Shown piece after piece: positions 1-64,000 of a DNA stretch of 64,000 nt. The stretch is from NCBI GenBank assembly GCA_963760615.1, contig CAVXDX010000004.1, positions 78,223-142,222 on the forward strand. The letters are read 5' to 3'. Below the pieces are notes generated by a model that worked only from the letters and a program-made list of their open reading frames with translations, was not told the origin of the DNA and did no database searches. The position numbers were made by a program, and so were the translations under genes. This DNA comes from an uncultured Candidatus Micrarchaeota archaeon (lineage in GTDB: Archaea; Micrarchaeota; Micrarchaeia; Burarchaeales; Fermentimicrarchaeaceae). Numbering within the stretch: position 1 is the stretch's first letter; each line of letters opens with the position of its first letter.

Positions 1-314
1 GAAGTTTTGTAGAGGGAAAACATACAGTCCTTGGAGGTTTCCCCTATCCTCACGCCTATCTCTTTCTCAAGGAACTTCTCGAGCTTCATTCCGTTATTCA
101 GAATGCAGGACGGCGAGCCGCAGATCTCAATAACATGCCTGCCCTGGGGCTCGGTGTGGAACATTGTGTAGAATTTGACCACTCCGAAAAGCCTGGAGAT
201 GGGTATATTCTGCTCTACAGAAATCTTCTTGAGCATCTGCTCAGAAATATAGCCGTGCTTGTCCTGCGCCTCGTGCAGGATGTTCATAAGCAAAGGAGCG
301 TTTTTACCTTTCAT
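1..314 (-). CDS. NuoE/HydC-like [2Fe-2S] thioredoxin-fold subunit (NADH dehydrogenase 24 kDa / bifurcating hydrogenase gamma subunit), truncated by the window edge
   Basis: Not in the ORF track. Manual translation from ATG at 314: MKGKNAPLLMNILHEAQDKHGYISEQMLKKISVEQNIPISRLFGVVKFYTMFHTEPQGRHVIEICGSPSCILNNG..., with the LHxxQxxxGY, FYTMF and CxxxxC hallmarks of NuoE. Confidence 0.85.
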   Translation of the reverse strand, partial: MKGKNAPLLMNILHEAQDKHGYISEQMLKKISVEQNIPISRLFGVVKFYTMFHTEPQGRHVIEICGSPSCILNNGMKLEKFLEKEIGVRIGETSKDCMFSLYKT

Positions 315-377
315 CAGTTCATAATTCTCTAAAAATCCTTATATATTTAACCTATCTATAATTAGTGAGGCGTTTAT

Positions 378-941
378 ATGGAGATGAAATACTTCTATAC
401 TTCGGGTTCATTTTTCAAGCAGGAGTACACACTTTCTCTGGCGCAGGAATATGCTGAGATGATTTTGTATGCGCTTGTGGCGTTCTCCCTTCCCTTCATT
501 CTGGGGCACGAGCAGCTTCTTGTGGGCTCAGTGGTGAACTGCGCCCTAGTGCTCGCCGCGCTTAACCTGCGTGGGGCTCGCCTCTTGCCAGTCATACTTC
601 TCCCCAGCATAGGTGCGCTGCTGGCCGGCATGATATTTGGCCCGCTGTCAGCATACCTTGTCTATATGCTGCCATTCATCTGGCTGGGCAACTCAATCCT
701 TATATTTGCAGTGAAGGAGCTGGTACTGTCTAGGGGAAAGAACCGCTTGGCAGCGCTTGTAGCAGGTGCATCTGCAAAGACTGCGCTTCTCTCTGCTTCA
801 GCGTTCGCGCTCTTCTTGTTTGGGTTGGTACCTGTGCAGTTCATAGCAGCATTCGGCATACTGCAGCTTGCAACTGCCCTCTGCGGAGGAACTGCAGCTA
901 TTGGTGTGCAGGAAGCAAAGAGACGGCTTGTAGTGGTTTGA
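378..941 (+). CDS. Small multi-pass membrane protein, ECF S-component-like
   Basis: 187 aa, about 6 hydrophobic helices, QLLVGSVVNxxL and LPFIWLGN motifs; divergent from the NuoE-like gene. The start could be the downstream ATG. Confidence 0.55.
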   Translation: MEMKYFYTSGSFFKQEYTLSLAQEYAEMILYALVAFSLPFILGHEQLLVGSVVNCALVLAALNLRGARLLPVILLPSIGALLAGMIFGPLSAYLVYMLPFIWLGNSILIFAVKELVLSRGKNRLAALVAGASAKTALLSASAFALFLFGLVPVQFIAAFGILQLATALCGGTAAIGVQEAKRRLVVV

Positions 942-1073
942 AATTAAATGTGAATGTACTACTGAGTTGCTGCAACATGACGCTTGGGACTACCAGAAGC
1001 TTAGTTCGGTACCAACCTAACAAAAACTTAACAATTTTAAATGCATGAATTCTAAGTAATTCAAGGTGATCAA

Positions 1074-1955
1074 ATGGCTGAAAAAACTGAAAACTCAATA
1101 CTTATTGTAGGGATAATGATACTGGTGCTTATCACTGCGGGTCTAACCTACTATATAACAAAGACCAGCACTTCTGGCATCTCCGTATCCAACCAGACAA
1201 ACCTGACCGGGCAAACGCCCACAATCACAGTAAGCGGTGAGGCCATGAGAACAGTAACCCCGGATGTGCTTTCAATCGGGCTTACCATACAAACTTCTGG
1301 CTCAACCGCATCTGATTCGGAGACATTGAATGCCGCAGAAACTGCAAAAGTCAAAGCAGCGCTGGTGGCAGCCGGCTTGAACGAATCTGAAATTCAGACT
1401 GAGTCATACTCCACATATCCTACTTATAACCAGTCATGCTATGACTGCTACGGTTATTCAGGTGTAGTTGTCCCCCAAGTTGCGGATGGAGCTGCTCAAG
1501 GCTCTGCTTCCGCACCTGCCATGCCTCCATATCCTTGTAGTTATAGCAAAAACTGCACAATAGTAGGTTACCAGACGACACACTCCATACTGATAAAGAG
1601 TGGCAACACCGCTGGAGGAGGGAAATACATAGATGCTGCTCTCAATTCTTCCAACCTCACAACTGTAGGCTATGTCTACTTCTCGCTGAAAGACCAGACA
1701 AGAATTAACATCGAGTCTGAGCTGCAGGTCGAAGCCGCAGCAAGCGCCAAAAGCAAGGCAGGCGACATAGCAAGAGGGCTCGGGCTGACGCTTGGGAAGG
1801 TTGTTTCAGTGAATCCAAACTATTACCCAGTCTATCCTGTCTACGCTTACCAAAACAGCGGAATCGGAACGAAAACAGCCCCGCCTACAGAAATCTTCCC
1901 GACAACCACGACAATGAGCAACTCCGTTACCGTAGTTTATGAGCTTGTGCAGTAA
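1074..1955 (+). CDS. SIMPL (DUF541) domain membrane-anchored protein
   Basis: N-terminal TM helix; TITVSGEAMRTVTPD, LVAAGLNESEIQT and AKSKAxxIARGLGLTLGKVVSV motifs typical of SIMPL. Confidence 0.85.
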   Translation: MAEKTENSILIVGIMILVLITAGLTYYITKTSTSGISVSNQTNLTGQTPTITVSGEAMRTVTPDVLSIGLTIQTSGSTASDSETLNAAETAKVKAALVAAGLNESEIQTESYSTYPTYNQSCYDCYGYSGVVVPQVADGAAQGSASAPAMPPYPCSYSKNCTIVGYQTTHSILIKSGNTAGGGKYIDAALNSSNLTTVGYVYFSLKDQTRINIESELQVEAAASAKSKAGDIARGLGLTLGKVVSVNPNYYPVYPVYAYQNSGIGTKTAPPTEIFPTTTTMSNSVTVVYELVQ

Positions 1956-2119
1956 ATTGCATATAGCGATGCGCTCAGGATAAAGTTGGTGCAGGGGATC
2001 TTGCCAGAATATGGGAGTATCTGGCATTGGACACGCATGTGAACAGGCAACGACTAAAGGACGGGTGGTGTGCTTAACCGAGGACTAATGTTTTATATCG
2101 AACCCACGTTATAATAGGT

Positions 2120-3091
2120 ATGTCAAAACAATCTATAGACGCATCAGCGCACATGGAAGGAGCTCCTCAATCAGAACGGTTATTTCCTGTTGAAAGGGAA
2201 TACGCCCGTTGCGTTACCGCTTTAAACCACACTGGCATTCTCACACTTCTTCCGAAATCAGAAAGCATTGGAGTGATTGGAATAGATGGAAAAGAGTATC
2301 CAATACCAACCCAAGAACAGGTTGTAGAACTATTTGATCATAATAGAGAGCTTGTAGGTAGAAAAGTTCCACAAGGGTTTGATCGTTTAGAGCTAACACC
2401 TATGGCAATGCCAACACCCCTTCTTATTGACCGAATGAAAGCAGCTATTCTTAAACACGCAGCAGAAGGAAAAATTTATCAAACCAGACGTTCTCCTTCT
2501 GATTCTTTAATACCTGTTCGTGTCAATACCGAAAAACATGTCTGGATATGGGATACCTTAAGACAGGCACTAGATACAGACGAGCTTGTATATTTTCCTC
2601 AAGAATATTCAAGCAACCATCGGGGACAGACCAAATTAGAAGTAGTCAATAATGGACGTATTTGTGCCGTTCCAGGCTGGTCTCTGGGATTAGTTGAAAG
2701 TTTACCCATTATGCCTCAACAAGGCCGAGGAAAGACATTAGGAGGCAGAAGACAATTAGAAACAGGCTCTTCTCCTCGTGATTACTTACGAACATTACAG
2801 ACGCAAGCTTATCAAGGAGAAACAGGAAAAACACTTGAAGATTTTATTACAAAATTTCTTACCCACCTCGAAACAACCAATGAAGTAAGTAACGACAGGT
2901 ATGATAACAATGCCTTATGGTTTCTTGGTCAATATGTAAAATATGTAAAACATGTAAAAAGTGACCTTGTGCCGACTGGGTGGTGGCATCGAGACTTTGG
3001 GCGGGCTCGCTTGGATGCGCACCGTCCAGGCAATAGGCTTTGCACTAAGAGTTGGGGTGGGTCCTCCACGGTGAGACTGCTTAGGCCTTAA
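2120..3091 (+). CDS. Hypothetical protein, visibly AT-richer than its flanks
   Basis: 323 aa ORF; the GIDGKEYPIPT...QGFxxLxLxP segment resembles conserved hypotheticals I recall from CPR bacteria (not verified). Confidence 0.6.
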   Translation: MSKQSIDASAHMEGAPQSERLFPVEREYARCVTALNHTGILTLLPKSESIGVIGIDGKEYPIPTQEQVVELFDHNRELVGRKVPQGFDRLELTPMAMPTPLLIDRMKAAILKHAAEGKIYQTRRSPSDSLIPVRVNTEKHVWIWDTLRQALDTDELVYFPQEYSSNHRGQTKLEVVNNGRICAVPGWSLGLVESLPIMPQQGRGKTLGGRRQLETGSSPRDYLRTLQTQAYQGETGKTLEDFITKFLTHLETTNEVSNDRYDNNALWFLGQYVKYVKHVKSDLVPTGWWHRDFGRARLDAHRPGNRLCTKSWGGSSTVRLLRP

Positions 3092-3182
3092 CCTTTATCT
3101 TTCTTTATGGCGAGGCCGGTGGATGCAATGATGTCAGGTTTGAGTTCAAACGGGCAGGGAGTGCACTGAGTCCTGAACTGAG

Positions 3183-3267
3183 TGCAGGGGGAGAGATTTG
3201 AACTCTCGCAGGCCTAAGCCAACAGATCTTGAGTCTGTCGCGTTTGACCAGGCTCCGCCACCCCTGC
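3183..3267 (-). tRNA. tRNA-Leu(CAA), long variable arm, no encoded CCA, no intron
   Basis: Reverse complement GCAGGGG-TGGCGGAGCCTGGTCAAACGC-G-ACAGA-CTCAAGA-TCTGT-TGGCTTAGGCCTG-CGAGA-GTTCAAAT-CTCTC-CCCCTGC-A folds as a cloverleaf with anticodon CAA; TTTATA box upstream. Confidence 0.95.
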
Positions 3268-3308
3268 GCGGGTATAAATTACACAACAACTGCTTATAAG
3301 TTTTCCAC

Positions 3309-3881
3309 TCAGCGCTTGCACATCTTCACAAAATTCGCGTATATCTCTTCCCCGTGTTCCGTGTGCTCAACTTCGGGGTGGAATATGCAGCCATATATGG
3401 GTCTTTTCTCATGCTTCATTGCCTCATTGGAGCAGTCCTTTGAATGGGCGAGAATCTTGAAGTGTGGGACACCAATAACCTCGTCATTGTGGGAAGCCCA
3501 CACATTGAATTTTCTGGGAAGCCCCTTGAATAAATCATCCTCCTCGTCAACAAGCAGTTCAACCCTTCCATACTCCGGCTTTTTTGCAGGCTGTACCTTC
3601 CCCCCGAAATGCATCCCTATGAACTGGTGCCCGGCGCATATCCCAATTATCGGCTTGCCAAACTTTTCAATATAACGGGAAAGTTCCTTCAGCTCTTTCA
3701 CTTCACCCAAGCCAAGCCGTATGGCGCCTCCAGAAAGGACAAGCCCATCGGCGTCTATTTTGCTCAAAGGAGTCTTGCAGGAAATTATCTCAGTATCCAC
3801 CTTAAGATAACTCAGAGTCCTCCAGATTCTGTGAGTCCACTGTGAGCCCAAATCTACAACAAGTATTCTCATCATTCCCAC
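3309..3881 (-). CDS. guaAA: GMP synthase glutamine amidotransferase subunit A
   Basis: VVDLGSQWTHRI, GICAGHQ (catalytic Cys) and FHPEV (His-x-Glu) motifs. Confidence 0.95.
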   Translation of the reverse strand: MGMMRILVVDLGSQWTHRIWRTLSYLKVDTEIISCKTPLSKIDADGLVLSGGAIRLGLGEVKELKELSRYIEKFGKPIIGICAGHQFIGMHFGGKVQPAKKPEYGRVELLVDEEDDLFKGLPRKFNVWASHNDEVIGVPHFKILAHSKDCSNEAMKHEKRPIYGCIFHPEVEHTEHGEEIYANFVKMCKR

Positions 3882-4831
3882 TCTATGCAGGCAGGCGGCT
3901 TGCTGGTTATGTCATAAACAACCCTGTTGACGTGCTCCTTCAGCTCCCTCGTAATCCTGTTGGAGATGCTCTCAAGTATACTGTCAGGAATTCTTGCATA
4001 CTGTGCAGTCATTCCATCCACACTGTAAACAGCCCTCACTGCCATAGTGTAACCATAGGCTCTCTCATCCCCAAGCACTCCCACGCTTCTTGAGGGAAGC
4101 AGCACTGCAAAGTACTGCCAGGGAAGCTCCATCTCCCCTCTTGCAGCTGCCTGCTCCAGCTCCTCTTCTACAATGGCGCAGGCCTCCCTCACCACTTCAA
4201 CCTTCTCAGGAGTTGCCTCACCAACAATCCTTATGGCAAGCCCAGGTCCTGGGAAAGGCTGCCTGTTGCATATTTTCTCAGGCAGACCAAGCTCCCTCCC
4301 AACCTTCCTCACCTCATCCTTATACAATTCCCTCACAGGCTCAACAAGCTTCAGTTTCATGCCGCTTGGAAGCCCCCCTACATTGTGGTGGGATTTGATG
4401 GTGGCCCTCATGCCAGTTCCAGACTCAATCCAGTCAGGTGCAAGCGTGCCCTGCCCTAGGAATTTTGCCTTCTCCTCCTTCGCTACTTTCTCAAAAATCT
4501 TTATGAAAAGCTCTCCTATGATCTTCCTCTTCCTCTCGGGCTCCTTCACCCCTTTCAGGGCAGAGTAGAATTTTTTCTTAGCATCAACGAAGCGCAGGTT
4601 CATGTTTATCCTTCCTGCCAGCTCCCTTATGCTTTCGGGCTCCCCTTTCCTCATGAAGCCAGTGTCAACAAAAACGGCAACGCACCTCTTCCCGAGAGCC
4701 TCATTCACCAGTACTGCAGTAACTGTGCTGTCAACCCCCCCGGAGACGGCTATGATGGCTTTGCCGTTTACAACAGTCCTCTTTATCTGTGCAACTGCAT
4801 CCTCTATGAATTGTTTTGGTTCGAATGGCAT
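3872..4831 (-). CDS. guaAB: GMP synthase ATP pyrophosphatase subunit B
   Basis: SGGVDS PP-loop, IKSHHNVGGLP, PFPGPGLAIR, VVYDITSKPPACIEWE. Confidence 0.97.
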   Translation of the reverse strand: MPFEPKQFIEDAVAQIKRTVVNGKAIIAVSGGVDSTVTAVLVNEALGKRCVAVFVDTGFMRKGEPESIRELAGRINMNLRFVDAKKKFYSALKGVKEPERKRKIIGELFIKIFEKVAKEEKAKFLGQGTLAPDWIESGTGMRATIKSHHNVGGLPSGMKLKLVEPVRELYKDEVRKVGRELGLPEKICNRQPFPGPGLAIRIVGEATPEKVEVVREACAIVEEELEQAAARGEMELPWQYFAVLLPSRSVGVLGDERAYGYTMAVRAVYSVDGMTAQYARIPDSILESISNRITRELKEHVNRVVYDITSKPPACIEWE

Positions 4832-4909
4832 GATGATTATACGAAAGGGAGATTAAAAAACTAACCTACTGCCAGCTGGTTTAAATAAAGCAAAAGGCAT
4901 AATTTAACC

Positions 4910-5389
4910 ATGGCTTACAAGACAATTGAGGGAAAGATATTCTACAATTCCGAGAAGTATTATATAACGGAAGCCAACGCTAGCGAGATAGCCGAATTGC
5001 ACGAAATGTTCAATAAATTCGTAGCCAAGGGATGGAGTCCCTCCCCAGGTGAGAACCTGACCATGGTGGTGATTAACAAGGAAACGAACAAAATTATTGG
5101 CGGGATGGAGAGGAACATTGACGCTGAAAACAGAAAGGCAAGAGGAAGGGGCTTAGTTATTCTGCCGGAGTTTCAATGGAAAGGAATTGGTACAATCCTT
5201 ATCAAAACAATGGACAATAAGCTTAAAGAGGATGGAATATTATACGTTGAAACTTTGCCAACCAAAGATTCATACAAGCTTTTTATGGAGAATGGGTATG
5301 ATTGGAGCCCAGCTGTGAGAGAGTGGATTAAGGAAGTCGGCTTTAGTAAAGATAAATTCCTTAAGAATATAATGGAGAAATACCTTTAA
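4910..5389 (+). CDS. GNAT-family N-acetyltransferase
   Basis: Acetyl-CoA motif A VILPEFQWKGIGT; AT-rich relative to neighbours. Confidence 0.75.
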   Translation: MAYKTIEGKIFYNSEKYYITEANASEIAELHEMFNKFVAKGWSPSPGENLTMVVINKETNKIIGGMERNIDAENRKARGRGLVILPEFQWKGIGTILIKTMDNKLKEDGILYVETLPTKDSYKLFMENGYDWSPAVREWIKEVGFSKDKFLKNIMEKYL

Positions 5390-5630
5390 CCTGGAAATTG
5401 AGTTCCCAAGGTGAAACCGCATGTTCATACCGCACCAAACGTTTTTACATTTTTCACCCGATGCGTGACCTCCCCTCTCATCGTATCACCATCTAATTAT
5501 TCAATAAAAACATTTTGATATATCTTCACATAACAGCACTGGCGAAGTTGTCATCTACTTGACAACAACCTTTATGTGCAAAGCCATTGACAAGCAAAAC
5601 ATTAAAAATCTCACCTCGTAAATACTATTA

Positions 5631-6761
5631 ATGGAGACGTCGGATATAAAGAAACTGGCTAATTCTTACAGAAATTTCAGCATTGCTACCCTTGGCTCCC
5701 ACTCTGCCTTGGATATATGCGAAGGTGCCAAGAGGGAAGGAGTGAAAACTCTCGTGGTATGCCAAAGAGGAAGGGAGAAGACATACGAGAAATACTACTC
5801 CGTGAGAAAGAGGTTTGGCAAGAAGATAGGGTGCATTGATGAGATAATGCTGCTCAACAAGTTCTCGGAAGTGGCAACTCCCAATATTGTGAGGCAGCTT
5901 CAGAAGAGAAATGTTATCTTCGTGCCCCACAGGTCATTCTCTGTTTATGTTGGCTATGATGCAATTGAAAAGCATTTCGAAGTTCCGATTTTCGGCAACA
6001 GATTCCTGCTTCGGGCGGAAGAAAGGACTGCTGAAAGAAACCAGCTATACCTGCTCAGGAAGGCAGGCATACGGGTGCCGAAGAGCTTCAGCAAGCCTTC
6101 CAGTATAGACAGGCTCGTTCTGGTGAAAGCGAGCGAGGCAAAGAGGAGTTATGAGAGGGCATTCTTCTTCGCCAGCTCAGAGGAAGAATACAAGCAGAGG
6201 AGCAGCGAGATGCTGAGGAAAGGAGTAATCACAGAACGGGGGTTGAAATCCGCTCCAATTGAGGAATTTGTTTTGGGGGCTCAGTACAACTTCAACTTCT
6301 TCTACTCTCCCTTGAATGAGGAGCTGGAACTCATAGGGACAGATACCCGAAGGCAGACCAACCTTGATGGGCTGCTGAAGCTGCCTGCTGCAGAGCAGCT
6401 TGAAGTCCTGAAGCATGTCAGGATGAGCAATATAGAAATAGGGCATGTGGCATGCACACTCCGCGAAAGCATGCTCGAGAAAGTGTTTGAAATCGGGGAG
6501 AGGTTTGTTGAGACATGCAGGAAGGAATACCCGCCGGGTTTGATAGGGCCGTTCGCGCTGCAGGGTGCAATCATTCCGGAGGAGAAAGGCGAGGAGATAG
6601 TCATATTTGATGTGAGCTTCAGGCTGCCAGGCTCGCCAGGAGTGAGGTTCACCCCATACACCGAATATTTATACGGAGAGAGCCTCAGCATGGGGAGAAG
6701 AACTGCCATTGAGCTGAAGAATGCTTTCAGGAGCAAGAAACTTTCAGAGGTAGTAACATGA
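5631..6761 (+). CDS. PurP-like ATP-grasp protein (DUF1246/DUF1297), divergent paralog
   Basis: IATLGSHSALDICEGAKREG, VFVPHRSF, FGNRFLLRAEER, IGPFALQ, MGRRTAIE. Confidence 0.9.
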   Translation: METSDIKKLANSYRNFSIATLGSHSALDICEGAKREGVKTLVVCQRGREKTYEKYYSVRKRFGKKIGCIDEIMLLNKFSEVATPNIVRQLQKRNVIFVPHRSFSVYVGYDAIEKHFEVPIFGNRFLLRAEERTAERNQLYLLRKAGIRVPKSFSKPSSIDRLVLVKASEAKRSYERAFFFASSEEEYKQRSSEMLRKGVITERGLKSAPIEEFVLGAQYNFNFFYSPLNEELELIGTDTRRQTNLDGLLKLPAAEQLEVLKHVRMSNIEIGHVACTLRESMLEKVFEIGERFVETCRKEYPPGLIGPFALQGAIIPEEKGEEIVIFDVSFRLPGSPGVRFTPYTEYLYGESLSMGRRTAIELKNAFRSKKLSEVVT

Positions 6762-7804
6762 TTTCCAAGGAGAAAATCCACTCAATACTCAAAGGCTATG
6801 ACAAGAGGAAGATACGGATAGCAACAATATGCTCTCACACTTCGCTGCAGCTCTTCCACGGAGCAAGGCAGGAGGGCATGAAGACGATTGGCATATGCCT
6901 GGAGAAGTACAAGAAAACCTATGATTCATTCCCTTATGGCAAGCCGGATGAGTACATCATTGTGGACAACTACAGGGATATACCTGCTAGGGAGCTTGTT
7001 GAGAAGAATGCAATAGTGGTGCCCCACGGCTCCTTCGTTGAATACACTGGGGAGAACCTTAAGGAGCTCTCAGTTCCAATGTTCGGGAACAGACTGAGTC
7101 TCATGTGGGAGGGTGACAGGGACAGACTCTTTAAGTGGATGAGAGACTCAGGCCTGCAGATACCGCGGCTTTTCACACCAGAGACAATTGACAGGCCATG
7201 CATAGTGAAGCTGCCCGGTGCGAAGGGAGGCAAAGGATATACAATTGTCAGTTCACCGTCAGAGTTCAAAAGAAAGGTGAGGGATGAGAAGTTTATCATC
7301 CAGGAATACATATCTGGTGTGAGGGTATACCCGCATTACTTCTACTCGCCGATTTCAAAAGGAGGCTATGGGGTCAGGGGAGGCTCGCTTGAGCTGATGA
7401 GCATAGACAGAAGGCTGGAGAGCAACATTGATGAGAGCTACAGAGCGAACCTGGCCGGGGTGAAGGTGGAGCCCAGCTTCACAGTCATAGGCAATGAGCC
7501 AGTTATACTGAGGGAGTCTCTCGTCAGGGAGATTATGGAGATGGGCGCGAATGTTGTGGAGTCATCCTACAGGCTTTTCAATGGCCTCCCAGGCCCTTTC
7601 TGCATTGAGATGATATGCACCGAGAATATGAAGTTCTATTCGTTTGAGATTTCTGCAAGAATAGTTGCTGGGACGAACCTATACCCCCTTGGTTCGCCTT
7701 ACACCTGCTATTCTTACAAGGAGCCCATGAGCACGGGCAGAAGAATAGCACGCGAGATAAAGAGGGCCGCCAAGTTGAACAGGCTGGATAAGGTAATATA
7801 CTAG
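6758..7804 (+). CDS. purP: FAICAR synthetase PurP (formate-dependent)
   Basis: IATICSHTSLQ, VPHGSF, VKLPGAKGGKGY, FEISARIVAGTN, MSTGRRIAREIK. Confidence 0.9.
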   Translation: MISKEKIHSILKGYDKRKIRIATICSHTSLQLFHGARQEGMKTIGICLEKYKKTYDSFPYGKPDEYIIVDNYRDIPARELVEKNAIVVPHGSFVEYTGENLKELSVPMFGNRLSLMWEGDRDRLFKWMRDSGLQIPRLFTPETIDRPCIVKLPGAKGGKGYTIVSSPSEFKRKVRDEKFIIQEYISGVRVYPHYFYSPISKGGYGVRGGSLELMSIDRRLESNIDESYRANLAGVKVEPSFTVIGNEPVILRESLVREIMEMGANVVESSYRLFNGLPGPFCIEMICTENMKFYSFEISARIVAGTNLYPLGSPYTCYSYKEPMSTGRRIAREIKRAAKLNRLDKVIY

Positions 7805-7817
7805 CACCCGGGGGTGG

Positions 7818-9329
7818 GTGGTGTTGAGAAATACCAGCTTGAACTTTCTCCTTGTCCTATTCCTGATACTCTCGCGTCAAGCTTGCGCATGCTTGGAAAA
7901 CATAAACCCTGCACTTGGGGCAAACCCTTCTTTCTTCAACATGAGCGACCCAGTCAACCAGGAAATATACAACATGAATGTTTCTGCGGATGAAAAGTTC
8001 TACCTGTTTGCTTACAACACGTTTCCTGAAATACCTCTTCTCTCAAACATAAGAAATTACAACCTCCTTCTGTCATTCTCGTGTCCCCCGAATGGGACGC
8101 AAGTCATGGAAGGAAGATACATACATAACATCTGGGTGCGTGCCATAACAGTGATGCCTTCAGTGATGGATGAGGAGGGCAACTACTGGGCGCTCCCAAG
8201 AGGCGAGTTGCTTGTGGCGCACAACTACTCCATACGGCTGCCGAGAAGCGCAACGAACCTCTACCCAGACTGCGGCATAACTTACACTCTTCTCAACTCA
8301 AGCGCGCAGCTTTCTGTATACGCAGATGGCAGTTACACTGGAGACTCCGACCTCACCAGCTACATGGTAAACTCCACGAACCTTGAGGTTAGTGCAAAAC
8401 TGTCTGTTTCGGCAAGCGTGAGAAGAGATTACTACGAGCCATACTGCTACTGTTGCAAGTCAGGCAAGGAAGGGTGTGAGGAAACATGCTGCTACTGCAA
8501 GTTCTCCCATAGCGATGTGGATGGTGAGAAGGCAAACCCCAGCAGCTCCCTTGAGAGGAGAGTATACCACCTTGAGGTGCTGCCCAACCTGACAATGCTA
8601 CAGTGCCCGGCTGGAGGTTTTGGGGCGGCGGAAGGCAACTTCTCACTCAACACAAGCGTTCCCATTCAATCCTTCCTCCTTTCATTTGGCAGCTCAAATG
8701 TCTCAGTGCAGATGAATAAGCTTGATATAATGCCCATCCTAAAGCCACATAATGTGCTCGAAGCGCGTTCGGCAGAATATGGCTATCAATTCTCCTATGG
8801 GATGTTCGTGAGCGGATTTAGCATATCAAAGAGTTTCGTGCAGCTTAATTTCACTGGTGTTCCCCAACAAGAGGCGAGAGCCAAGTCTGCCAACCTTGTG
8901 CTGACAGACCTGTTTGGGATAACTCACAATCTCAGCAATTATACACCAATTGTCTGCCCTCTGAATCCACAGATGGAGCTCGCCATGCCTCACTGGGCTG
9001 AGAAAGGGTCCGATTTTCAGGTTGTTGTAAAGCTCTACGAAAGCGAACATGGCATTGCAGGCAAGAATGTCGTACTGCATTACTCCGGAAGAGAATATGC
9101 TGGCACTACGGACTCTGAGGGAAAGGCACTGTTCTCTCTAAAAGCCAATGAAAGCCTTGTTATTGCAAAATCTCCCTATGACGGCAAATATGCGGAGGTA
9201 GACTCCATGAGGAATCTCATGGTTTACGAACCCTCCACACTCTCTTTCTTAATATCCTTTTCGGCATTGTTTTTTATTCTGGTTTTGAGTTATACTGCTC
9301 TGAAGTTTATAGGGGGGTGGAATCTATGA
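7818..9329 (+). CDS. Secreted protein with C-terminal TM anchor and an internal Cys cluster
   Basis: GTG start, N-terminal signal peptide, YCYCCKSGKEGCEETCCYCK loop, many N-x-S/T sequons, C-terminal Ig-like region and hydrophobic helix. Confidence 0.7.
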   Translation: MVLRNTSLNFLLVLFLILSRQACACLENINPALGANPSFFNMSDPVNQEIYNMNVSADEKFYLFAYNTFPEIPLLSNIRNYNLLLSFSCPPNGTQVMEGRYIHNIWVRAITVMPSVMDEEGNYWALPRGELLVAHNYSIRLPRSATNLYPDCGITYTLLNSSAQLSVYADGSYTGDSDLTSYMVNSTNLEVSAKLSVSASVRRDYYEPYCYCCKSGKEGCEETCCYCKFSHSDVDGEKANPSSSLERRVYHLEVLPNLTMLQCPAGGFGAAEGNFSLNTSVPIQSFLLSFGSSNVSVQMNKLDIMPILKPHNVLEARSAEYGYQFSYGMFVSGFSISKSFVQLNFTGVPQQEARAKSANLVLTDLFGITHNLSNYTPIVCPLNPQMELAMPHWAEKGSDFQVVVKLYESEHGIAGKNVVLHYSGREYAGTTDSEGKALFSLKANESLVIAKSPYDGKYAEVDSMRNLMVYEPSTLSFLISFSALFFILVLSYTALKFIGGWNL

Positions 9330-10192
9330 GATGGTGCGCATTCATACTATCAGTTTTACTCATATCAGCCTTCTGCCATTCTTTCTTGATAGACCCCAGC
9401 GTGATAGCAGATGGAATCTCCCAGCTGGTTGTAAAGATGGTCAACGCCACTCTCTCATTCATGATAGATACAATAAACTTCTTCCTATCCTATAACCCCC
9501 AGGTAGGCGACGAGTTTGTGCCGCTTCACACCCAAGTCCTCAAGCTGCTCGTCCCCTTCTACCTCCTCATAGTCAGCTGGAATGGCATACAGATAATGAC
9601 AAGCGATGTTCTATCCAATCAGGCGAATGCACGCCTAACACTGCAGAATACCCTCTTGAGCATGATGCTTGTAGCCTTCTCACTCCCAATATACAAAATT
9701 ATTGTAAACCTCGCGCAGTTTGCCACCTCATTCTTTACCACTATACCTCTTAAAGAGCCTACCTTGGCAGCTGGTGCGGCAACCATAATGCTCTTCCTTT
9801 TCATGACACTGGAGCTTTGGATTTTCCTGCTTTTCCTACTGGTGCGCTTTATGTTCGTATCTGTCGGTGTCGTCCTCTTCCCACTAGGCCTTTTCCTGTA
9901 TTTCTTTGGCTATACCCAGAAATACGGCAAGATGATAATATCGCTGACGGTATTCTTCCTGTTTGTGCAGGTAATCATCTCACTGGTGTTCTCAGTGTTC
10001 GGCATCATGCTGACAACTCCGGTAGAGTCATCTGGCCTAGGCGCAATTAACGAGAGCCTGTACAGAGTTCTCATACTGATTGGTGCTGTGCTTATATCAC
10101 TCATGACCGCCCTCTTGATTCTCCTGAGAATAGTCTTTGATATAATACCGCCCAAGGCAATAGCTACTGGCTTAATCTTGGCGTCAGCCTGA
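9317..10192 (+). CDS. Polytopic membrane protein, weakly VirB6/TrbL-like
   Basis: About 7 hydrophobic segments; the PFYLLIVSWNGIQIMTSD...ANARLTLQNTLLSMMLVAFSLPIY helix-turn-helix pattern resembles T4SS pilin/VirB6 N-termini. Confidence 0.45.
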   Translation: MESMRWCAFILSVLLISAFCHSFLIDPSVIADGISQLVVKMVNATLSFMIDTINFFLSYNPQVGDEFVPLHTQVLKLLVPFYLLIVSWNGIQIMTSDVLSNQANARLTLQNTLLSMMLVAFSLPIYKIIVNLAQFATSFFTTIPLKEPTLAAGAATIMLFLFMTLELWIFLLFLLVRFMFVSVGVVLFPLGLFLYFFGYTQKYGKMIISLTVFFLFVQVIISLVFSVFGIMLTTPVESSGLGAINESLYRVLILIGAVLISLMTALLILLRIVFDIIPPKAIATGLILASA

Positions 10193-10238
10193 AAAACGCT
10201 GTAAGCGTTAAAAAGAGTTAGCAATAAATGTTGTATAT

Positions 10239-11597
10239 ATGGCAAAATACTTCGGGACGTATGGGATACGGGGAAAGCTTGATACGCTTACACCTGAGTT
10301 TGCCCTGAGGATGAGCTCTGCATTCGGCAGCCATATAAAAGGAGGCAAGGTGCTCGTGGGAAGGGATGCGCGCCTCAGCGGCGAGATGCTGGAGCATGCA
10401 GTCGTTGCCGGTCTCATCAGCTCAGGATGCAAGGTTCTCAATCTTGGTATTGTGCCACTCCCAACTCTGGAGTTTGAGATAAGGAAGCTCCCGGCAGCTG
10501 GAGGTGTGATGATAACTGCATCCCACAACCCGCCGGAATGGAACGGGCTTAAATTTGCCGATGGTGACGGCATAGGTATTTCAAAGGAGGAGGGAGAAGA
10601 GATTGAGAGAGTTTTTGAAAGAGGGGGATTCAAGAAAGCGGAGTGGAACCAGCTGAACAGGGCGGAGGATTACTCGCTTGCACTGGGGGAGCATGCTGAT
10701 GCTCTTAGGAAAATAATCGAGAGGAGGCACATCCTTAAGGAATCGCCAAGGGTTGTGCTGGACTGCGGGAATGGAACTGCGAGTCTCATTGCGCCTAAGA
10801 TTTTCAAGGAGCTGGGCTGCAGAGTCACAACGCTCAACTCGCAGATTGACGGCTCCTTCCCAGGCAGGAACTCCGAGCCCACGCAGCAGAACCTCCAGGA
10901 ACTCATGAAAGCCGTTGTCGCGCTGAAAGCCGATGTGGGAATCGCGTGGGATGGGGATGCAGACAGGGTCATATTCATAGATGAGAAGGGCGGTTACATC
11001 TACGGTGACAAGAGCTTTGCCCTGTGCGTGGATATTGCCCTGCGGCAGAGGAAAGGCGCTGTTGTCACAACCGTCGCGACAAGCAATGCAATTGCGGATA
11101 TTGCAAATGAAAGGGGAGGTTCAATAGAGTATGTAAAGGTTGGTGGCCCCTACCTCTCGAGAAGGGCAAAGGAGCTCAACGCGGTCATAGCAGGGGAGGA
11201 AGCTGGAGGAGTCATCTGGCCAGAGGTGCATCTTGGGAAGGATGGGTTTGTAACTGCATTGAAGATTCTTGAGAGGATGTGCAAGGATGGCAGGCCACTC
11301 TCATCACTCATAGCGGACATGCCCAGCTACTACAACTCTAAAACAAAGCTGGAATGCCCTGCAAACAGGAAGCAGGCAGTGCTGAAGAAGTTCAAGGAGA
11401 AAGTAAGGAAAGATGGCAAAATTAACGACATGGATGGGATGAGAATTGACTTTGGTGATTCGTGGGTCATCCTTCGTGCATCGGGCACGGAGGACCTCAT
11501 GAGAATCTTTGCAGAAGCCAGGAGCCAGAAGAAGGCTGATGAGATACTGCGAAAGTATAAAAGAATAGTTGAGAAAGTGGTATCCTCACGCAATTAA
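10239..11597 (+). CDS. glmM: Phosphoglucosamine mutase / phosphomannomutase (alpha-D-phosphohexomutase)
   Basis: FGTYGIRG, ITASHNP (phosphoserine), DGDADR metal loop, GEEAGG, RASGTE. Confidence 0.9.
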   Translation: MAKYFGTYGIRGKLDTLTPEFALRMSSAFGSHIKGGKVLVGRDARLSGEMLEHAVVAGLISSGCKVLNLGIVPLPTLEFEIRKLPAAGGVMITASHNPPEWNGLKFADGDGIGISKEEGEEIERVFERGGFKKAEWNQLNRAEDYSLALGEHADALRKIIERRHILKESPRVVLDCGNGTASLIAPKIFKELGCRVTTLNSQIDGSFPGRNSEPTQQNLQELMKAVVALKADVGIAWDGDADRVIFIDEKGGYIYGDKSFALCVDIALRQRKGAVVTTVATSNAIADIANERGGSIEYVKVGGPYLSRRAKELNAVIAGEEAGGVIWPEVHLGKDGFVTALKILERMCKDGRPLSSLIADMPSYYNSKTKLECPANRKQAVLKKFKEKVRKDGKINDMDGMRIDFGDSWVILRASGTEDLMRIFAEARSQKKADEILRKYKRIVEKVVSSRN

Positions 11598-11737
11598 ACG
11601 TTGTGTTTTCAGCGGCTTTGCACATAAATTAGGGTCTGCACCTAATCTAACCACCGCACATAAATTGATCAACAATCACTCGCAAGTCGGAGAGAACCCA
11701 GTTTGGTTCCTTCTGCCTTCCTGCTTTGGCTTGAGAA

Positions 11738-12970
11738 TTATTTCACCGTTAGTGTCTTCTTTCCAATAGATCCTTCAATAGATTCTTTGATTCTTTCTTC
11801 TGCTGGCTTTACTGGAACTCCTAGCCTGCGGTCTATCTCCTTCAGTGCTTTATGTGCATCCTCCAGGTCCCATCTTAGCTCATCTGAAGTTGCCCCTTTG
11901 TTTTTTTCTATGAATGCCTCAATCTCCTTTTTGGAATCCTTCCCGCCAATCTTGCCCAGGGCTTCGAATGAGAAGCCCTTTCTGTCAGTCGTTATATGCA
12001 TCAGCCGGATTGCGGCAGCCTCGTATTCCTTGTTGTCTGGGTTCCCGCAGTTGCCCAGAACTTCGAGAACGTTCCTCTCGTTTAGTGCGAAACCCAGGGA
12101 TTTCTTGAACTCGGCAGCTGCGTAGTTGAACTTGGCTTTTTCAATAGACTCCGCAGCATCGTCAATGGCTTTCAGATATTCCAGGATTTTTTTGGCAGCA
12201 GGCTCCCATTTCAGGTACGCAAATGTATCCATTGCATTCTCCACTTCCCTCTCTTTCAGGCTGTTTTCCATCACGGAAAGGTAGTGCTCCCCCACCTTCT
12301 TTTTTGCTTCTGCATCCCCTGTCCTTTCAATCGCTTGGGCAGCTGGCCGTCTAATCTCATAGTTATCGCTGAAGGCTGCTTGAAGCGCCTTGTCAGCCAC
12401 TGCCTTCTTCACTTCCTTCGGCATATCGGAGTAATCAACACTCGCAAAAAGCTCAAGTATGTACTTTTTAGTACCTTCCAACACTCTTGTGTCATAAACA
12501 GACAGCGCCTCTTTCACTGCCTTATCCTTTCGCTTCGGGTCGACTGCATTTATCATATTTTCGTGTGATAGAATGTCGAGGCATCCTACAGGAATGCTGA
12601 AATAAGTATAATTACCAAACCAGTCAAACGGACTATGGAGACCGTCTAGGATTCTCTTGTCCTCCTTGCTTTCATTCTCGCTAATGCCGGCAATTAATGC
12701 ATCAAAAATAGCTTCCTTTGATTTTTTTGAGAGTGACCCCGGAACCTTGGCATCTTGTTCTACCATCGCATAAAAAATTCTAATAATCTTGTACCTATCC
12801 TCCTGCTCACTCTTAAAAAAGTCCGAGAATGGTTTAGTTATCTTATCCGCATCCTGAACTAGTTTTTCAGCATCTTCACTATGAAAAAAGGATTCAACCG
12901 TATTATAATACAAATGAACATCAGTATGAACATCATAGGGAGCCATAGTATCACCAACTAAATTGCTCAT
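11738..12970 (-). CDS. Alpha-helical HEAT/PBS-lyase-like repeat protein
   Basis: IRRPAAQAIERTGD, VLEVLGNCGN and FEALGKIGG repeat-like helices. Confidence 0.55.
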   Translation of the reverse strand: MSNLVGDTMAPYDVHTDVHLYYNTVESFFHSEDAEKLVQDADKITKPFSDFFKSEQEDRYKIIRIFYAMVEQDAKVPGSLSKKSKEAIFDALIAGISENESKEDKRILDGLHSPFDWFGNYTYFSIPVGCLDILSHENMINAVDPKRKDKAVKEALSVYDTRVLEGTKKYILELFASVDYSDMPKEVKKAVADKALQAAFSDNYEIRRPAAQAIERTGDAEAKKKVGEHYLSVMENSLKEREVENAMDTFAYLKWEPAAKKILEYLKAIDDAAESIEKAKFNYAAAEFKKSLGFALNERNVLEVLGNCGNPDNKEYEAAAIRLMHITTDRKGFSFEALGKIGGKDSKKEIEAFIEKNKGATSDELRWDLEDAHKALKEIDRRLGVPVKPAEERIKESIEGSIGKKTLTVK

Positions 12971-13175
12971 TTTCGGTATTTAAACATAAGCCAAAGAAAT
13001 GCGTTGTAGCACAACTCTCTCAGAGAGGGTGGCTTTCCAGTGAATATAACCCAACAGTTGTTAGTAACTTATTGTGAAATATTTTTACATCCCGCAGATT
13101 CTGGATGACTGCATCCTTCAGAGCAGAGCAGGCAAATATTTATACCTATCCAACCATATCATCCTTTGTGATGAC

Positions 13176-13883
13176 ATGAAGACAATTGTATTGTGCGGCG
13201 GCAGGGGAACACGGCTGAGGCCGTATACGTACTCCATACCGAAGCCAATGCTGCCCCTGGGCACAAAGCCCATACTGGAGTTCGTGATAACCAACCTCAG
13301 GAGTCATGGTTTCAGGGATATTTACCTCACAGTTGGCTATCTCAAACACCAGATAATGCAGTATTTCGGGGATGGGAGCAAGTTCGGTGTTAACATAAAA
13401 TACTTCATAGAGGATGATACAGAGCGCAACACAGCAGGCTCAATACTGCCCTGCATGGAATGCCTGGATAGCACCTTCCTGGTTGTGATGGGAGACCACC
13501 TCACCTCCCTAGACCCGCAGAAGCTTGCCAGTTTCCATAAGAAAAAAAGAGCTATGGCAACTATAGCGTTGAAGAAGACAGGAGTTCCTCTGGAGTATGG
13601 CGTAGCGCATATTGATGAGGACAGCAAGATAGAGAAATTTGAGGAGAAGCCGATAGTGCAGAACCTCATAAATGCAGGCATGTACTGCTTCGAGCCAGAG
13701 GTGTTCCACTACATAAAGGATGGCTATGACTTTGCTCGGGATGTCTTCCCAAAACTGCTTAAGGATAGGAAGAAGGTTTACGGCTACATATTCGACGAAT
13801 ACTGGATAGACATAGGGAGAGTTCCGGACTACGAGCAGCTCAACCGGATAATAAGCATAGTGGATTTGGTAACTCGCAAGTAG
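13176..13883 (+). CDS. Sugar-1-phosphate nucleotidyltransferase (NDP-sugar pyrophosphorylase)
   Basis: LCGGRGTRLRPYT, PKPML, FEEKP and WIDIG motifs; start moved to ATG 13176. Confidence 0.92.
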   Translation: MKTIVLCGGRGTRLRPYTYSIPKPMLPLGTKPILEFVITNLRSHGFRDIYLTVGYLKHQIMQYFGDGSKFGVNIKYFIEDDTERNTAGSILPCMECLDSTFLVVMGDHLTSLDPQKLASFHKKKRAMATIALKKTGVPLEYGVAHIDEDSKIEKFEEKPIVQNLINAGMYCFEPEVFHYIKDGYDFARDVFPKLLKDRKKVYGYIFDEYWIDIGRVPDYEQLNRIISIVDLVTRK

Positions 13884-13884
13884 T

Positions 13885-14907
13885 CTACCAGTATACGCTC
13901 CACACAGCCAGGGCACCGAATAATGCTTGGAAAGCCAAAAGTATAACAACAAGCTGCTTCTCTGTCGGGTGAATCGTCTTCATGAGCACGTGGGTGAGGG
14001 AGTATACCTTTCCGTTGTAATGCAGCCTGCCGTTTTTGCCAACTCTCCCAAAGTTCTCAGCCGAGAAGCCGGAGCTCCTCGCCTTTAGGAGGAACTCAAT
14101 TATCTGCGGAGTCAGGCTTATCACCCCAATCCTCTCCATATTCCCGGTCACGACCGCAGCAACTACAGTTGCGCCTATCATGTAAGTCGCAATATTCCCA
14201 GGGAATACCCTTGCAGGATACCAGTTGAAGAACAGGAATGCAAGGCATGCACCAAACAGTGCAATCATGAGGAAGCTCGCCTCTGCAGTGTGCAGCCCCA
14301 TGCTTCCAAGCAGAATGCTTGCTGTGAATATGGAGAAGGAGATGATGGCGCCAGCACCGGCCTCTAGCCCGTTGAATCCCGCAAGCAGGTTCACGAGGTT
14401 CGAGCATGCTATGACTCCAATGGGTATAAGCAAGAGGGAGTACAGGCTTATATCCATAGGCCCTAGCAATGGAAAATAGTAAACACCGAGGTTGAAGTTC
14501 ACTGTGAAGAAGATGAAGTTCATGGTTGACATACCTGCTTTGGTAACCATGAGGGGAATTGCCGCGAAGAGGGGAAGCAGAACCCTGTACCTGTCGGGCA
14601 CATCAAGTATGTCGTCAAGAAGACCCATCACAGCTATTAGCGTTATCGAGCATATGGCGGCAAGCATGTATTCATGGTTGATGCCCTTAGAGTAGAGCTG
14701 CAGGGAGAGGAGGACAGCTATAGAGAAGCCCAGCAGAATGGCAACCCCACCGATCTTAGGTATTTGGGGTCTGTCCGCCTTGTTCGCATCCGCCCCAGTT
14801 ATCCCCTGCTCCTTACTCCTCCTTGCAACCTTTGGCGTTATGAAATACACAACAATAAAGCTCACAAGGAAGACAATTGCGCATGCAGGAATGAGTTCTA
14901 TGTTCAT
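13885..14907 (-). CDS. UDP-GlcNAc:dolichyl-phosphate GlcNAc-1-phosphotransferase (GPT/AglH; MraY family)
   Basis: IPKIGG, GLLDDILD, NLVNLLAGFNGLE, YPARVFPGN; about 10 TM helices. Confidence 0.92.
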   Translation of the reverse strand: MNIELIPACAIVFLVSFIVVYFITPKVARRSKEQGITGADANKADRPQIPKIGGVAILLGFSIAVLLSLQLYSKGINHEYMLAAICSITLIAVMGLLDDILDVPDRYRVLLPLFAAIPLMVTKAGMSTMNFIFFTVNFNLGVYYFPLLGPMDISLYSLLLIPIGVIACSNLVNLLAGFNGLEAGAGAIISFSIFTASILLGSMGLHTAEASFLMIALFGACLAFLFFNWYPARVFPGNIATYMIGATVVAAVVTGNMERIGVISLTPQIIEFLLKARSSGFSAENFGRVGKNGRLHYNGKVYSLTHVLMKTIHPTEKQLVVILLAFQALFGALAVWSVYW

Positions 14908-16685
14908 TTGACTGCCTCGTATACCTTTATCTCACCGCTGTCTGAATTATAAACCAGCTTCAGCCCGTCTACCTGTTCGAAGAACAGCTTGAAAAGGTTC
15001 ACCTTGTAGTTGTCCTGAGGGTATACGAGCCTACCGCTCCCAAGCATCAGGAAATTCTTAAGCGAAACCAGCCTGGCGCTCCCATCCCTTGTCACAACTC
15101 TCACGTTCCCCTGAACTGGGTTACCGCTGAGGGGGTCAATCTGCATGTAGGCAACTGCGCCATCCCCTGCCACGAATATGGCGTACAGATTCCCATTATT
15201 ATCCTTGGCAGATCCGTAGAATCTGAAGGACTCAATCCTAACCCTTGTGTTGTTTGCCGCTGCCTTGAGAACCTCAATATTGTCAAACAGCGAACTGTCA
15301 ACCACCAGGTGGGTAACATTCCTCTCCTTCAAAAATTCTGTGGATTCATTAGAGAGAATGAAACGCGCGAATTCGGTGTCATTTGAATAGCTCCTCCTAC
15401 CTGTTGTGAACTCAAGCATGGGTGAAACCCCGAATGCCCACAGGGTTGCATTCTCCGGCAGGTTGTCCGCAGTCCAGTTCATCAGCTCGTCAGCCCCCGT
15501 TCCAGTAATATCCTGCCGCTGTGACACGCTTATCATGGCTGCGCTTACAGAAGAGAAGAGGAAGAGCGCCATGACCGAGAATGCAATGTACGCGACAACT
15601 CTCCTTTCGCGGTACAGCGAAGCTATGAAAACAGAAGTCAGTGCAACTCCTGCGGAAGCAATCAGCGACTGGGTCGTTTCAAGAAAGTTCACGGAGAACA
15701 GAAATGAAACGAAGAAGAGAGTGCCTGCGAATAGGGCTAGCGCAAGATACTCATTCTTCAGCTCAAGCAACTCATTTATGGCGAATGCTGAGAACAGTGC
15801 AATGCCAAATGCTGCTGGGAAGTAATTGAAGGGCACCACCGGCAGGGAGAGGATGAAGATGAATGCAGCGAATACTCCAAACTCGCTCCTTCTCCTATGC
15901 TTCCCGGCAATCCATGAAAGAAATGCAAATGCACCTACAAGGGCAAGGGGCGCGCCAAGGAAGTATGCCACGAAGTTTGTTGTTTTCATACTGCCAAAAA
16001 CATTCTCTTGGGGGACGGTGAAATAGACAAGAAGGAAAGTCGTGAGTGTTGCCACAACTCCGTGGGCAAGAGCCTCATCGAACTTCCTCCTCCAGCTGTA
16101 AAGCAGCTGGGCAAGGAGTGAGAGCAGGAAGACTCCAATCATGATAAACCCAACCTGCCAGCTCATCCCGGATATGAGGAAAAGCACTGCCGAAGCAAGC
16201 AGGAAAAGGTAGTTCCTCCTGCTGTAGAACATAAAGAAGGCGGAGCATGCCAGCGTGAAGAGGCACATCCCCAGAGCGTCTGCATAATACGTACCGGAGC
16301 CCATAATGAAGATGAAGGGTTGGGAAGATGCCAGAAGAATGGCACCTCCTGCAGCTGCTATATCCGAGAACATGCTCTTCAGCATGAAGTAGAATGATGC
16401 AATAGAGAGAAGCGAGAAAATTATGGGAAGAGCTTTTGCTATGCTGAGCATGAGGTTCGCGTTGAATTCCGTGCTTCCCGAGCTTAGAATTTGGTATATG
16501 AATGCAGTGAGCTGGTACAGCACAGGAGTAGGGCTTGAGAGCTTACCTTCCACTGCATCTTTTGCAAGCAGCAGCTGTGAATAGGATTCCATATCGAGCA
16601 GGTGCGGGTTCATCATACTGTATGCTAACACTGAGAAAGAGAGCACGAGGATGAAGGCTAGTGTAAGTTTCTCATCATTTTCCAT
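14904..16685 (-). CDS. STT3/AglB-like GT-C membrane protein with degenerate catalytic motifs
   Basis: About 13 TM helices, then a soluble domain WTADNLPENATLWAFG...TGRRSY...ARFILS...NVTHLVVD that matches the AglB C-terminal core but has WAFG in place of WWDYG. Confidence 0.65.
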   Translation of the reverse strand: MENDEKLTLAFILVLSFSVLAYSMMNPHLLDMESYSQLLLAKDAVEGKLSSPTPVLYQLTAFIYQILSSGSTEFNANLMLSIAKALPIIFSLLSIASFYFMLKSMFSDIAAAGGAILLASSQPFIFIMGSGTYYADALGMCLFTLACSAFFMFYSRRNYLFLLASAVLFLISGMSWQVGFIMIGVFLLSLLAQLLYSWRRKFDEALAHGVVATLTTFLLVYFTVPQENVFGSMKTTNFVAYFLGAPLALVGAFAFLSWIAGKHRRRSEFGVFAAFIFILSLPVVPFNYFPAAFGIALFSAFAINELLELKNEYLALALFAGTLFFVSFLFSVNFLETTQSLIASAGVALTSVFIASLYRERRVVAYIAFSVMALFLFSSVSAAMISVSQRQDITGTGADELMNWTADNLPENATLWAFGVSPMLEFTTGRRSYSNDTEFARFILSNESTEFLKERNVTHLVVDSSLFDNIEVLKAAANNTRVRIESFRFYGSAKDNNGNLYAIFVAGDGAVAYMQIDPLSGNPVQGNVRVVTRDGSARLVSLKNFLMLGSGRLVYPQDNYKVNLFKLFFEQVDGLKLVYNSDSGEIKVYEAVK

Positions 16686-16692
16686 GCGAACT

Positions 16693-17910
16693 CTACCCCT
16701 TGCCCCTCCCTAGTCTGTCGTGGGCTTTTGCAAGATGTCCTGCAGCCAATGCAGATATTAGGCTAACCTCGCCAGCAAGAGCTGTTCCGCATGCTATCTC
16801 TGCAAACTTCCTGGCGTTGCTTCCAGGTGGTTTCCCAGGGCCGTAGCACCCCATTATCTGCAGCGCCTCCTTCTGCGTCGGGAGGTTCATCCCCCCTCCC
16901 AAAGCACCGCTCTCAATGCTTGGCATAAATATTGAGAAGTAGGCATCATCGCCCTCGTTTTCAACAGATGTTATCGCCATGGCGCTGTTCATTATCTGGG
17001 CAGGGTCCTGTCCACATGCTATGTACAAAGCAGCAATGGGATTCGCAACATGAGCGTTGAACCCCCCGAGCACGCCAGCCCTTGCGGAGCCGATGAAATT
17101 CTTGCCATAGTTCACTTCCACCATACTTCTGGGAGTTGTTTTTAGCACTTCTTTTGCAACTTTTTTCGAAATAACGACATCCGCGGTGACGCTCCTGCCC
17201 CTGCCGAGTATGAAATTGACTGCAGACGGCTTCTTGTCAGTGCACATGTTGCCGCTCAGGGCTATGCACCTTGTATCTCTATTCTCCTTCTCAATGAACT
17301 CGACAACCTTCTCAAGCCCTATGGTTATCATGTTCATTCCCATGGCATCAGAGGTGTCGCACACAAACCTGAGGAATACATGCCTGCCTGTTATGAAAGG
17401 CTGCACTTCCTTGAGCTTCAGGAACTTGTCCTGCTCCATGAGTTCCTTCAACTTGTAGAAGTTAGTGTTTGCCCAGTCCCTGAATTTCACTGCGTCAGAG
17501 ACGTTCCTCACCTTGAAGAGAGGAGCCCTTGTCATGCCCTCGTGCAGCACCCTCACATCACAGCCTCCACTCAGTGTTATTGCCCTCATACCTCTGTTGA
17601 CTGATGCAACCAATGCGCCCTCAGTCGTTGCAAGTGGAACGTAGAATTCTCCCTTTGCGTTTTCTCCATTCACCTTCAAAGGACCGGCAACTCCGACTGG
17701 AACCTGCGTAACCCCTATGGGGTTGTCAATATTCCTGTTCGTTGCAAAGTCCATGTCTATAGAGTACTTGCCCATGTGCTCCAACTTGCTGTTTGTAAGC
17801 TGCTCCAGTGCCTTTCTTCTCACCTCAACAGCCTTCCCTGCATTGGTGAACTTCTGAACATCGTGGAAGCCAACCTCTCCTTTAACAACCTTTTTTACAA
17901 GCTCATCCAT
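16693..17910 (-). CDS. hmgA: Class I HMG-CoA reductase (NADPH)
   Basis: PLATTEGALVAS, DAMGMNM, SGNMCTDKK, CGQDPAQ, GEVSLISAL...H. Confidence 0.97.
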   Translation of the reverse strand: MDELVKKVVKGEVGFHDVQKFTNAGKAVEVRRKALEQLTNSKLEHMGKYSIDMDFATNRNIDNPIGVTQVPVGVAGPLKVNGENAKGEFYVPLATTEGALVASVNRGMRAITLSGGCDVRVLHEGMTRAPLFKVRNVSDAVKFRDWANTNFYKLKELMEQDKFLKLKEVQPFITGRHVFLRFVCDTSDAMGMNMITIGLEKVVEFIEKENRDTRCIALSGNMCTDKKPSAVNFILGRGRSVTADVVISKKVAKEVLKTTPRSMVEVNYGKNFIGSARAGVLGGFNAHVANPIAALYIACGQDPAQIMNSAMAITSVENEGDDAYFSIFMPSIESGALGGGMNLPTQKEALQIMGCYGPGKPPGSNARKFAEIACGTALAGEVSLISALAAGHLAKAHDRLGRGKG

Positions 17911-18044
17911 CCAAACACCAGTATAGATTTGTCACTATATTTTTATTAATGTGCTTCTGCAGCTGCCCAACCTCCCTCATGCATCTTCTAAACATTGCTC
18001 CCATTTTATGTTACACGTAATTATTAAAAGGGCGATATAGATAT

Positions 18045-18761
18045 ATGGCTGAGAAAAACAAGAAACCTGTTGTAGTCGAGCTTGAGCTTACACACAACTG
18101 CTTCTGCACGGATGTCCCTGAGAAGATGAAGGACGGCAAAATAAAGTATATTGCATACACGGGGAGCGGCCCGCACAGCGTTTACCACCTCTTCGAGGTA
18201 AAGGCTCCTGACCTGAACAGGGTCCTTGACAAAATTAGGAGGCATCCCACCGTGAGGCAGGTGCAGATTCTCAGAAAGTCGGATAACATAGCAGAAATAC
18301 ACGTAGAGAGCGACAAAGACCCCTCTACGGCAAAGGCGCTTCTGGAAAGCAGGTCAATATTCATGGAGCCTGCCGTATATGAGGGGGGCGTTGAGAGAAT
18401 CGTGGTCATGGCCCCTTCGGATGACAGCTTCAGGCAGTTCGTCGACTCTCTTGACAAGAGCTTCAACGTCAAACTCAAGTCAAAGCACTACATACGAAAA
18501 AACGAGAAGATCTCCTTGGACTTCTTCAGGAACAGCGGTTTCCTCAAGCTGCGCGCTGCAGCGGATTTGATAACAGACAAGCAGTTGGAGGCATTCCAGC
18601 TTGCATGCAGGTACGGCTATTACGAAGAGCCAAAAAAGACTAGTTTAAAGGAGCTTGCAGAGCTGAGCGGCATAAGCGAGGCAGCGTTCAGCGAGCTTCT
18701 CAGAAAGGCGGAGAGAAAGCTGCTTCCAATTCTGGCAGATGTAATCAAAGTAGTTAAGTAA
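18045..18761 (+). CDS. Bacterio-opsin activator-type (HTH_10) transcriptional regulator
   Basis: C-terminal ITDKQLEAFQLACRYGYYEEPKKTSLKELAELSGISEAAFSELLRKAERK; divergent from hmgA. Confidence 0.88.
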   Translation: MAEKNKKPVVVELELTHNCFCTDVPEKMKDGKIKYIAYTGSGPHSVYHLFEVKAPDLNRVLDKIRRHPTVRQVQILRKSDNIAEIHVESDKDPSTAKALLESRSIFMEPAVYEGGVERIVVMAPSDDSFRQFVDSLDKSFNVKLKSKHYIRKNEKISLDFFRNSGFLKLRAAADLITDKQLEAFQLACRYGYYEEPKKTSLKELAELSGISEAAFSELLRKAERKLLPILADVIKVVK

Positions 18762-18833
18762 TTCTTATTCTGAACATACCAGTGTAGACAAGTATTAACC
18801 GTAAATCCAACCTTCACCATAAATATACCCAAG

Positions 18834-20012
18834 GTGAAGGACATGAAGCACATAAAATATCCTCTAGTGGAACCCATGTTCAAGGGAAGGATGCCCGAGG
18901 GATTTGTGAATGACGTCCGCGGGTGGAGCTGCACGAAGAGGGAGGTAGCTGATGCTGCCAAGGAGGGAAAGCTTCTTACAATGGACGTAGACATGGATGG
19001 TCACGGCAGGTGCAGCCTCAACTGCGGGCACTGTTTCAGGAGGAATAAGAACTTCCACAAGGAGAAAAGGATGGGTAGGGAGGAGCTTTTCAGACATCTT
19101 GCCGAGGCCAAGAAGCTCGGTTTAAGAACTGTTAAGCTCATAGGGCCTGGAGAGCCTCTTGAGGAGCCTGGCCTGATAAGTTTTCTGGAGAGACTCAATG
19201 AGATAGGCATAACCGCGCTGATATTCACAAAAGGCAGGGTTATAGGTGATGATGCAGCCTGTATGGAGATACACAAGAAGGAAGACGGAAGCGCAATGGA
19301 TGGGACGGAGCTTGCGACAAAGCTTAAGGAACTCGGAGTGAGCATATTGTTAGGAGCAAGCTCTTTCGACCCAGAGACTGAGGACAGAACCGTCGGGAAG
19401 ACTGGATACCATGCAATGAGGGATGAGGCGATACTGAGGCTCGTGGAGGCCGGGTTCAATGAGTTCATTCCAAACCAGGCCACAAGACTTGCCTTCATAT
19501 GCACTCCAGTGACGCCTGCCAACATAGATGAGGTTTTTGGGCTTTACAGATGGGTCAGGGCTAGGCATATACAGCCCATCATAGCGCCTACAATGATAGC
19601 AGGAAGGGCGCTCGATAACCTTAAACAGCTAGTGCCTTCTAGAGACAAACTGCTTTCAGCTTACACAAAAATAAACGTCTGGGCGATAGAGCATGGAGTA
19701 TTCACGCTGGAAGATTTCAAGGAGGATGGCGTTACTCCATACGCAGGAGGTGCACATTGCAACCAGCTTGCCGTGGGTGTTTTCCTGAGGGGGGATGGGA
19801 AGGTTCTGAGGTGCCCTGGCGATGATGTGACGGTACTCGGCAATCTTAATGAGAAAAGTTTCACAGAGATATGGAAGAATAGCTATAACCTCAGGAAATA
19901 CAGAGGGATGTACAATAACGGTTGTCCGCCAAAAGAGGGCAAATCCTTCCCGGATGAATTTTTCAAAGATGTGATGAAGAACGTAGAGGAGCATTTCTCA
20001 AAAACAGTTTAG
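18834..20012 (+). CDS. Radical SAM protein with C-terminal SPASM/twitch-like domain
   Basis: CSLNCGHCF (CxxxCxxC), GPGEP, C-terminal CNQ...LRCPG...LGNL...WKN...CPPK. The start may be ATG 18843. Confidence 0.9.
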   Translation: MKDMKHIKYPLVEPMFKGRMPEGFVNDVRGWSCTKREVADAAKEGKLLTMDVDMDGHGRCSLNCGHCFRRNKNFHKEKRMGREELFRHLAEAKKLGLRTVKLIGPGEPLEEPGLISFLERLNEIGITALIFTKGRVIGDDAACMEIHKKEDGSAMDGTELATKLKELGVSILLGASSFDPETEDRTVGKTGYHAMRDEAILRLVEAGFNEFIPNQATRLAFICTPVTPANIDEVFGLYRWVRARHIQPIIAPTMIAGRALDNLKQLVPSRDKLLSAYTKINVWAIEHGVFTLEDFKEDGVTPYAGGAHCNQLAVGVFLRGDGKVLRCPGDDVTVLGNLNEKSFTEIWKNSYNLRKYRGMYNNGCPPKEGKSFPDEFFKDVMKNVEEHFSKTV

Positions 20013-20024
20013 GGAGGGTGGTCT

Positions 20025-20921
20025 GTGATGTTAAAAGAAAAATCTCAGGAAAAAGAATTGGAATGGAAGAGGATACCCCTTGAGTTAAAAGACGTGGGTA
20101 AGGGGAACAAGGAACTTTATGCTAAAACTGGTGGAGGCGATAGCACTATTAGACTAGTGCCTGTGAAAACCGGGATTGACGTTATTGAAAATTCTCGCGC
20201 CATACATATCGAGAGAGGTTTCAGAAGTCAGCATAAGAGAGAAATTGAACTAGGTTTTCTTACAACGACTACGCATTGCGACTTTGACGGCAAGATAAGA
20301 TCGGTCAACTTTGTTTTCTTAAGGGATGAGAATGACAAGACCCCACTAAAAGCCAGTGTGGACTTTGAGAAGGAGAGAAACAGCAAGTTCTCAAAATTAC
20401 CAGATGCTATGAAACAACTTCTAAAAGAATACGGTATTCTAGGAGAATATGGTGGTAGCGTAGAAATGGGGTGGAAAAGTAACACTCTCTTATCTGATGC
20501 AGACAAGCGCATAGATTACTTCGAGGAACCTGCCGGGAACTTCTCGGGGTTAGCCCACTCTCAAACTCTGAGTTTCGAATTAAGGATGTTTTCAGAACCA
20601 CAATTGGTTGTCACTGAAACAGTTGTAGCGGGCGGAAAAGATGATTCCTACGGTAATATAATGAGTGCCAGCTTGGTTAAATCCTATGCAGCCAAAGAGG
20701 GTTTCATCGGAACCCATATTGACATAATGTTCCAAAACTCAGTAGGTCAGCCAGAGAAGGTTTTTACTTTCCTTGGAGAATATGTGTACGCTGATGAAGG
20801 AGAAAAAATAAGGCAAATAATCAACAACCCAAAGGCAGCGGAATTCAAGGAAATAGTGGAGAGGAACAGAGAGCTTATGAAGATTAAGCCAGACGGCATT
20901 CAGTCATCAGGAAGTAGTTGA
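20025..20921 (+). CDS. Hypothetical protein
   Basis: 298 aa ORF with upstream GGAGGGTGG; no recognised motif. Confidence 0.6.
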   Translation: MMLKEKSQEKELEWKRIPLELKDVGKGNKELYAKTGGGDSTIRLVPVKTGIDVIENSRAIHIERGFRSQHKREIELGFLTTTTHCDFDGKIRSVNFVFLRDENDKTPLKASVDFEKERNSKFSKLPDAMKQLLKEYGILGEYGGSVEMGWKSNTLLSDADKRIDYFEEPAGNFSGLAHSQTLSFELRMFSEPQLVVTETVVAGGKDDSYGNIMSASLVKSYAAKEGFIGTHIDIMFQNSVGQPEKVFTFLGEYVYADEGEKIRQIINNPKAAEFKEIVERNRELMKIKPDGIQSSGSS

Positions 20922-21093
20922 GATTATGGCAGGAAATAAGTAAACTACAAGAAAACCAGCGCAGGCGCATCGGCACAGGATGCAATGGATATAAGCTTAA
21001 GGGAGGTTGAGAGAACGTTGCAAGAGGCTCTTACAGATATAAGGCTGAAACGCGCCCTTAAAGCTACACCTCCAGATTCTTGAATAGTATCTT

Positions 21094-22035
21094 TCAGGAG
21101 GACTGCTTCGCAACGCCGACAATTCTCAGCCCCTTTGCATTCAGGTCGCACAGAAGCAGTTTCTCCTCCTTTAGGAATGCAACCGGTTTTTCGGTTTTTA
21201 TCGTCCCCATTCCCTTTTCGCCAGGCTTTATCTCATTCCGAATCTCAAGCCTGCATGGCTCGAACTGCAAGCCCGCACTTATATGAAGCGCCTCGTCATT
21301 CCGAAGCGGCTCTTTGGAGAACTTCAGGGCAGCCAGCTCGCAGGCGAACCTCTCCTCCACACAGATTTTCTCCTTTGAAAGAACAGTTCCCCGCATTATA
21401 TCGCCAGGCTTCACATTCTTGAGCGCAAGCCCCACCCTGTCCCAGCAGACTGCAGAAGTGACATCCTCGTCATTCTTCTGGATGCTCTTCACCTCAATCT
21501 CCTTCCCGGATGGGTAGGCGGTTATCCTGTCATGCACTGCTATACCGCCCCGCTTGACAATGCCCAAAGCCACAGTCCCAACTCCCTTCACCTCAAAGCA
21601 GTGGTCTATGTGCACAAGAGTTTCTCCCTCAACGTTTGGGCTCTCCTGCGCAAACAGGAATTCCCGCGCCTCCTTAATTTCTGAGAAAATTCTACTGTTT
21701 TTCAAAGAAGTCTCTGCAAGCAGAGGCTTCAGGTCAGATGAGCTCAGGAAAACAGCCTTCATGCCAAGCGTGTCAAGGACAACAATCATCTCACCAAGCA
21801 CGGATGAGGGCTTGTCCGCAACCACAAGCGCCATGTCTGAGAGGCACAGCGTCTGGAGTAGAACTGGAAACTTTGCAGGATACGCGAGAGGGTCTATTGC
21901 AGTTATTATCTTTCCCTGGAATACTGTGTGGTAGAATGAGATGTCATCCTCAGTCCCCTTCTTGCCAAGAGCCTGCGCTGCCGTTGCGCGTCTTTCCGCA
22001 TCCTCTCCCAACACTGCAATGTTAAGACTCTGCAT
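21094..22035 (-). CDS. Archaeal SelB-like (aSelBL) EF-Tu-domain protein with degenerate G domain
   Basis: IDHCFEVKGVGTVALG (EF-Tu domain II), EVKSIQ, RVGLALKN; N-terminal GKKGTEDDISFY without an intact P-loop. Start moved to ATG 22035. Confidence 0.85.
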   Translation of the reverse strand: MQSLNIAVLGEDAERRATAAQALGKKGTEDDISFYHTVFQGKIITAIDPLAYPAKFPVLLQTLCLSDMALVVADKPSSVLGEMIVVLDTLGMKAVFLSSSDLKPLLAETSLKNSRIFSEIKEAREFLFAQESPNVEGETLVHIDHCFEVKGVGTVALGIVKRGGIAVHDRITAYPSGKEIEVKSIQKNDEDVTSAVCWDRVGLALKNVKPGDIMRGTVLSKEKICVEERFACELAALKFSKEPLRNDEALHISAGLQFEPCRLEIRNEIKPGEKGMGTIKTEKPVAFLKEEKLLLCDLNAKGLRIVGVAKQSS

Positions 22036-22164
22036 GAAATCAACTGAAAGGCATAAATTGAAGAGTTCAAAGTTTAAAATCCTGCCGTATCCAGGCAATG
22101 TATTATTATATTAGTATTGAGTAATAGCATCACAAATAGCTGATGCTAATTGTGGAGTATTTAA

Positions 22165-23376
22165 ATGAACATTAAATTTAGTGAGCCTATTTCAAAGGCA
22201 CTTGCAGAACTAGGCTTCAAAGAACTGACTGAAGTGCAGAAGCAGGCAATACCCTACATATTGCAGGGGGAGGATTTGATAGCGCAGGCAAGGACAGGCA
22301 CCGGCAAGACTGCAGCATTTGCAATTCCTCTTCTTGAGATAATACCTGATAAGCCCTACGTTCAGGCAATTGTGCTAGCCCCTACAAGAGAACTGGCAAT
22401 ACAGGTTGGGAACGACTTCAAGAAGATAGGCAAGTACTCAAAGGCGCGCGTGCTCGTAGCCTACGGAGGGGTGGGTCTAGAGCCGCAGATTGAGAAGCTG
22501 AGGGCAGGAGTGCAAATTGTCGTCGGCACACCTGGCAGAATTCTTGATTTGATATCCCGTAGGGCGCTGAATCTTTCAAGAATAGAGTTCTTCGTCATTG
22601 ATGAGGCAGATGTGATGCTCGCAATGGGTTTCATAAGGGATGTTGAGAGGATACTTATGGAAGTTCCGCAGAAAAGGCAGATGCTGCTCTTTTGCGTTGA
22701 CTTCCCTGAGGAGATACTGACGCTTGCCAAGAAGCACATGCGCTACCCTCAGCATGTGAAGCTCATCTCATCAGAGAAGAGCGCTCAGGGAGTCAAGCAG
22801 GTATTCTACATGGTCGAGTCAGGTAGGAAGTTGGGCGCCCTGCTGTTCCTGCTGAGGCAGATAAAGCCGCAGAGGACGCTCATATTTTGCAGAACGAAGA
22901 GAAAGGTTGATGAGCTCACCCGCATACTGAATTACAATGGAATAAAAGCAATGGGCATACAGGGTGACTTGAGTCAGCCCCAGAGAACTAGGACGATGGA
23001 TGCATTCAAGGAGGGCTCGATAAGCCTGCTTGTTGCCACCGATGTTGCTTCGAGGGGCATTCAGGTTGAGAAGATTTCCCATGTGTTCAACTACGAGCTT
23101 CCCTATGACATAAACTATTATTTGCACCGCATAGGCAGGACTGGAAGGATGAGTGATGTTGGAGAGGCAATTACGCTCTGTTATTCCGATGAAATGGGCA
23201 CTCTTGGGCAAATTGAGAGGCTCATCGGCACAACGCTGGAGGAGAAATTCTTACCCAACAATACGCCTGCCCCTAGGATGCCTCCCTATCAAAGCTACCA
23301 AGGGCGAGACAGAAACCGTCCCTACGGTCAGAGTAGCTTCGGAGACAGGCGCAGGCCACCGCGTTTCCGCAGGTAA
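22165..23376 (+). CDS. DEAD-box RNA helicase
   Basis: Q motif, ARTGTGKT, PTRELA, GTPGRI, DEAD, LVATDVASRG, HRIGRTGR; Arg-rich tail. Confidence 0.95.
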   Translation: MNIKFSEPISKALAELGFKELTEVQKQAIPYILQGEDLIAQARTGTGKTAAFAIPLLEIIPDKPYVQAIVLAPTRELAIQVGNDFKKIGKYSKARVLVAYGGVGLEPQIEKLRAGVQIVVGTPGRILDLISRRALNLSRIEFFVIDEADVMLAMGFIRDVERILMEVPQKRQMLLFCVDFPEEILTLAKKHMRYPQHVKLISSEKSAQGVKQVFYMVESGRKLGALLFLLRQIKPQRTLIFCRTKRKVDELTRILNYNGIKAMGIQGDLSQPQRTRTMDAFKEGSISLLVATDVASRGIQVEKISHVFNYELPYDINYYLHRIGRTGRMSDVGEAITLCYSDEMGTLGQIERLIGTTLEEKFLPNNTPAPRMPPYQSYQGRDRNRPYGQSSFGDRRRPPRFRR

Positions 23377-23425
23377 TTAAATTCGAGGAATGACATTCTC
23401 GCTTTTTGGAATGCATTATAAAAAA

Positions 23426-23653
23426 TTAAGATTTCTTTGATTTTTTGTATTCTTTAGTAGGCTCTACGGCCTTCAGGACAAACCAAGTCCCCAAGGTTAC
23501 CCCAAGAAACTTCCATGTTTGATTTAGATTTTCAATAAATTTCCAACCGGAGTAATAAGAAATTACCAATGCCAGTGCAACTGCGGTAATCTCTTTCCAG
23601 TAGTTTTTCACTCTAAAATATTCTATCGCAACAGTCATGTATAAACTATCCAT
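23426..23653 (-). CDS. Small AT-rich two-helix membrane protein
   Basis: Two hydrophobic segments and a basic C-terminus; start uncertain. Confidence 0.45.
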   Translation of the reverse strand: MDSLYMTVAIEYFRVKNYWKEITAVALALVISYYSGWKFIENLNQTWKFLGVTLGTWFVLKAVEPTKEYKKSKKS

Positions 23654-23699
23654 TACTTGGTATATTAAACTTGCCAGAATTAATCAAAATAAATTGAGT

Positions 23700-23814
23700 G
23701 GTCAGCAACAATGGGCGTTCCCGCTGCAAAGCAGTACAGGCACCATCGTGAGCGAGCTTAACTTCCGAGTTCGGAATGGGTTCGGGTGTCTCCCCGCTCC
23801 TATGGCCGCTGACC
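23700..23814 (-). rRNA. rrf: 5S rRNA, unlinked from 16S/23S
   Basis: Reverse complement GGTCAGCGGCCATAG...CACCCGAACCCATTCCGAACTCGGAAGTTAAGC...GTTGCTGACC; terminal stem GGTCAGC/GCTGACC and the conserved CCGAAC loop. Confidence 0.95.
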
Positions 23815-23866
23815 GACTATAATTATGCCAAATGGTATTTAAAAAGCTTGCTTTTTCTCCATTTGA

Positions 23867-24262
23867 TTACTCCTTTATCTCAAAAATGCTGCGCAAATTC
23901 TCCTGTAGGTGTTTGATATTAGGCGGATATGTTAGGCTTGAAAGAGTGTCATCCGCAGTTTTCTTGATATCCTCAGGCAAATTCAGAGCTAGGGGGTTAA
24001 GCGCTATAAATGTTGAAAGCCTAATGGCACCCAGATGAACCAGTGACTCCTGTACTCTCTCTTCCTTGGTTGTTGCTCCAACAGCCTTGCCCATTTTCCT
24101 TATTGCGTCTTTCATCCCATGTTCAGACGACTTAAGTTCTATAAGCTCTTTCTCAACTTCCTCCATCAGAAATTTAGATTGCGTATGAAGTGTTACGTCG
24201 TCTTGTTTACCCAAGTCGTTTATTGCGTTTATTCTATCGCTTTTTGTAGTGATTAAAGACAT
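23867..24262 (-). CDS. Hypothetical helical protein
   Basis: 131 aa ORF; no recognised motif. Confidence 0.55.
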   Translation of the reverse strand: MSLITTKSDRINAINDLGKQDDVTLHTQSKFLMEEVEKELIELKSSEHGMKDAIRKMGKAVGATTKEERVQESLVHLGAIRLSTFIALNPLALNLPEDIKKTADDTLSSLTYPPNIKHLQENLRSIFEIKE

Positions 24263-24336
24263 GGTAAAATTATGGCCTTTACCCTATTTAAAGATTGCTC
24301 ATGCTGAAAAAAGCTGAAGAAATAGAATGGAATAAC

Positions 24337-24639
24337 TTACTTCTTCACTGGGAGCGGCTTTGCATGCGACGCCAGCAGCTTTATTGCCTGCTCTATGGCA
24401 TTCCTCACTTCCCTCTCGCTCTTTGAGCCGGTGCATATTATCTTGCCGTTCTTGAAGAGCAGCAACGAGGCTCTGGGTTCTTTGAGCTTCAGGATGGCTC
24501 CTGGGAACTGCTCTGGCTCATACTCCACATTTCGGACTTTCTGCGCAATTGTGTAAAGGTCAAGCTCCACTCCCAGATTTGCAGATGCAACGATGTTCTC
24601 TATCTTGAACTTTGGCTCAATTTTGAGTTTTTTAGCCAC
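24337..24639 (-). CDS. Single-repeat (monopartite) TATA-binding-protein-like protein
   Basis: KIENIVASA, EYEPEQFPG, LLLFKNGKIICTGSKS form exactly one TBP repeat in 100 aa; GTG start with a GGTGGT RBS. Confidence 0.9.
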   Translation of the reverse strand: MAKKLKIEPKFKIENIVASANLGVELDLYTIAQKVRNVEYEPEQFPGAILKLKEPRASLLLFKNGKIICTGSKSEREVRNAIEQAIKLLASHAKPLPVKK

Positions 24640-24796
24640 GGATGACCACCACTTTATTTATAAACGTAGGTATTTAAAAACCGAACGACGAGCCAGCACT
24701 CTGCGGAATATGTTTGGTGAAAGCCAACAGCATTTATATATCTATTTGGGTATATACTACTACTCTACAGTCGTTAAGTTGGCTCGGAGGGAGCCC

Positions 24797-25075
24797 ATGA
24801 GAAGGTCGTTGGGAAAGTTCTCAAAGAGGACTAGGTGCCTTAGGAAAAGGGCGGGGCAGAAAAGCGTCCCCATGAGGAGGCTTTTGGGCAGCTTCAGCAT
24901 TGGAGACAAGGTTTGCATAAACCTGGCTCCTTCCCAGCAGGGTTTGCCTCACCCGCGCTACAGGGGAAGGCACGGAGTAATTGTTGCGATGAGAGGCAAG
25001 TCATATGTTGTCGATGTCAAGAGTGGCAACTCGTACAAGAGGATAATACTGCCGGGGATGCATCTGAAGAAGTGA
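24797..25075 (+). CDS. rpl21e: 50S ribosomal protein L21e
   Basis: FSIGDKVCI, PHPRYRGRHGVI, HLKK; start ATG 24797 after GGAGG. Confidence 0.93.
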   Translation: MRRSLGKFSKRTRCLRKRAGQKSVPMRRLLGSFSIGDKVCINLAPSQQGLPHPRYRGRHGVIVAMRGKSYVVDVKSGNSYKRIILPGMHLKK

Positions 25076-25079
25076 TGTT

Positions 25080-25418
25080 ATGATTGAGAAGGACGTTGTA
25101 TCGAACAGGCCTGCAACGCTTGCCGAGGTAAAGGAAGTGCTTGAGGAGAGGAAGAAAGAAGGTGAATTGGGCTTCGAGCAGCAGACAACACTTGCCTATG
25201 CAACTAAATATGCGAAGCTGAGCAAGAAGAAAGCAGCCGAGCTGATTGAGGAGCTCCAGAAAATCAACAAGGTGAAGCCCACAGTTGCTGCCAAGATAGC
25301 AGACATACTCCCGAAGAACTCGGACCAGATTAGGCTGATATTCGCAAACGAGAGGTATTCGCTGAGTGCGGAAGAGATTAAGGAAGTGCTTAAAATTGTC
25401 GAGAAATACTCCAAATAG
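25080..25418 (+). CDS. rpo4: RNA polymerase subunit Rpo4 (RpoF)
   Basis: LGFEQQTTLAYA, KIADILPK, IRLIFANE; conserved position after rpl21e. Confidence 0.92.
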   Translation: MIEKDVVSNRPATLAEVKEVLEERKKEGELGFEQQTTLAYATKYAKLSKKKAAELIEELQKINKVKPTVAAKIADILPKNSDQIRLIFANERYSLSAEEIKEVLKIVEKYSK

Positions 25419-25429
25419 AGGTCAGGAAG

Positions 25430-25996
25430 ATGAGGATAGGAATGGAGGAATATGCAGTAGTATTAGATTCGCTCCCTTACGGGAAATCGACAGATGTGAG
25501 AAGGGAGCCGATAGCCCAAGTGGTAGGGGAAGATTACTTCACGCTATTGGAAATCACTCCGAAGTCGAGTGTGACTGTTTCTGTTGGTGAGAGGATATAC
25601 ATAGGAAAGGGGCCGCGGGATAAGGTGGACCACATAAAGAGCAGGATAAACTACCTAGATTTGACCTTTTCAGCAAGGGCAGAGCTTGAGAGGGCTTTGA
25701 GGAGGATAATACAGGAGAAGGAGCAATACTTTGTCGGCTTCTTCAACAAATGCGGCCCGATAAACATACGCCTGCACCAGCTGGAGCTACTGCCAGGTGT
25801 TGGAAAGAAGCACATGAGAGACATACTGGATGAGAGGGAGAGGAAGCCTTTCGAGAGCCTGGAGGACATAAACAAGCGGGTGGCTTTGCTTCCGGATGCC
25901 TCAAAGATAATAGTAGATAGGATACTAGAGGAGCTGCTAGGCAAGTCCAAGTACTACATACTCACAAGGCCGCCTTTCCAGAAAGAAGAGGTCTAG
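25430..25996 (+). CDS. DUF655 helix-hairpin-helix nucleic-acid-binding protein
   Basis: AQVVGEDYFTLLE, FFNKCGPINIRLHQLELLPGVGKK; conserved archaeal operon position. Confidence 0.92.
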   Translation: MRIGMEEYAVVLDSLPYGKSTDVRREPIAQVVGEDYFTLLEITPKSSVTVSVGERIYIGKGPRDKVDHIKSRINYLDLTFSARAELERALRRIIQEKEQYFVGFFNKCGPINIRLHQLELLPGVGKKHMRDILDERERKPFESLEDINKRVALLPDASKIIVDRILEELLGKSKYYILTRPPFQKEEV

Positions 25997-25998
25997 CT

Positions 25999-26844
25999 GT
26001 GCTGAGGGAAGAACTGCTGTCACTTTTTGAAAGGTATGCCCTCAAGCCAAGAAAGAAATTGAGCCAGAGCTTCCTTGTTGATGAGAGAGTCATAGAAAAA
26101 GAGGTTGAGTATGCTGATGTTGAAGGCAAGGAAGTCTTGGAGATAGGAGCAGGAGTAGGCTTCCTCACAAGAGCATTGGCAGAGAAGGCAAAAAGAGTTG
26201 TTGCAGTTGAGAAGGATGAGAGACTTGTGAAAATACTCAGGAATTCACTTCCAAAGTCAGTTGAAGTTGTTGAGGCTGATTTCCTTAAGTATGATGCAGG
26301 AAAAACACAGGTGGTTGTTTCAAATGTTCCTTACTCAATTTCATCACCATTAACATTCAAAATAGCCGAGATGGAGTTTGAGCATGCAGTCCTCTGCTAT
26401 CAGGAGGAGTTTGCGAGGAGGATGCTTGCGAAGCCGAATACAAGTGAGTATTCCCGCCTCTCTGTGATGAGCCAGCTGAGCTTTGAGATGAAGTTCCTGC
26501 AGAGGGTGCCGAGAAACTGCTTCCTCCCGGTGCCGAAAGTGAATTCTGCGTTGATTGCTTTAACCCCAAGAAAGGAGAGAGTTGATGAAATTTCAAAGGA
26601 ATTGATTAACCTGCTTTTCCAGCACAGGAATAAGACTCTGAGAAGTTCCTTGCTGAGCTCATCCCGAAATCTTGGGGTAAGCAGAAAAGAGCTCATGCAA
26701 ATCGCTGAGAGAATACCATTCAAGGAGAGGAGAGTAGTCTCCCTAAATCAGAAAGAAATTCTCGAAGTTGTGGGAAGTGAAGAGCTGAGGAATTGTATAA
26801 AAAAGGAGTCTAGAACTCCTCATCTGCACGCTCCATCTCCATGA
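25999..26844 (+). CDS. ksgA: 16S rRNA m6,2A dimethyltransferase
   Basis: KKLSQSFLVD, LEIGAG, VSNVPYSIS, YSRLSV, PVPKVNSA. Confidence 0.95.
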   Translation: MLREELLSLFERYALKPRKKLSQSFLVDERVIEKEVEYADVEGKEVLEIGAGVGFLTRALAEKAKRVVAVEKDERLVKILRNSLPKSVEVVEADFLKYDAGKTQVVVSNVPYSISSPLTFKIAEMEFEHAVLCYQEEFARRMLAKPNTSEYSRLSVMSQLSFEMKFLQRVPRNCFLPVPKVNSALIALTPRKERVDEISKELINLLFQHRNKTLRSSLLSSSRNLGVSRKELMQIAERIPFKERRVVSLNQKEILEVVGSEELRNCIKKESRTPHLHAPSP

Positions 26845-27193
26845 TGACCTCTTCAAGCTCAGCCCTTTGTTTCATGAGAAGTTGTTTTATCCTCGCAAAC
26901 CGCTTTGCCTGCAAGTCGACATACCTGTACTTCTTGGATGCCTTGTTGAAATGCTCTATGGAAAGGGTGTAGAACTCTTCATTATCCATAGCTTTTGCAA
27001 TATCCTCCAGAATCTTGCCCATGAGCTCATTCGCAGCTATTTTCACATCCCTTCTTATCTGGTGCTCCTTCTGGAAATTCTTCTTGAGAATCCTCACGAC
27101 TCTGGCATTTGGGAACGGAAGCGCTAGCTGCTCAAGCTCTTCCTCATCCTTCTCTTCATCAACAGTGCCGGCAACTGGTTCTCCCTCTCCCAC
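26810..27193 (-). CDS. Histone-fold (NF-YB/HMF-like) protein with acidic N-tail and C-terminal coiled coil
   Basis: LPFPNARVVRILK...IRRDVKIAANELMGKILEDIAK...TLSIEHF three-helix pattern; GTG start after GGTGA. Confidence 0.65.
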   Translation of the reverse strand: MGEGEPVAGTVDEEKDEEELEQLALPFPNARVVRILKKNFQKEHQIRRDVKIAANELMGKILEDIAKAMDNEEFYTLSIEHFNKASKKYRYVDLQAKRFARIKQLLMKQRAELEEVIMEMERADEEF

Positions 27194-27264
27194 ACTATCA
27201 CCCCATTTCTATTTGTTCATTCATTTTTAAATAGCTAACTATTCAACAATATACCGGTGTTGCC

Positions 27265-28476
27265 ATGGGTTATATAGATTTGAAATATAAACCGGATGCA
27301 AATGACATGGTATGCTCTTTCTACCTTGAACCTTCTGGAGTCACCCTCGAGAAGGCTGCTGAGGACATAGCAGCTGAGAGCTCCATAGGGACGTGGACTG
27401 ATGTAGCAACAATGTCCAACAGGATAAAAAAAATGGGGGCAAAAGTTTTCAGCATCAGGAAAAGTATTGTGAAAGTTGCATATCCACAGGAGCTCTTTGA
27501 GGGGGGCAACATACCGCAAATTCTCAGTTCTGTCGCCGGCAACATATTCGGGATGAAAGCTGTAAAGAATTTGAGGCTGCTTGACATAGAGTTCAATGCG
27601 GGTATGGCGAAATCGTTCAAGGGCCCTGAGGTTGGTCTGGAAGACATCAGAAAGATAACCGGAATATACAACAGACCTCTGCTTGGAACAATATTCAAGC
27701 CCAAGCTCGGCTTGACCCCAAAGGAGATGGAGAAGCAGGCGCATATCATATACTCCAACGGCATTGACTGGTCTAAGGATGACGAGAACCTGGCATCAAT
27801 GAAGTTCAACAAATTCGAGGAGAGAGTGGAAAGGATGCTCGGAGTTGTCGACAGGATATACTCAGAAGAGGGCAGAAGAGTCATCTACGCGCCGAATACA
27901 ACCGGGCCAGTGGACATGATGATAGAGCGGGCTGAACTTGTAAAATCCCTTGGTGGTAGGTGCGTGATGGTTGATATCCTCACTGTGGGCTGGTCCGCCC
28001 TGCAGTACCTCAGGGAGCAGAACTTAGGGAGGATAGTCCATGGCCACAGGGCCATGCACGCTGCGCTTACAAGAAACAAGAAGCACGGTATATCCATGAT
28101 GGTTCTGGCTAAGTGCTCAAGGCTTGCTGGGGTCAGTGCCCTGCACACTGGGACAATTTTCGGGAAGATGGAAGGCGGAAGGGAGGATGTTGTCGCACTG
28201 AACAACTTTCTGAAATCCAGCTTCTTCGGAATGAAGAGGGTTATGCCCATAGCATCTGGAGGCCTGCATCCCGCTCTCATACCGAAGCTGGTTAATGCTC
28301 TGGGTGATGACCTGATAATAAACTGCGGCGGTGGTTTGTGGGGCCACCCGCAGGGCTCTGCAGCCGGTGCCCGGGCCATAAGGCAGTCCCTTGATGCAGC
28401 TTTGAAGGGCATACCGCTACAGGAATACGCAAAATCTCATGAAGAGCTCAGAATGGCCCTGAGGAAATGGGCCTAG
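27265..28476 (+). CDS. rbcL: Form III RuBisCO large subunit
   Basis: GTIFKPKLG, SKDDENL (carbamylated Lys), HGHRAMHA, GKMEGG, ASGGLHP, GGGLWGHP. Confidence 0.95.
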   Translation: MGYIDLKYKPDANDMVCSFYLEPSGVTLEKAAEDIAAESSIGTWTDVATMSNRIKKMGAKVFSIRKSIVKVAYPQELFEGGNIPQILSSVAGNIFGMKAVKNLRLLDIEFNAGMAKSFKGPEVGLEDIRKITGIYNRPLLGTIFKPKLGLTPKEMEKQAHIIYSNGIDWSKDDENLASMKFNKFEERVERMLGVVDRIYSEEGRRVIYAPNTTGPVDMMIERAELVKSLGGRCVMVDILTVGWSALQYLREQNLGRIVHGHRAMHAALTRNKKHGISMMVLAKCSRLAGVSALHTGTIFGKMEGGREDVVALNNFLKSSFFGMKRVMPIASGGLHPALIPKLVNALGDDLIINCGGGLWGHPQGSAAGARAIRQSLDAALKGIPLQEYAKSHEELRMALRKWA

Positions 28477-28530
28477 CTATGTCACGAGCAACTTACGGAG
28501 TATTATACTACCTCAAACACAAATCTAATC

Positions 28531-29193
28531 ATGGAGAGATGCTCAATCTGCCAGAGGGAGTTTGAAGTATCCGAGGGAGTTTTCTTTGAGAATAGGTGGT
28601 TCTGCAGAGACTGCTCCATAGGATATGGGCAGTTTGAGACATGCTCACGGTGCAGGAGGAGCGTCGCCCGCTGGGATTACACCACTCACAAGGCAGTGAT
28701 TCTCTGCAATCAATGCTATGACACGGTTCTTGAGCAGGAGAGGCTTGCGAGGATGTGCGCCATATGCAAGAAAGAGATAACGGGCCCTTCTGTTATAGAT
28801 CCCCGGGGCAGGAAGGTTTGTCTGGAGTGCTACAGAAAAAACAATCTCAGGCCCCTTGGAGTGAAAGTCGTCTCATGCGTCTCCTGCGAGAAGGAGATTC
28901 CGCAAACGGAAGCAGTATTCGTGAAGGAGAAGCCTGTCTGCAAGAAGTGCATTGAGAAATTCATGAGGGAAAGAGCATTCCTAGTATGTTCGCGCTGCGG
29001 CTCAAAGATATATGCGAAGCCGATGCAAGTAGGGGATGAAACCCTATGCCCCACATGCTACAGCCAAATTCCTCCAGGTGAGGAGAGGTGCGTAGTCTGT
29101 GGAAAGGCAATAAGGGCGATAAAATTCATTAGACGAGATGGAGCTGTACTGTGCATGAACTGCTCAAAGAAGGAATCAGAGCTTTCTCGCTAG
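28531..29193 (+). CDS. Tandem zinc-finger protein (12 CxxC; LIM/TRASH-like)
   Basis: Twelve CxxC motifs arranged as six CxxC-x16-17-CxxC units. Confidence 0.75.
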   Translation: MERCSICQREFEVSEGVFFENRWFCRDCSIGYGQFETCSRCRRSVARWDYTTHKAVILCNQCYDTVLEQERLARMCAICKKEITGPSVIDPRGRKVCLECYRKNNLRPLGVKVVSCVSCEKEIPQTEAVFVKEKPVCKKCIEKFMRERAFLVCSRCGSKIYAKPMQVGDETLCPTCYSQIPPGEERCVVCGKAIRAIKFIRRDGAVLCMNCSKKESELSR

Positions 29194-29484
29194 TTGAGAG
29201 AGATAGGCTTTGGCCTTCCTCAGCTCTTCACTTCCTTTTTTGGTGACTGTGTAGTACTTCCTCCTCCCCTCAAACTCGGAGGATATCAACCCCTCGTTCT
29301 CAAGCTTGTAGAGCACCAAATAACTGGTTATAAGTCCATGGCTCCAGCCGAAGTCCTTCTCTATGTCGCTCCTGAGCCCGTAGGCATACACTTTGCCCCT
29401 CTTTAGCTTTGAAAGGATGTACAGCCACAAGTTGCCTTTTGTGAGGCTCCTTCTCAACCTCCGCATTGCCTTGCTGTCTACCAT
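29176..29484 (-). CDS. PadR-family winged-helix regulator
   Basis: YAYGL, YLVLYKLENEGLI, RRKYYTVTKKG. Confidence 0.92.
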   Translation of the reverse strand: MVDSKAMRRLRRSLTKGNLWLYILSKLKRGKVYAYGLRSDIEKDFGWSHGLITSYLVLYKLENEGLISSEFEGRRKYYTVTKKGSEELRKAKAYLSQLARKL

Positions 29485-29546
29485 AAGTTATATATGCAAG
29501 CTTTAAATATATATTTATTTATAAAATATTTATAAAAAATTAAAAT

Positions 29547-30638
29547 ATGGTGGTAAATGTGGGAAAAATAAAAGTTGCTCTGGTTGGCATTGGCAACTGC
29601 TCTTCCTTCTTGGTTCAGGCCATTGAGTACTACAGGGGGAGGGAGGAGAAGGACATACCTGGAATAATGCACGTGGTGCTGGGCGGCTATAAGGTAGAGG
29701 ACATAGATTTTGTTGCTGCATTCGACGTTGATAAGAGGAAGGTGGGGAAGGATCTGAGCAAGGCAATATTCCAAGAGCCCAACAACGCTATTAAACTGAC
29801 TGAAGTTCCCAAGGCAGGCGTGAGAGTGGAAAAAGGGCCGGTGCTTGATGGAATTGGAGATTACCTTAAGAAAGTGGTCTTCATAGACCCCAACCAGAAG
29901 CCGGTTGATGTCGCAGATGTGATAAAGGGTTCAAAGGCCCAGGTCGTCATAAACTACCTCCCAGTGGGCTCGTATGATGCAACACGTTTCTATGCGCAGG
30001 CAGCTCTCGATGCGGGATGCGGCTTCATAAACGCAATTCCCGAGTTCCTCGCATCCGGCGAGTTTGCCAGCAAGTTTGAGAAGAAAAAGCTTCCAATTCT
30101 CGGGGATGACATAAAAGGGCAGCTTGGCGCATCAGTTCTCTCAAGGACACTTGCGAGGCTTTTCAAGGACAGGGGCACTGCCTTGGACAGGATGTACCAG
30201 CTGAATTTTGGGGGAAATTCTGACTTCCTAAACTTGCTTGAGGAAAGCAGGCTGAAGTACAAGAGGATAAGCAAGACCGAGACTGTTCAGTCTGTCCTGG
30301 AGGAAAAGAGGCTCGATGAGTACAACATAAAGATAGGACCGAGCGATTACGTTCCATGGCTCGGGACAAGGAAGATAGCAAGCATGAGGTTCGAGGGGAG
30401 GAGCTTTGGTGACGCATCTGTTTACCTGGATGTGAAGCTGGATGTGGATGACAAGTCAGTTTCGGCAGGCATAATGGTGGATGCCATAAGGTGTTGCAGA
30501 CTGGCCATGGAGAGGAAAATAGGAGGGGCGCTGGTGTCGCCCTCAGCATACTTCTTCAAGGTTCCACCAGTCCAATACCCTGATTATGTCGCAAAGGAGA
30601 TGCTGGAAGAGTTCATAGAAGGGAAGAGGGAGCGCTGA
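29547..30638 (+). CDS. ino1: myo-Inositol-1-phosphate synthase
   Basis: VALVGIGNCSS, NYLPVGS, GDDIKGQLG, QLNFGGNSDFLNL, DDKSVSAG. Confidence 0.95.
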   Translation: MVVNVGKIKVALVGIGNCSSFLVQAIEYYRGREEKDIPGIMHVVLGGYKVEDIDFVAAFDVDKRKVGKDLSKAIFQEPNNAIKLTEVPKAGVRVEKGPVLDGIGDYLKKVVFIDPNQKPVDVADVIKGSKAQVVINYLPVGSYDATRFYAQAALDAGCGFINAIPEFLASGEFASKFEKKKLPILGDDIKGQLGASVLSRTLARLFKDRGTALDRMYQLNFGGNSDFLNLLEESRLKYKRISKTETVQSVLEEKRLDEYNIKIGPSDYVPWLGTRKIASMRFEGRSFGDASVYLDVKLDVDDKSVSAGIMVDAIRCCRLAMERKIGGALVSPSAYFFKVPPVQYPDYVAKEMLEEFIEGKRER

Positions 30639-30699
30639 GCTCTTCCGGAAAGCATCAGGTATAAATATCTAGTTGAGCCATCTATACTTTGGTGTTAGA

Positions 30700-31380
30700 A
30701 TGAAGTTTGGGATTCCGAATCTGGTGGATGCCATAGGTGAGCTTCCTGAAAGGAGCAATTTCCTATTCATAACCCCGCCAAGGCCTGAGAAGAACATATT
30801 TGCAGCTCACTACATAAATGAGGGCCTCAGCTCCCAGCAGCCAGCTATATATGTGACAACGGACATAGCGCCGAGCGAGATAGAGGCACGTGCAAGCTCG
30901 TTCGGCTGGAATTTCTCAGAACACACTAACAAGAAGCTCTGGTTCGTCGACTGTTATTCTTGGGCTTTGGAAAAAAAGCCTGTGGAGCGGAGGGATATAC
31001 GCGTTTCAGGTCCCTCTTCCCTTGATGATTTATCCCTCAGCATAAACCAGGCAACCTATGAGGCCAATAAGCTGTCCCCTATCGGGAGGGTTGTCTTCCA
31101 GAGCCTTTCAACTCTGCTCATATACAACAGTCCGAGCATAGTATACAAATTCTGCCAGGTGCTTGGAGCGCGTCTCAAATCCACAGGAATGACCTCGCTT
31201 TTCATGGTTGAGGAGGGGATGCACCAACCCGATGTGCTGGCAACGCTTGAGCACATGATGGATGGTATAATAGAGGTGAAGTTTGAGGATGGGAAATGGT
31301 TCATAAGCTCATCCCAGATCAGGTCAAGCGGGAAGGTTGAACTCAAGATAACGGATAAGGGAGTTGAAGCTGTAAGGTAA
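30700..31380 (+). CDS. KaiC/RAD55-like RecA-fold protein with degenerate Walker A
   Basis: PAIYVTTD, WFVDCYS, LEHMMDGIIE; P-loop reads TPPRPEKN. Start moved to ATG 30700. Confidence 0.8.
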   Translation: MKFGIPNLVDAIGELPERSNFLFITPPRPEKNIFAAHYINEGLSSQQPAIYVTTDIAPSEIEARASSFGWNFSEHTNKKLWFVDCYSWALEKKPVERRDIRVSGPSSLDDLSLSINQATYEANKLSPIGRVVFQSLSTLLIYNSPSIVYKFCQVLGARLKSTGMTSLFMVEEGMHQPDVLATLEHMMDGIIEVKFEDGKWFISSSQIRSSGKVELKITDKGVEAVR

Positions 31381-31385
31381 TTTCC

Positions 31386-32165
31386 ATGGGAGAGGAAGAG
31401 GGAGACATAGACGCAGTAGATTACTCCGCCCCGTCATTTGCAAAAGCACCTGAGCCTGCCAGGGAGGAGAAGGTGAAGACGGATATACCCGGGCTGGATT
31501 CCATGGTAGGCGGAGGATTTGAGAGGAAGAGCGTTATCATAGTGAGCGGAGCAGCAGGCTCCGGCAAGACGATACTCTCGCTGCAGTTCCTCTACAATGG
31601 GGCGACCAAGTACAATGAGCCTGGTTTGTATGTAACTTTTGAGGAGCAGAAGGAGAGCGTATTCAAGCACATGCTCGGCTTCGGCTGGGATTTTGCAGAG
31701 CTGGAGAGGGAGAGGAAGCTGGTTTTCCTTGAGTACCCCCCCCACGAGGTTGACAGGTTCATCAGTGAGGGCGCCGTTATAGAGGATATGGTGAGGGATT
31801 ACGGCATACGGCGCGTTGTGATGGACTCCATAACGTCGTTCATGCTTCTATACAATGATGAGTACAGGAGGAGGCAGGTTTTCCTCAAAACGATGGAGAT
31901 ACTGCGTAAATGGGGCTGCACAACTCTCCTCACTTCTGAAGGGATGGGCACAGAGGATGGGGAGGTTAAAACTCGGTTTGGAGTGGAGTTTCTGGCGGAC
32001 GGCCTCATCTCCATACACACAATAAAGAAGGGTGGCGTAAAAGAGTTTGCGCTGGAAGTCGTCAAACTTAGGGGAGCTGCCCACGAGATGAGGATGAACC
32101 TCATGAAGATAACTCCCAAGGGTATAGAGGTCTACCCCTCACAGCCGGTGTTTGGCGGAGAATAG
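31386..32165 (+). CDS. KaiC-like ATPase (single domain)
   Basis: KTDIPGLDSMVGGG, GAAGSGKT, YVTFEE, RRVVMDS, EFLADG, VVKLRG. Confidence 0.92.
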   Translation: MGEEEGDIDAVDYSAPSFAKAPEPAREEKVKTDIPGLDSMVGGGFERKSVIIVSGAAGSGKTILSLQFLYNGATKYNEPGLYVTFEEQKESVFKHMLGFGWDFAELERERKLVFLEYPPHEVDRFISEGAVIEDMVRDYGIRRVVMDSITSFMLLYNDEYRRRQVFLKTMEILRKWGCTTLLTSEGMGTEDGEVKTRFGVEFLADGLISIHTIKKGGVKEFALEVVKLRGAAHEMRMNLMKITPKGIEVYPSQPVFGGE

Positions 32166-32204
32166 ACTGAAAGCTTTTAATTGCGTAAACACAATATCAA
32201 CTGC

Positions 32205-34232
32205 ATGAGGAAAGCCCAAAGCGCTATTGAGCTTCTTGTAATAATCTCGCTCGTCATGGTAGTGCTGCTCATAATCTTCGAGTTTGCCATGACTAAGATA
32301 AACGAGAGCATATCGATGTCGCAGACTTCTGAAGCCAGGAACACGGTTGACAGACTCGCAAGGGCGGTTGTTGAAGTCAGCAACGAGGGAGTTGGAGCGA
32401 GGAGAAAGATATACATAACAATACCAGACAGGGTGAACCCAAACAGAATAATCATAGCAAACACCACCATCACCATCGGAATCTATGTCCAGAATGGCAC
32501 AAGCGACATAAGCGCTCCAACTAGCTTCCCGGTTGTGGGAGGGTCATACTTCCCTGCAACACCTGGCAGCTACTGGGTATGGGTGGTGAGCAGGCAGGGC
32601 TATGTGCAGGTTGGAACCGCCCTTGAAGTATCCCCTCTGAGTGAGTATTTTGAGCTATTCCCCAGCAATTCCACCAGCGCAAACATCAGCATAACAAATA
32701 ACGGCGTATCGCCTCTGAATGTGACCCTGAATCTAGCCTGGACGGATTCTGAAATCAGTGCAACAGTAAACGGCACAAGCAGTTTGAGTTTCAACCTCCC
32801 TGCAACCAGCTCCAGTGCCCAAGCTGTGGATCTCACTGTGGGAGCAAACCTCAATGCTTCACAGGGCTTGCACAGCGGCTATCTGAGCGTGACGACAAAC
32901 ATCTCAGAGAGCGAAATCATACCAATTGTCGTAAATGTGGTGAGCCCGCCTTACACTTCCACAGGGGTTTTATACCTGTCAATCGGCACATACAACGACA
33001 GCACATACGCAAATCCATCCACAAGTTTCATGGCGGCTGGGCCCACCAACGTAACCTATTACAAAGCCAGATCGTACAACTCAACTGACGGGTTGGTCAA
33101 CTCGAATGTTACAGTGAGAGTTTACAACACTACATCAGCTATTGTGAGCGAGCAAACATACCCTGCAAATAACGGGACAGGTGTCTACATAGGAAATTAC
33201 ACTCTCCCCTCAACTGCGCCAACTGGCTCATGGAAAATAACAGCTTATGACATTGGAGGGGCTAGCGCAGCAATGTACTTCACCGTCTTGCCATATTGGC
33301 TTACCGGTTGGCAGTACAGGAAAGCGCACAACATCACTGGCTCAACAGCGGGTGCTCAGACAGATTACCAGGTGCAGATTATCGTCCAGAATGCTAGTGG
33401 GGCAGATAGCGGGAATATTGTCAATATCAACAATAAAATGAGAAGCGACTTTGGGGACATTAGGTTCACGAATAGCAGTGGCACTTTGTTGAACTACTGG
33501 ATGGAAAACTACACCTCGGGAACGAATGCTACCTTCTGGGTTAAGGTCGATAGCATCCCAGCCTCATCAAATAATGCAACAATTTACATTTACTATGGTA
33601 ATAGTGGTGCAACAAACATAAGTAATGGAGATAATACATTTCTATTTTTTGACCATTTTGATAATCCAAACAATGCTCTGAATACAACTAAATGGACTAC
33701 TTATAATTCTCCTACAGTTAGTGTTGCAAATAGTTGGGTAACTATTACTACTACAACAACAGGATGGAAAGCCATTCTCGGCACGACATCAATGCTTTAT
33801 GGTAGATGGCGAAGTGTGGGGCAGATGCCAGAAAATACAAAATATGAAGAATTGGGTTTGGCAAAAGACTCTACAAGCTGGTCAGTTGGAACCAACACTT
33901 CAAGTTTTTATTGGACAACTGAACCGGGTACTCCCAGTTATAAGATTTATGTGGCAGACGCTACTACTTACAGTTATCCATCAATTACGTCTACAACTGA
34001 TGTTCACATATTTGAACAATTATGGAAATCAGGAACCATAGCTTACTACATTGATGGAACTTTAAAATATACTGAGACAACACATGTCCCGGCATCTACT
34101 CAAACTGCTCATGGTGCTGTTCATAGTGCTTCTGGAACTTCTACAAGTAAAATGGATTGGGTATTTCTCAGTAAATACGTTGATCCAGAACCTTCTCATG
34201 GAGCATGGGGAAGCGAAGAGTCCTCGAGCTAG
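32205..34232 (+). CDS. Class III signal-peptide (type IV) pilin-like protein with Ig-like domains and C-terminal DUF2341
   Basis: MRKA|QSAIE prepilin signal; WQYRKAHNITG...DFGDIRFT...LNYWME...FWVKV...YIYYGN (DUF2341). Confidence 0.85.
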   Translation: MRKAQSAIELLVIISLVMVVLLIIFEFAMTKINESISMSQTSEARNTVDRLARAVVEVSNEGVGARRKIYITIPDRVNPNRIIIANTTITIGIYVQNGTSDISAPTSFPVVGGSYFPATPGSYWVWVVSRQGYVQVGTALEVSPLSEYFELFPSNSTSANISITNNGVSPLNVTLNLAWTDSEISATVNGTSSLSFNLPATSSSAQAVDLTVGANLNASQGLHSGYLSVTTNISESEIIPIVVNVVSPPYTSTGVLYLSIGTYNDSTYANPSTSFMAAGPTNVTYYKARSYNSTDGLVNSNVTVRVYNTTSAIVSEQTYPANNGTGVYIGNYTLPSTAPTGSWKITAYDIGGASAAMYFTVLPYWLTGWQYRKAHNITGSTAGAQTDYQVQIIVQNASGADSGNIVNINNKMRSDFGDIRFTNSSGTLLNYWMENYTSGTNATFWVKVDSIPASSNNATIYIYYGNSGATNISNGDNTFLFFDHFDNPNNALNTTKWTTYNSPTVSVANSWVTITTTTTGWKAILGTTSMLYGRWRSVGQMPENTKYEELGLAKDSTSWSVGTNTSSFYWTTEPGTPSYKIYVADATTYSYPSITSTTDVHIFEQLWKSGTIAYYIDGTLKYTETTHVPASTQTAHGAVHSASGTSTSKMDWVFLSKYVDPEPSHGAWGSEESSS

Positions 34233-34306
34233 CGCATCTCACAGTATTGCATCTTTCTCTTTAGCGGTGCATAAGTAATTTAAATAACAAAATGCAATCC
34301 CAACCC

Positions 34307-35374
34307 ATGTTCCGTAAAGGCCAGGAAGCGACTGAGCTGATTGTTCTGCTTGCAATGATTACCGTCGCGGGTCTGGTGATATATTCAACAAGCCAGACAA
34401 ACCTCGCCCAATCCCAGAGGACTCTCATCATCTCCCAGGCTAAAGCCGCAATCAGCGATCTCTCAAGTGCTGCATCTGAGGTTTATTCCGAGGGTGCTGG
34501 GGCGAGGAGAAAGGTTTACATCACCATACCCGAAGGGGTGGACTCCAGCGGGGTCTATGTGAACAACACAATGATAAACATCAGGGTTACATCAAGCTCA
34601 GGCTCAACTGACATAAACACCCAAACTTCAATGAGAGTTGTTCAGGGCGCTGATTTCCCCACAACACCTGGCAGCTACTGGGTGTACGTAACTGCAAAAC
34701 AGGGCTATGTCCTTATAGGCAGCTCATACATTAGCATAAACCCATCATCCCTCTCCATCTCGATGCCGCAATCCAATTCAACGAGCGGCGTAATTTCATT
34801 CACCAATATAGGAACGTTCCCAGTAGCCGTGACTCTATCATCTCAATGGTCCTATGGCGGAACTGTTAACGTCACCCTCAACACAACATATTTCGTTCTG
34901 TTCCCCTCAGGCACAGAGAATACGGTCAATTTGCTCGTCACAGCTCAGACATATTCCAACACGTCCCTCCAATCCTACTCCGGTAGCATCCTAGCCACAA
35001 CAAACACAACTGAAACAGACACAATCAACTTGAATGTGAACGTTATCGGAACTCAGGTGCCGACAGGTGTGTCCTATATTGTCGTAGACACCTTCAGGAA
35101 CAGCAGCTACTCTACACCTTCAACCAATTTCACCCTGCCGGCAATAGTGAACATAACCGGCTCCGGCTGGAGTTCTGGTGCGGTAACTCTGAATATAACA
35201 AATCCATCAGGAAGTTCAGTGAGCGGCTACCCAACTACTGTTACAGCAAACAGTTCCGGTGGCTTTAACTCCACCTGGAACCCTGCTGGGAATACGCCTG
35301 GCAATTATACGCTGGGTGCCAACCAGTCAGGCGCAACTGCCAGCACGTCATTCAATATTACAGGATGTCCATAA
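34307..35374 (+). CDS. Class III signal-peptide pilin-like protein, paralog of the 32205 N-terminal half
   Basis: MFRKG|QEATE; shares GARRKVYITIP and FPxTPGSYWV with 32205, including 22 identical nt (32557-32578 = 34662-34683). Confidence 0.85.
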   Translation: MFRKGQEATELIVLLAMITVAGLVIYSTSQTNLAQSQRTLIISQAKAAISDLSSAASEVYSEGAGARRKVYITIPEGVDSSGVYVNNTMINIRVTSSSGSTDINTQTSMRVVQGADFPTTPGSYWVYVTAKQGYVLIGSSYISINPSSLSISMPQSNSTSGVISFTNIGTFPVAVTLSSQWSYGGTVNVTLNTTYFVLFPSGTENTVNLLVTAQTYSNTSLQSYSGSILATTNTTETDTINLNVNVIGTQVPTGVSYIVVDTFRNSSYSTPSTNFTLPAIVNITGSGWSSGAVTLNITNPSGSSVSGYPTTVTANSSGGFNSTWNPAGNTPGNYTLGANQSGATASTSFNITGCP

Positions 35375-35456
35375 TGGTTTCATAAAAGAGAGAGAATATG
35401 AAAGATAGTTGCCCCAGGACATTGATATTACCTAATGTGATGAAATAGGGATTCAA

Positions 35457-35726
35457 ATGAGAGGAAAAACGATACTATCAAAAGGCATTCTGATTTTGCT
35501 ATTTTTAATCAGTGAGGCTTATGCTTCAACATACAAGGAATGCTCCGCATACTACTGCGGTTATTATTCCGGCACAGGTAGTACATGCCCTTCAATTACA
35601 ACCTATTGCAATGCTAGTAAATATTGCAGTGGTAGTCAGGCATGTGCGACTCCTGGTTCGGCTACCCTGACTGGCAGGGATGTCAAGGCATTAACATTCA
35701 AAATAAACAACGGGGCGAAGGCATGA
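35457..35726 (+). CDS. Small secreted disulfide-rich protein (6 Cys)
   Basis: Signal peptide ending SEAYA; same Cys spacing as modules in the next gene; ATGA overlap with it. Confidence 0.7.
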   Translation: MRGKTILSKGILILLFLISEAYASTYKECSAYYCGYYSGTGSTCPSITTYCNASKYCSGSQACATPGSATLTGRDVKALTFKINNGAKA

Positions 35727-45471: not shown

Positions 45472-47235
45472 CTACAGCACCTTGCTCAGAGGAAGGTTGC
45501 TCTCGGCAGCCTTAATCACAACATCTGGGTTCTTGTAGTACAACCCAATAACCGCACCTACATCATCAACAGACCTTATCCCATTCTTCTTCATCCAGTC
45601 CAGCAACTTCATTTTTTCCTCAATGTCCTTCTTTATTTCACCAGAGCTCATTCCTGTATGGAGGTTCAAGTCCTCAAGGACTCTTGAGCTCTCATTCACC
45701 TTTTCGAAGGAATCTGTCCTGGGCTTCCATTTGAAGAGAGTGTTCAGCGTGACAGCCTCGACAGATGATACAACCAGCTCGCTTATCTCATACACCCTCC
45801 TTATCTCTTTCCTTCTGTCCCTGTACTGAACCACTATGAGCTGCAGCGACTCCAGCTCCGTCATGGGCAGCTCTATTGGAGGGTGAGTGAGCCTCCTGAG
45901 CACCTGCGAAGCAGTATCCGCGTGCATTGTCGAATACACAGCATGGCCAGTGTGCATTGCCTCAAACAGAACTTCGGCCTCCCTCCGTCTCCTTATCTCC
46001 CCAACAACTATCCTGTCGGGCCTCATCCTCAGCGAAGTCATCATGAGGTCAAGCATCCTAACCTGCCCCTTTCCTTCAGGGTTGGGGTTCCTTGTGGTGA
46101 GCGGCACCCAGTTCCACTTGAGGTATGCTGGCAGCGCCAGCTCCCGTGTGTCCTCTATGGTAACCGTCCTGTTGCTGGGCGGTATGAGCGCGCACAGGGT
46201 GTTCAAGGTACTTGTCTTTCCTGAAGCAGTGCCTCCAGCAACAAGTATGTTTATCTCGTATTGCATGCACAGCCAAAGAAAAGCAGCCATCTCCTCAGAC
46301 AGTGTATTCATCTTCTCGCCGATGAAGTCAACAAGCGTCCAGGGGTTTCTTGAGAACCTTCTTATAGTTATGGTATTACCGGAACTTGAGATTGGAAAAA
46401 GCGTCGCGTTAGCCCTGTCGCCTGTCGGAAGGTGGGCGTCAAGTATCGGTGCGAGCAGTGTTATCTCCCTCCCTGCCTTTCTCCCAATCTGCGAGGCGTA
46501 GTTGTATATATCCTCCTCGGATTCCAGATGCAGGTTGGTTTTCATCCACCCCAGCTTCCTGTGGTATACTGAAATGGGCTCCGAGGAGCCGTTCACTGCA
46601 ACTTCCTCAAGCCAGTCATCAGACATGAGTATTTCTATGTCGCCAAGCCCGTACATCCTGTTGAGCAGAATCCCCGCAAGCAGCTTCCTCTTCTCCTCAT
46701 CTGCTTCAGGCAACTCCTCGGTGAGCCTGCTCATGGCTGCGTTATAGAATTTATCCCTAACCTCCCCGAACTTCCTCACATCGCTTATCTCCTCACTCTG
46801 AACTGTTATAATTCTCGCAAGCTCATCCCTCAGATAATCCATGAAAAGTTTGGTGTAAGGACCCAGTACAGGAAGCGTTAGCACATATACGGGTCTGCTC
46901 TCTCCCCTGACGTCCATAATTGTGATAAGGGATTTGATGTTGTTTGTCTCTATATTGTAGGTTTCTATCACCTTTCCCTCCTGCAGCAGGCTCTGCTCCG
47001 CCTCCAGTTTCTTCTTAAGCTTAAGATGGGGCCTCTGCATGATGTTAAGGGGGTATATAACTTCGATAATCCCCTTCTCCTGCAGTATCTTGCCTACCTT
47101 CTCAACCTTGGTCTGCTCAACGCCAACCTTGTTGGCCAGGAAGGGGATCTCTGCCATCTGGTCCTTCTCGGAAGCCAGCGCATCGCATATCTCATCGACT
47201 TTTGTTGAAATTACAGTGGAATTTGCCTCTGTCAT
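45472..47235 (-). CDS. Type IV pilus assembly ATPase (TadA/VirB11/ArlI family) with N-terminal extension
   Basis: AGGTASGKTSTL, TIEDTREL, LRMRPDRIVVGEIR, MHTGHAVYSTMHA. Confidence 0.95.
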   Translation of the reverse strand: MTEANSTVISTKVDEICDALASEKDQMAEIPFLANKVGVEQTKVEKVGKILQEKGIIEVIYPLNIMQRPHLKLKKKLEAEQSLLQEGKVIETYNIETNNIKSLITIMDVRGESRPVYVLTLPVLGPYTKLFMDYLRDELARIITVQSEEISDVRKFGEVRDKFYNAAMSRLTEELPEADEEKRKLLAGILLNRMYGLGDIEILMSDDWLEEVAVNGSSEPISVYHRKLGWMKTNLHLESEEDIYNYASQIGRKAGREITLLAPILDAHLPTGDRANATLFPISSSGNTITIRRFSRNPWTLVDFIGEKMNTLSEEMAAFLWLCMQYEINILVAGGTASGKTSTLNTLCALIPPSNRTVTIEDTRELALPAYLKWNWVPLTTRNPNPEGKGQVRMLDLMMTSLRMRPDRIVVGEIRRRREAEVLFEAMHTGHAVYSTMHADTASQVLRRLTHPPIELPMTELESLQLIVVQYRDRRKEIRRVYEISELVVSSVEAVTLNTLFKWKPRTDSFEKVNESSRVLEDLNLHTGMSSGEIKKDIEEKMKLLDWMKKNGIRSVDDVGAVIGLYYKNPDVVIKAAESNLPLSKVL

Positions 47236-47412
47236 AAGTAAGAATTTTCCTTACTCAATATAAAAAGGTATTGCCTAACTCCTGCTTTCGGTTAGGAATA
47301 ACAAAAAGTGGCCTAATACCGCAAGTTTTAAAAACAAAACTAGCTCAAAATAGACGTAGCGACCAGGAATACATTGAAATAGTCCATGTAGCTGGTCCCA
47401 TAAGGGATAGAG

Positions 47413-50202
47413 ATGGCCAGCTTTAGAGGGAAAAAGGGATTCATACATTTATTGTTAGAGTACTCTTTTGGAATCCTCCTTATTCTATCAGCTGCATACA
47501 TGGCCGAATCGCTGCTTTCCAACCCCAATAAGCCGTTAGAACGCATTCTGCTGCTGGACTCTGCAAATGGTGTAAGCGATAACTCCACACCTCCTGAAAA
47601 CTCATCTCAGACTAATATGACAGACAACAGCACCAATGCCACAGTTGCAAATGGCAACTTTACAGAAAACCCATCCGAAAACAATACCAATGCAACCGCT
47701 CCGGAGATCCCCGCTAATGTAACTAATCAAACAGAACTGCCCCCCGAACAGAACGCCACGGAAAACATAACAGAGAACAACACCAATCCTCTAATTCCGC
47801 TCTCTGCCATCAATAAGACCACTTCAGAAAATACGGGCAATGTGGAAAACATAACCTACACGCGACCTTCAAACTTAATTAAGGGAGAAATTGTAAAGTA
47901 TACCCCTACTTCAGAAACGCATTGTATCAAGGGTACCTGTGTGGCTACACTATATCCTACGCGAAATTTCATTCAGGATAGGCTTGGAAAATGGAAACGC
48001 TTAGGAGAAATTACGAATATAACCTACTCCAATAACCTACTCAACATCTCTTGGAATACGAGGAGCATCCTCCTTCAGCCGTATATCCGATATAATGGAA
48101 GCTATACAGAACAATTACCCTCAGAGTATAACTTCTCAATTTCGTATACTAATTTTATAGATTATATAGAATTCAAGCCAAGAATCAAATTTGTTGATGG
48201 ATTGACGGAGTTTGGCTTCAAGAAAGTAAGCTGGTCCAATGATGAAGTTGTAATTAATTTTGACGATTTGGCTGCGAATAATTTTGAAGTAACCCAGAAC
48301 GAAACTCACATTTCTATACGAAATCTGGAGGGGAGAGTAAGCTCTAATGAGATGCTTGAATTGGATCCCACAATCACTCTCAATGAGTCAAACAGCGGGA
48401 ATGTGGGCGACTCATTCACAAACAGCTCGGATACAGGAGTTAATTACGGAACTCTCTTGAACCTGAGCGTAAGGAGTTACACCTCAGGTGATGTCCGCAG
48501 GGTTTTCTTGCTCTTCAATCTTAGTGTTATACCTTCAAGCGCAACAATAACGGATGCAAATCTATCGTTGTACATGTTTGTTGCTCCAAGTAACAGCAGA
48601 ACCTATAGTGCTTATAACACATCAAACAGCTGGACTGAAACCGGGATAACGCAGAGCAACCAACCCGCAGCAGATACGCTGCAGCAAGGAGTGACCGTTA
48701 CCACCCCTGCCAGTGTTTGGAAGAGTTGGAATGTTACTAATGCGGCAGTTTCAAGCTACGCGCAGACAAACAAAAATATGAGCATAATGATAAGGGATAA
48801 TACTGAAACTGCCACTACTGCGAGATTTGCTCTGTTTGTTTCAAAGGAAAACACAACAGATACATCCAAGAGACCGCAACTTATCATTACATATGTGACA
48901 CCACCAACGTATTCCGACAATTCCACCAGTTCAACTTTGGCAAATACTAATGTGGAGCACAGGCTCAAATGGCAGAGCGAAACAGGATTAAGCGGTTATA
49001 TCTTCAGTTTCTGCAATGGAACCTACCAAAAAGCTACCATAACTCTGAATCCGACAACAACCTACACATTCCTGGACAACACGAGCAACAACGCATACTG
49101 GGCGTCACCTGTAAATCCTATCACCTCGCCAGCAGGAGGAACAGAGGCGACTGCGGTTCAATATACAAATATGAGTTTAAACGACTCCTCATTCGCAAGG
49201 GTGTTAGGTGATGCGACAAACAACGATGACCCATACTGGAGCATGAACTTCACGATAAACGAAACTACAGCAAGCATAAACTGGATTAATGTCAGTCTTG
49301 GAGGTTTCAAAGTCCTTACTGGTGGTTCTGAAGCGGCAACCTGCTATGTGTTCAACTGGACTTCTGTGACTTGGCTTTCAATTTCAACTTTGGGGACTAC
49401 CCCCACAATAATTTCAAGCAACTACACCGCAGGAATTGGCGATATAGTAAATGCAAGCACTAAGGTATTGAATGTTTATTGCACAGGAGCACAGTTTGAT
49501 TTGAATGAAGGTATCTATCTTGACTTCGTAAGTGTGGTGGTGAACAGCAGCAACACAACCTATTCGACTGCCAATTGCAGTGATGCCAATGCGGTGCTTA
49601 CAAATGACTCGTGGGTCGCTATGACCGGAACCTTGGACTGGTCGAATGTCACCAAACTGATTACCTCAACCGAAGAGGCAACAGTCAAATGGTGTGTGTA
49701 TGCAAACAATACCGGTGGTGCTTGGAATTCCACGTCCTGCTCCAATCCGTTTGTTTACCTAACGACAGCACAGGTGGTGGGTTTCACGATAACTCTTCCA
49801 GGGCAGAATCCCGTCGATGCAGCAGAGGAAGGGAATGCAACCGCAGATATAGAGTTCAACCTTACAGGTGGCAACACTGCAAGCAACGTTGCTCCATGCA
49901 TTGCTGCAACTTCAACATGCCAGACAAGCGGCACACCCATTTTTGTATTTACCAATACTGGAACTGCAACTCTGAGCTGGTATGTTTATCTTGATACTAA
50001 TATGCCAGCAAGCATGACTCTGAAAGGAAAGACGAATAATGACCCTGCGGGAGCTACGACCATAACAACAACTGGATGGCTTGTTGCAAGCTCAATCGCT
50101 CCCAGCAATTCGCAGAATGCATGGCTGTGGACGGATTTCACTGGTGCAAAGGTAAGTGATGCTACAAGCAGAACCTTAAAAAACAATGCAACTTCAACGT
50201 GA
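47413..50202 (+). CDS. Large surface adhesin-like protein: sequon-rich linker, DNRLRE-like domain, Ig domain with an inserted beta-sandwich, C-terminal fibre-subunit-like domain
   Basis: N-terminal TM/signal; LELDPTITL, DSFTNSS...NYG...RRVFLLFNLS...ANLSLY...W...GIT...SKE...RPQLIITY; C-terminal 140 aa paralogous to the 50303 protein. Confidence 0.75.
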   Translation: MASFRGKKGFIHLLLEYSFGILLILSAAYMAESLLSNPNKPLERILLLDSANGVSDNSTPPENSSQTNMTDNSTNATVANGNFTENPSENNTNATAPEIPANVTNQTELPPEQNATENITENNTNPLIPLSAINKTTSENTGNVENITYTRPSNLIKGEIVKYTPTSETHCIKGTCVATLYPTRNFIQDRLGKWKRLGEITNITYSNNLLNISWNTRSILLQPYIRYNGSYTEQLPSEYNFSISYTNFIDYIEFKPRIKFVDGLTEFGFKKVSWSNDEVVINFDDLAANNFEVTQNETHISIRNLEGRVSSNEMLELDPTITLNESNSGNVGDSFTNSSDTGVNYGTLLNLSVRSYTSGDVRRVFLLFNLSVIPSSATITDANLSLYMFVAPSNSRTYSAYNTSNSWTETGITQSNQPAADTLQQGVTVTTPASVWKSWNVTNAAVSSYAQTNKNMSIMIRDNTETATTARFALFVSKENTTDTSKRPQLIITYVTPPTYSDNSTSSTLANTNVEHRLKWQSETGLSGYIFSFCNGTYQKATITLNPTTTYTFLDNTSNNAYWASPVNPITSPAGGTEATAVQYTNMSLNDSSFARVLGDATNNDDPYWSMNFTINETTASINWINVSLGGFKVLTGGSEAATCYVFNWTSVTWLSISTLGTTPTIISSNYTAGIGDIVNASTKVLNVYCTGAQFDLNEGIYLDFVSVVVNSSNTTYSTANCSDANAVLTNDSWVAMTGTLDWSNVTKLITSTEEATVKWCVYANNTGGAWNSTSCSNPFVYLTTAQVVGFTITLPGQNPVDAAEEGNATADIEFNLTGGNTASNVAPCIAATSTCQTSGTPIFVFTNTGTATLSWYVYLDTNMPASMTLKGKTNNDPAGATTITTTGWLVASSIAPSNSQNAWLWTDFTGAKVSDATSRTLKNNATST

Positions 50203-50266
50203 TGTTATGAAAAAGAAAACTGAATTTAATGCTGAGAACGGAGAAATCCGTCTCAATTGTTTAATA

Positions 50267-50297
50267 TTTAAACGCCTAACGGCGTCCGTGAGGTGGT
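50267..50297 (+). promoter_or_regulatory. TATA-like box and Shine-Dalgarno for the 50303 gene
   Basis: TTTAAA at 50267-50272; GAGGTGGT at 50290-50297, 5 nt before the ATG. Confidence 0.5.
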
Positions 50298-50302
50298 AAA
50301 AA

Positions 50303-50842
50303 ATGAATCTGTGGAGAAAAACCATTTTGACAGCAACTGTTTTGGCAGTGCTGTCTTCGGTTATATACGCAGCAGCATACACAACAACCCTGACGTACTT
50401 CAACATAGCAACCGTGGAGTCATTCACAGTGACTCTCCCAGGCGAAAGTGCCGTTCCTGCAACAGGTGGCGGTGCAGCAACACACGACATAGAATTCAAT
50501 GCAAGCAGCGGAACGATTACTTGTGTAGACCCATGCATAACTGGAGGAGGGACCTGCCAATCAAGCCCAACACCCATATTCGTAGTACAAAACACAGGCA
50601 CAGTTAACCTCAACATCTCCGCGAAGTTCACAGTATCCCCGCCATCGTGCGTGAAGGTTGGGGGAGCTACAACTTACGCTGGAGCATGTGCAGGCTCAAC
50701 AATAGACACCAGCTACGTGACAGTGCAGAACAATCTTGCACCAGCAGGGTCGGTAAACTGGTACGAGCAGGCAAACTTCACGTCATGCACGTCAGCAGAC
50801 ACTACAAGCAAGACGCAGTGGGTGTACGGAGTGACCAGCTGA
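50303..50842 (+). CDS. Small secreted beta-protein, candidate fibre (TasA/bundling-pilus-like) subunit
   Basis: Sec-type signal; FTVTLPG...DIEFN...C...CQ...PIFVVQNTGTVNL; 6 Cys. Confidence 0.6.
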   Translation: MNLWRKTILTATVLAVLSSVIYAAAYTTTLTYFNIATVESFTVTLPGESAVPATGGGAATHDIEFNASSGTITCVDPCITGGGTCQSSPTPIFVVQNTGTVNLNISAKFTVSPPSCVKVGGATTYAGACAGSTIDTSYVTVQNNLAPAGSVNWYEQANFTSCTSADTTSKTQWVYGVTS

Positions 50843-50852
50843 AGAGAATACC

Positions 50853-50870
50853 TTTCTTTTTGTTTTTTTT
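50853..50870 (+). terminator. Archaeal oligo-T terminator candidate
   Basis: TTTCTTTTTGTTTTTTTT about 10 nt after the stop of 50303..50842. Confidence 0.6.
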
Positions 50871-50895
50871 GGTATTGAAGAAAGAGGTGTAGGAG

Positions 50896-51057
50896 ATGAG
50901 GCAGATTGCAATAGTATTGGAAACAGCACGGGGAGACATAGATACCCTCACCTGCGAGATAAAGACAAAGGTGAATGAGCTGGGCAATGTCGAGTGGGTG
51001 GGGTATCATGTGAAAAAACTGAGAAATGAAAAATTTGAAAAAAACTTTAGAAGGTGA
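50896..51057 (+). CDS. Small hypothetical protein (53 aa), below the ORF-track cutoff
   Basis: MRQIAIVLETARGDIDTLTCEIKTKVNELGNVEWVGYHVKKLRNEKFEKNFRR; preceded by GAGGTG...GGAG; stop overlaps the next gene's RBS. Confidence 0.5.
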   Translation: MRQIAIVLETARGDIDTLTCEIKTKVNELGNVEWVGYHVKKLRNEKFEKNFRR

Positions 51058-51062
51058 GATTG

Positions 51063-52184
51063 ATGGAAAAGGAAAAAGCTAGGCGGCATCTCTGGTTCAT
51101 CCCCCTGGTGGCTATTGCTTTAATAGCCGTGCTCGTAGTGGGATGTTTCTCTTCGAACCAGACTCCGAGCGGAGGGAATCAAACCCCCCCCCCAAATGAG
51201 AATGCGACAAAACCGGCAGAACAGAACGCAACTCAATTTGTTGAACCGAAGGTATACTCTCCTTACTACGCCGGGCTGGAGAGCATTGTAAACGCAGAGT
51301 TGAATAAGACTTCGGCCAATGCCACAAGAGGAGACTACCTCCCAACAACGATGTTCAGAGAGCTGCCAGACTTCCCGAAAGACTTGTACCAGATGCAGGT
51401 CCTCTTCAAGTACTACCAGATGGGGAAGATAAGGAACCAGACGGACACCACTAAAAAGGAGATAGGGCCCGAGTACTGGAAGCAGCCTGAGTGGATCCCT
51501 ACTTTCTCCACAAACGGTTTGAAAATGATTCAAAACCCACCCCTGGATACATACTACTACGGCTGGGCGGACTATGAACTCACAGGCGCAAACCAGATGA
51601 GGAACAAGAATACGGGTGCAATAACCACATTCAACCCAGGTGTGGTTGCAACAGTGCTCCCAAACAAAACCATCGAGGTGAAGGTTCCCAGAATTGGGGT
51701 GGAGGGCTACACAGTCTACCCATCAGATATGGTGATAGTGGATGCGCACCCAGACACAATATTTGACGTCTACACAGTCCTATACTCCGGATGGTATGTA
51801 CAGCTATACCAGGGTGTGAAGCTAAACGCAACATTCCCAGATTCTGGTGCAATCGAGGATTTCCAGATATTCCCAGACGGAACCAAGACGGTGAATCAAA
51901 ACCCAAGCGAGGTGCAGAAATACTTCAATGTTGAGTTCGAACCGGACCAGTTTGCCATAGAACCGAGCTTCCCAGTCTTCAAGGATGGTTGGGCCAAGCT
52001 CATAAGGATGAGAATCACAGTCAACGAAAGCACACCAAAGGGCAAATATCTGATTGGAATGGACATAGTGCCGCCTTCCAAGGAGTTCAATGATGACATG
52101 GTATGGAAATACAAGACAGAGTACCGAGTCGGAGGGATGGGCATAGGAAGGCCATTCTTCAGAGTTTTTGTGCAAGTGGTTTAA
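51063..52184 (+). CDS. Putative lipoprotein of unknown function
   Basis: Basic N-terminus, hydrophobic stretch and lipobox-like VLVVGC; Pro/Asn linker; C-terminal Ig-like TVNESTPKGKYLIG. Confidence 0.65.
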   Translation: MEKEKARRHLWFIPLVAIALIAVLVVGCFSSNQTPSGGNQTPPPNENATKPAEQNATQFVEPKVYSPYYAGLESIVNAELNKTSANATRGDYLPTTMFRELPDFPKDLYQMQVLFKYYQMGKIRNQTDTTKKEIGPEYWKQPEWIPTFSTNGLKMIQNPPLDTYYYGWADYELTGANQMRNKNTGAITTFNPGVVATVLPNKTIEVKVPRIGVEGYTVYPSDMVIVDAHPDTIFDVYTVLYSGWYVQLYQGVKLNATFPDSGAIEDFQIFPDGTKTVNQNPSEVQKYFNVEFEPDQFAIEPSFPVFKDGWAKLIRMRITVNESTPKGKYLIGMDIVPPSKEFNDDMVWKYKTEYRVGGMGIGRPFFRVFVQVV

Positions 52185-52200
52185 AAAATAAGATGAGCGC

Positions 52201-53883
52201 ATGAGACCGAGGATTGAGATAGCAATCCTCTTTTCTTCATTTTTGCTACTTTTGGCCATACCCATATGCGGCGAGGGATATACCTCAACCCAGACCTACG
52301 TGGCTATTGCAGAGCCCAGAGTTGAGGTGCGGAATTTAGTGCTGAGCTCCTACTCGGTTTACCAAGGCAGCTCGATTGATTTTTCAGTGAGCCTGCGGAA
52401 CTTTGGAACTGCTTCCACAATAGCTACCTCTGAAATCAAGATATACGACGCCTCGAACACTGTTGTTGGAACCATATCCTATGATGCTGTCACGTTATAC
52501 CCGGGTCAGATGGCAACGATTCAAAAAACTTGGAGTACAGGCGCTCTGCCAATTGGAGCTTACCGTGCTGTTGCGCAGGCAAGCTATGAATCAAACCTCT
52601 CAAACACAGTTGAGAAGAATTTCTCAATAGCAATACAGCCAGCCGCTGCGCCGAATCAACCAACGCCGGTGTTTCCCATCATTATACCCCCCGCAATAAC
52701 TCCCATTACTGGGAAAGCTGTCTTTCTGAAGACGACTGTTCTGAAAGAGCTCCTCGCAGGACAAGGCGGCGTGAACAGCTTATTGCTGAAGAATGTAGGG
52801 GAAAGCATACTCAACATCACCCTCAGCTTAGGGGGCATCCCCAAGGAATGGGTCGTTCTGCCTTCAGATAAAACTCTAATCCTACCAAATGAGACAAGAA
52901 TAATAGACCTTGGGCTATCACTACCTAAGGACATACCGGCTGGTGACTATCTTGTTAAAATTGATGCCACTGGCGGGGCAAATTCAACAGATTTCCTTGC
53001 GTTGAGGGTTAAGAGTTATCCCACAGATTATGACCAGCCAATTGCGCTTAAGACAATAAGCATCGATGAGGCTCTGAAAGAGACGATTGTTTCCATTGAT
53101 GTTAGGAATCCATCGAATGACATAATGGATGTCGTCCAGCTGCAGGAGAGAATTCCATACTCCGTCAACGATGAACAGATTGAATTTCTGGATAAACAGG
53201 GCAAAATCATCACAGTCAACGGAGAGAAGACGATACTATGGGAGTTTACAAATGTCCATCCCCAGGAAACATTCCACATATCCTACAACATAAAAAACTT
53301 CCTCACTGATTACTCCACCTACATGAATTGGCATGTCTCACAGATTCTTGTAACCTCAAAACAGAGTACTGCAGATCTGGTGAAAATACTTGAACTAACC
53401 TCAACAAGCATAAACGGGAGTGGTAGCGGGGAAGTTAGCGCATCGGTGCTTTATGTTGGAAATGATCCTGCGGATGTTACAATACTTCTTGAGGTCCCAG
53501 AGGGTTTCACCGTTGAGCCAACTACAATCACCAGAACACTCATACCAAAAGCTGTTGCATCGGTTGATTTCAAGCTTAGCACTTCCAAAATTGAGCATGA
53601 CACCTACACGGTGCGACTTTTTGTGATTGGCAAAGACTTCAGCACTTATATGACAACTCCAGTTCTAGTAAGCAGAGAAGTTACCCAGCCTTCATTCTCA
53701 ATTCTCTCGATTTTAAGCCTGGAGCAGATTGTTGGAGTTTCGGCATTCATGGCAACGGCAGTTACTATCTCAATTCTCTCCTACAGAAGAATTAGGGGGG
53801 GACCCAAGCCGGCGTATAGCCAAGAGAGGCTTGACTACATGAGAAACATTAAAAAGATGGTTACAAGCAAAAATAATAAGTAA
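52201..53883 (+). CDS. Secreted CARDB/Ig-repeat protein with C-terminal TM anchor
   Basis: VSLRNFGT, LKNVGE...LSLPKDIPAGDYLVKI; C-terminal hydrophobic helix and basic tail. Confidence 0.75.
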   Translation: MRPRIEIAILFSSFLLLLAIPICGEGYTSTQTYVAIAEPRVEVRNLVLSSYSVYQGSSIDFSVSLRNFGTASTIATSEIKIYDASNTVVGTISYDAVTLYPGQMATIQKTWSTGALPIGAYRAVAQASYESNLSNTVEKNFSIAIQPAAAPNQPTPVFPIIIPPAITPITGKAVFLKTTVLKELLAGQGGVNSLLLKNVGESILNITLSLGGIPKEWVVLPSDKTLILPNETRIIDLGLSLPKDIPAGDYLVKIDATGGANSTDFLALRVKSYPTDYDQPIALKTISIDEALKETIVSIDVRNPSNDIMDVVQLQERIPYSVNDEQIEFLDKQGKIITVNGEKTILWEFTNVHPQETFHISYNIKNFLTDYSTYMNWHVSQILVTSKQSTADLVKILELTSTSINGSGSGEVSASVLYVGNDPADVTILLEVPEGFTVEPTTITRTLIPKAVASVDFKLSTSKIEHDTYTVRLFVIGKDFSTYMTTPVLVSREVTQPSFSILSILSLEQIVGVSAFMATAVTISILSYRRIRGGPKPAYSQERLDYMRNIKKMVTSKNNK

Positions 53884-53894
53884 GTGGTGGGCGC

Positions 53895-54680
53895 TTGGAT
53901 AAACAAATTATAGGAATCATATCCGGAAAGGGAGGCGTTGGGAAGAGCACAATAGCCGTGAACCTGGCAACATTATTCGTCGCATCAGATTATAACAACC
54001 TACTTGTGGATTGCGATACCTCCAACCCGAGCGTGGGGCTGCATCTTGGCATATGGCAGCATTCCTACGGGCTGCAGGATGTTCTACTTGGAAAGATAAA
54101 GCCCGAGGAGGCCATAGTGCTCCATCCGGCAACCGGAATAAGGGTAATCCCTTCTTCCCTGAGCTATGAAAAAGAGACGAGCATGAAAAACCTCTCAAAA
54201 GTGCTGGATGGAATGAAGACGTACAACTGCATCACGCTAGACGCCCCCCCAGGCCTGTCGGAAGAAGTTGAGAATATAATGAAAACGTGCAATGAGCTTG
54301 TAGTGGTTACCACGCCGGATGTACCCAGCGTGACCAGTGCCACAAAAATAATAGATCTAGCTGAAACTAATCGGATCCCAGTTGTCGGCTTGGTTGTGAA
54401 CAGAATACTCAACAAAAAATATGAGCTCCACATGCAGGAGATAGAATCATTGTGCAACACAAGGATAATTGCAAAAATACCCGAAGACTCAGGGGTGCCA
54501 GAGAGCATAGCAGTTAAAGTTCCCATCGCCATGTACCGCCCCAAATCCCCGGCAAGCCTTGCAATCAACCGGCTTGCGACAGATCTTTGTGGGAAGAGAA
54601 TCGCCCAACCGCAGTATGCCAACGTAGGAGTTTTCGGGCAGTTCATAAATTTTGTGAAGAGGATTCTGGGAAGGAGCTGA
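53895..54680 (+). CDS. MinD/ParA-family ATPase
   Basis: SGKGGVGKST deviant Walker A, VDCD, DAPPG, VVTTPD, GLVVNR; TTG start. Confidence 0.92.
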   Translation: MDKQIIGIISGKGGVGKSTIAVNLATLFVASDYNNLLVDCDTSNPSVGLHLGIWQHSYGLQDVLLGKIKPEEAIVLHPATGIRVIPSSLSYEKETSMKNLSKVLDGMKTYNCITLDAPPGLSEEVENIMKTCNELVVVTTPDVPSVTSATKIIDLAETNRIPVVGLVVNRILNKKYELHMQEIESLCNTRIIAKIPEDSGVPESIAVKVPIAMYRPKSPASLAINRLATDLCGKRIAQPQYANVGVFGQFINFVKRILGRS

Positions 54681-54711
54681 TTTTTAATTCTTATACTGCA
54701 TTCTTTATACT

Positions 54712-55593
54712 ATGATAAAAGTTGTCATTCTGGGCTCTGGCGGTGCAGTGCCATCACCTGCCAGGTCACTGCCAGCCATAGGAATACGCTATTTTGGTGA
54801 GGTCTACCTCTTTGACTGCGGAGAAGGGACGCAGAGGCAGATGATGATACACGGTCTGAGCTACTCAAAGGTGAAGATGATATTCCTAACGCACCTGCAT
54901 GCAGACCACTACATAGGCATCGCAGGCTTGATGCAGACTTTGAAGATGAATGAGAGAAAGGAACCGCTTTTCATCTTCGGCCCTCCGGGAACTGAGAGGT
55001 GCATCTCCTCAATCCTCATAGGTGCATACCCCTTCCAGATATGCATAAAGGAAATAGACGAGAACTTCTGCCTCAAGAATGAGAAGTTCAAGATATCCGC
55101 ATTCAGGACAAGCCACAATGTGAGGAGCATAGGCTATGTCTTCCAAGAGAATGACTCCTGGAATTTCAACAAGGAAAAAGCAGACAAGCTTGGCATAAAA
55201 GGCAGGATGTTCAGGAAGCTTGAGAGGGAGAAGGAAATTCTAATAGGCAAGAAGAGGGTGAAGCTTGAGGATGTAACCAAGCCAAAGAGAGGAGCGAAGC
55301 TGGTGTACACCGGCGATACCTCTCCCTGCGAGGAAGCCCTGCTGGCAAGCAAGGGTGCAAACCTGCTCATTCATGACGGAACTTTCTCAGAAGAGCACAG
55401 GAAGGAGGCTGCAGAGAAAATGCATTCAACAGTTGTTCAGGCTGCGGAGCTCGCCAAGAAAGCCAAGGTGAAACAACTTGTGCTGGTTCACCTAAGCAAC
55501 AGGTACAAGGATGCATCGCCCCTTGAGAAGGAGGCAAAGAAAATATTCAAAAACTCCAAAATTGCGTTTGACGGGATGGAAATATCTTTGTGA
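54712..55593 (+). CDS. rnz: Ribonuclease Z
   Basis: FDCGEGTQRQ, THLHADH, YTGDT, LIHDGTF, HST, LVHLSNRY. Confidence 0.96.
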   Translation: MIKVVILGSGGAVPSPARSLPAIGIRYFGEVYLFDCGEGTQRQMMIHGLSYSKVKMIFLTHLHADHYIGIAGLMQTLKMNERKEPLFIFGPPGTERCISSILIGAYPFQICIKEIDENFCLKNEKFKISAFRTSHNVRSIGYVFQENDSWNFNKEKADKLGIKGRMFRKLEREKEILIGKKRVKLEDVTKPKRGAKLVYTGDTSPCEEALLASKGANLLIHDGTFSEEHRKEAAEKMHSTVVQAAELAKKAKVKQLVLVHLSNRYKDASPLEKEAKKIFKNSKIAFDGMEISL

Positions 55594-55602
55594 GGTTGTT
55601 CC

Positions 55603-55818
55603 ATGAAGAAAGATGTATACTCCAAAATTCTGAACAAGCTGACCTTCCTTGAGACAAATAAAGCAATACTGGGAAAGACTCCGGAAGAGCTTCAAAGCAT
55701 TGAGGGGCAGATAGCGGCATTGAAATATGTTGCTGAGAACAAGCCCCAGAAGGAATTTGTGAGAGGGCTCATGCTAGGCTACCAGAAAGCGCTTGAGATA
55801 ATGCAGAATAAAAAATAA
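55603..55818 (+). CDS. Small hypothetical helical protein
   Basis: 71 aa ORF with upstream GAGGT. Confidence 0.55.
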   Translation: MKKDVYSKILNKLTFLETNKAILGKTPEELQSIEGQIAALKYVAENKPQKEFVRGLMLGYQKALEIMQNKK

Positions 55819-55836
55819 AAGAAAAAAACAAAGACT

Positions 55837-56052
55837 TCAGGCGTTCTTCATCTTCGCCTTTGCTACATACCCGCCCTTGTCAACATAATACATGTATCCG
55901 GACTCTTTCTCAATCTTCTCGTTACCAACTCTCTTCTTCCTTCCACCGGATTTGTGCTTCATGGGAGCGGCCCATACGTAGCCATCCTTTCCGACGAAGT
56001 AGAGGTAACCCTCTTCCCTGTCTATTTTTTCCTTACCAATTCTCGTTCCCAC
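55837..56052 (-). CDS. Small basic two-repeat protein
   Basis: TRIGKEKIDREEGYLYFVGKDGYV / KRVGNEKIEKESGYMYYVDKGGYV; GTG start after GAGGTGA. Confidence 0.75.
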   Translation of the reverse strand: MGTRIGKEKIDREEGYLYFVGKDGYVWAAPMKHKSGGRKKRVGNEKIEKESGYMYYVDKGGYVAKAKMKNA

Positions 56053-56057
56053 ATCAA

Positions 56058-56744
56058 TCACCTCATTTTTTTAATAATACTTTCTTCATCTTCCAAATCC
56101 TTTTCGGAAAAAACAAGACACTCCCACTCATACTTGGCAAAATGCTCTTCACGTTGTTTTTTATATTCTTCAAAAGTTTGTTTGTGTATATTCTCACAAA
56201 TTGCAGTATGTCTCACATCAATGCAAATTTTCTTCCCATCGTTATTTACAAAATCAGGGTTCTTTCCACCAAGAATGACATCTCCATCACCCGTGTATCT
56301 GTAAGGAAGATTGCATCTGTGGATTATTTCTATCATTCTTTTTTCTAAAGATGTTGGACGCTTAAAAAGACTTTTTAATAATAGTTTATGTTGAGTTTCT
56401 GAGTACTCTTTGTTCTGCCATATTAATTTTTGTTTTTTTGATATTTTTATTTTTGTTTCTTTTGAAATCCTATTTCCTCTATGGGATTCACTCATTTTTC
56501 TTTTGGTCTCTTCTAGAAGTGGTTTACCTTTGAATGCCAAACTTATCTTTTTTTTCGTTTCTTCAGAATAGTGCTTGCCCCGTTGTGCATAGCCTATCTT
56601 TTTCTTATGCTCTTCAGAAAGTATTTTTCCTAAGTGCGCCATTCTCATTCTTTTTTTAGTTTCGTTACTATGGTGCTTGCCTAATTGAGCTAGCCCAATG
56701 TTCCTTCGAGCTTCTTCTGTCCTATGATATACTCCTATAGGCAT
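56058..56744 (-). mobile_element. Free-standing homing-endonuclease-like gene: NUMOD3 repeats plus Vsr/DUF559-like nuclease domain
   Basis: About six 17-aa repeats (e.g. HSNETKKRMRMAHLGK, YSEETKKKISLAFKGK), then PTSLEK...KNPDF...W.CLVFSE; much more AT-rich than its neighbours. Confidence 0.8.
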
Positions 56745-56806
56745 TATAAACCTCCACGAGAGTGTTATCGACGGCGGTGGTATATAAATCTATCGTCGGG
56801 CACCGT

Positions 56807-57796
56807 CTATGAATAACTTCTCCTCATCCTGCCAACTCCTTTTACGGCGAGCCAGAAGCAGAGCAGGCTCATGGCGGTGAGCAGCGCCAGGCCTGTTGCG
56901 ATTCCCTCGTCGGGGTAGTTTGAAGAGATTCTCGAGATGAGAATTGTCGGAAGGTACAGAGATAGGAAGGAGCTGGGGAGGAGTATGGAGAACACAAACG
57001 CCATTCCTGCGAGTGATGAGAGGACATTCGCCTCCTGTATGCTCCTGGCGCTTGCCGAGATGAGAACGCTGAGAGAAACAAGGATGAGCGAGAGAAGCAG
57101 CTCCGCAAAGATGAGTAATGGGATGTTGTACACAGGTATCTTCTGCATGACTACCACGAGCCAGGCACCCCCGCACAGAGTTGATGCTATTACGTATGGC
57201 GCCGTCTTCGCGAATGCAATGTCAGAATCGGATATTGGAGAAACAAGCAGCAGCTCTATAGTCCTCTTCTTCCTCTCGCTGAGTATGTTCTGAATTGACA
57301 GGGACAAGCCAACCATTGCAGGCATCACTAGTGCAATTGGAACTATCAGACCATATCCCATCTCCACAAAGTCAGTGTTGCCTCCAGCAAGGCCTTCCGA
57401 GGAGTAGTTGAAGTGGCTCTCCTGAAGCGCCTCATCAAAGGAAATTGCTTTTGAAACGGAGTTTATCTTCGCTATGGCAAAGCCCGAGAATATGTTCCCC
57501 GGGTCTGTCTTAACTTCGCCAGTGGTTGTGTTTATGACTGCATTCGGCCTCTCATCCTCTGAACCATTCTGCACTATAACTTTTACCCCAGACTCCTCAA
57601 GCCTGTTCATGAGCTCTGTGTTGTTCTTGTCAAGCGCCACGGTTACCTTGCCGTTCAGATTTGGCGAGTGCATAACATCGCTGTAGGTGCTGTACAGGAA
57701 GAGCAGCATGGAGATGGTTATGAACTGAATTATTATGCTGCCTAGGAAAGCCCTGTCCCCCAGGATCTCCCTCAGCTCTTTCTCAGCTAGGTTCAT
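56807..57796 (-). CDS. ABC-2 type permease (NatB-like)
   Basis: ILSERKKRTIELLLVSP motif; start moved to ATG 57796 (overlaps the stop of the upstream gene). Confidence 0.85.
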   Translation of the reverse strand: MNLAEKELREILGDRAFLGSIIIQFITISMLLFLYSTYSDVMHSPNLNGKVTVALDKNNTELMNRLEESGVKVIVQNGSEDERPNAVINTTTGEVKTDPGNIFSGFAIAKINSVSKAISFDEALQESHFNYSSEGLAGGNTDFVEMGYGLIVPIALVMPAMVGLSLSIQNILSERKKRTIELLLVSPISDSDIAFAKTAPYVIASTLCGGAWLVVVMQKIPVYNIPLLIFAELLLSLILVSLSVLISASARSIQEANVLSSLAGMAFVFSILLPSSFLSLYLPTILISRISSNYPDEGIATGLALLTAMSLLCFWLAVKGVGRMRRSYS

Positions 57797-59322
57797 GGAA
57801 ACACCCGTAACTGCCTGATGAGGTAGAGGTTGTAGCCCATGTGCAGGAGTATTGCAAGAATTACCGATACCGCGAAATACCTTTTTGCATAGCCTGCGCC
57901 AACTATGCTGCTGCATGCCGCGTGAACAACTATCGGCACAACCCTGATAAGCACCATCAGCTCAAACACCGGAGCGAGAAGCAGGCTCTCGCTCACCCCA
58001 AAGGCCAGCCCAACAAGGGCTCCGAGAACAGCTCCCTCCCCTGCCTCCTTTGGCTTGAGGACATTCACAGCAACTGCCTTGAGCCCCTCCTCAGCCGCAG
58101 TGGCAGAGAGCAGCAGCAGAAATGCACTGGGGCCTATGAGGAAGAAGGTGAGCCCAATGGCGGCAAGCTCAACAGGCAGTGTGATGGAGAAAGCCACAAA
58201 CCCCATGGCAAAAGCAGCCCTCTCCTTGCTCCGCAGTATCTCCAGCATACCCTCGTAAAGCTGATTCAGGCCTGGCTTCAGGGAGAAGGCAAATGCCTCT
58301 GTGGAAAAAGCGGAGAGGGCGAGCAGGAAAGCTGTTGCGGATATGATGTAGATCACAAGCATGAGGTCGAAGGGAAATGGAGTTGCTCCCCCGCTGACCT
58401 GCTCTGCTATGTATGTTGCCGGGGAGAGCTTTGCGGCAATCTCCGTTGCAGGGAAGACCTTCAGAATGGCAATGGAGAAGAACAGCGTTATTATTATTGT
58501 CGAGGAGATGCTTGACGCCAGAGTTGCCTCATTCGCATTCGATGCGATTGATGAGACAAGGGCATTCATCACTATCACAAGCAGAGCCATGCTGATGAGT
58601 ATGATGTAAACTCCAACTGGATTGCTGAAATGCAGGCCGAAAAAGGGAATGAGAAGCATCCAGATTGCACCCAGCAGCATCGCGAAAATTAGGTTGCTCA
58701 GCACCTTGGAGGCGAGCACCTCAACCCTTCTTGCAGGGGCTGCAAAGATTACCTCCACAACCTTGTTTTCCCTCTCGTAGGCCACGCTCTGTATTACCGG
58801 CAGGGACCATATGAAAAGAGGAGTGAGCATGAGGAAGGGAGCAAGAAGACTCCTGAGAAGCTCCTCCAGTCCCAAATCAGACTTCAGGTTGAACAGCGGC
58901 TTGTTGTCCTTCCTCACAAACTTATCAACGGCATCCTTCACCGCAGACTCCGCGAGGTTTGAGAGCGGTATGCCCCTTCCAATGAATCTTCCTGAGGTTG
59001 AGTTAACTATGAAGACTCCATGCACCCTCCCCTCGCTAAGAAGCTTGAAGGCTGTCTCCTCATCTGTCCTTACAACCTCAGCCATGCTGTTATTCTCAAG
59101 CTCGGCTATGAGGGGGTGCTCCCCAGCAACCGCAATTTTCACCATTTTTTCAGAAATTGGAAGCGCAGAGAGCAAATTACCCTCCTTGAAGCGTCCCACT
59201 GCATCCATGAGAAGAGGAATTGTAAAGAGGGAGATGAGCATCCCCACCATCACGCTGAGAAGAAACCTCCTGTCAGAAAATATCTCCTTCAGCCCCCACC
59301 ACGTCATGATGCTTATACCCAT
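57793..59322 (-). CDS. ABC-2 permease fused to a PrsW-family intramembrane metalloprotease domain
   Basis: VAYERENKVVEVIFAAP; C-terminal AAEEGLK...GLAFGVSE...VVHAACSS...LHMGYN. Confidence 0.8.
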   Translation of the reverse strand: MGISIMTWWGLKEIFSDRRFLLSVMVGMLISLFTIPLLMDAVGRFKEGNLLSALPISEKMVKIAVAGEHPLIAELENNSMAEVVRTDEETAFKLLSEGRVHGVFIVNSTSGRFIGRGIPLSNLAESAVKDAVDKFVRKDNKPLFNLKSDLGLEELLRSLLAPFLMLTPLFIWSLPVIQSVAYERENKVVEVIFAAPARRVEVLASKVLSNLIFAMLLGAIWMLLIPFFGLHFSNPVGVYIILISMALLVIVMNALVSSIASNANEATLASSISSTIIITLFFSIAILKVFPATEIAAKLSPATYIAEQVSGGATPFPFDLMLVIYIISATAFLLALSAFSTEAFAFSLKPGLNQLYEGMLEILRSKERAAFAMGFVAFSITLPVELAAIGLTFFLIGPSAFLLLLSATAAEEGLKAVAVNVLKPKEAGEGAVLGALVGLAFGVSESLLLAPVFELMVLIRVVPIVVHAACSSIVGAGYAKRYFAVSVILAILLHMGYNLYLIRQLRVFP

Positions 59323-60215
59323 TTTCCTCCCCTTGTGACTGCTACGAAAACGTCATCCAGAGAAGGGTCGAGGGTTTTTATTGAGAGGACTGTTGCATGG
59401 AGCCTTTTTGCAGCTGCATGCACCCTTGCTATGGTGCTGTTCATCCCTCGTATGCCAACCACCACCATCCTTCCATCCACATTCCCGCCAAGCTCCTCCG
59501 CAAGCTTTCTGATGAGCGCATCCTCCTTTATGACAACGCTCATGTACCTCTGCTTCGCAACTCTTGCCTTGAGCTCCTCAGGCTTGCCGACGGCAGCTAT
59601 CCTCCCCCTATCCATTATTGCGAGCTTGTCGCAAAGGAAATCAGCTTCATCCATATAATGGGTGCACACCAGAATGGTTTTCCCGCTCCTCCTCATGCTC
59701 TTAACCCGCTCTCTCACATCCCTTGATGAGGCAGGGTCCAAACCCATGGTTGGCTCGTCAAGGATAAGCACTTGGGGATCGTGTATGAGAGCTCTTGCAA
59801 GGGATATCCGGTGCTTCATCCCCTTGGAGTACTCACCAATTTTCCTTCTTGCATGCTCCTCCAAGCCGACAAATTCCAGCAATTCAGGTATCCTCTCCCT
59901 GCCCGACCCATACACATCTGCAAAGAATGAGAGGAACTCCTCCCCACTCATGTAGTCATACACTCTTGGCTCCTCAGGCAGGTAGCCCACAACAGCCCGG
60001 ACCTTCTGGGCGTCCTTCACTATGTCGAAGCCCATTATCTTCGCACTTCCTGCAGTTGGAGCGAGTATGGTGCACAACATCTTGACGAGGGTGCTCTTTC
60101 CGGCTCCGTTCGGTCCAACCACTCCAAGTATCTCCCCCTCTTTCACGGAGATGCTGACCCCATCGACTGCCGTGAAATCACCAAATTTCTTAGTGAGACT
60201 AAAAGTTTCTATCAC
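59313..60215 (-). CDS. ABC transporter ATP-binding subunit
   Basis: GPNGAGKST, YSKGMKHR signature, ILDEPT, CTH; start moved to GTG 60215. Confidence 0.95.
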   Translation of the reverse strand: MIETFSLTKKFGDFTAVDGVSISVKEGEILGVVGPNGAGKSTLVKMLCTILAPTAGSAKIMGFDIVKDAQKVRAVVGYLPEEPRVYDYMSGEEFLSFFADVYGSGRERIPELLEFVGLEEHARRKIGEYSKGMKHRISLARALIHDPQVLILDEPTMGLDPASSRDVRERVKSMRRSGKTILVCTHYMDEADFLCDKLAIMDRGRIAAVGKPEELKARVAKQRYMSVVIKEDALIRKLAEELGGNVDGRMVVVGIRGMNSTIARVHAAAKRLHATVLSIKTLDPSLDDVFVAVTRGGKWV

Positions 60216-60244
60216 AAATAAGTATTGGAACCCAACTAATAAAT

Positions 60245-60784
60245 TCACTGCGTTTTAGAACCGGGCCCGCTCTCAGTTCTGCTCCCGCTTTTCCTCTGCT
60301 TTACCAAATTCCTAAGCAGCTCAACAGCCTTGTTGAGTTCTGCAGCGTCAATGTCCTTCATGCTTATCGCATAACCCTTCTCTGCGCTTGGCGTGTCAAT
60401 GTTAATGTCACCTAACCCCAGAATTATGCCAAATACGGACCTGTCCACATGTACATCCGTTATCTCATCAATGGGAATAACGTGCTCATCAGGTGCGAAC
60501 ACACCAAACCTTGAAATCAAATCGCTCTCGCTTATGTCATATGTTGTGTACACTCTTCTGTAGAACTGCTGCAATATAGCAAGCGCAAGTACTGCTACGG
60601 CAAGCAACCCAACAAGCAGTATAGGGTAGCTGTACTCAGGGAACGCAACTGAAAGAGACAAAGCAGAAATTATCACTAAAATTGCCAAAATACATATCAT
60701 TATTATATACGGCTTTACCTTCGGTTTCAGCCTCATCAGCACATCCATAAAAGAGTTTCTCATGGAGGATTTAAATTTATGCAC
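60245..60784 (-). CDS. Membrane protein with bacterial PH (bPH_2) domain
   Basis: Two TM helices, then YDISE...RFGVF...IPIDEITDV...ILGLGDINIDT; start uncertain. Confidence 0.8.
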   Translation of the reverse strand: MHKFKSSMRNSFMDVLMRLKPKVKPYIIMICILAILVIISALSLSVAFPEYSYPILLVGLLAVAVLALAILQQFYRRVYTTYDISESDLISRFGVFAPDEHVIPIDEITDVHVDRSVFGIILGLGDINIDTPSAEKGYAISMKDIDAAELNKAVELLRNLVKQRKSGSRTESGPGSKTQ

Positions 60785-60818
60785 CCATAAACTCCTCGCC
60801 CTCTACCTCTTATATTTT

Positions 60819-61775
60819 CTAAACATCCTCAATTCCTTTTGCAGTCACCTTGAATATTGCCTCTCCCTCAGGCATTGATGGGCTGTCCACAAGCCTCGCA
60901 ATCCTTTTTTCCTCCTTCCCCTTTCTGAAATACAATCTGTACACAGCAGCATGTGCGAGCACATGCCCTCCTATGGGAGTTGTAGGGTCACCAAAAAGAA
61001 TTGCAGGGTTGTCCATCACCTGGTTTGTGACATATACCGCAAGGTTATATCTGTCTGCAAGCTTCTGCAGGGCATGCACATGCTTGTTGAGCTTCTGCTG
61101 CCTCTCACCGAGAGCTCCTCTGCCTATGTAGTCTATCCTGAACAGGGAAGTCAGGGAATCCACGACTATGAGCTTTATGTTATTCTTCTCTACAACCTCA
61201 TCCGACTTGTCGACAAGAATCATCTGGTGGTCCGTATTCACTGCTCTTGCAACATGTATGTTCTTCAGTATGTCATCTCCATTAAGGCCTCTTGATTCAG
61301 CAATCTGCTTAACCCTCTCAGGTCTGAAGGTGGACTCAGCATCTATGAAGAGGCACGATCCCTCAAGACCGCCTTTCTCCTTTGGCAGCTGAACATTCAC
61401 GGAAAGCTGGAAGCCAAGCTGGCTCTTGCCGGAACTGAATTTTCCGAAAGCCTCAGTTATTGCCTGTGTCTCAACTCCGCCGCCTATAAGGTTGTCCAAC
61501 TCCTTTGAACCAGTAGTTAACTTCCCTATGATTTTTCTTCTCTCGAGAATCTTATCAGCAGTCTCATAGCCCATCTCCAATGCATCCCTTGCAGCTCCTA
61601 TAGTCTTCTTTGCAGTCTCAACCCCTATCTCCGCAACCTCCTGCAGCTCATAGGGGGATGAAGCGGCTATCTTCTCAAGTGAGTCATAGCCGGCTTTTCT
61701 CAGCTTCTCCGCAGTCGCCTCTCCAACCCCAGGCAAATCCTCAAGGTTCTTAACCTTCTTTTCCTCCTTCCCCAT
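60819..61775 (-). CDS. radA: DNA repair and recombination protein RadA
   Basis: LEDLPGVG Hh[37 protein letters not shown]; no intein. Confidence 0.97.
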
Positions 61776-61786
61776 GCAAACACCTC

Positions 61787-62377
61787 TCATATGCTATAAA
61801 GACCATTCTCCATCCTGAATTTCGGTAGCGTATGCTTGAGCTTGTGATATAAAGAAATGAACTCTTCCGCCTCCCTTCTCACGTACTCCGATATTTTTTC
61901 GTATTCCTTATTTAAATACCACGCTGGAACCATCTCGCCATCCGGTGGCTTGTTGCAGAACTTGTCAAGCCCGCTTCCAGCAAACTTGAAGCCGTTCATG
62001 CCGAGGCATATATCCTTCAGATCTATCCTCGGAAGCTGGGTGAAAAGGAACCATTCATCATAAATAACACCGTACTTTTCAGCACGCGCCTTAAGCATTC
62101 CCAAGTCAAACATGAGGTTCTGCCCTACTGGGATGAACTGCCATGCTTTCTTCGGGTTGAGGAGCTTCGAGAAACCCCGTATCATCTCTTCCTCACCAAG
62201 CTCCCACTCCTTGAGCACCTGCAGTGGCCCAGCAGGATTTCCTGCGTCATCAAGCTTCTGGAACTGAATTGTGATAAGTTTGTATCTCTCCGGATGCAGC
62301 TCGCTCTCTCCCCTTATGAAGAGCTCATACTCCTCTCCCTCGCATGCAACTTCCGTGTCGAAGTAGTATTCTGGCAT
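61787..62377 (-). CDS. Stand-alone DnaQ/PolB-exonuclease-like (RNase H fold) protein
   Basis: ExoI YFDTE, ExoII GQNLMFD, ExoIII-like YVRREAE; start ATG 62377. Confidence 0.75.
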
Positions 62378-62596
62378 CAATAAATTCAACTTTTATTGGT
62401 TTTTAAAGCTGAGTGAGGGGTAACTTTCCAGTAATGCGGCTTTGCACCCAGATTCCTTCTAGATGGCATAAGATTGCTTTGGCTTTGAGAATAATTCTGA
62501 AGTGGGGCCAGAGCCGATTAAACTTCAGGTTTTTCAAGTAGGCCCATAAAAATTAATAAGAAAGTAATTAATTTTAATTCTTTACTTTTATGTAAA

Positions 62597-63970
62597 CTAT
62601 ACATAATCTAAAAGTTCCAACATATCCTCTCCGTCTAGAATAATGTTTGCGGCTTCTCTCACTTTGATTGGAGCTTTGAAGGCAACCCTTATTCCGACTG
62701 CTTTCATAGCATGTGCATCGCTATAACTATCCCCAACCATAATGCTTCTTTTGAGATCAACATCGTAAAGCTTAGCAAAGGAATTTACTGCTGCAAGCTT
62801 GCAAAGAGAGTAATCGCACCTCTCATCGCATTCCAACTTATTATTCATAATCTTACCAGTCAATATTCCATCTTTGACTTCTAGTTTGTTGGCAACTGCA
62901 TAATCTGCACCAAGCCTGTGTTTTACTATGTTTGCCACTAAAGTGTAACTATCGCTTAAAACTACGATCTTAAATCCCCTGTTCTTTAGCTCACCGATTG
63001 TTTTTTCAACTCCTTCATTAAATGGAATCTGTGAGGCTATACTTATTATTTCGCTCTTTTTCATGCCTTTTAGGAGGCGAGCTATATTTCTGCTTGCGTC
63101 TTTTTCCCTTATTTTCCCTTGCTTTAGTTTAGCTCTAATCTCAGATAGTTCTTTTTGTAATTTATGTTTTTTTGCTAAATGGTCAATAAATCTTCCATTC
63201 AATATGGTTCCATCCATGTCAAAGAAAGCAACTTTTGTTTTTTGTTCTTTACCCTGCAGATAGAACAGATTAAGAATTGCTTTCAGTCTTTCAGCAAAAC
63301 TTCTAACAAACCACCAACTGCGCTTAGTACCTCTTCCGATTATTATTTGCGCGATCTCTTTTGACATGATCGTTATTTCAATGGGTGGTCTCATTTCATG
63401 CTCCTTATAACCCAAATTGACTTCTTTTATTTTTGCATGAAACAGGAATGCATCTAAAACTATTCCAATATCTACCCCCCAACCCTCTTCGAATTTTAGC
63501 TTTGAAAAGAAGTCTCTTTTCCCTGCAATCTCACCACTTAATGGTTGTTTAAGCTTAATTTCAGGGAAGAACATACTCAACAATGGCTTGGCAGTAATCT
63601 CAGTAACTCTCCCTGCCTTTCTTTCATAATAACCCTTTACAAAATCTGCCTCGCCATCTAATATGGGCTCTATAAGTTTTTCAATAAAACTGCTTCTAAA
63701 ATTCACAATGTCAGCATCAGTGAAAACCAATATATCGCCTCTTGCATATCTCACACCGTCCATCATAGCAATTCCCTTGCCTGGAAACTTTTTTTTGCTT
63801 TGCTTGATTACTCTTGCTCCTGCTTTTTGAGCTGCCTCAATAGTATTATCTTTAGAGCCACCATCAACGACCAGAACTTCATAAACTAACTTTGCCTTCC
63901 TTGCTTCCTCAATAATTTTCCCTATAGTATTTTCTTCGTTTAATGCTGGGATTATAACACTTATTTTCAA
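62597..63970 (-). CDS. GT2 glucosyl-3-phosphoglycerate-synthase-like domain fused to a HAD (PSP-like) phosphatase
   Basis: IPALNEE, GKGIAM, FTDAD, FVKGYY...GRVTE...KPLL, QPLSGE, GWGVDIG; C-terminal FDMDGT, LSDS, K, GDSYSD; AT-rich; TTG start. Confidence 0.85.
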   Translation of the reverse strand: MKISVIIPALNEENTIGKIIEEARKAKLVYEVLVVDGGSKDNTIEAAQKAGARVIKQSKKKFPGKGIAMMDGVRYARGDILVFTDADIVNFRSSFIEKLIEPILDGEADFVKGYYERKAGRVTEITAKPLLSMFFPEIKLKQPLSGEIAGKRDFFSKLKFEEGWGVDIGIVLDAFLFHAKIKEVNLGYKEHEMRPPIEITIMSKEIAQIIIGRGTKRSWWFVRSFAERLKAILNLFYLQGKEQKTKVAFFDMDGTILNGRFIDHLAKKHKLQKELSEIRAKLKQGKIREKDASRNIARLLKGMKKSEIISIASQIPFNEGVEKTIGELKNRGFKIVVLSDSYTLVANIVKHRLGADYAVANKLEVKDGILTGKIMNNKLECDERCDYSLCKLAAVNSFAKLYDVDLKRSIMVGDSYSDAHAMKAVGIRVAFKAPIKVREAANIILDGEDMLELLDYV

Positions 63971-64000
63971 CGGAACACCGTAGAACTTATATACTCCATC

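What the first reader, a model, noticed from the sequence alone, without database searches (positions are those of the whole stretch)
24337..24639. A half-TBP: single-repeat TATA-binding protein as an intact gene
Seen: 100 aa covering exactly one TBP repeat, with both intercalating Phe positions of that repeat (EQFPG, LLFKNG), its own RBS and a clean stop. I see no second repeat in the other frames downstream, so it is not a frameshifted full-length tbp. It is divergent from the rpl21e-rpo4 operon. Established: canonical TBP is a two-repeat pseudo-symmetric saddle thought to derive from a homodimeric ancestor. Inference: it may homodimerise into a perfectly symmetric saddle (a stand-in for ancestral TBP, possibly orientation-blind at divergent promoters) or act as a competitor of canonical TBP.
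Basis: partly seen in the sequence, partly recalled or inferred. Interest (0 to 1): 0.7.

Follow-up and report, generated by a model that had tools for sequence, protein, structure and literature searches.

The report
One-lobe TATA-binding protein of Micrarchaeota
This tiny archaeon, like about 60% of sampled species in its class, has only a half-size TATA-binding protein and no normal two-lobed one, so it probably starts transcription with a symmetric pair of identical halves, the form long proposed for this factor's ancestor.

Summary
Window 24337-24639 (-) is an intact 100-aa gene for exactly one TBP lobe (Pfam E 5.8e-31; model pLDDT 94.7, TM 0.87 to half of Sulfolobus TBP).

The genome (1.14 Mb, 91% complete, Micrarchaeota) has no two-lobe TBP. 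It has this gene, an 80%-identical one-lobe paralog on another contig, and one ordinary TFB.

The gene is under strong purifying selection (dN/dS 0.02-0.05). It lies divergent from rpl21e-rpo4-DUF655, where other Micrarchaeota keep a one-lobe or two-lobe tbp. Of 305 class genomes with TBP, about 190 belong to families sampled as one-lobe, including single-contig genomes with one such gene.

A competitor role is therefore ruled out. A dimeric general TBP is the best reading, though dimerisation is inferred, not shown.

Its "ancestral" status is unresolved. Micrarchaeal lobes carry neither the N-lobe nor the C-lobe signature. The two-lobe relatives have very similar repeats with identical stretches of up to 95 nt, which indicates gene conversion.

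I found no paper describing a lineage whose only TBP has one lobe; known one-lobe TBPs coexist with full ones. This scan has reported the same thing in at least 30 other Micrarchaeota genomes.

The parts
24337..24639 (-). Single-lobe TBP gene (100 aa, GTG start, TAA stop); protein P0001
   Evidence: ORF list and translation. One PF00352 repeat, E 5.8e-31. AF2 model with pLDDT 94.7 and lobe topology S1-H1-S2-S3-S4-S5-H2. Foldseek TMq 0.87 / TMt 0.47 to Sulfolobus TBP 1mp9. dN/dS 0.02-0.05.
24646..24650 (-). Shine-Dalgarno-like GGTGG, 6 nt upstream of the GTG start
   Evidence: Read from the sequence; inferred, not tested.
24669..24682 (-). Candidate promoter. The near-palindrome GGTTTTTAAATACC (minus strand) contains TTTAAATA at 24671-24678. 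That word starts 39 nt before the start codon.
   Evidence: Sequence. TTTAAATA is the most enriched upstream 8-mer of this genome (49 regions against 5 expected, median position -31). The promoter role is inferred.
24797..25075 (+). rpl21e, first gene of the divergent rpl21e-rpo4-DUF655 block that marks the tbp locus across the class
   Evidence: PF01157, E 4e-16. Synteny with one-lobe and two-lobe tbp genes.
25080..25418 (+). rpo4 (RpoF/Rpb4-like RNA polymerase subunit)
   Evidence: PF03874, E 4e-12. Conserved next to tbp.
25430..25996 (+). DUF655 protein; also used as a species marker
   Evidence: PF04919, E 9e-66..

Best explanation
This is the organism's general transcription factor TBP, encoded as a single lobe. 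Two chains are proposed to pair through their S1 strands and H2 helices into the ten-stranded saddle that a normal TBP forms from its two fused lobes. Each chain would contribute one pair of intercalating Phe (F45, F62), the minor-groove Asn/Val/Thr (N15, V17, T70) and one acidic stirrup (EYEPEQFPG). Such a saddle is twofold symmetric, so it cannot itself read promoter polarity. Polarity would come from the single ordinary TFB binding the BRE on one side of the TATA box, as already established for archaea. In this genome the partner chain can be a second copy of the same protein or the 80%-identical paralog on contig C8, which allows up to three dimer species.

Shown: one lobe only; no two-lobe TBP in the genome; the same locus as tbp in relatives; strong purifying selection; a class-wide distribution.

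Inferred: dimerisation, DNA binding, TFB recruitment and essentiality.
For: - **Fold:** one PF00352 repeat and a confident lobe fold matching half of solved TBPs. P0001 aligns equally well to both lobes of M. jannaschii TBP (77 and 71 bits) and Sulfolobus TBP (74 and 71 bits), with the DNA-contact and stirrup residues kept.
- **No second lobe:** there is no other TBP-like frame in the genome apart from one one-lobe paralog.
- **Partner factor:** the genome has one normal TFB with two cyclin repeats.
- **Selection:** dN/dS is 0.02-0.05 against orthologs and 0.14 against the paralog.
- **Locus:** the tbp locus, divergent from rpl21e-rpo4-DUF655, is shared by one-lobe genes of at least 11 families and by two-lobe genes of about 70 species.
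- **Distribution:** 305 of 311 class genomes have TBP, and about 190 lie in families sampled as one-lobe. Single-contig genomes G157 and G177 have exactly one one-lobe gene.
- **Polarity:** in archaea the polarity of the pre-initiation complex is set by TFB-BRE contacts (PMC7289017, citing Bell et al. 1999).
Against: No experiment or multimer model shows dimerisation; the structure tool folds single chains only. The genome is 91% complete, so a missing gene cannot be formally excluded for this one assembly, though relatives argue against it. This genome has two paralogs, so the homodimer is not the only possible active form. Promoter data are crude: genes were called by ORF length and no transcription start sites are known.
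Confidence: 0.8

Rival explanations
1. The protein is half of an obligate heterodimer. The window gene and its paralog on contig C8 would be the two halves of a split TBP, each specialised for one side of the saddle.
For: Two one-lobe genes are present. A sister family (f13) always carries two unlinked one-lobe genes that are 43-51% identical, so heterodimeric use is plausible somewhere in the class.
Against: The two paralogs are 80% identical, and both score the same on the N/C-lobe discriminator (+4.0 each). Genomes of the same genus and family carry one, two or three copies (G001, G006-G009 have one). The paralog is not at the conserved tbp locus. The duplication therefore looks recent and dispensable.
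Confidence: 0.1
2. The protein is a regulator or competitor of a canonical two-lobe TBP that is missing from this 91%-complete assembly.
For: About 9% of the genome may be unassembled. Known monopartite TBP-domain proteins coexist with full TBPs (PMC3597702).
Against: No canonical TBP occurs in any sampled genome of the own order (25 genomes) or in most of the class. The one-lobe gene sits at the orthologous tbp locus. The only canonical-type two-lobe genes seen in one-lobe families are on short contigs of 3.7 and 8.4 kb in G164 and G266, and they look foreign.
Confidence: 0.02
3. The protein works as a monomer, or with a non-TBP partner. One lobe would bind a half-site, and TFB or another factor would complete promoter recognition.
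For: Nothing direct. Archaeal TBP-DNA complexes often need TFB for stability (PMC7289017).
Against: The S1 edge strand and the H2 helix that form the inter-lobe interface in TBP are conserved. The top promoter words form a palindromic core, (TA)TTTAAA(TA), long enough for two lobes. No partner family is evident.
Confidence: 0.05

Closest known systems
Canonical archaeal TBP (two fused lobes, about 180-200 aa; e.g. S. acidocaldarius 1MP9, M. jannaschii 2Z8U, P. woesei 1AIS/1PCZ)
   Same: The lobe fold is the same (TMq 0.82-0.87) and identity per lobe is 42-45%. The Phe pair, the Asn/Val/Thr DNA contacts and the EYEPEQFPG stirrup are all kept. The presumed role with TFB is also the same.
   Different: There is one lobe per chain, and no N-lobe or C-lobe signature: the score difference is +4, against +10 for canonical N lobes and -12 for canonical C lobes. 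The saddle must be assembled from two chains and would be exactly symmetric.
Two-lobe TBPs of other Micrarchaeota (the clade containing MAGs labelled Bilamarchaeaceae and Anstonellales; families f11, f16, f19-f26)
   Same: Identity to either lobe is 64-75%, and the genes sit at the same locus beside rpl21e-rpo4-DUF655. All these lobes fall in one clade of the lobe tree (96/80).
   Different: These proteins are fused. Their repeats are 53-76% identical to each other and share identical stretches of up to 95 nt, which indicates gene conversion. They have their own N/C signatures, and the one-lobe proteins carry neither.
Halobacterium TbpA and other halobacterial monopartite TBPs (PMC3597702)
   Same: These are single TBP lobes closely related to bona fide TBP.
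   Different: TbpA coexists with several full-length TBPs and is reported as non-essential. Here the one-lobe form is the only TBP, and it is conserved across a class.
Thermococcales monopartite TBP-domain proteins (e.g. P. furiosus NP_578195; PMC3597702, Table 3)
   Same: They are about 95 aa with a single TBP-like domain.
   Different: They are highly diverged from TBP and coexist with a normal TBP, and their function is unknown. P0001 scores 106 bits on the TBP profile itself.

Membership tests
TBP (PF00352; archaeal/eukaryotic TATA-binding protein) | TBP lobe fold (S1-H1-S2-S3-S4-S5-H2) with a significant profile match | tested here: met
   Pfam E 5.8e-31. AF2 pLDDT 94.7. 44 TBP chains at Foldseek E <= 1e-3, best TMq 0.87.
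TBP (PF00352; archaeal/eukaryotic TATA-binding protein) | Two tandem lobes in one polypeptide forming the saddle | tested here: not met
   One repeat in a 106-aa stop-to-stop frame, and no second repeat anywhere near it.
TBP (PF00352; archaeal/eukaryotic TATA-binding protein) | Paired intercalating Phe and minor-groove contact residues in each lobe | tested here: met
   F45, F62, N15, V17 and G65 fall in the invariant or nearly invariant columns of a 133-lobe alignment and align to the corresponding residues of 2z8u and 1mp9. T70 is present in the sequence but is not among the listed conserved columns. Assignment of these residues as DNA contacts rests on my knowledge of yeast and archaeal TBP structures.
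TBP (PF00352; archaeal/eukaryotic TATA-binding protein) | Acidic stirrup that binds TFB/TFIIB | tested here: met
   EYEPEQFPG is identical to the stirrups of both M. jannaschii lobes in the printed alignment. Binding itself was not tested.
TBP (PF00352; archaeal/eukaryotic TATA-binding protein) | Acts as the general initiation factor with TFB and RNA polymerase | not testable with these tools
   Inferred: it is the only TBP homolog type in the genome, one TFB is present, the locus is conserved and dN/dS is 0.02-0.05.
Monopartite accessory TBP-domain proteins (TbpA type or Thermococcales type) | Coexistence with a full-length two-lobe TBP in the same genome | tested here: not met
   No two-lobe TBP in G000 or in sampled genomes of the one-lobe families.

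The most novel reading that the evidence does not exclude
The one-lobe TBP of Micrarchaeota is a primary relic. On this reading, the lineage leading to Micrarchaeota (with Iainarchaeota) split off before the N/C lobe duplication that gave the TBP of all other archaea and eukaryotes. Its two-lobe forms would then be later, independent re-duplications. The lobe tree does not exclude this. Micrarchaeal and Iainarchaeum lobes form their own clade outside the canonical C-lobe clade, and their placement relative to N lobes is not significant (AU p = 0.15). It would require the archaeal root to lie between this group and everything else, including other DPANN that already have canonical C lobes.
Probability: 0.07. 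Interest if true: 0.95.

Novelty: new variant of a known kind. Interest (0 to 1): 0.78.

Why it matters
TBP is the textbook case of a pseudo-symmetric protein thought to descend from a homodimer, but no organism has been described that runs transcription on a one-lobe TBP alone. A whole class of archaea that does so offers three things:

- A natural test of whether a perfectly symmetric saddle can support directional initiation, with TFB-BRE as the only source of polarity.
- A system in which lobe fusion, fission, duplication into two genes and gene conversion all occur among close relatives, so the evolutionary path from homodimer to fused pseudo-dimer can be studied with living intermediates.
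- A minimal 100-aa TBP for biochemistry and structural work.

It also matters for annotation. Genome pipelines label many of these genes 'hypothetical' or 'partial', and surveys that only record whether TBP is present miss the difference.

Tried and rejected
- **Single-sequence AF2** gave a useless model (pLDDT 43.8). It was redone with a 133-row alignment.
- **EM motif search** on upstream regions did not converge. I replaced it with k-mer enrichment.
- **Promoter-word orientation in single-lobe versus two-lobe species** was abandoned. The two-lobe loci are all the same orthologous tbp-rpl21e region, so the counts are not independent.
- **N-lobe origin of the single lobe.** The tree placement among N lobes and the +4 score hinted at it. 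The AU test does not reject the alternative (p = 0.154), so I do not claim it.
- **Two-lobe micrarchaeal TBP as a recent re-duplication of a one-lobe gene.** I first read the high N/C similarity this way. The identical nucleotide tracts show that gene conversion can explain much of the similarity, so the polarity is left open.
- **Chimeric origin by unequal crossover** (N-type front, C-type back). This does not fit the own-order lobes. It fits only loosely for family f12.
- **'Candidatus ainarchaeum' proteins** (P0220) turned out to belong with Micrarchaeota. Only L122 was used as a true Iainarchaeum.
- **Literature.** Eight full-text searches found no paper on one-lobe TBP as the sole TBP of a lineage. 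There are only passing remarks on 'single lobe versions' (PMC7221094) and the monopartite cases in PMC3597702.

Full report
**1. The observation**

Window 24337-24639 on the minus strand is an open reading frame of 100 codons with a GTG start and a TAA stop. It matches the Pfam TBP profile once, almost end to end: residues 10-91 on profile positions 1-84 of 85, E 5.8e-31, 106.6 bits against a cut-off of 22.9.

The two intercalating phenylalanines of a TBP lobe are present (F45 in EQFPG, F62 in LLLFKNGK), as is the acidic stirrup EYEPEQFPG. The protein aligns equally well to both lobes of M. jannaschii TBP (77 and 71 bits) and of Sulfolobus TBP (74 and 71 bits).

A single-sequence AlphaFold run failed (pLDDT 43.8). 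With a 133-row lobe alignment (A1) the model is confident (pLDDT 94.7) and has the S1-H1-S2-S3-S4-S5-H2 order of one lobe. Foldseek returns 44 TBP chains. The best is Sulfolobus TBP 1mp9, with TM 0.87 normalised to the query and 0.47 normalised to the target, so the model covers half of a TBP.

The stop-to-stop frame is 106 aa, so nothing is fused upstream or downstream. The divergent neighbours are rpl21e, rpo4 and DUF655. An SD-like GGTGG lies 6 nt before the GTG.

**2. No full-length TBP in the genome**

The window belongs to a 1.14-Mb assembly of 16 contigs, 91% complete. The Pfam profile finds only two places. One is this gene. The other is a 104-aa one-lobe paralog on contig C8 (L002:1459-1770, minus strand), which is 80% identical.

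My own six-frame search covered 13,324 frames with hmmsearch --max and three lobe profiles. It finds the same two genes and nothing else better than E 0.4. The genome has one ordinary TFB with two cyclin repeats in a 306-aa frame.

The 'competitor of canonical TBP' reading therefore has nothing to compete with.

**3. A lineage trait, not an accident of this assembly**

Names attached to homologs place the organism in Micrarchaeota; the closest named hits include Ca. Burarchaeum and Ca. Gugararchaeum.

Of 311 species genomes of the class that are at least 85% complete, 305 have TBP. Family by family, sampled members fall into three states:

| State | Families | Genomes |
|---|---|---|
| One-lobe genes in 95-145-aa frames, usually one per genome | f1-f9 (own order), f10, f12, f14, f15, f17, f18, f27-f33 | about 120 |
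| Two unlinked one-lobe genes, 43-51% identical; five single-contig genomes checked | f13 | 71 |
| Classic two-lobe gene | f11, f16, f19-f26 | about 114 |

Single-contig genomes G157 and G177 carry exactly one one-lobe gene. The states were verified on sampled members, not on every genome. The tallies include two unpublished genomes (G171, G279); no specific claim rests on them.

Within the own genus the copy number is one to three.

dN/dS is 0.02-0.05 against genus and family orthologs, and 0.14 against the paralog.

**4. The same locus as the normal tbp gene**

The one-lobe gene lies divergent from rpl21e-rpo4-DUF655 in at least eleven families, and so does one of the two f13 paralogs. About 70 two-lobe Micrarchaeota tbp genes lie in exactly the same position.

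The one-lobe and two-lobe genes are therefore positional orthologs. The change in lobe number happened in place. The window gene is the syntenic copy, and the C8 paralog is the extra one.

**5. How it most likely works**

*Shown:* a single lobe with intact DNA-contact and stirrup residues is the only kind of TBP. It is conserved and sits at the tbp locus.

*Inferred:* two chains pair into the usual saddle, giving four Phe and two stirrups with exact twofold symmetry.

This need not break directional initiation. [quoted passage not shown] 1999). Canonical archaeal TBPs already carry the same stirrup motif on both lobes.

In this genome homodimers and heterodimers with the paralog are both possible. 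I could not model a dimer, because the structure tool takes one chain only.

**6. Promoter words (weak evidence)**

Genes were called crudely by ORF length. With that caveat, the most enriched upstream 8-mers are:

- TTTAAATA, in 49 regions against 5 expected;
- its reverse complement TATTTAAA, in 42 regions;
- the palindrome ATTTAAAT, in 33 regions.

Upstream of co-directional genes, TTTAAATA occurs 12 times in sense and 11 times in antisense. The profile around TTTAAA reads roughly A-T-A-TTTAAA-T-A, with extra A upstream.

The tbp gene itself has TTTAAATA starting 39 nt before its start codon (24671-24678, minus strand). This is consistent with a symmetric TATA core plus an asymmetric BRE. 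The numbers are small and no transcription start sites are known.

**7. Ancestral or derived?**

I built N-lobe and C-lobe profiles from 118 canonical two-lobe TBPs. In cross-validation N lobes score +10.2 ± 7.6 and C lobes -11.9 ± 8.4, with 93-97% classified correctly.

All micrarchaeal lobes sit near zero:

- single lobes, +4.1 ± 1.4;
- N lobes of the two-lobe forms, +0.3;
- C lobes of the two-lobe forms, -0.4.

Nanoarchaeota, Woesearchaeota and Parvarchaeota have clear C lobes (-11 to -12.5). One Iainarchaeum is intermediate.

In a careful lobe tree, all micrarchaeal lobes plus both Iainarchaeum lobes form one clade (96/80), and canonical C lobes form another (93/83). An AU test does not reject moving the micrarchaeal clade away from the N lobes (p = 0.154).

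A three-marker species tree (372 columns) puts all two-lobe families in one clade (96/87), with the one-lobe family f12 inside it on weak support. Four other lineages are all one-lobe. The backbone and the position of Iainarchaeum are unresolved.

Against profiles of the micrarchaeal N and C lobes (+26 and -21 in cross-validation), every single lobe is intermediate, between -11 and +2.6.

These results first suggested a one-lobe ancestor of the class with a later re-duplication. However, following a lead from earlier notes of this scan, I found that the two repeats of the two-lobe genes share perfectly identical nucleotide runs. The median longest run is 47 nt, the maximum is 95 nt, and 51 of 72 genes have a run of at least 30 nt. 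Third-position identity is 0.54.

That is the mark of ongoing gene conversion. Conversion can by itself erase N/C signatures and make lobes cluster by lineage. Identical tracts also offer a ready mechanism for precise loss or gain of one repeat by unequal recombination.

So two histories remain open:

- a lobe was lost early and re-duplicated in one clade; or
- a homogenised two-lobe ancestor lost a lobe several times.

A primary relic from before the N/C duplication is not excluded by the lobe tree. It conflicts with canonical C lobes in other DPANN unless the archaeal root lies next to this group, and I give it about 7%.

**8. What is known**

Brindefalk et al. 2013 (PMC3597702) describe two kinds of monopartite TBP-domain proteins. 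One is halobacterial TbpA, which is close to TBP, non-essential and present beside several full TBPs. The other is a diverged group of about 95 aa in Thermococcales, also present beside a full TBP.

Ravarani et al. [quoted passage not shown] DPANN comparative papers only score TBP as present (PMC8407392).

Eight full-text searches found no report of a lineage whose only TBP is one lobe. The library does not hold most subscription-journal papers, so this absence is not proof.

This scan has noted the same feature in at least 30 other Micrarchaeota genomes, with the same reading.

**9. Verdict**

The gene is real and functional. It is a new variant of a known kind: the general factor TBP reduced to, or kept at, one lobe and used as the sole TBP across most of a class.

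The homodimer mechanism is very likely but unproven. Its status as 'ancestral' is open.

Noticed in passing
L024-L033 (genomes G032, G217, G237, G258, G268; family f13): All 71 sampled genomes of family f13 have two TBP hits. In five genomes checked (four of them single-contig), these are two unlinked one-lobe genes that are 43-51% identical and form two separate clades. Only one of the pair keeps the rpl21e synteny. This could be a heterodimeric 'split' TBP.
   Followed up: partly
L034, L054-L121 (two-lobe tbp genes of Micrarchaeota): The two repeats within one gene share perfectly identical nucleotide runs (median 47 nt, up to 95 nt; third-position identity 0.54). This indicates ongoing intragenic gene conversion. 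Residues specific to the N or C lobe all lie outside alignment columns 35-63.
   Followed up: partly
G005:C62:704-943 and 1973-2215 (same genus; not fetched): Two one-lobe tbp genes lie about 1 kb apart on the same strand of one contig. This is a tandem arrangement of the kind a fusion could start from.
   Followed up: no
L037 (G266:C43) and L043 (G164:C77): Two one-lobe-family genomes each carry an extra two-lobe tbp on a short contig (8.4 and 3.7 kb). The lobes classify as canonical N and C and group with non-micrarchaeal TBPs. This is probably host or bin contamination, or a transfer.
   Followed up: partly
whole genome G000; e.g. window 24669-24682: The commonest promoter words are TTTAAATA, its reverse complement and the palindrome ATTTAAAT, enriched 7- to 10-fold. 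Sense and antisense counts upstream of co-directional genes are nearly equal (12 and 11).
   Followed up: partly
P0241 (376 aa), P0246 (702 aa), P0242 (272 aa): Among the best-scoring hits in the representative library are unnamed proteins with three or four TBP-lobe matches in one chain.
   Followed up: no
L002:1028-1459 (-), contig C8: The extra tbp paralog overlaps by 4 bp the start of a 143-aa CxxCxxCC-domain (PF03692) gene. It is preceded by a 316-aa ORF with no Pfam match. It is not at the conserved tbp locus.
   Followed up: no

What the first reader, a model, noticed from the sequence alone, without database searches (positions are those of the whole stretch)
47413..53883. Candidate second, non-type-IV fibre system: subunit, tip adhesin ending in a subunit-like domain, lipoprotein and membrane anchor
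Seen: the last 140 aa of the 929-aa protein (FTITLPG...ADIEFN...PC...CQTSGTPIFVFTNTGT.TL) are clearly paralogous to the whole mature 179-aa protein next door (FTVTLPG...HDIEFN...PC...CQSSPTPIFVVQNTGTVNL). The small gene has its own TATA-like box, a strong RBS and an oligo-T terminator, as expected of an abundant subunit. It has a Sec-type, not class III, signal and an extra N-terminal strand (AAYTTTLTYFNIA) that the adhesin copy lacks. Established: chaperone-usher pili, TasA fibres and archaeal bundling pili polymerise by donor-strand exchange, and tip adhesins carry a pilin domain without a donor strand. Inference: an undescribed donor-strand fibre capped by a DNRLRE/lectin adhesin, with the lipoprotein and TM-anchored Ig protein as assembly or anchoring factors. 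It is co-regulated with the type IV pilus from a shared divergent promoter region (47236-47412).
Basis: partly seen in the sequence, partly recalled or inferred. Interest (0 to 1): 0.75.

Follow-up and report, generated by a model that had tools for sequence, protein, structure and literature searches.

The report
Strand-linked surface fibre operon of Micrarchaeota
A tiny symbiotic archaeon (Micrarchaeota, DPANN) carries a conserved, unannotated gene cassette that most likely builds a membrane-anchored adhesive fibre whose tip, shaft and anchor join by lending each other a beta-strand; this makes it a concrete candidate for how these cells hold on to hosts, although no filament has yet been seen.

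Summary
The last ~148 aa of the 929-aa protein (A) are paralogous to the 179-aa protein (B): 41% identity, E 6e-23.

- The domain defines an unannotated family of 366 cluster representatives. Among the 150 best, members are either ~180-200-aa stand-alone proteins with a Sec signal and a conserved amphipathic N-terminal strand, or long variable proteins with the domain at the extreme C-terminus and no such strand.
- The order [A]-B-C-D-MinD is conserved across several Micrarchaeota families.
- D has a Sec signal, Ig domains, a C-terminal TM helix and a conserved cytoplasmic tail. Its mature N-terminus mimics B's strand in the same genome (permutation p <= 5e-5).
- In Woesearchaeota-type loci a non-homologous anchored protein shows the same mimicry.
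- C is membrane-tethered and ends in a PapD-like Ig domain.

Best reading (~0.65): a donor-strand fibre with A as tip, B as shaft, D as terminator and anchor, C as candidate chaperone and MinD as positioning factor. It parallels the 2026 Elr/WxL (Bacillota) and Pam (CPR) pili.

Polymerisation is not shown. Adjacency to the type IV pilus genes is confined to the window's own family. This scan has noted the same cassette on other genomes several times. I found no paper describing it.

The parts
47236..47412 (.). 177-nt divergent intergenic region between the type IV pilus ATPase gene (45472-47235, minus strand) and gene A
   Evidence: The ATPase adjacency recurs only in the window's own family (L003, L046, L047). 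In Sv326 an IS605 OrfB-type gene lies between the two. Shared regulation is therefore not a conserved feature.
47413..50202 (+). Gene A: 929-aa tip adhesin candidate. It has an N-terminal signal or anchor, an N/T/P-rich spacer, a CBM96/DNRLRE lectin-like domain, further beta-rich domains and a C-terminal acceptor-only subunit-like domain.
   Evidence: A-type proteins of 290-3529 aa recur with the domain at the extreme C-terminus. Their payloads vary: CBM96, beta-helix, BNR and LamG.
47413..47505 (+). N-terminus of A (residues 1-31). It is either a Sec signal or a class III (prepilin-type) signal, ..RGKKG|FIHLLLEY..
   Evidence: Sister genera have Sec-type signals here. Some distant A-type proteins have clear MKGISS..-type class III signals. 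A Peptidase_A24 gene exists in the genome. Unresolved.
48403..48894 (+). CBM96/DNRLRE carbohydrate-binding-type domain of A (residues 331-494)
   Evidence: Pfam PF24517, E 3.1e-23. NCBIfam NF033679, E 6.5e-24.
49756..50199 (+). C-terminal subunit-like (acceptor) domain of A (residues 782-929), without the N-terminal donor-type strand
   Evidence: 41% identity to B, E 6e-23. Profile match E 7.7e-60. The upstream sequence reads as the last strand of a preceding domain, not the B-type strand.
50260..50296 (+). Putative own expression signals of B: a TATA-like TTTAATATTTAAA and a GAGGTGGT ribosome-binding site
   Evidence: Read directly from the sequence. No expression data are available.
50303..50842 (+). 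Gene B: 179-aa shaft subunit candidate. It has a Sec signal (residues 1-24), an N-terminal donor-type strand (25-36) and an Ig-like beta-sandwich (about 40-179).
   Evidence: AF2 pLDDT 79; core high, residues 20-36 < 50. Fold hits are weak but rich in donor-strand pilins: CsuA/B Z 7.3, AbpA 6.2, cannula 5.8 and TasA 5.4. It has no Pfam, NCBIfam or PDB sequence relative.
50375..50410 (+). Donor-type N-terminal strand of mature B (AYTTTLTYFNIA)
   Evidence: Consensus over 71 diverse stand-alone members: alternate positions [T/A/V]-x-[T/S]-x-[V/L]-x-F(88%)-x-[V/I], directly after the signal cleavage site. It is absent from A-type proteins.
50853..50872 (+). Oligo-T tract after the stop codon of B (terminator-like for archaea)
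   Evidence: Read directly from the sequence.
50896..51057 (+). Conserved 53-aa ORF without a signal peptide, between B and C
   Evidence: 89% identical to the 53-aa gene at the same place in Ca. Fermentimicrarchaeum limneticum Sv326. B itself is only 63% identical there. Function unknown. Conservation beyond the family was not tested.
51054..52184 (+). Gene C: 376-aa membrane-tethered protein. It has an N-terminal TM or lipobox, a disordered linker, a helical region and a C-terminal PapD-like/ASH-type Ig domain. It is the candidate chaperone or assembly factor.
   Evidence: 18 invariant columns in 22 sequences; AF2 pLDDT 80. Fold hits include Vpr fibril Z 8.2, EcpB chaperone Z 7.0, and FimC, FaeE, CfaA, YadV and SafB among generic Ig hits. 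Every B-positive sampled genome also has C. The likely true start is ATG 51063.
52201..53883 (+). Gene D: 560-aa terminator and anchor candidate. It has a Sec signal, an N-terminal strand that mimics B's, CARDB/NEW3-type Ig domains, a C-terminal TM helix and a conserved cytoplasmic tail.
52276..52311 (+). Mature N-terminal strand of D (GYTSTQTYVAIA), which mimics the strand of B
   Evidence: Same-genome B/D 12-mer BLOSUM62 score is 21.5 against 10.4 across genomes, permutation p <= 5e-5 (19 loci). With near relatives collapsed it is 21.2 against 11.1.
53728..53880 (+). C-terminal TM helix of D (53728-53784) and its cytoplasmic tail with the motif ..[YF]-S-x-E-R-L-x-Y-x-x-x-I-K..
   Evidence: tails of 20 homologues; R543 invariant. 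The motif is absent from the Woesearchaeota-type anchors, which also lack MinD.
53895..54680 (+). MinD/ParA-type ATPase, the fifth conserved gene of the cassette. Its C-terminal end (..GVFGQFINFVKRILGRS) looks like an amphipathic helix.
   Evidence: TIGR01969 minD_arch, E 1e-49. It follows D directly in nearly all Micrarchaeota loci. A second, 29%-identical paralogue lies elsewhere in the genome.

Best explanation
The cassette A-B-(53-aa ORF)-C-D-MinD most likely encodes a Sec-dependent, membrane-anchored surface fibre held together by donor-strand complementation.

Shown by sequence and comparison:
- B and the C-terminus of A share one Ig-like domain.
- B alone carries a conserved amphipathic N-terminal strand directly after its signal peptide.
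- D carries a copy of that strand but no such domain. It ends in a TM helix and a conserved cytoplasmic tail.
- C is membrane-tethered on the outside and ends in a PapD-like Ig domain.

Inferred mechanism:
- The strand of each B fills a groove in the domain of the preceding subunit.
- A has a groove but no strand, so it can only sit at the distal end, where it displays a variable lectin-type payload (here CBM96/DNRLRE).
- D has a strand but no groove, so it ends the chain at the proximal end and ties it to the membrane.
- C holds or primes subunits, like the membrane-anchored chaperones ElrE and PamC/D.
- The MinD-like ATPase acts on D's cytoplasmic tail to position or organise the anchors.

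The likely use is attachment of this host-dependent cell to other cells or to glycans.
For: 1. Paralogy of A's C-terminus and B: 41% identity, E 6e-23.

2. The family has 366 representatives. Among the 150 best there are two architectures. One is a stand-alone protein with signal, strand and domain. The other is a long protein (65 of the 150) with the domain within 0-19 residues of the C-terminus in nearly all cases and no strand.

3. The long protein lies directly upstream of the small one in most genomes.

4. B-C-D-MinD order holds in all sampled Micrarchaeota loci with enough DNA. Every B-positive sampled genome also has C.

5. D's mature N-terminus matches B's strand of the same genome: score 21.5 against 10.4, p <= 5e-5. 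In 13 of 19 D proteins it is the best match to B's strand anywhere in D.

6. In six Woesearchaeota-type loci a protein unrelated to D by HMM has its best match to B's strand right after its own signal peptide (scores 20-44 against 11-19 elsewhere). It also has a C-terminal TM helix and a basic tail.

7. In the AF2 model of B the beta-sandwich is confident and the strand is unpacked, with pLDDT < 50. Fold matches to CsuA/B, AbpA, cannula and TasA subunits all begin after residue 35-40 of the model. In the AbpA and TasA chains they start near residues 39-40.

8. The strand pattern [T/A/V]-x-[T/S]-x-[V/L]-x-F-x-[V/I] resembles the Elr donor-strand consensus [S/T]-x-[G/A]-x-[V/I]-x-F (bioRxiv 10.64898/2026.10.17.759780).

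9. C's C-terminal domain matches PapD-like Ig domains, including pilus chaperones.
Against: - No multimer model, filament image, proteomic or expression data exist. Strand insertion is inferred.
- Fold matches of B are weak: best Z 7.3 and Foldseek E >= 0.015. Generic Ig folds (MSP, PapD-like) score as well as the pilins. I could not inspect the model for an open groove.
- C's chaperone role rests on a common Ig fold only.
- D-MinD pairs also occur in Micrarchaeota families where B and C were not detected. D and MinD may therefore have a wider role of their own.
- A's N-terminus may be a prepilin-type signal. That could tie it to the neighbouring type IV pilus instead.
- The copy number of B in the structure is unknown.
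Confidence: 0.65

Rival explanations
1. Short stalked adhesin rather than a fibre. D, one or a few B, and A join by the same strand-lending contacts into a membrane-anchored tether of fixed small size. B acts as an adaptor, not as a polymerising shaft.
For: Nothing shows polymerisation. D itself is a long Ig-domain stalk, and some A-type proteins are very long, up to 3529 aa, so reach does not need a shaft. In the Elr system ElrC has both donor and acceptor yet did not polymerise in vitro.
Against: B has both the strand and the acceptor domain, so head-to-tail self-association is built in. B has its own promoter-like and terminator-like signals. Some genomes carry two B paralogues.
Confidence: 0.17
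2. The shared N-terminal motif of B and D is a sorting or processing tag read by C (or by another factor) and not a structural donor strand. The cassette would then be a surface-display or secretion-maturation system for Ig-domain proteins.
For: The motif sits directly at the signal-peptidase site in both B and D. It always co-occurs with C. Its co-variation between B and D would also follow from a common reader.
Against: A belongs to the same cassette but lacks the motif, while sharing B's domain. The motif has the alternating pattern of an amphipathic beta-strand ending in Phe, like known donor strands. C has no detectable enzyme fold.
Confidence: 0.1
3. An accessory of the neighbouring type IV pilus. 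A is a prepilin-type minor pilin displayed on the type IV pilus, and B, C and D decorate or regulate that pilus.
For: A's N-terminus resembles the class III signals of the pilins upstream. Several distant A-type proteins have clear class III signals. The gene is head-to-head with the pilus ATPase. A prepilin peptidase is present.
Against: The ATPase adjacency is limited to the window's own family. Sister genera have Sec-type signals on A. B, C and D have Sec signals. Most cassettes have no pilus genes in the fetched flanks.
Confidence: 0.05

Closest known systems
Elr / WxL pilus of Enterococcus faecalis and other Bacillota (bioRxiv 10.64898/2026.10.17.759780)
   Same: The parts list is nearly one to one. 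The tip has a variable payload and a C-terminal acceptor-only domain (ElrA ~ A). The small shaft subunit has an N-terminal donor strand plus an acceptor domain (ElrD ~ B). The terminator has a donor strand but no acceptor, followed by a TM helix and a basic tail (ElrB ~ D and the Woesearchaeota-type X). There is a membrane-anchored Ig-type chaperone (ElrE ~ C?). The donor-strand pattern is similar and ends in Phe.
   Different: No WxL or DUF916 family match in this genome. Only 4 of 22 D homologues touch WxLIP_HBD. There is no LPxTG or sortase; the anchor stays in the membrane. C is tethered by its N-terminus, not its C-terminus. A MinD-type ATPase and a conserved cytoplasmic tail on the anchor have no Elr counterpart. 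That paper reports the WxL system as confined to Bacillota.
Pam pilus of CPR bacteria (bioRxiv, PMC13278184)
   Same: It is a donor-strand pilus of an ultrasmall episymbiont without an outer membrane. It has membrane-anchored chaperones, a tip pilin and a terminator (PamR) whose N-terminus inserts into the last pilin and tethers the fibre to the membrane.
   Different: It is bacterial. Its two-domain pilins use a linker strand. Sequence or fold relatedness to B could not be tested here because no Pam sequences were on hand. No MinD link is reported.
Bacterial chaperone-usher pili (type 1/P, CFA/I, archaic Csu/CupE)
   Same: The two-domain tip adhesin has a pilin domain that lacks the N-terminal extension. 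The Ig-like subunit has an N-terminal extension. The terminator is a donor. The best fold hits of B are CsuA/B, CupE, CfaB and CooA. C resembles the PapD-like chaperone fold.
   Different: There is no outer membrane and no usher (PF00577 not found). There is no sequence relation. Anchoring is by a TM protein.
Archaeal donor-strand fibres: Sulfolobus threads (Saci_0406; PMC9715654), bundling pili (AbpA), cannulae (CanA), Tat-fimbriae
   Same: These are Sec- or Tat-exported archaeal subunits that polymerise through an N-terminal donor strand. The thread locus has a putative donor-only cap, Saci_0405. B shows weak fold resemblance to AbpA, CanA and TasA (Z 5.4-6.2).
   Different: No sequence relation to any solved subunit. 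Those systems are described as chaperone-free or with unknown assembly factors, and without a defined membrane anchor or adhesin tip. Here candidates for all parts are encoded together.

Membership tests
Chaperone-usher pili | Subunit with an incomplete Ig-like fold plus an N-terminal donor extension | tested here: inconclusive
   AF2 gives a confident beta-sandwich at 40-179 with residues 20-36 unpacked. VIA Z is 7.3 to CsuA/B over 115 residues, within the range of common Ig arrangements. The groove could not be inspected.
Chaperone-usher pili | Tip adhesin with a C-terminal pilin domain lacking the donor extension | tested here: met
   A residues 782-929 are paralogous to B without the strand. 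The same holds in 65 long family members.
Chaperone-usher pili | Outer-membrane usher (PF00577) | tested here: not met
   No match in the genome at E <= 0.01, and the control rang in E. coli. The genome is 91% complete. Archaea have no outer membrane.
Chaperone-usher pili | PapD-like two-domain chaperone | tested here: inconclusive
   C's C-terminal domain matches EcpB (Z 7.0), YadV, FimC, FaeE, CfaA and SafB. It matches HYDIN, CEP192 and MSP Ig domains equally well. There is no Pfam match.
Elr / WxL pilus (Bacillota) | WxL domain (PF13731) on shaft and tip proteins | tested here: not met
   No PF13731 match in the genome, and the control rang in Lactococcus. No Pfam family for 71 diverse B members.
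Elr / WxL pilus (Bacillota) | DUF916/DUF3324 membrane-anchored chaperone | tested here: inconclusive
   PF06030 was not found in the genome. PF11797 (WxLIP_HBD) hits 4 of 22 D homologues, best E 2.4e-5. The window's D scores 0.065, below the cut-off. These Ig families cross-hit.
Elr / WxL pilus (Bacillota) | N-terminal donor strand with alternating small/hydrophobic residues ending in Phe; a terminator carrying the same strand without an acceptor | tested here: met
   B consensus is [T/A/V]-x-[T/S]-x-[V/L]-x-F-x-[V/I], against the Elr consensus. D and X carry the strand without the domain. This is a resemblance of design, not proof of descent.
Elr / WxL pilus (Bacillota) | LPxTG/sortase anchoring of the terminator | tested here: not met
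   D ends in a TM helix plus a cytoplasmic tail. No LPxTG is visible in its C-terminal 70 residues.
Archaeal threads / bundling pili / cannulae / TasA-like fibres | Sequence membership of the subunit family | tested here: not met
   Profiles of 16 and of 71 sequences found no PDB chain below E 0.27. Atlas leads to DUF1102 (0.84) and Peptidase_M73 (0.81) are below the level of evidence.
Archaeal threads / bundling pili / cannulae / TasA-like fibres | Shared subunit fold | tested here: inconclusive
   VIA Z is 6.2 (AbpA 7ueg), 6.0 (Hyper2 9bac), 5.8 (cannula 9h8b) and 5.4 (TasA 8aur), all in the range of common arrangements.
Type IV pili | Class III (prepilin) signal and hydrophobic N-terminal helix on the polymerising subunit | tested here: not met
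   B and its 85 stand-alone relatives have Sec-type signals followed by a beta-strand motif. Only A's N-terminus is ambiguous.
Pam pilus (CPR) | Homology to PamA/B pilins and PamC/D chaperones | not tested
   No Pam sequences or structures were available to the tools. The comparison rests on the paper's description only.

The most novel reading that the evidence does not exclude
DPANN archaea build a chaperone-guided donor-strand pilus. Its terminator spans the membrane, and its conserved cytoplasmic tail is read by a dedicated MinD-type ATPase. The cell interior would then position or license an extracellular, Sec-exported fibre that carries fast-changing lectin tips for holding on to hosts. 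This would be an archaeal counterpart of the Elr and Pam pili, with a cytoplasmic control layer that neither has.
Probability: 0.3. Interest if true: 0.85.

Novelty: new variant of a known kind. Interest (0 to 1): 0.7.

Why it matters
DPANN archaea depend on physical contact with hosts, yet the molecules that make this contact are largely unknown.

This cassette offers a complete, testable parts list: a variable lectin-type tip, a shaft, an anchor, a candidate chaperone and a positioning ATPase. It occurs in Micrarchaeota, with A-B-C-anchor versions in Woesearchaeota-type genomes.

It would extend chaperone-type donor-strand assembly to archaea. That route was shown only in 2026 for Bacillota (Elr) and CPR bacteria (Pam). 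It would also supply what is missing for the known archaeal donor-strand fibres, namely a defined polarity, an anchor and assembly factors.

The family has no Pfam, NCBIfam or PDB relative, so defining it would improve annotation of hundreds of metagenomic proteins, including giant adhesins. The conserved link between a MinD-type ATPase and the cytoplasmic tail of a surface-fibre anchor is a separate question of cell organisation in very small cells.

Tried and rejected
- Multimer folding of B copies with A's C-domain or D's N-terminus could not be run. The fold tool takes one natural sequence, and both jobs went to B and C. Model coordinates are not exposed, so I could not inspect a groove.
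- Foldseek of B against the PDB gave no match at E <= 0.001. The VIA list is suggestive but weak.
- Sequence profiles of B (16 and 71 sequences) and of D against the PDB found nothing meaningful.
- Pfam on 71 diverse B members gave only single chance hits.
- The WxL, DUF916 and Usher families are not found in the genome. I therefore do not file the system under WxL or chaperone-usher pili.
- Atlas leads for B (DUF1102 at 0.84, Peptidase_M73 at 0.81) and for C (archaeal CARDB and FixG_C Ig clusters, <= 0.81) are below evidence level.
- I rejected a conserved functional link to the type IV pilus. The adjacency holds only in the window's own family.
- I considered D as the chaperone, by analogy with ElrE and the weak WxLIP_HBD hits. 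I set this aside because D's strand sits at the mature N-terminus and copies the subunit strand, with Phe retained in most lineages, as in the terminators ElrB and PamR. It is not excluded.
The test was rerun from alignment files.
- Two MAGs labelled Methanosarcinales and Saccharibacteria carry the cassette. I read these as probable mis-binning and not as evidence of wider range. This was not checked.

Full report
**Setting**

The window lies in a 1.14-Mb, 16-contig genome that is 91% complete. Its closest named relative is Candidatus Fermentimicrarchaeum limneticum Sv326, of the Micrarchaeota (DPANN).

Upstream of the finding lies a type IV pilus locus. It has pilin-like genes with class III signals, two TadC-like genes and an ATPase at 45472-47235 on the minus strand.

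The finding covers four co-directional genes on the plus strand:
- A, 47413-50202, 929 aa
- B, 50303-50842, 179 aa
- C, 51054-52184, 376 aa
- D, 52201-53883, 560 aa

**Observation check**

BLASTP aligns A residues 782-921 with B residues 32-171 at 41% identity, E 6e-23. The genome holds only these two copies.

B has a Sec-type signal. The strand AYTTTLTYFNIA follows it, and then the domain begins at ..FTVTLPG. In A the domain begins at ..FTITLPG and is preceded by what reads as the final strand of another domain.

A carries a CBM96/DNRLRE domain at residues 331-494. D has CARDB and NEW3 Ig domains and a C-terminal TM helix. C has an N-terminal hydrophobic segment ending in VVGC.

B is flanked by a TATA-like box, a GAGGTGGT site and a downstream oligo-T tract.

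- A conserved MinD-like gene (53895-54680) follows D.
- A 53-aa ORF (50896-51057) lies between B and C. It is 89% identical to its Sv326 counterpart, more conserved than B itself.
- C more likely starts at ATG 51063.

**The domain family**

A profile of B homologues plus A's C-terminus was scored against 1.84 billion representative proteins. It found 366 proteins at E <= 0.001, of which 177 were at <= 1e-10. No Pfam, NCBIfam or PDB sequence relative exists, either for B or for 71 diverse members.

Among the 150 best matches there are two architectures.

- Eighty-five are 140-215 aa long. Apart from a few fragments, they have a Sec signal followed at once by a conserved strand. Across 71 of them the strand reads A|E-Y-[T/A/V]-T-[T/S]-x-[V/L]-Y-F-N-[V/I]. 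Alternate positions are small, [T/S] (94%), [V/L/I/A], F (88%) and [V/I] (96%). This is an amphipathic beta-strand.
- Sixty-five are 230-3529 aa long. In nearly all, the domain lies within 0-19 residues of the C-terminus, preceded by the end of another domain and not by this strand.

Payloads of the long proteins differ: CBM96/DNRLRE, beta-helix, BNR and LamG. The strand and the domain are therefore separable, and the domain is a constant C-terminal attachment module on variable adhesin-like proteins.

**Synteny**

In 401 sampled genomes of the phylum the domain was found in 23, spread over seven families. It usually appears as a long ORF (298-3752 aa) ending in the domain, directly upstream of a ~180-210-aa copy.

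I fetched 20 loci. The order B-C-D-MinD held in every locus with enough DNA, and further loci agreed. An A-type gene upstream was detected in about 16 of 22.

C was found in 28 of the same 401 genomes, including every B-positive one. D-like proteins were found in 67. D-MinD pairs also occur in families where B and C were not detected, so that pair is older or wider than the full cassette.

The type IV pilus ATPase is adjacent only in the window's own family. In Sv326 an IS605-type gene lies between them. Co-regulation with the type IV pilus is therefore not a conserved property.

Named records place the family in Micrarchaeota (including Norongarragalinales and an Iainarchaeum MAG) and in Woesearchaeota.

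**The key new result: the anchor copies the subunit's strand**

D homologues have a Sec signal, and their mature N-terminus resembles B's strand. Window D reads GYTSTQTYVAIA against B's AYTTTLTYFNIA.

- The mean score of B against D from the same genome is 21.5, against 10.4 for B and D from different genomes. The permutation p is <= 5e-5 over 19 loci.
- With near relatives collapsed to 15 loci the scores are 21.2 against 11.1.
- In 13 of 19 D proteins, no other 12-mer of D matches B's strand as well.

Lineages whose B lacks the aromatic second residue lack it in D too.

In six Woesearchaeota-type loci the order is A-C-B-X or A-B-C-X. X is 192-1999 aa long and the D profile does not detect it. 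Even so, X's best match to B's strand lies right after its own signal peptide (scores 20-44 against 11-19 elsewhere). X ends in a TM helix and a basic tail.

So a protein with a donor-type strand, no acceptor domain and a membrane anchor is kept even where its body is not homologous.

**Structure**

AF2 models B at pLDDT 79. The core at residues 40-179 is mostly above 80, while residues 20-36 are below 50. The strand is not packed in cis.

Foldseek found nothing at E <= 0.001. The exhaustive aligner gave a best Z of 7.3 (CsuA/B, 115 residues, rmsd 3.6). The list is rich in donor-strand subunits: AbpA 6.2, Hyper2 6.0, cannula 5.8, CupE 5.8, CfaB 5.8, CooA 5.7 and TasA 5.4. It also holds generic MSP and PapD-like Ig domains. 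These values are in the range of common arrangements. They fit the reading but do not prove it.

C models at pLDDT 80. It has an N-terminal helix, a disordered linker, a helical region and a C-terminal Ig sandwich at about 215-376. That domain matches PapD-like/ASH/MSP folds, including the pilus chaperones EcpB (Z 7.0), YadV, FimC, FaeE, CfaA and SafB, among other Ig domains.

D's domains are NEW3 (20 of 22 homologues), DUF11, CARDB and, in 4 of 22, WxLIP_HBD.

**Mechanism proposed**

Established knowledge: in chaperone-usher pili each subunit's N-terminal extension completes the Ig fold of its neighbour, tip adhesins have a pilin domain without an extension, and a terminator ends growth.

Two 2026 preprints show the same logic without an outer membrane.
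- In the Elr/WxL pilus, ElrD polymerises through an N-terminal donor strand with the pattern [S/T]-x-[G/A]-x-[V/I]-x-F. ElrA is an acceptor-only tip with a variable payload. ElrB is a donor-only terminator with LPxTG, a TM helix and a basic tail. [quoted passage not shown]
- In the CPR Pam pilus, membrane-anchored chaperones act, and the terminator PamR inserts its N-terminus and tethers the fibre.

The cassette here maps onto this scheme part by part: A is the tip, B the shaft, D (or X) the terminator and anchor, and C the candidate chaperone. Polarity follows from the parts. The acceptor-only protein must be distal and the anchored donor-only protein proximal.

Which steps are inferred:
- Strand insertion itself.
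- Polymerisation of B beyond one or a few copies.
- The chaperone role of C.
- Any contact between D's conserved cytoplasmic tail and the MinD-like ATPase. For this last point the evidence is that the Woesearchaeota-type anchors lack both the tail motif and MinD.

**Rivals**

- A short D-B-A tether instead of a fibre.
- The N-terminal motif as a sorting tag read by C.
- An accessory of the type IV pilus. A's N-terminus (..KKG|FIHLLLEY..) may be a prepilin signal, and some distant A-type proteins have clear class III signals. A prepilin peptidase exists in the genome. However, sister genera have Sec signals on A, and most cassettes have no pilus genes in the fetched flanks.

**Novelty**

Within the library I could search, no paper describes this system. 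The Elr paper reports its system as confined to Bacillota. Micrarchaeota cryo-ET work mentions only unidentified thin filaments.

This scan has noted the same cassette on at least six other genomes. One of those notes led me to the Elr paper, which I then read and tested against.

I class the finding as a new variant of a known kind. It uses the donor-strand principle on a new, unannotated family in archaea, with a full candidate parts list and a MinD link that has no described counterpart.

Noticed in passing
window 50896-51057 (+): A 53-aa ORF without a signal peptide lies between B and C. It is 89% identical to the gene at the same place in Sv326, more conserved than B (63%). It overlaps the annotated GTG start of C, which supports ATG 51063 as C's real start.
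   Followed up: partly
L068-L072 and L077 (genomes G208, G109, G258, G369, G021, G105): D-like Ig/TM proteins followed by one or two MinD-like genes occur in Micrarchaeota families where B and C were not detected. D-MinD may be an older two-gene module that the fibre genes joined, or its partners there may be too diverged to detect.
   Followed up: partly
representatives P0109, P0123, P0128, P0143, P0149, P0157: Some long proteins ending in the B-like domain start with clear archaeal class III (prepilin-type) signals (MKGISS..-type). This hints at hybrids between type IV pilin anchoring and the strand-acceptor module.
   Followed up: no
L003 6501-7664 (Sv326, CP058998): An IS605 OrfB/TnpB-type gene sits between the type IV pilus ATPase and the A-type gene in Sv326. 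It breaks the divergent promoter arrangement seen in the window.
   Followed up: no
G126:C3:52388-54106 and G142:C5:11593-12804: D homologues in two genomes contain in-frame stop codons (1 TAG; 1 TGA + 1 TAA). They may be pseudogenes or assembly errors.
   Followed up: no
L061 (CAZLYC010000003.1) and L065 (CAZNER010000024.1): Contigs carrying the cassette are filed under MAGs labelled 'uncultured Methanosarcinales' and 'Candidatus Saccharibacteria'. This is probably mis-binning of DPANN contigs.
   Followed up: no
L043 and L054 (G374, G332): These loci carry a second C paralogue upstream of B and two tandem MinD-like genes after D, so accessory parts have been duplicated locally.
   Followed up: no
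L062 7923-8468 and 9569-11974: In one Woesearchaeota locus both the subunit strand and the anchor strand begin with a Cys (QC.. and TC..). This suggests a lineage-specific disulfide at the strand's start.
   Followed up: no
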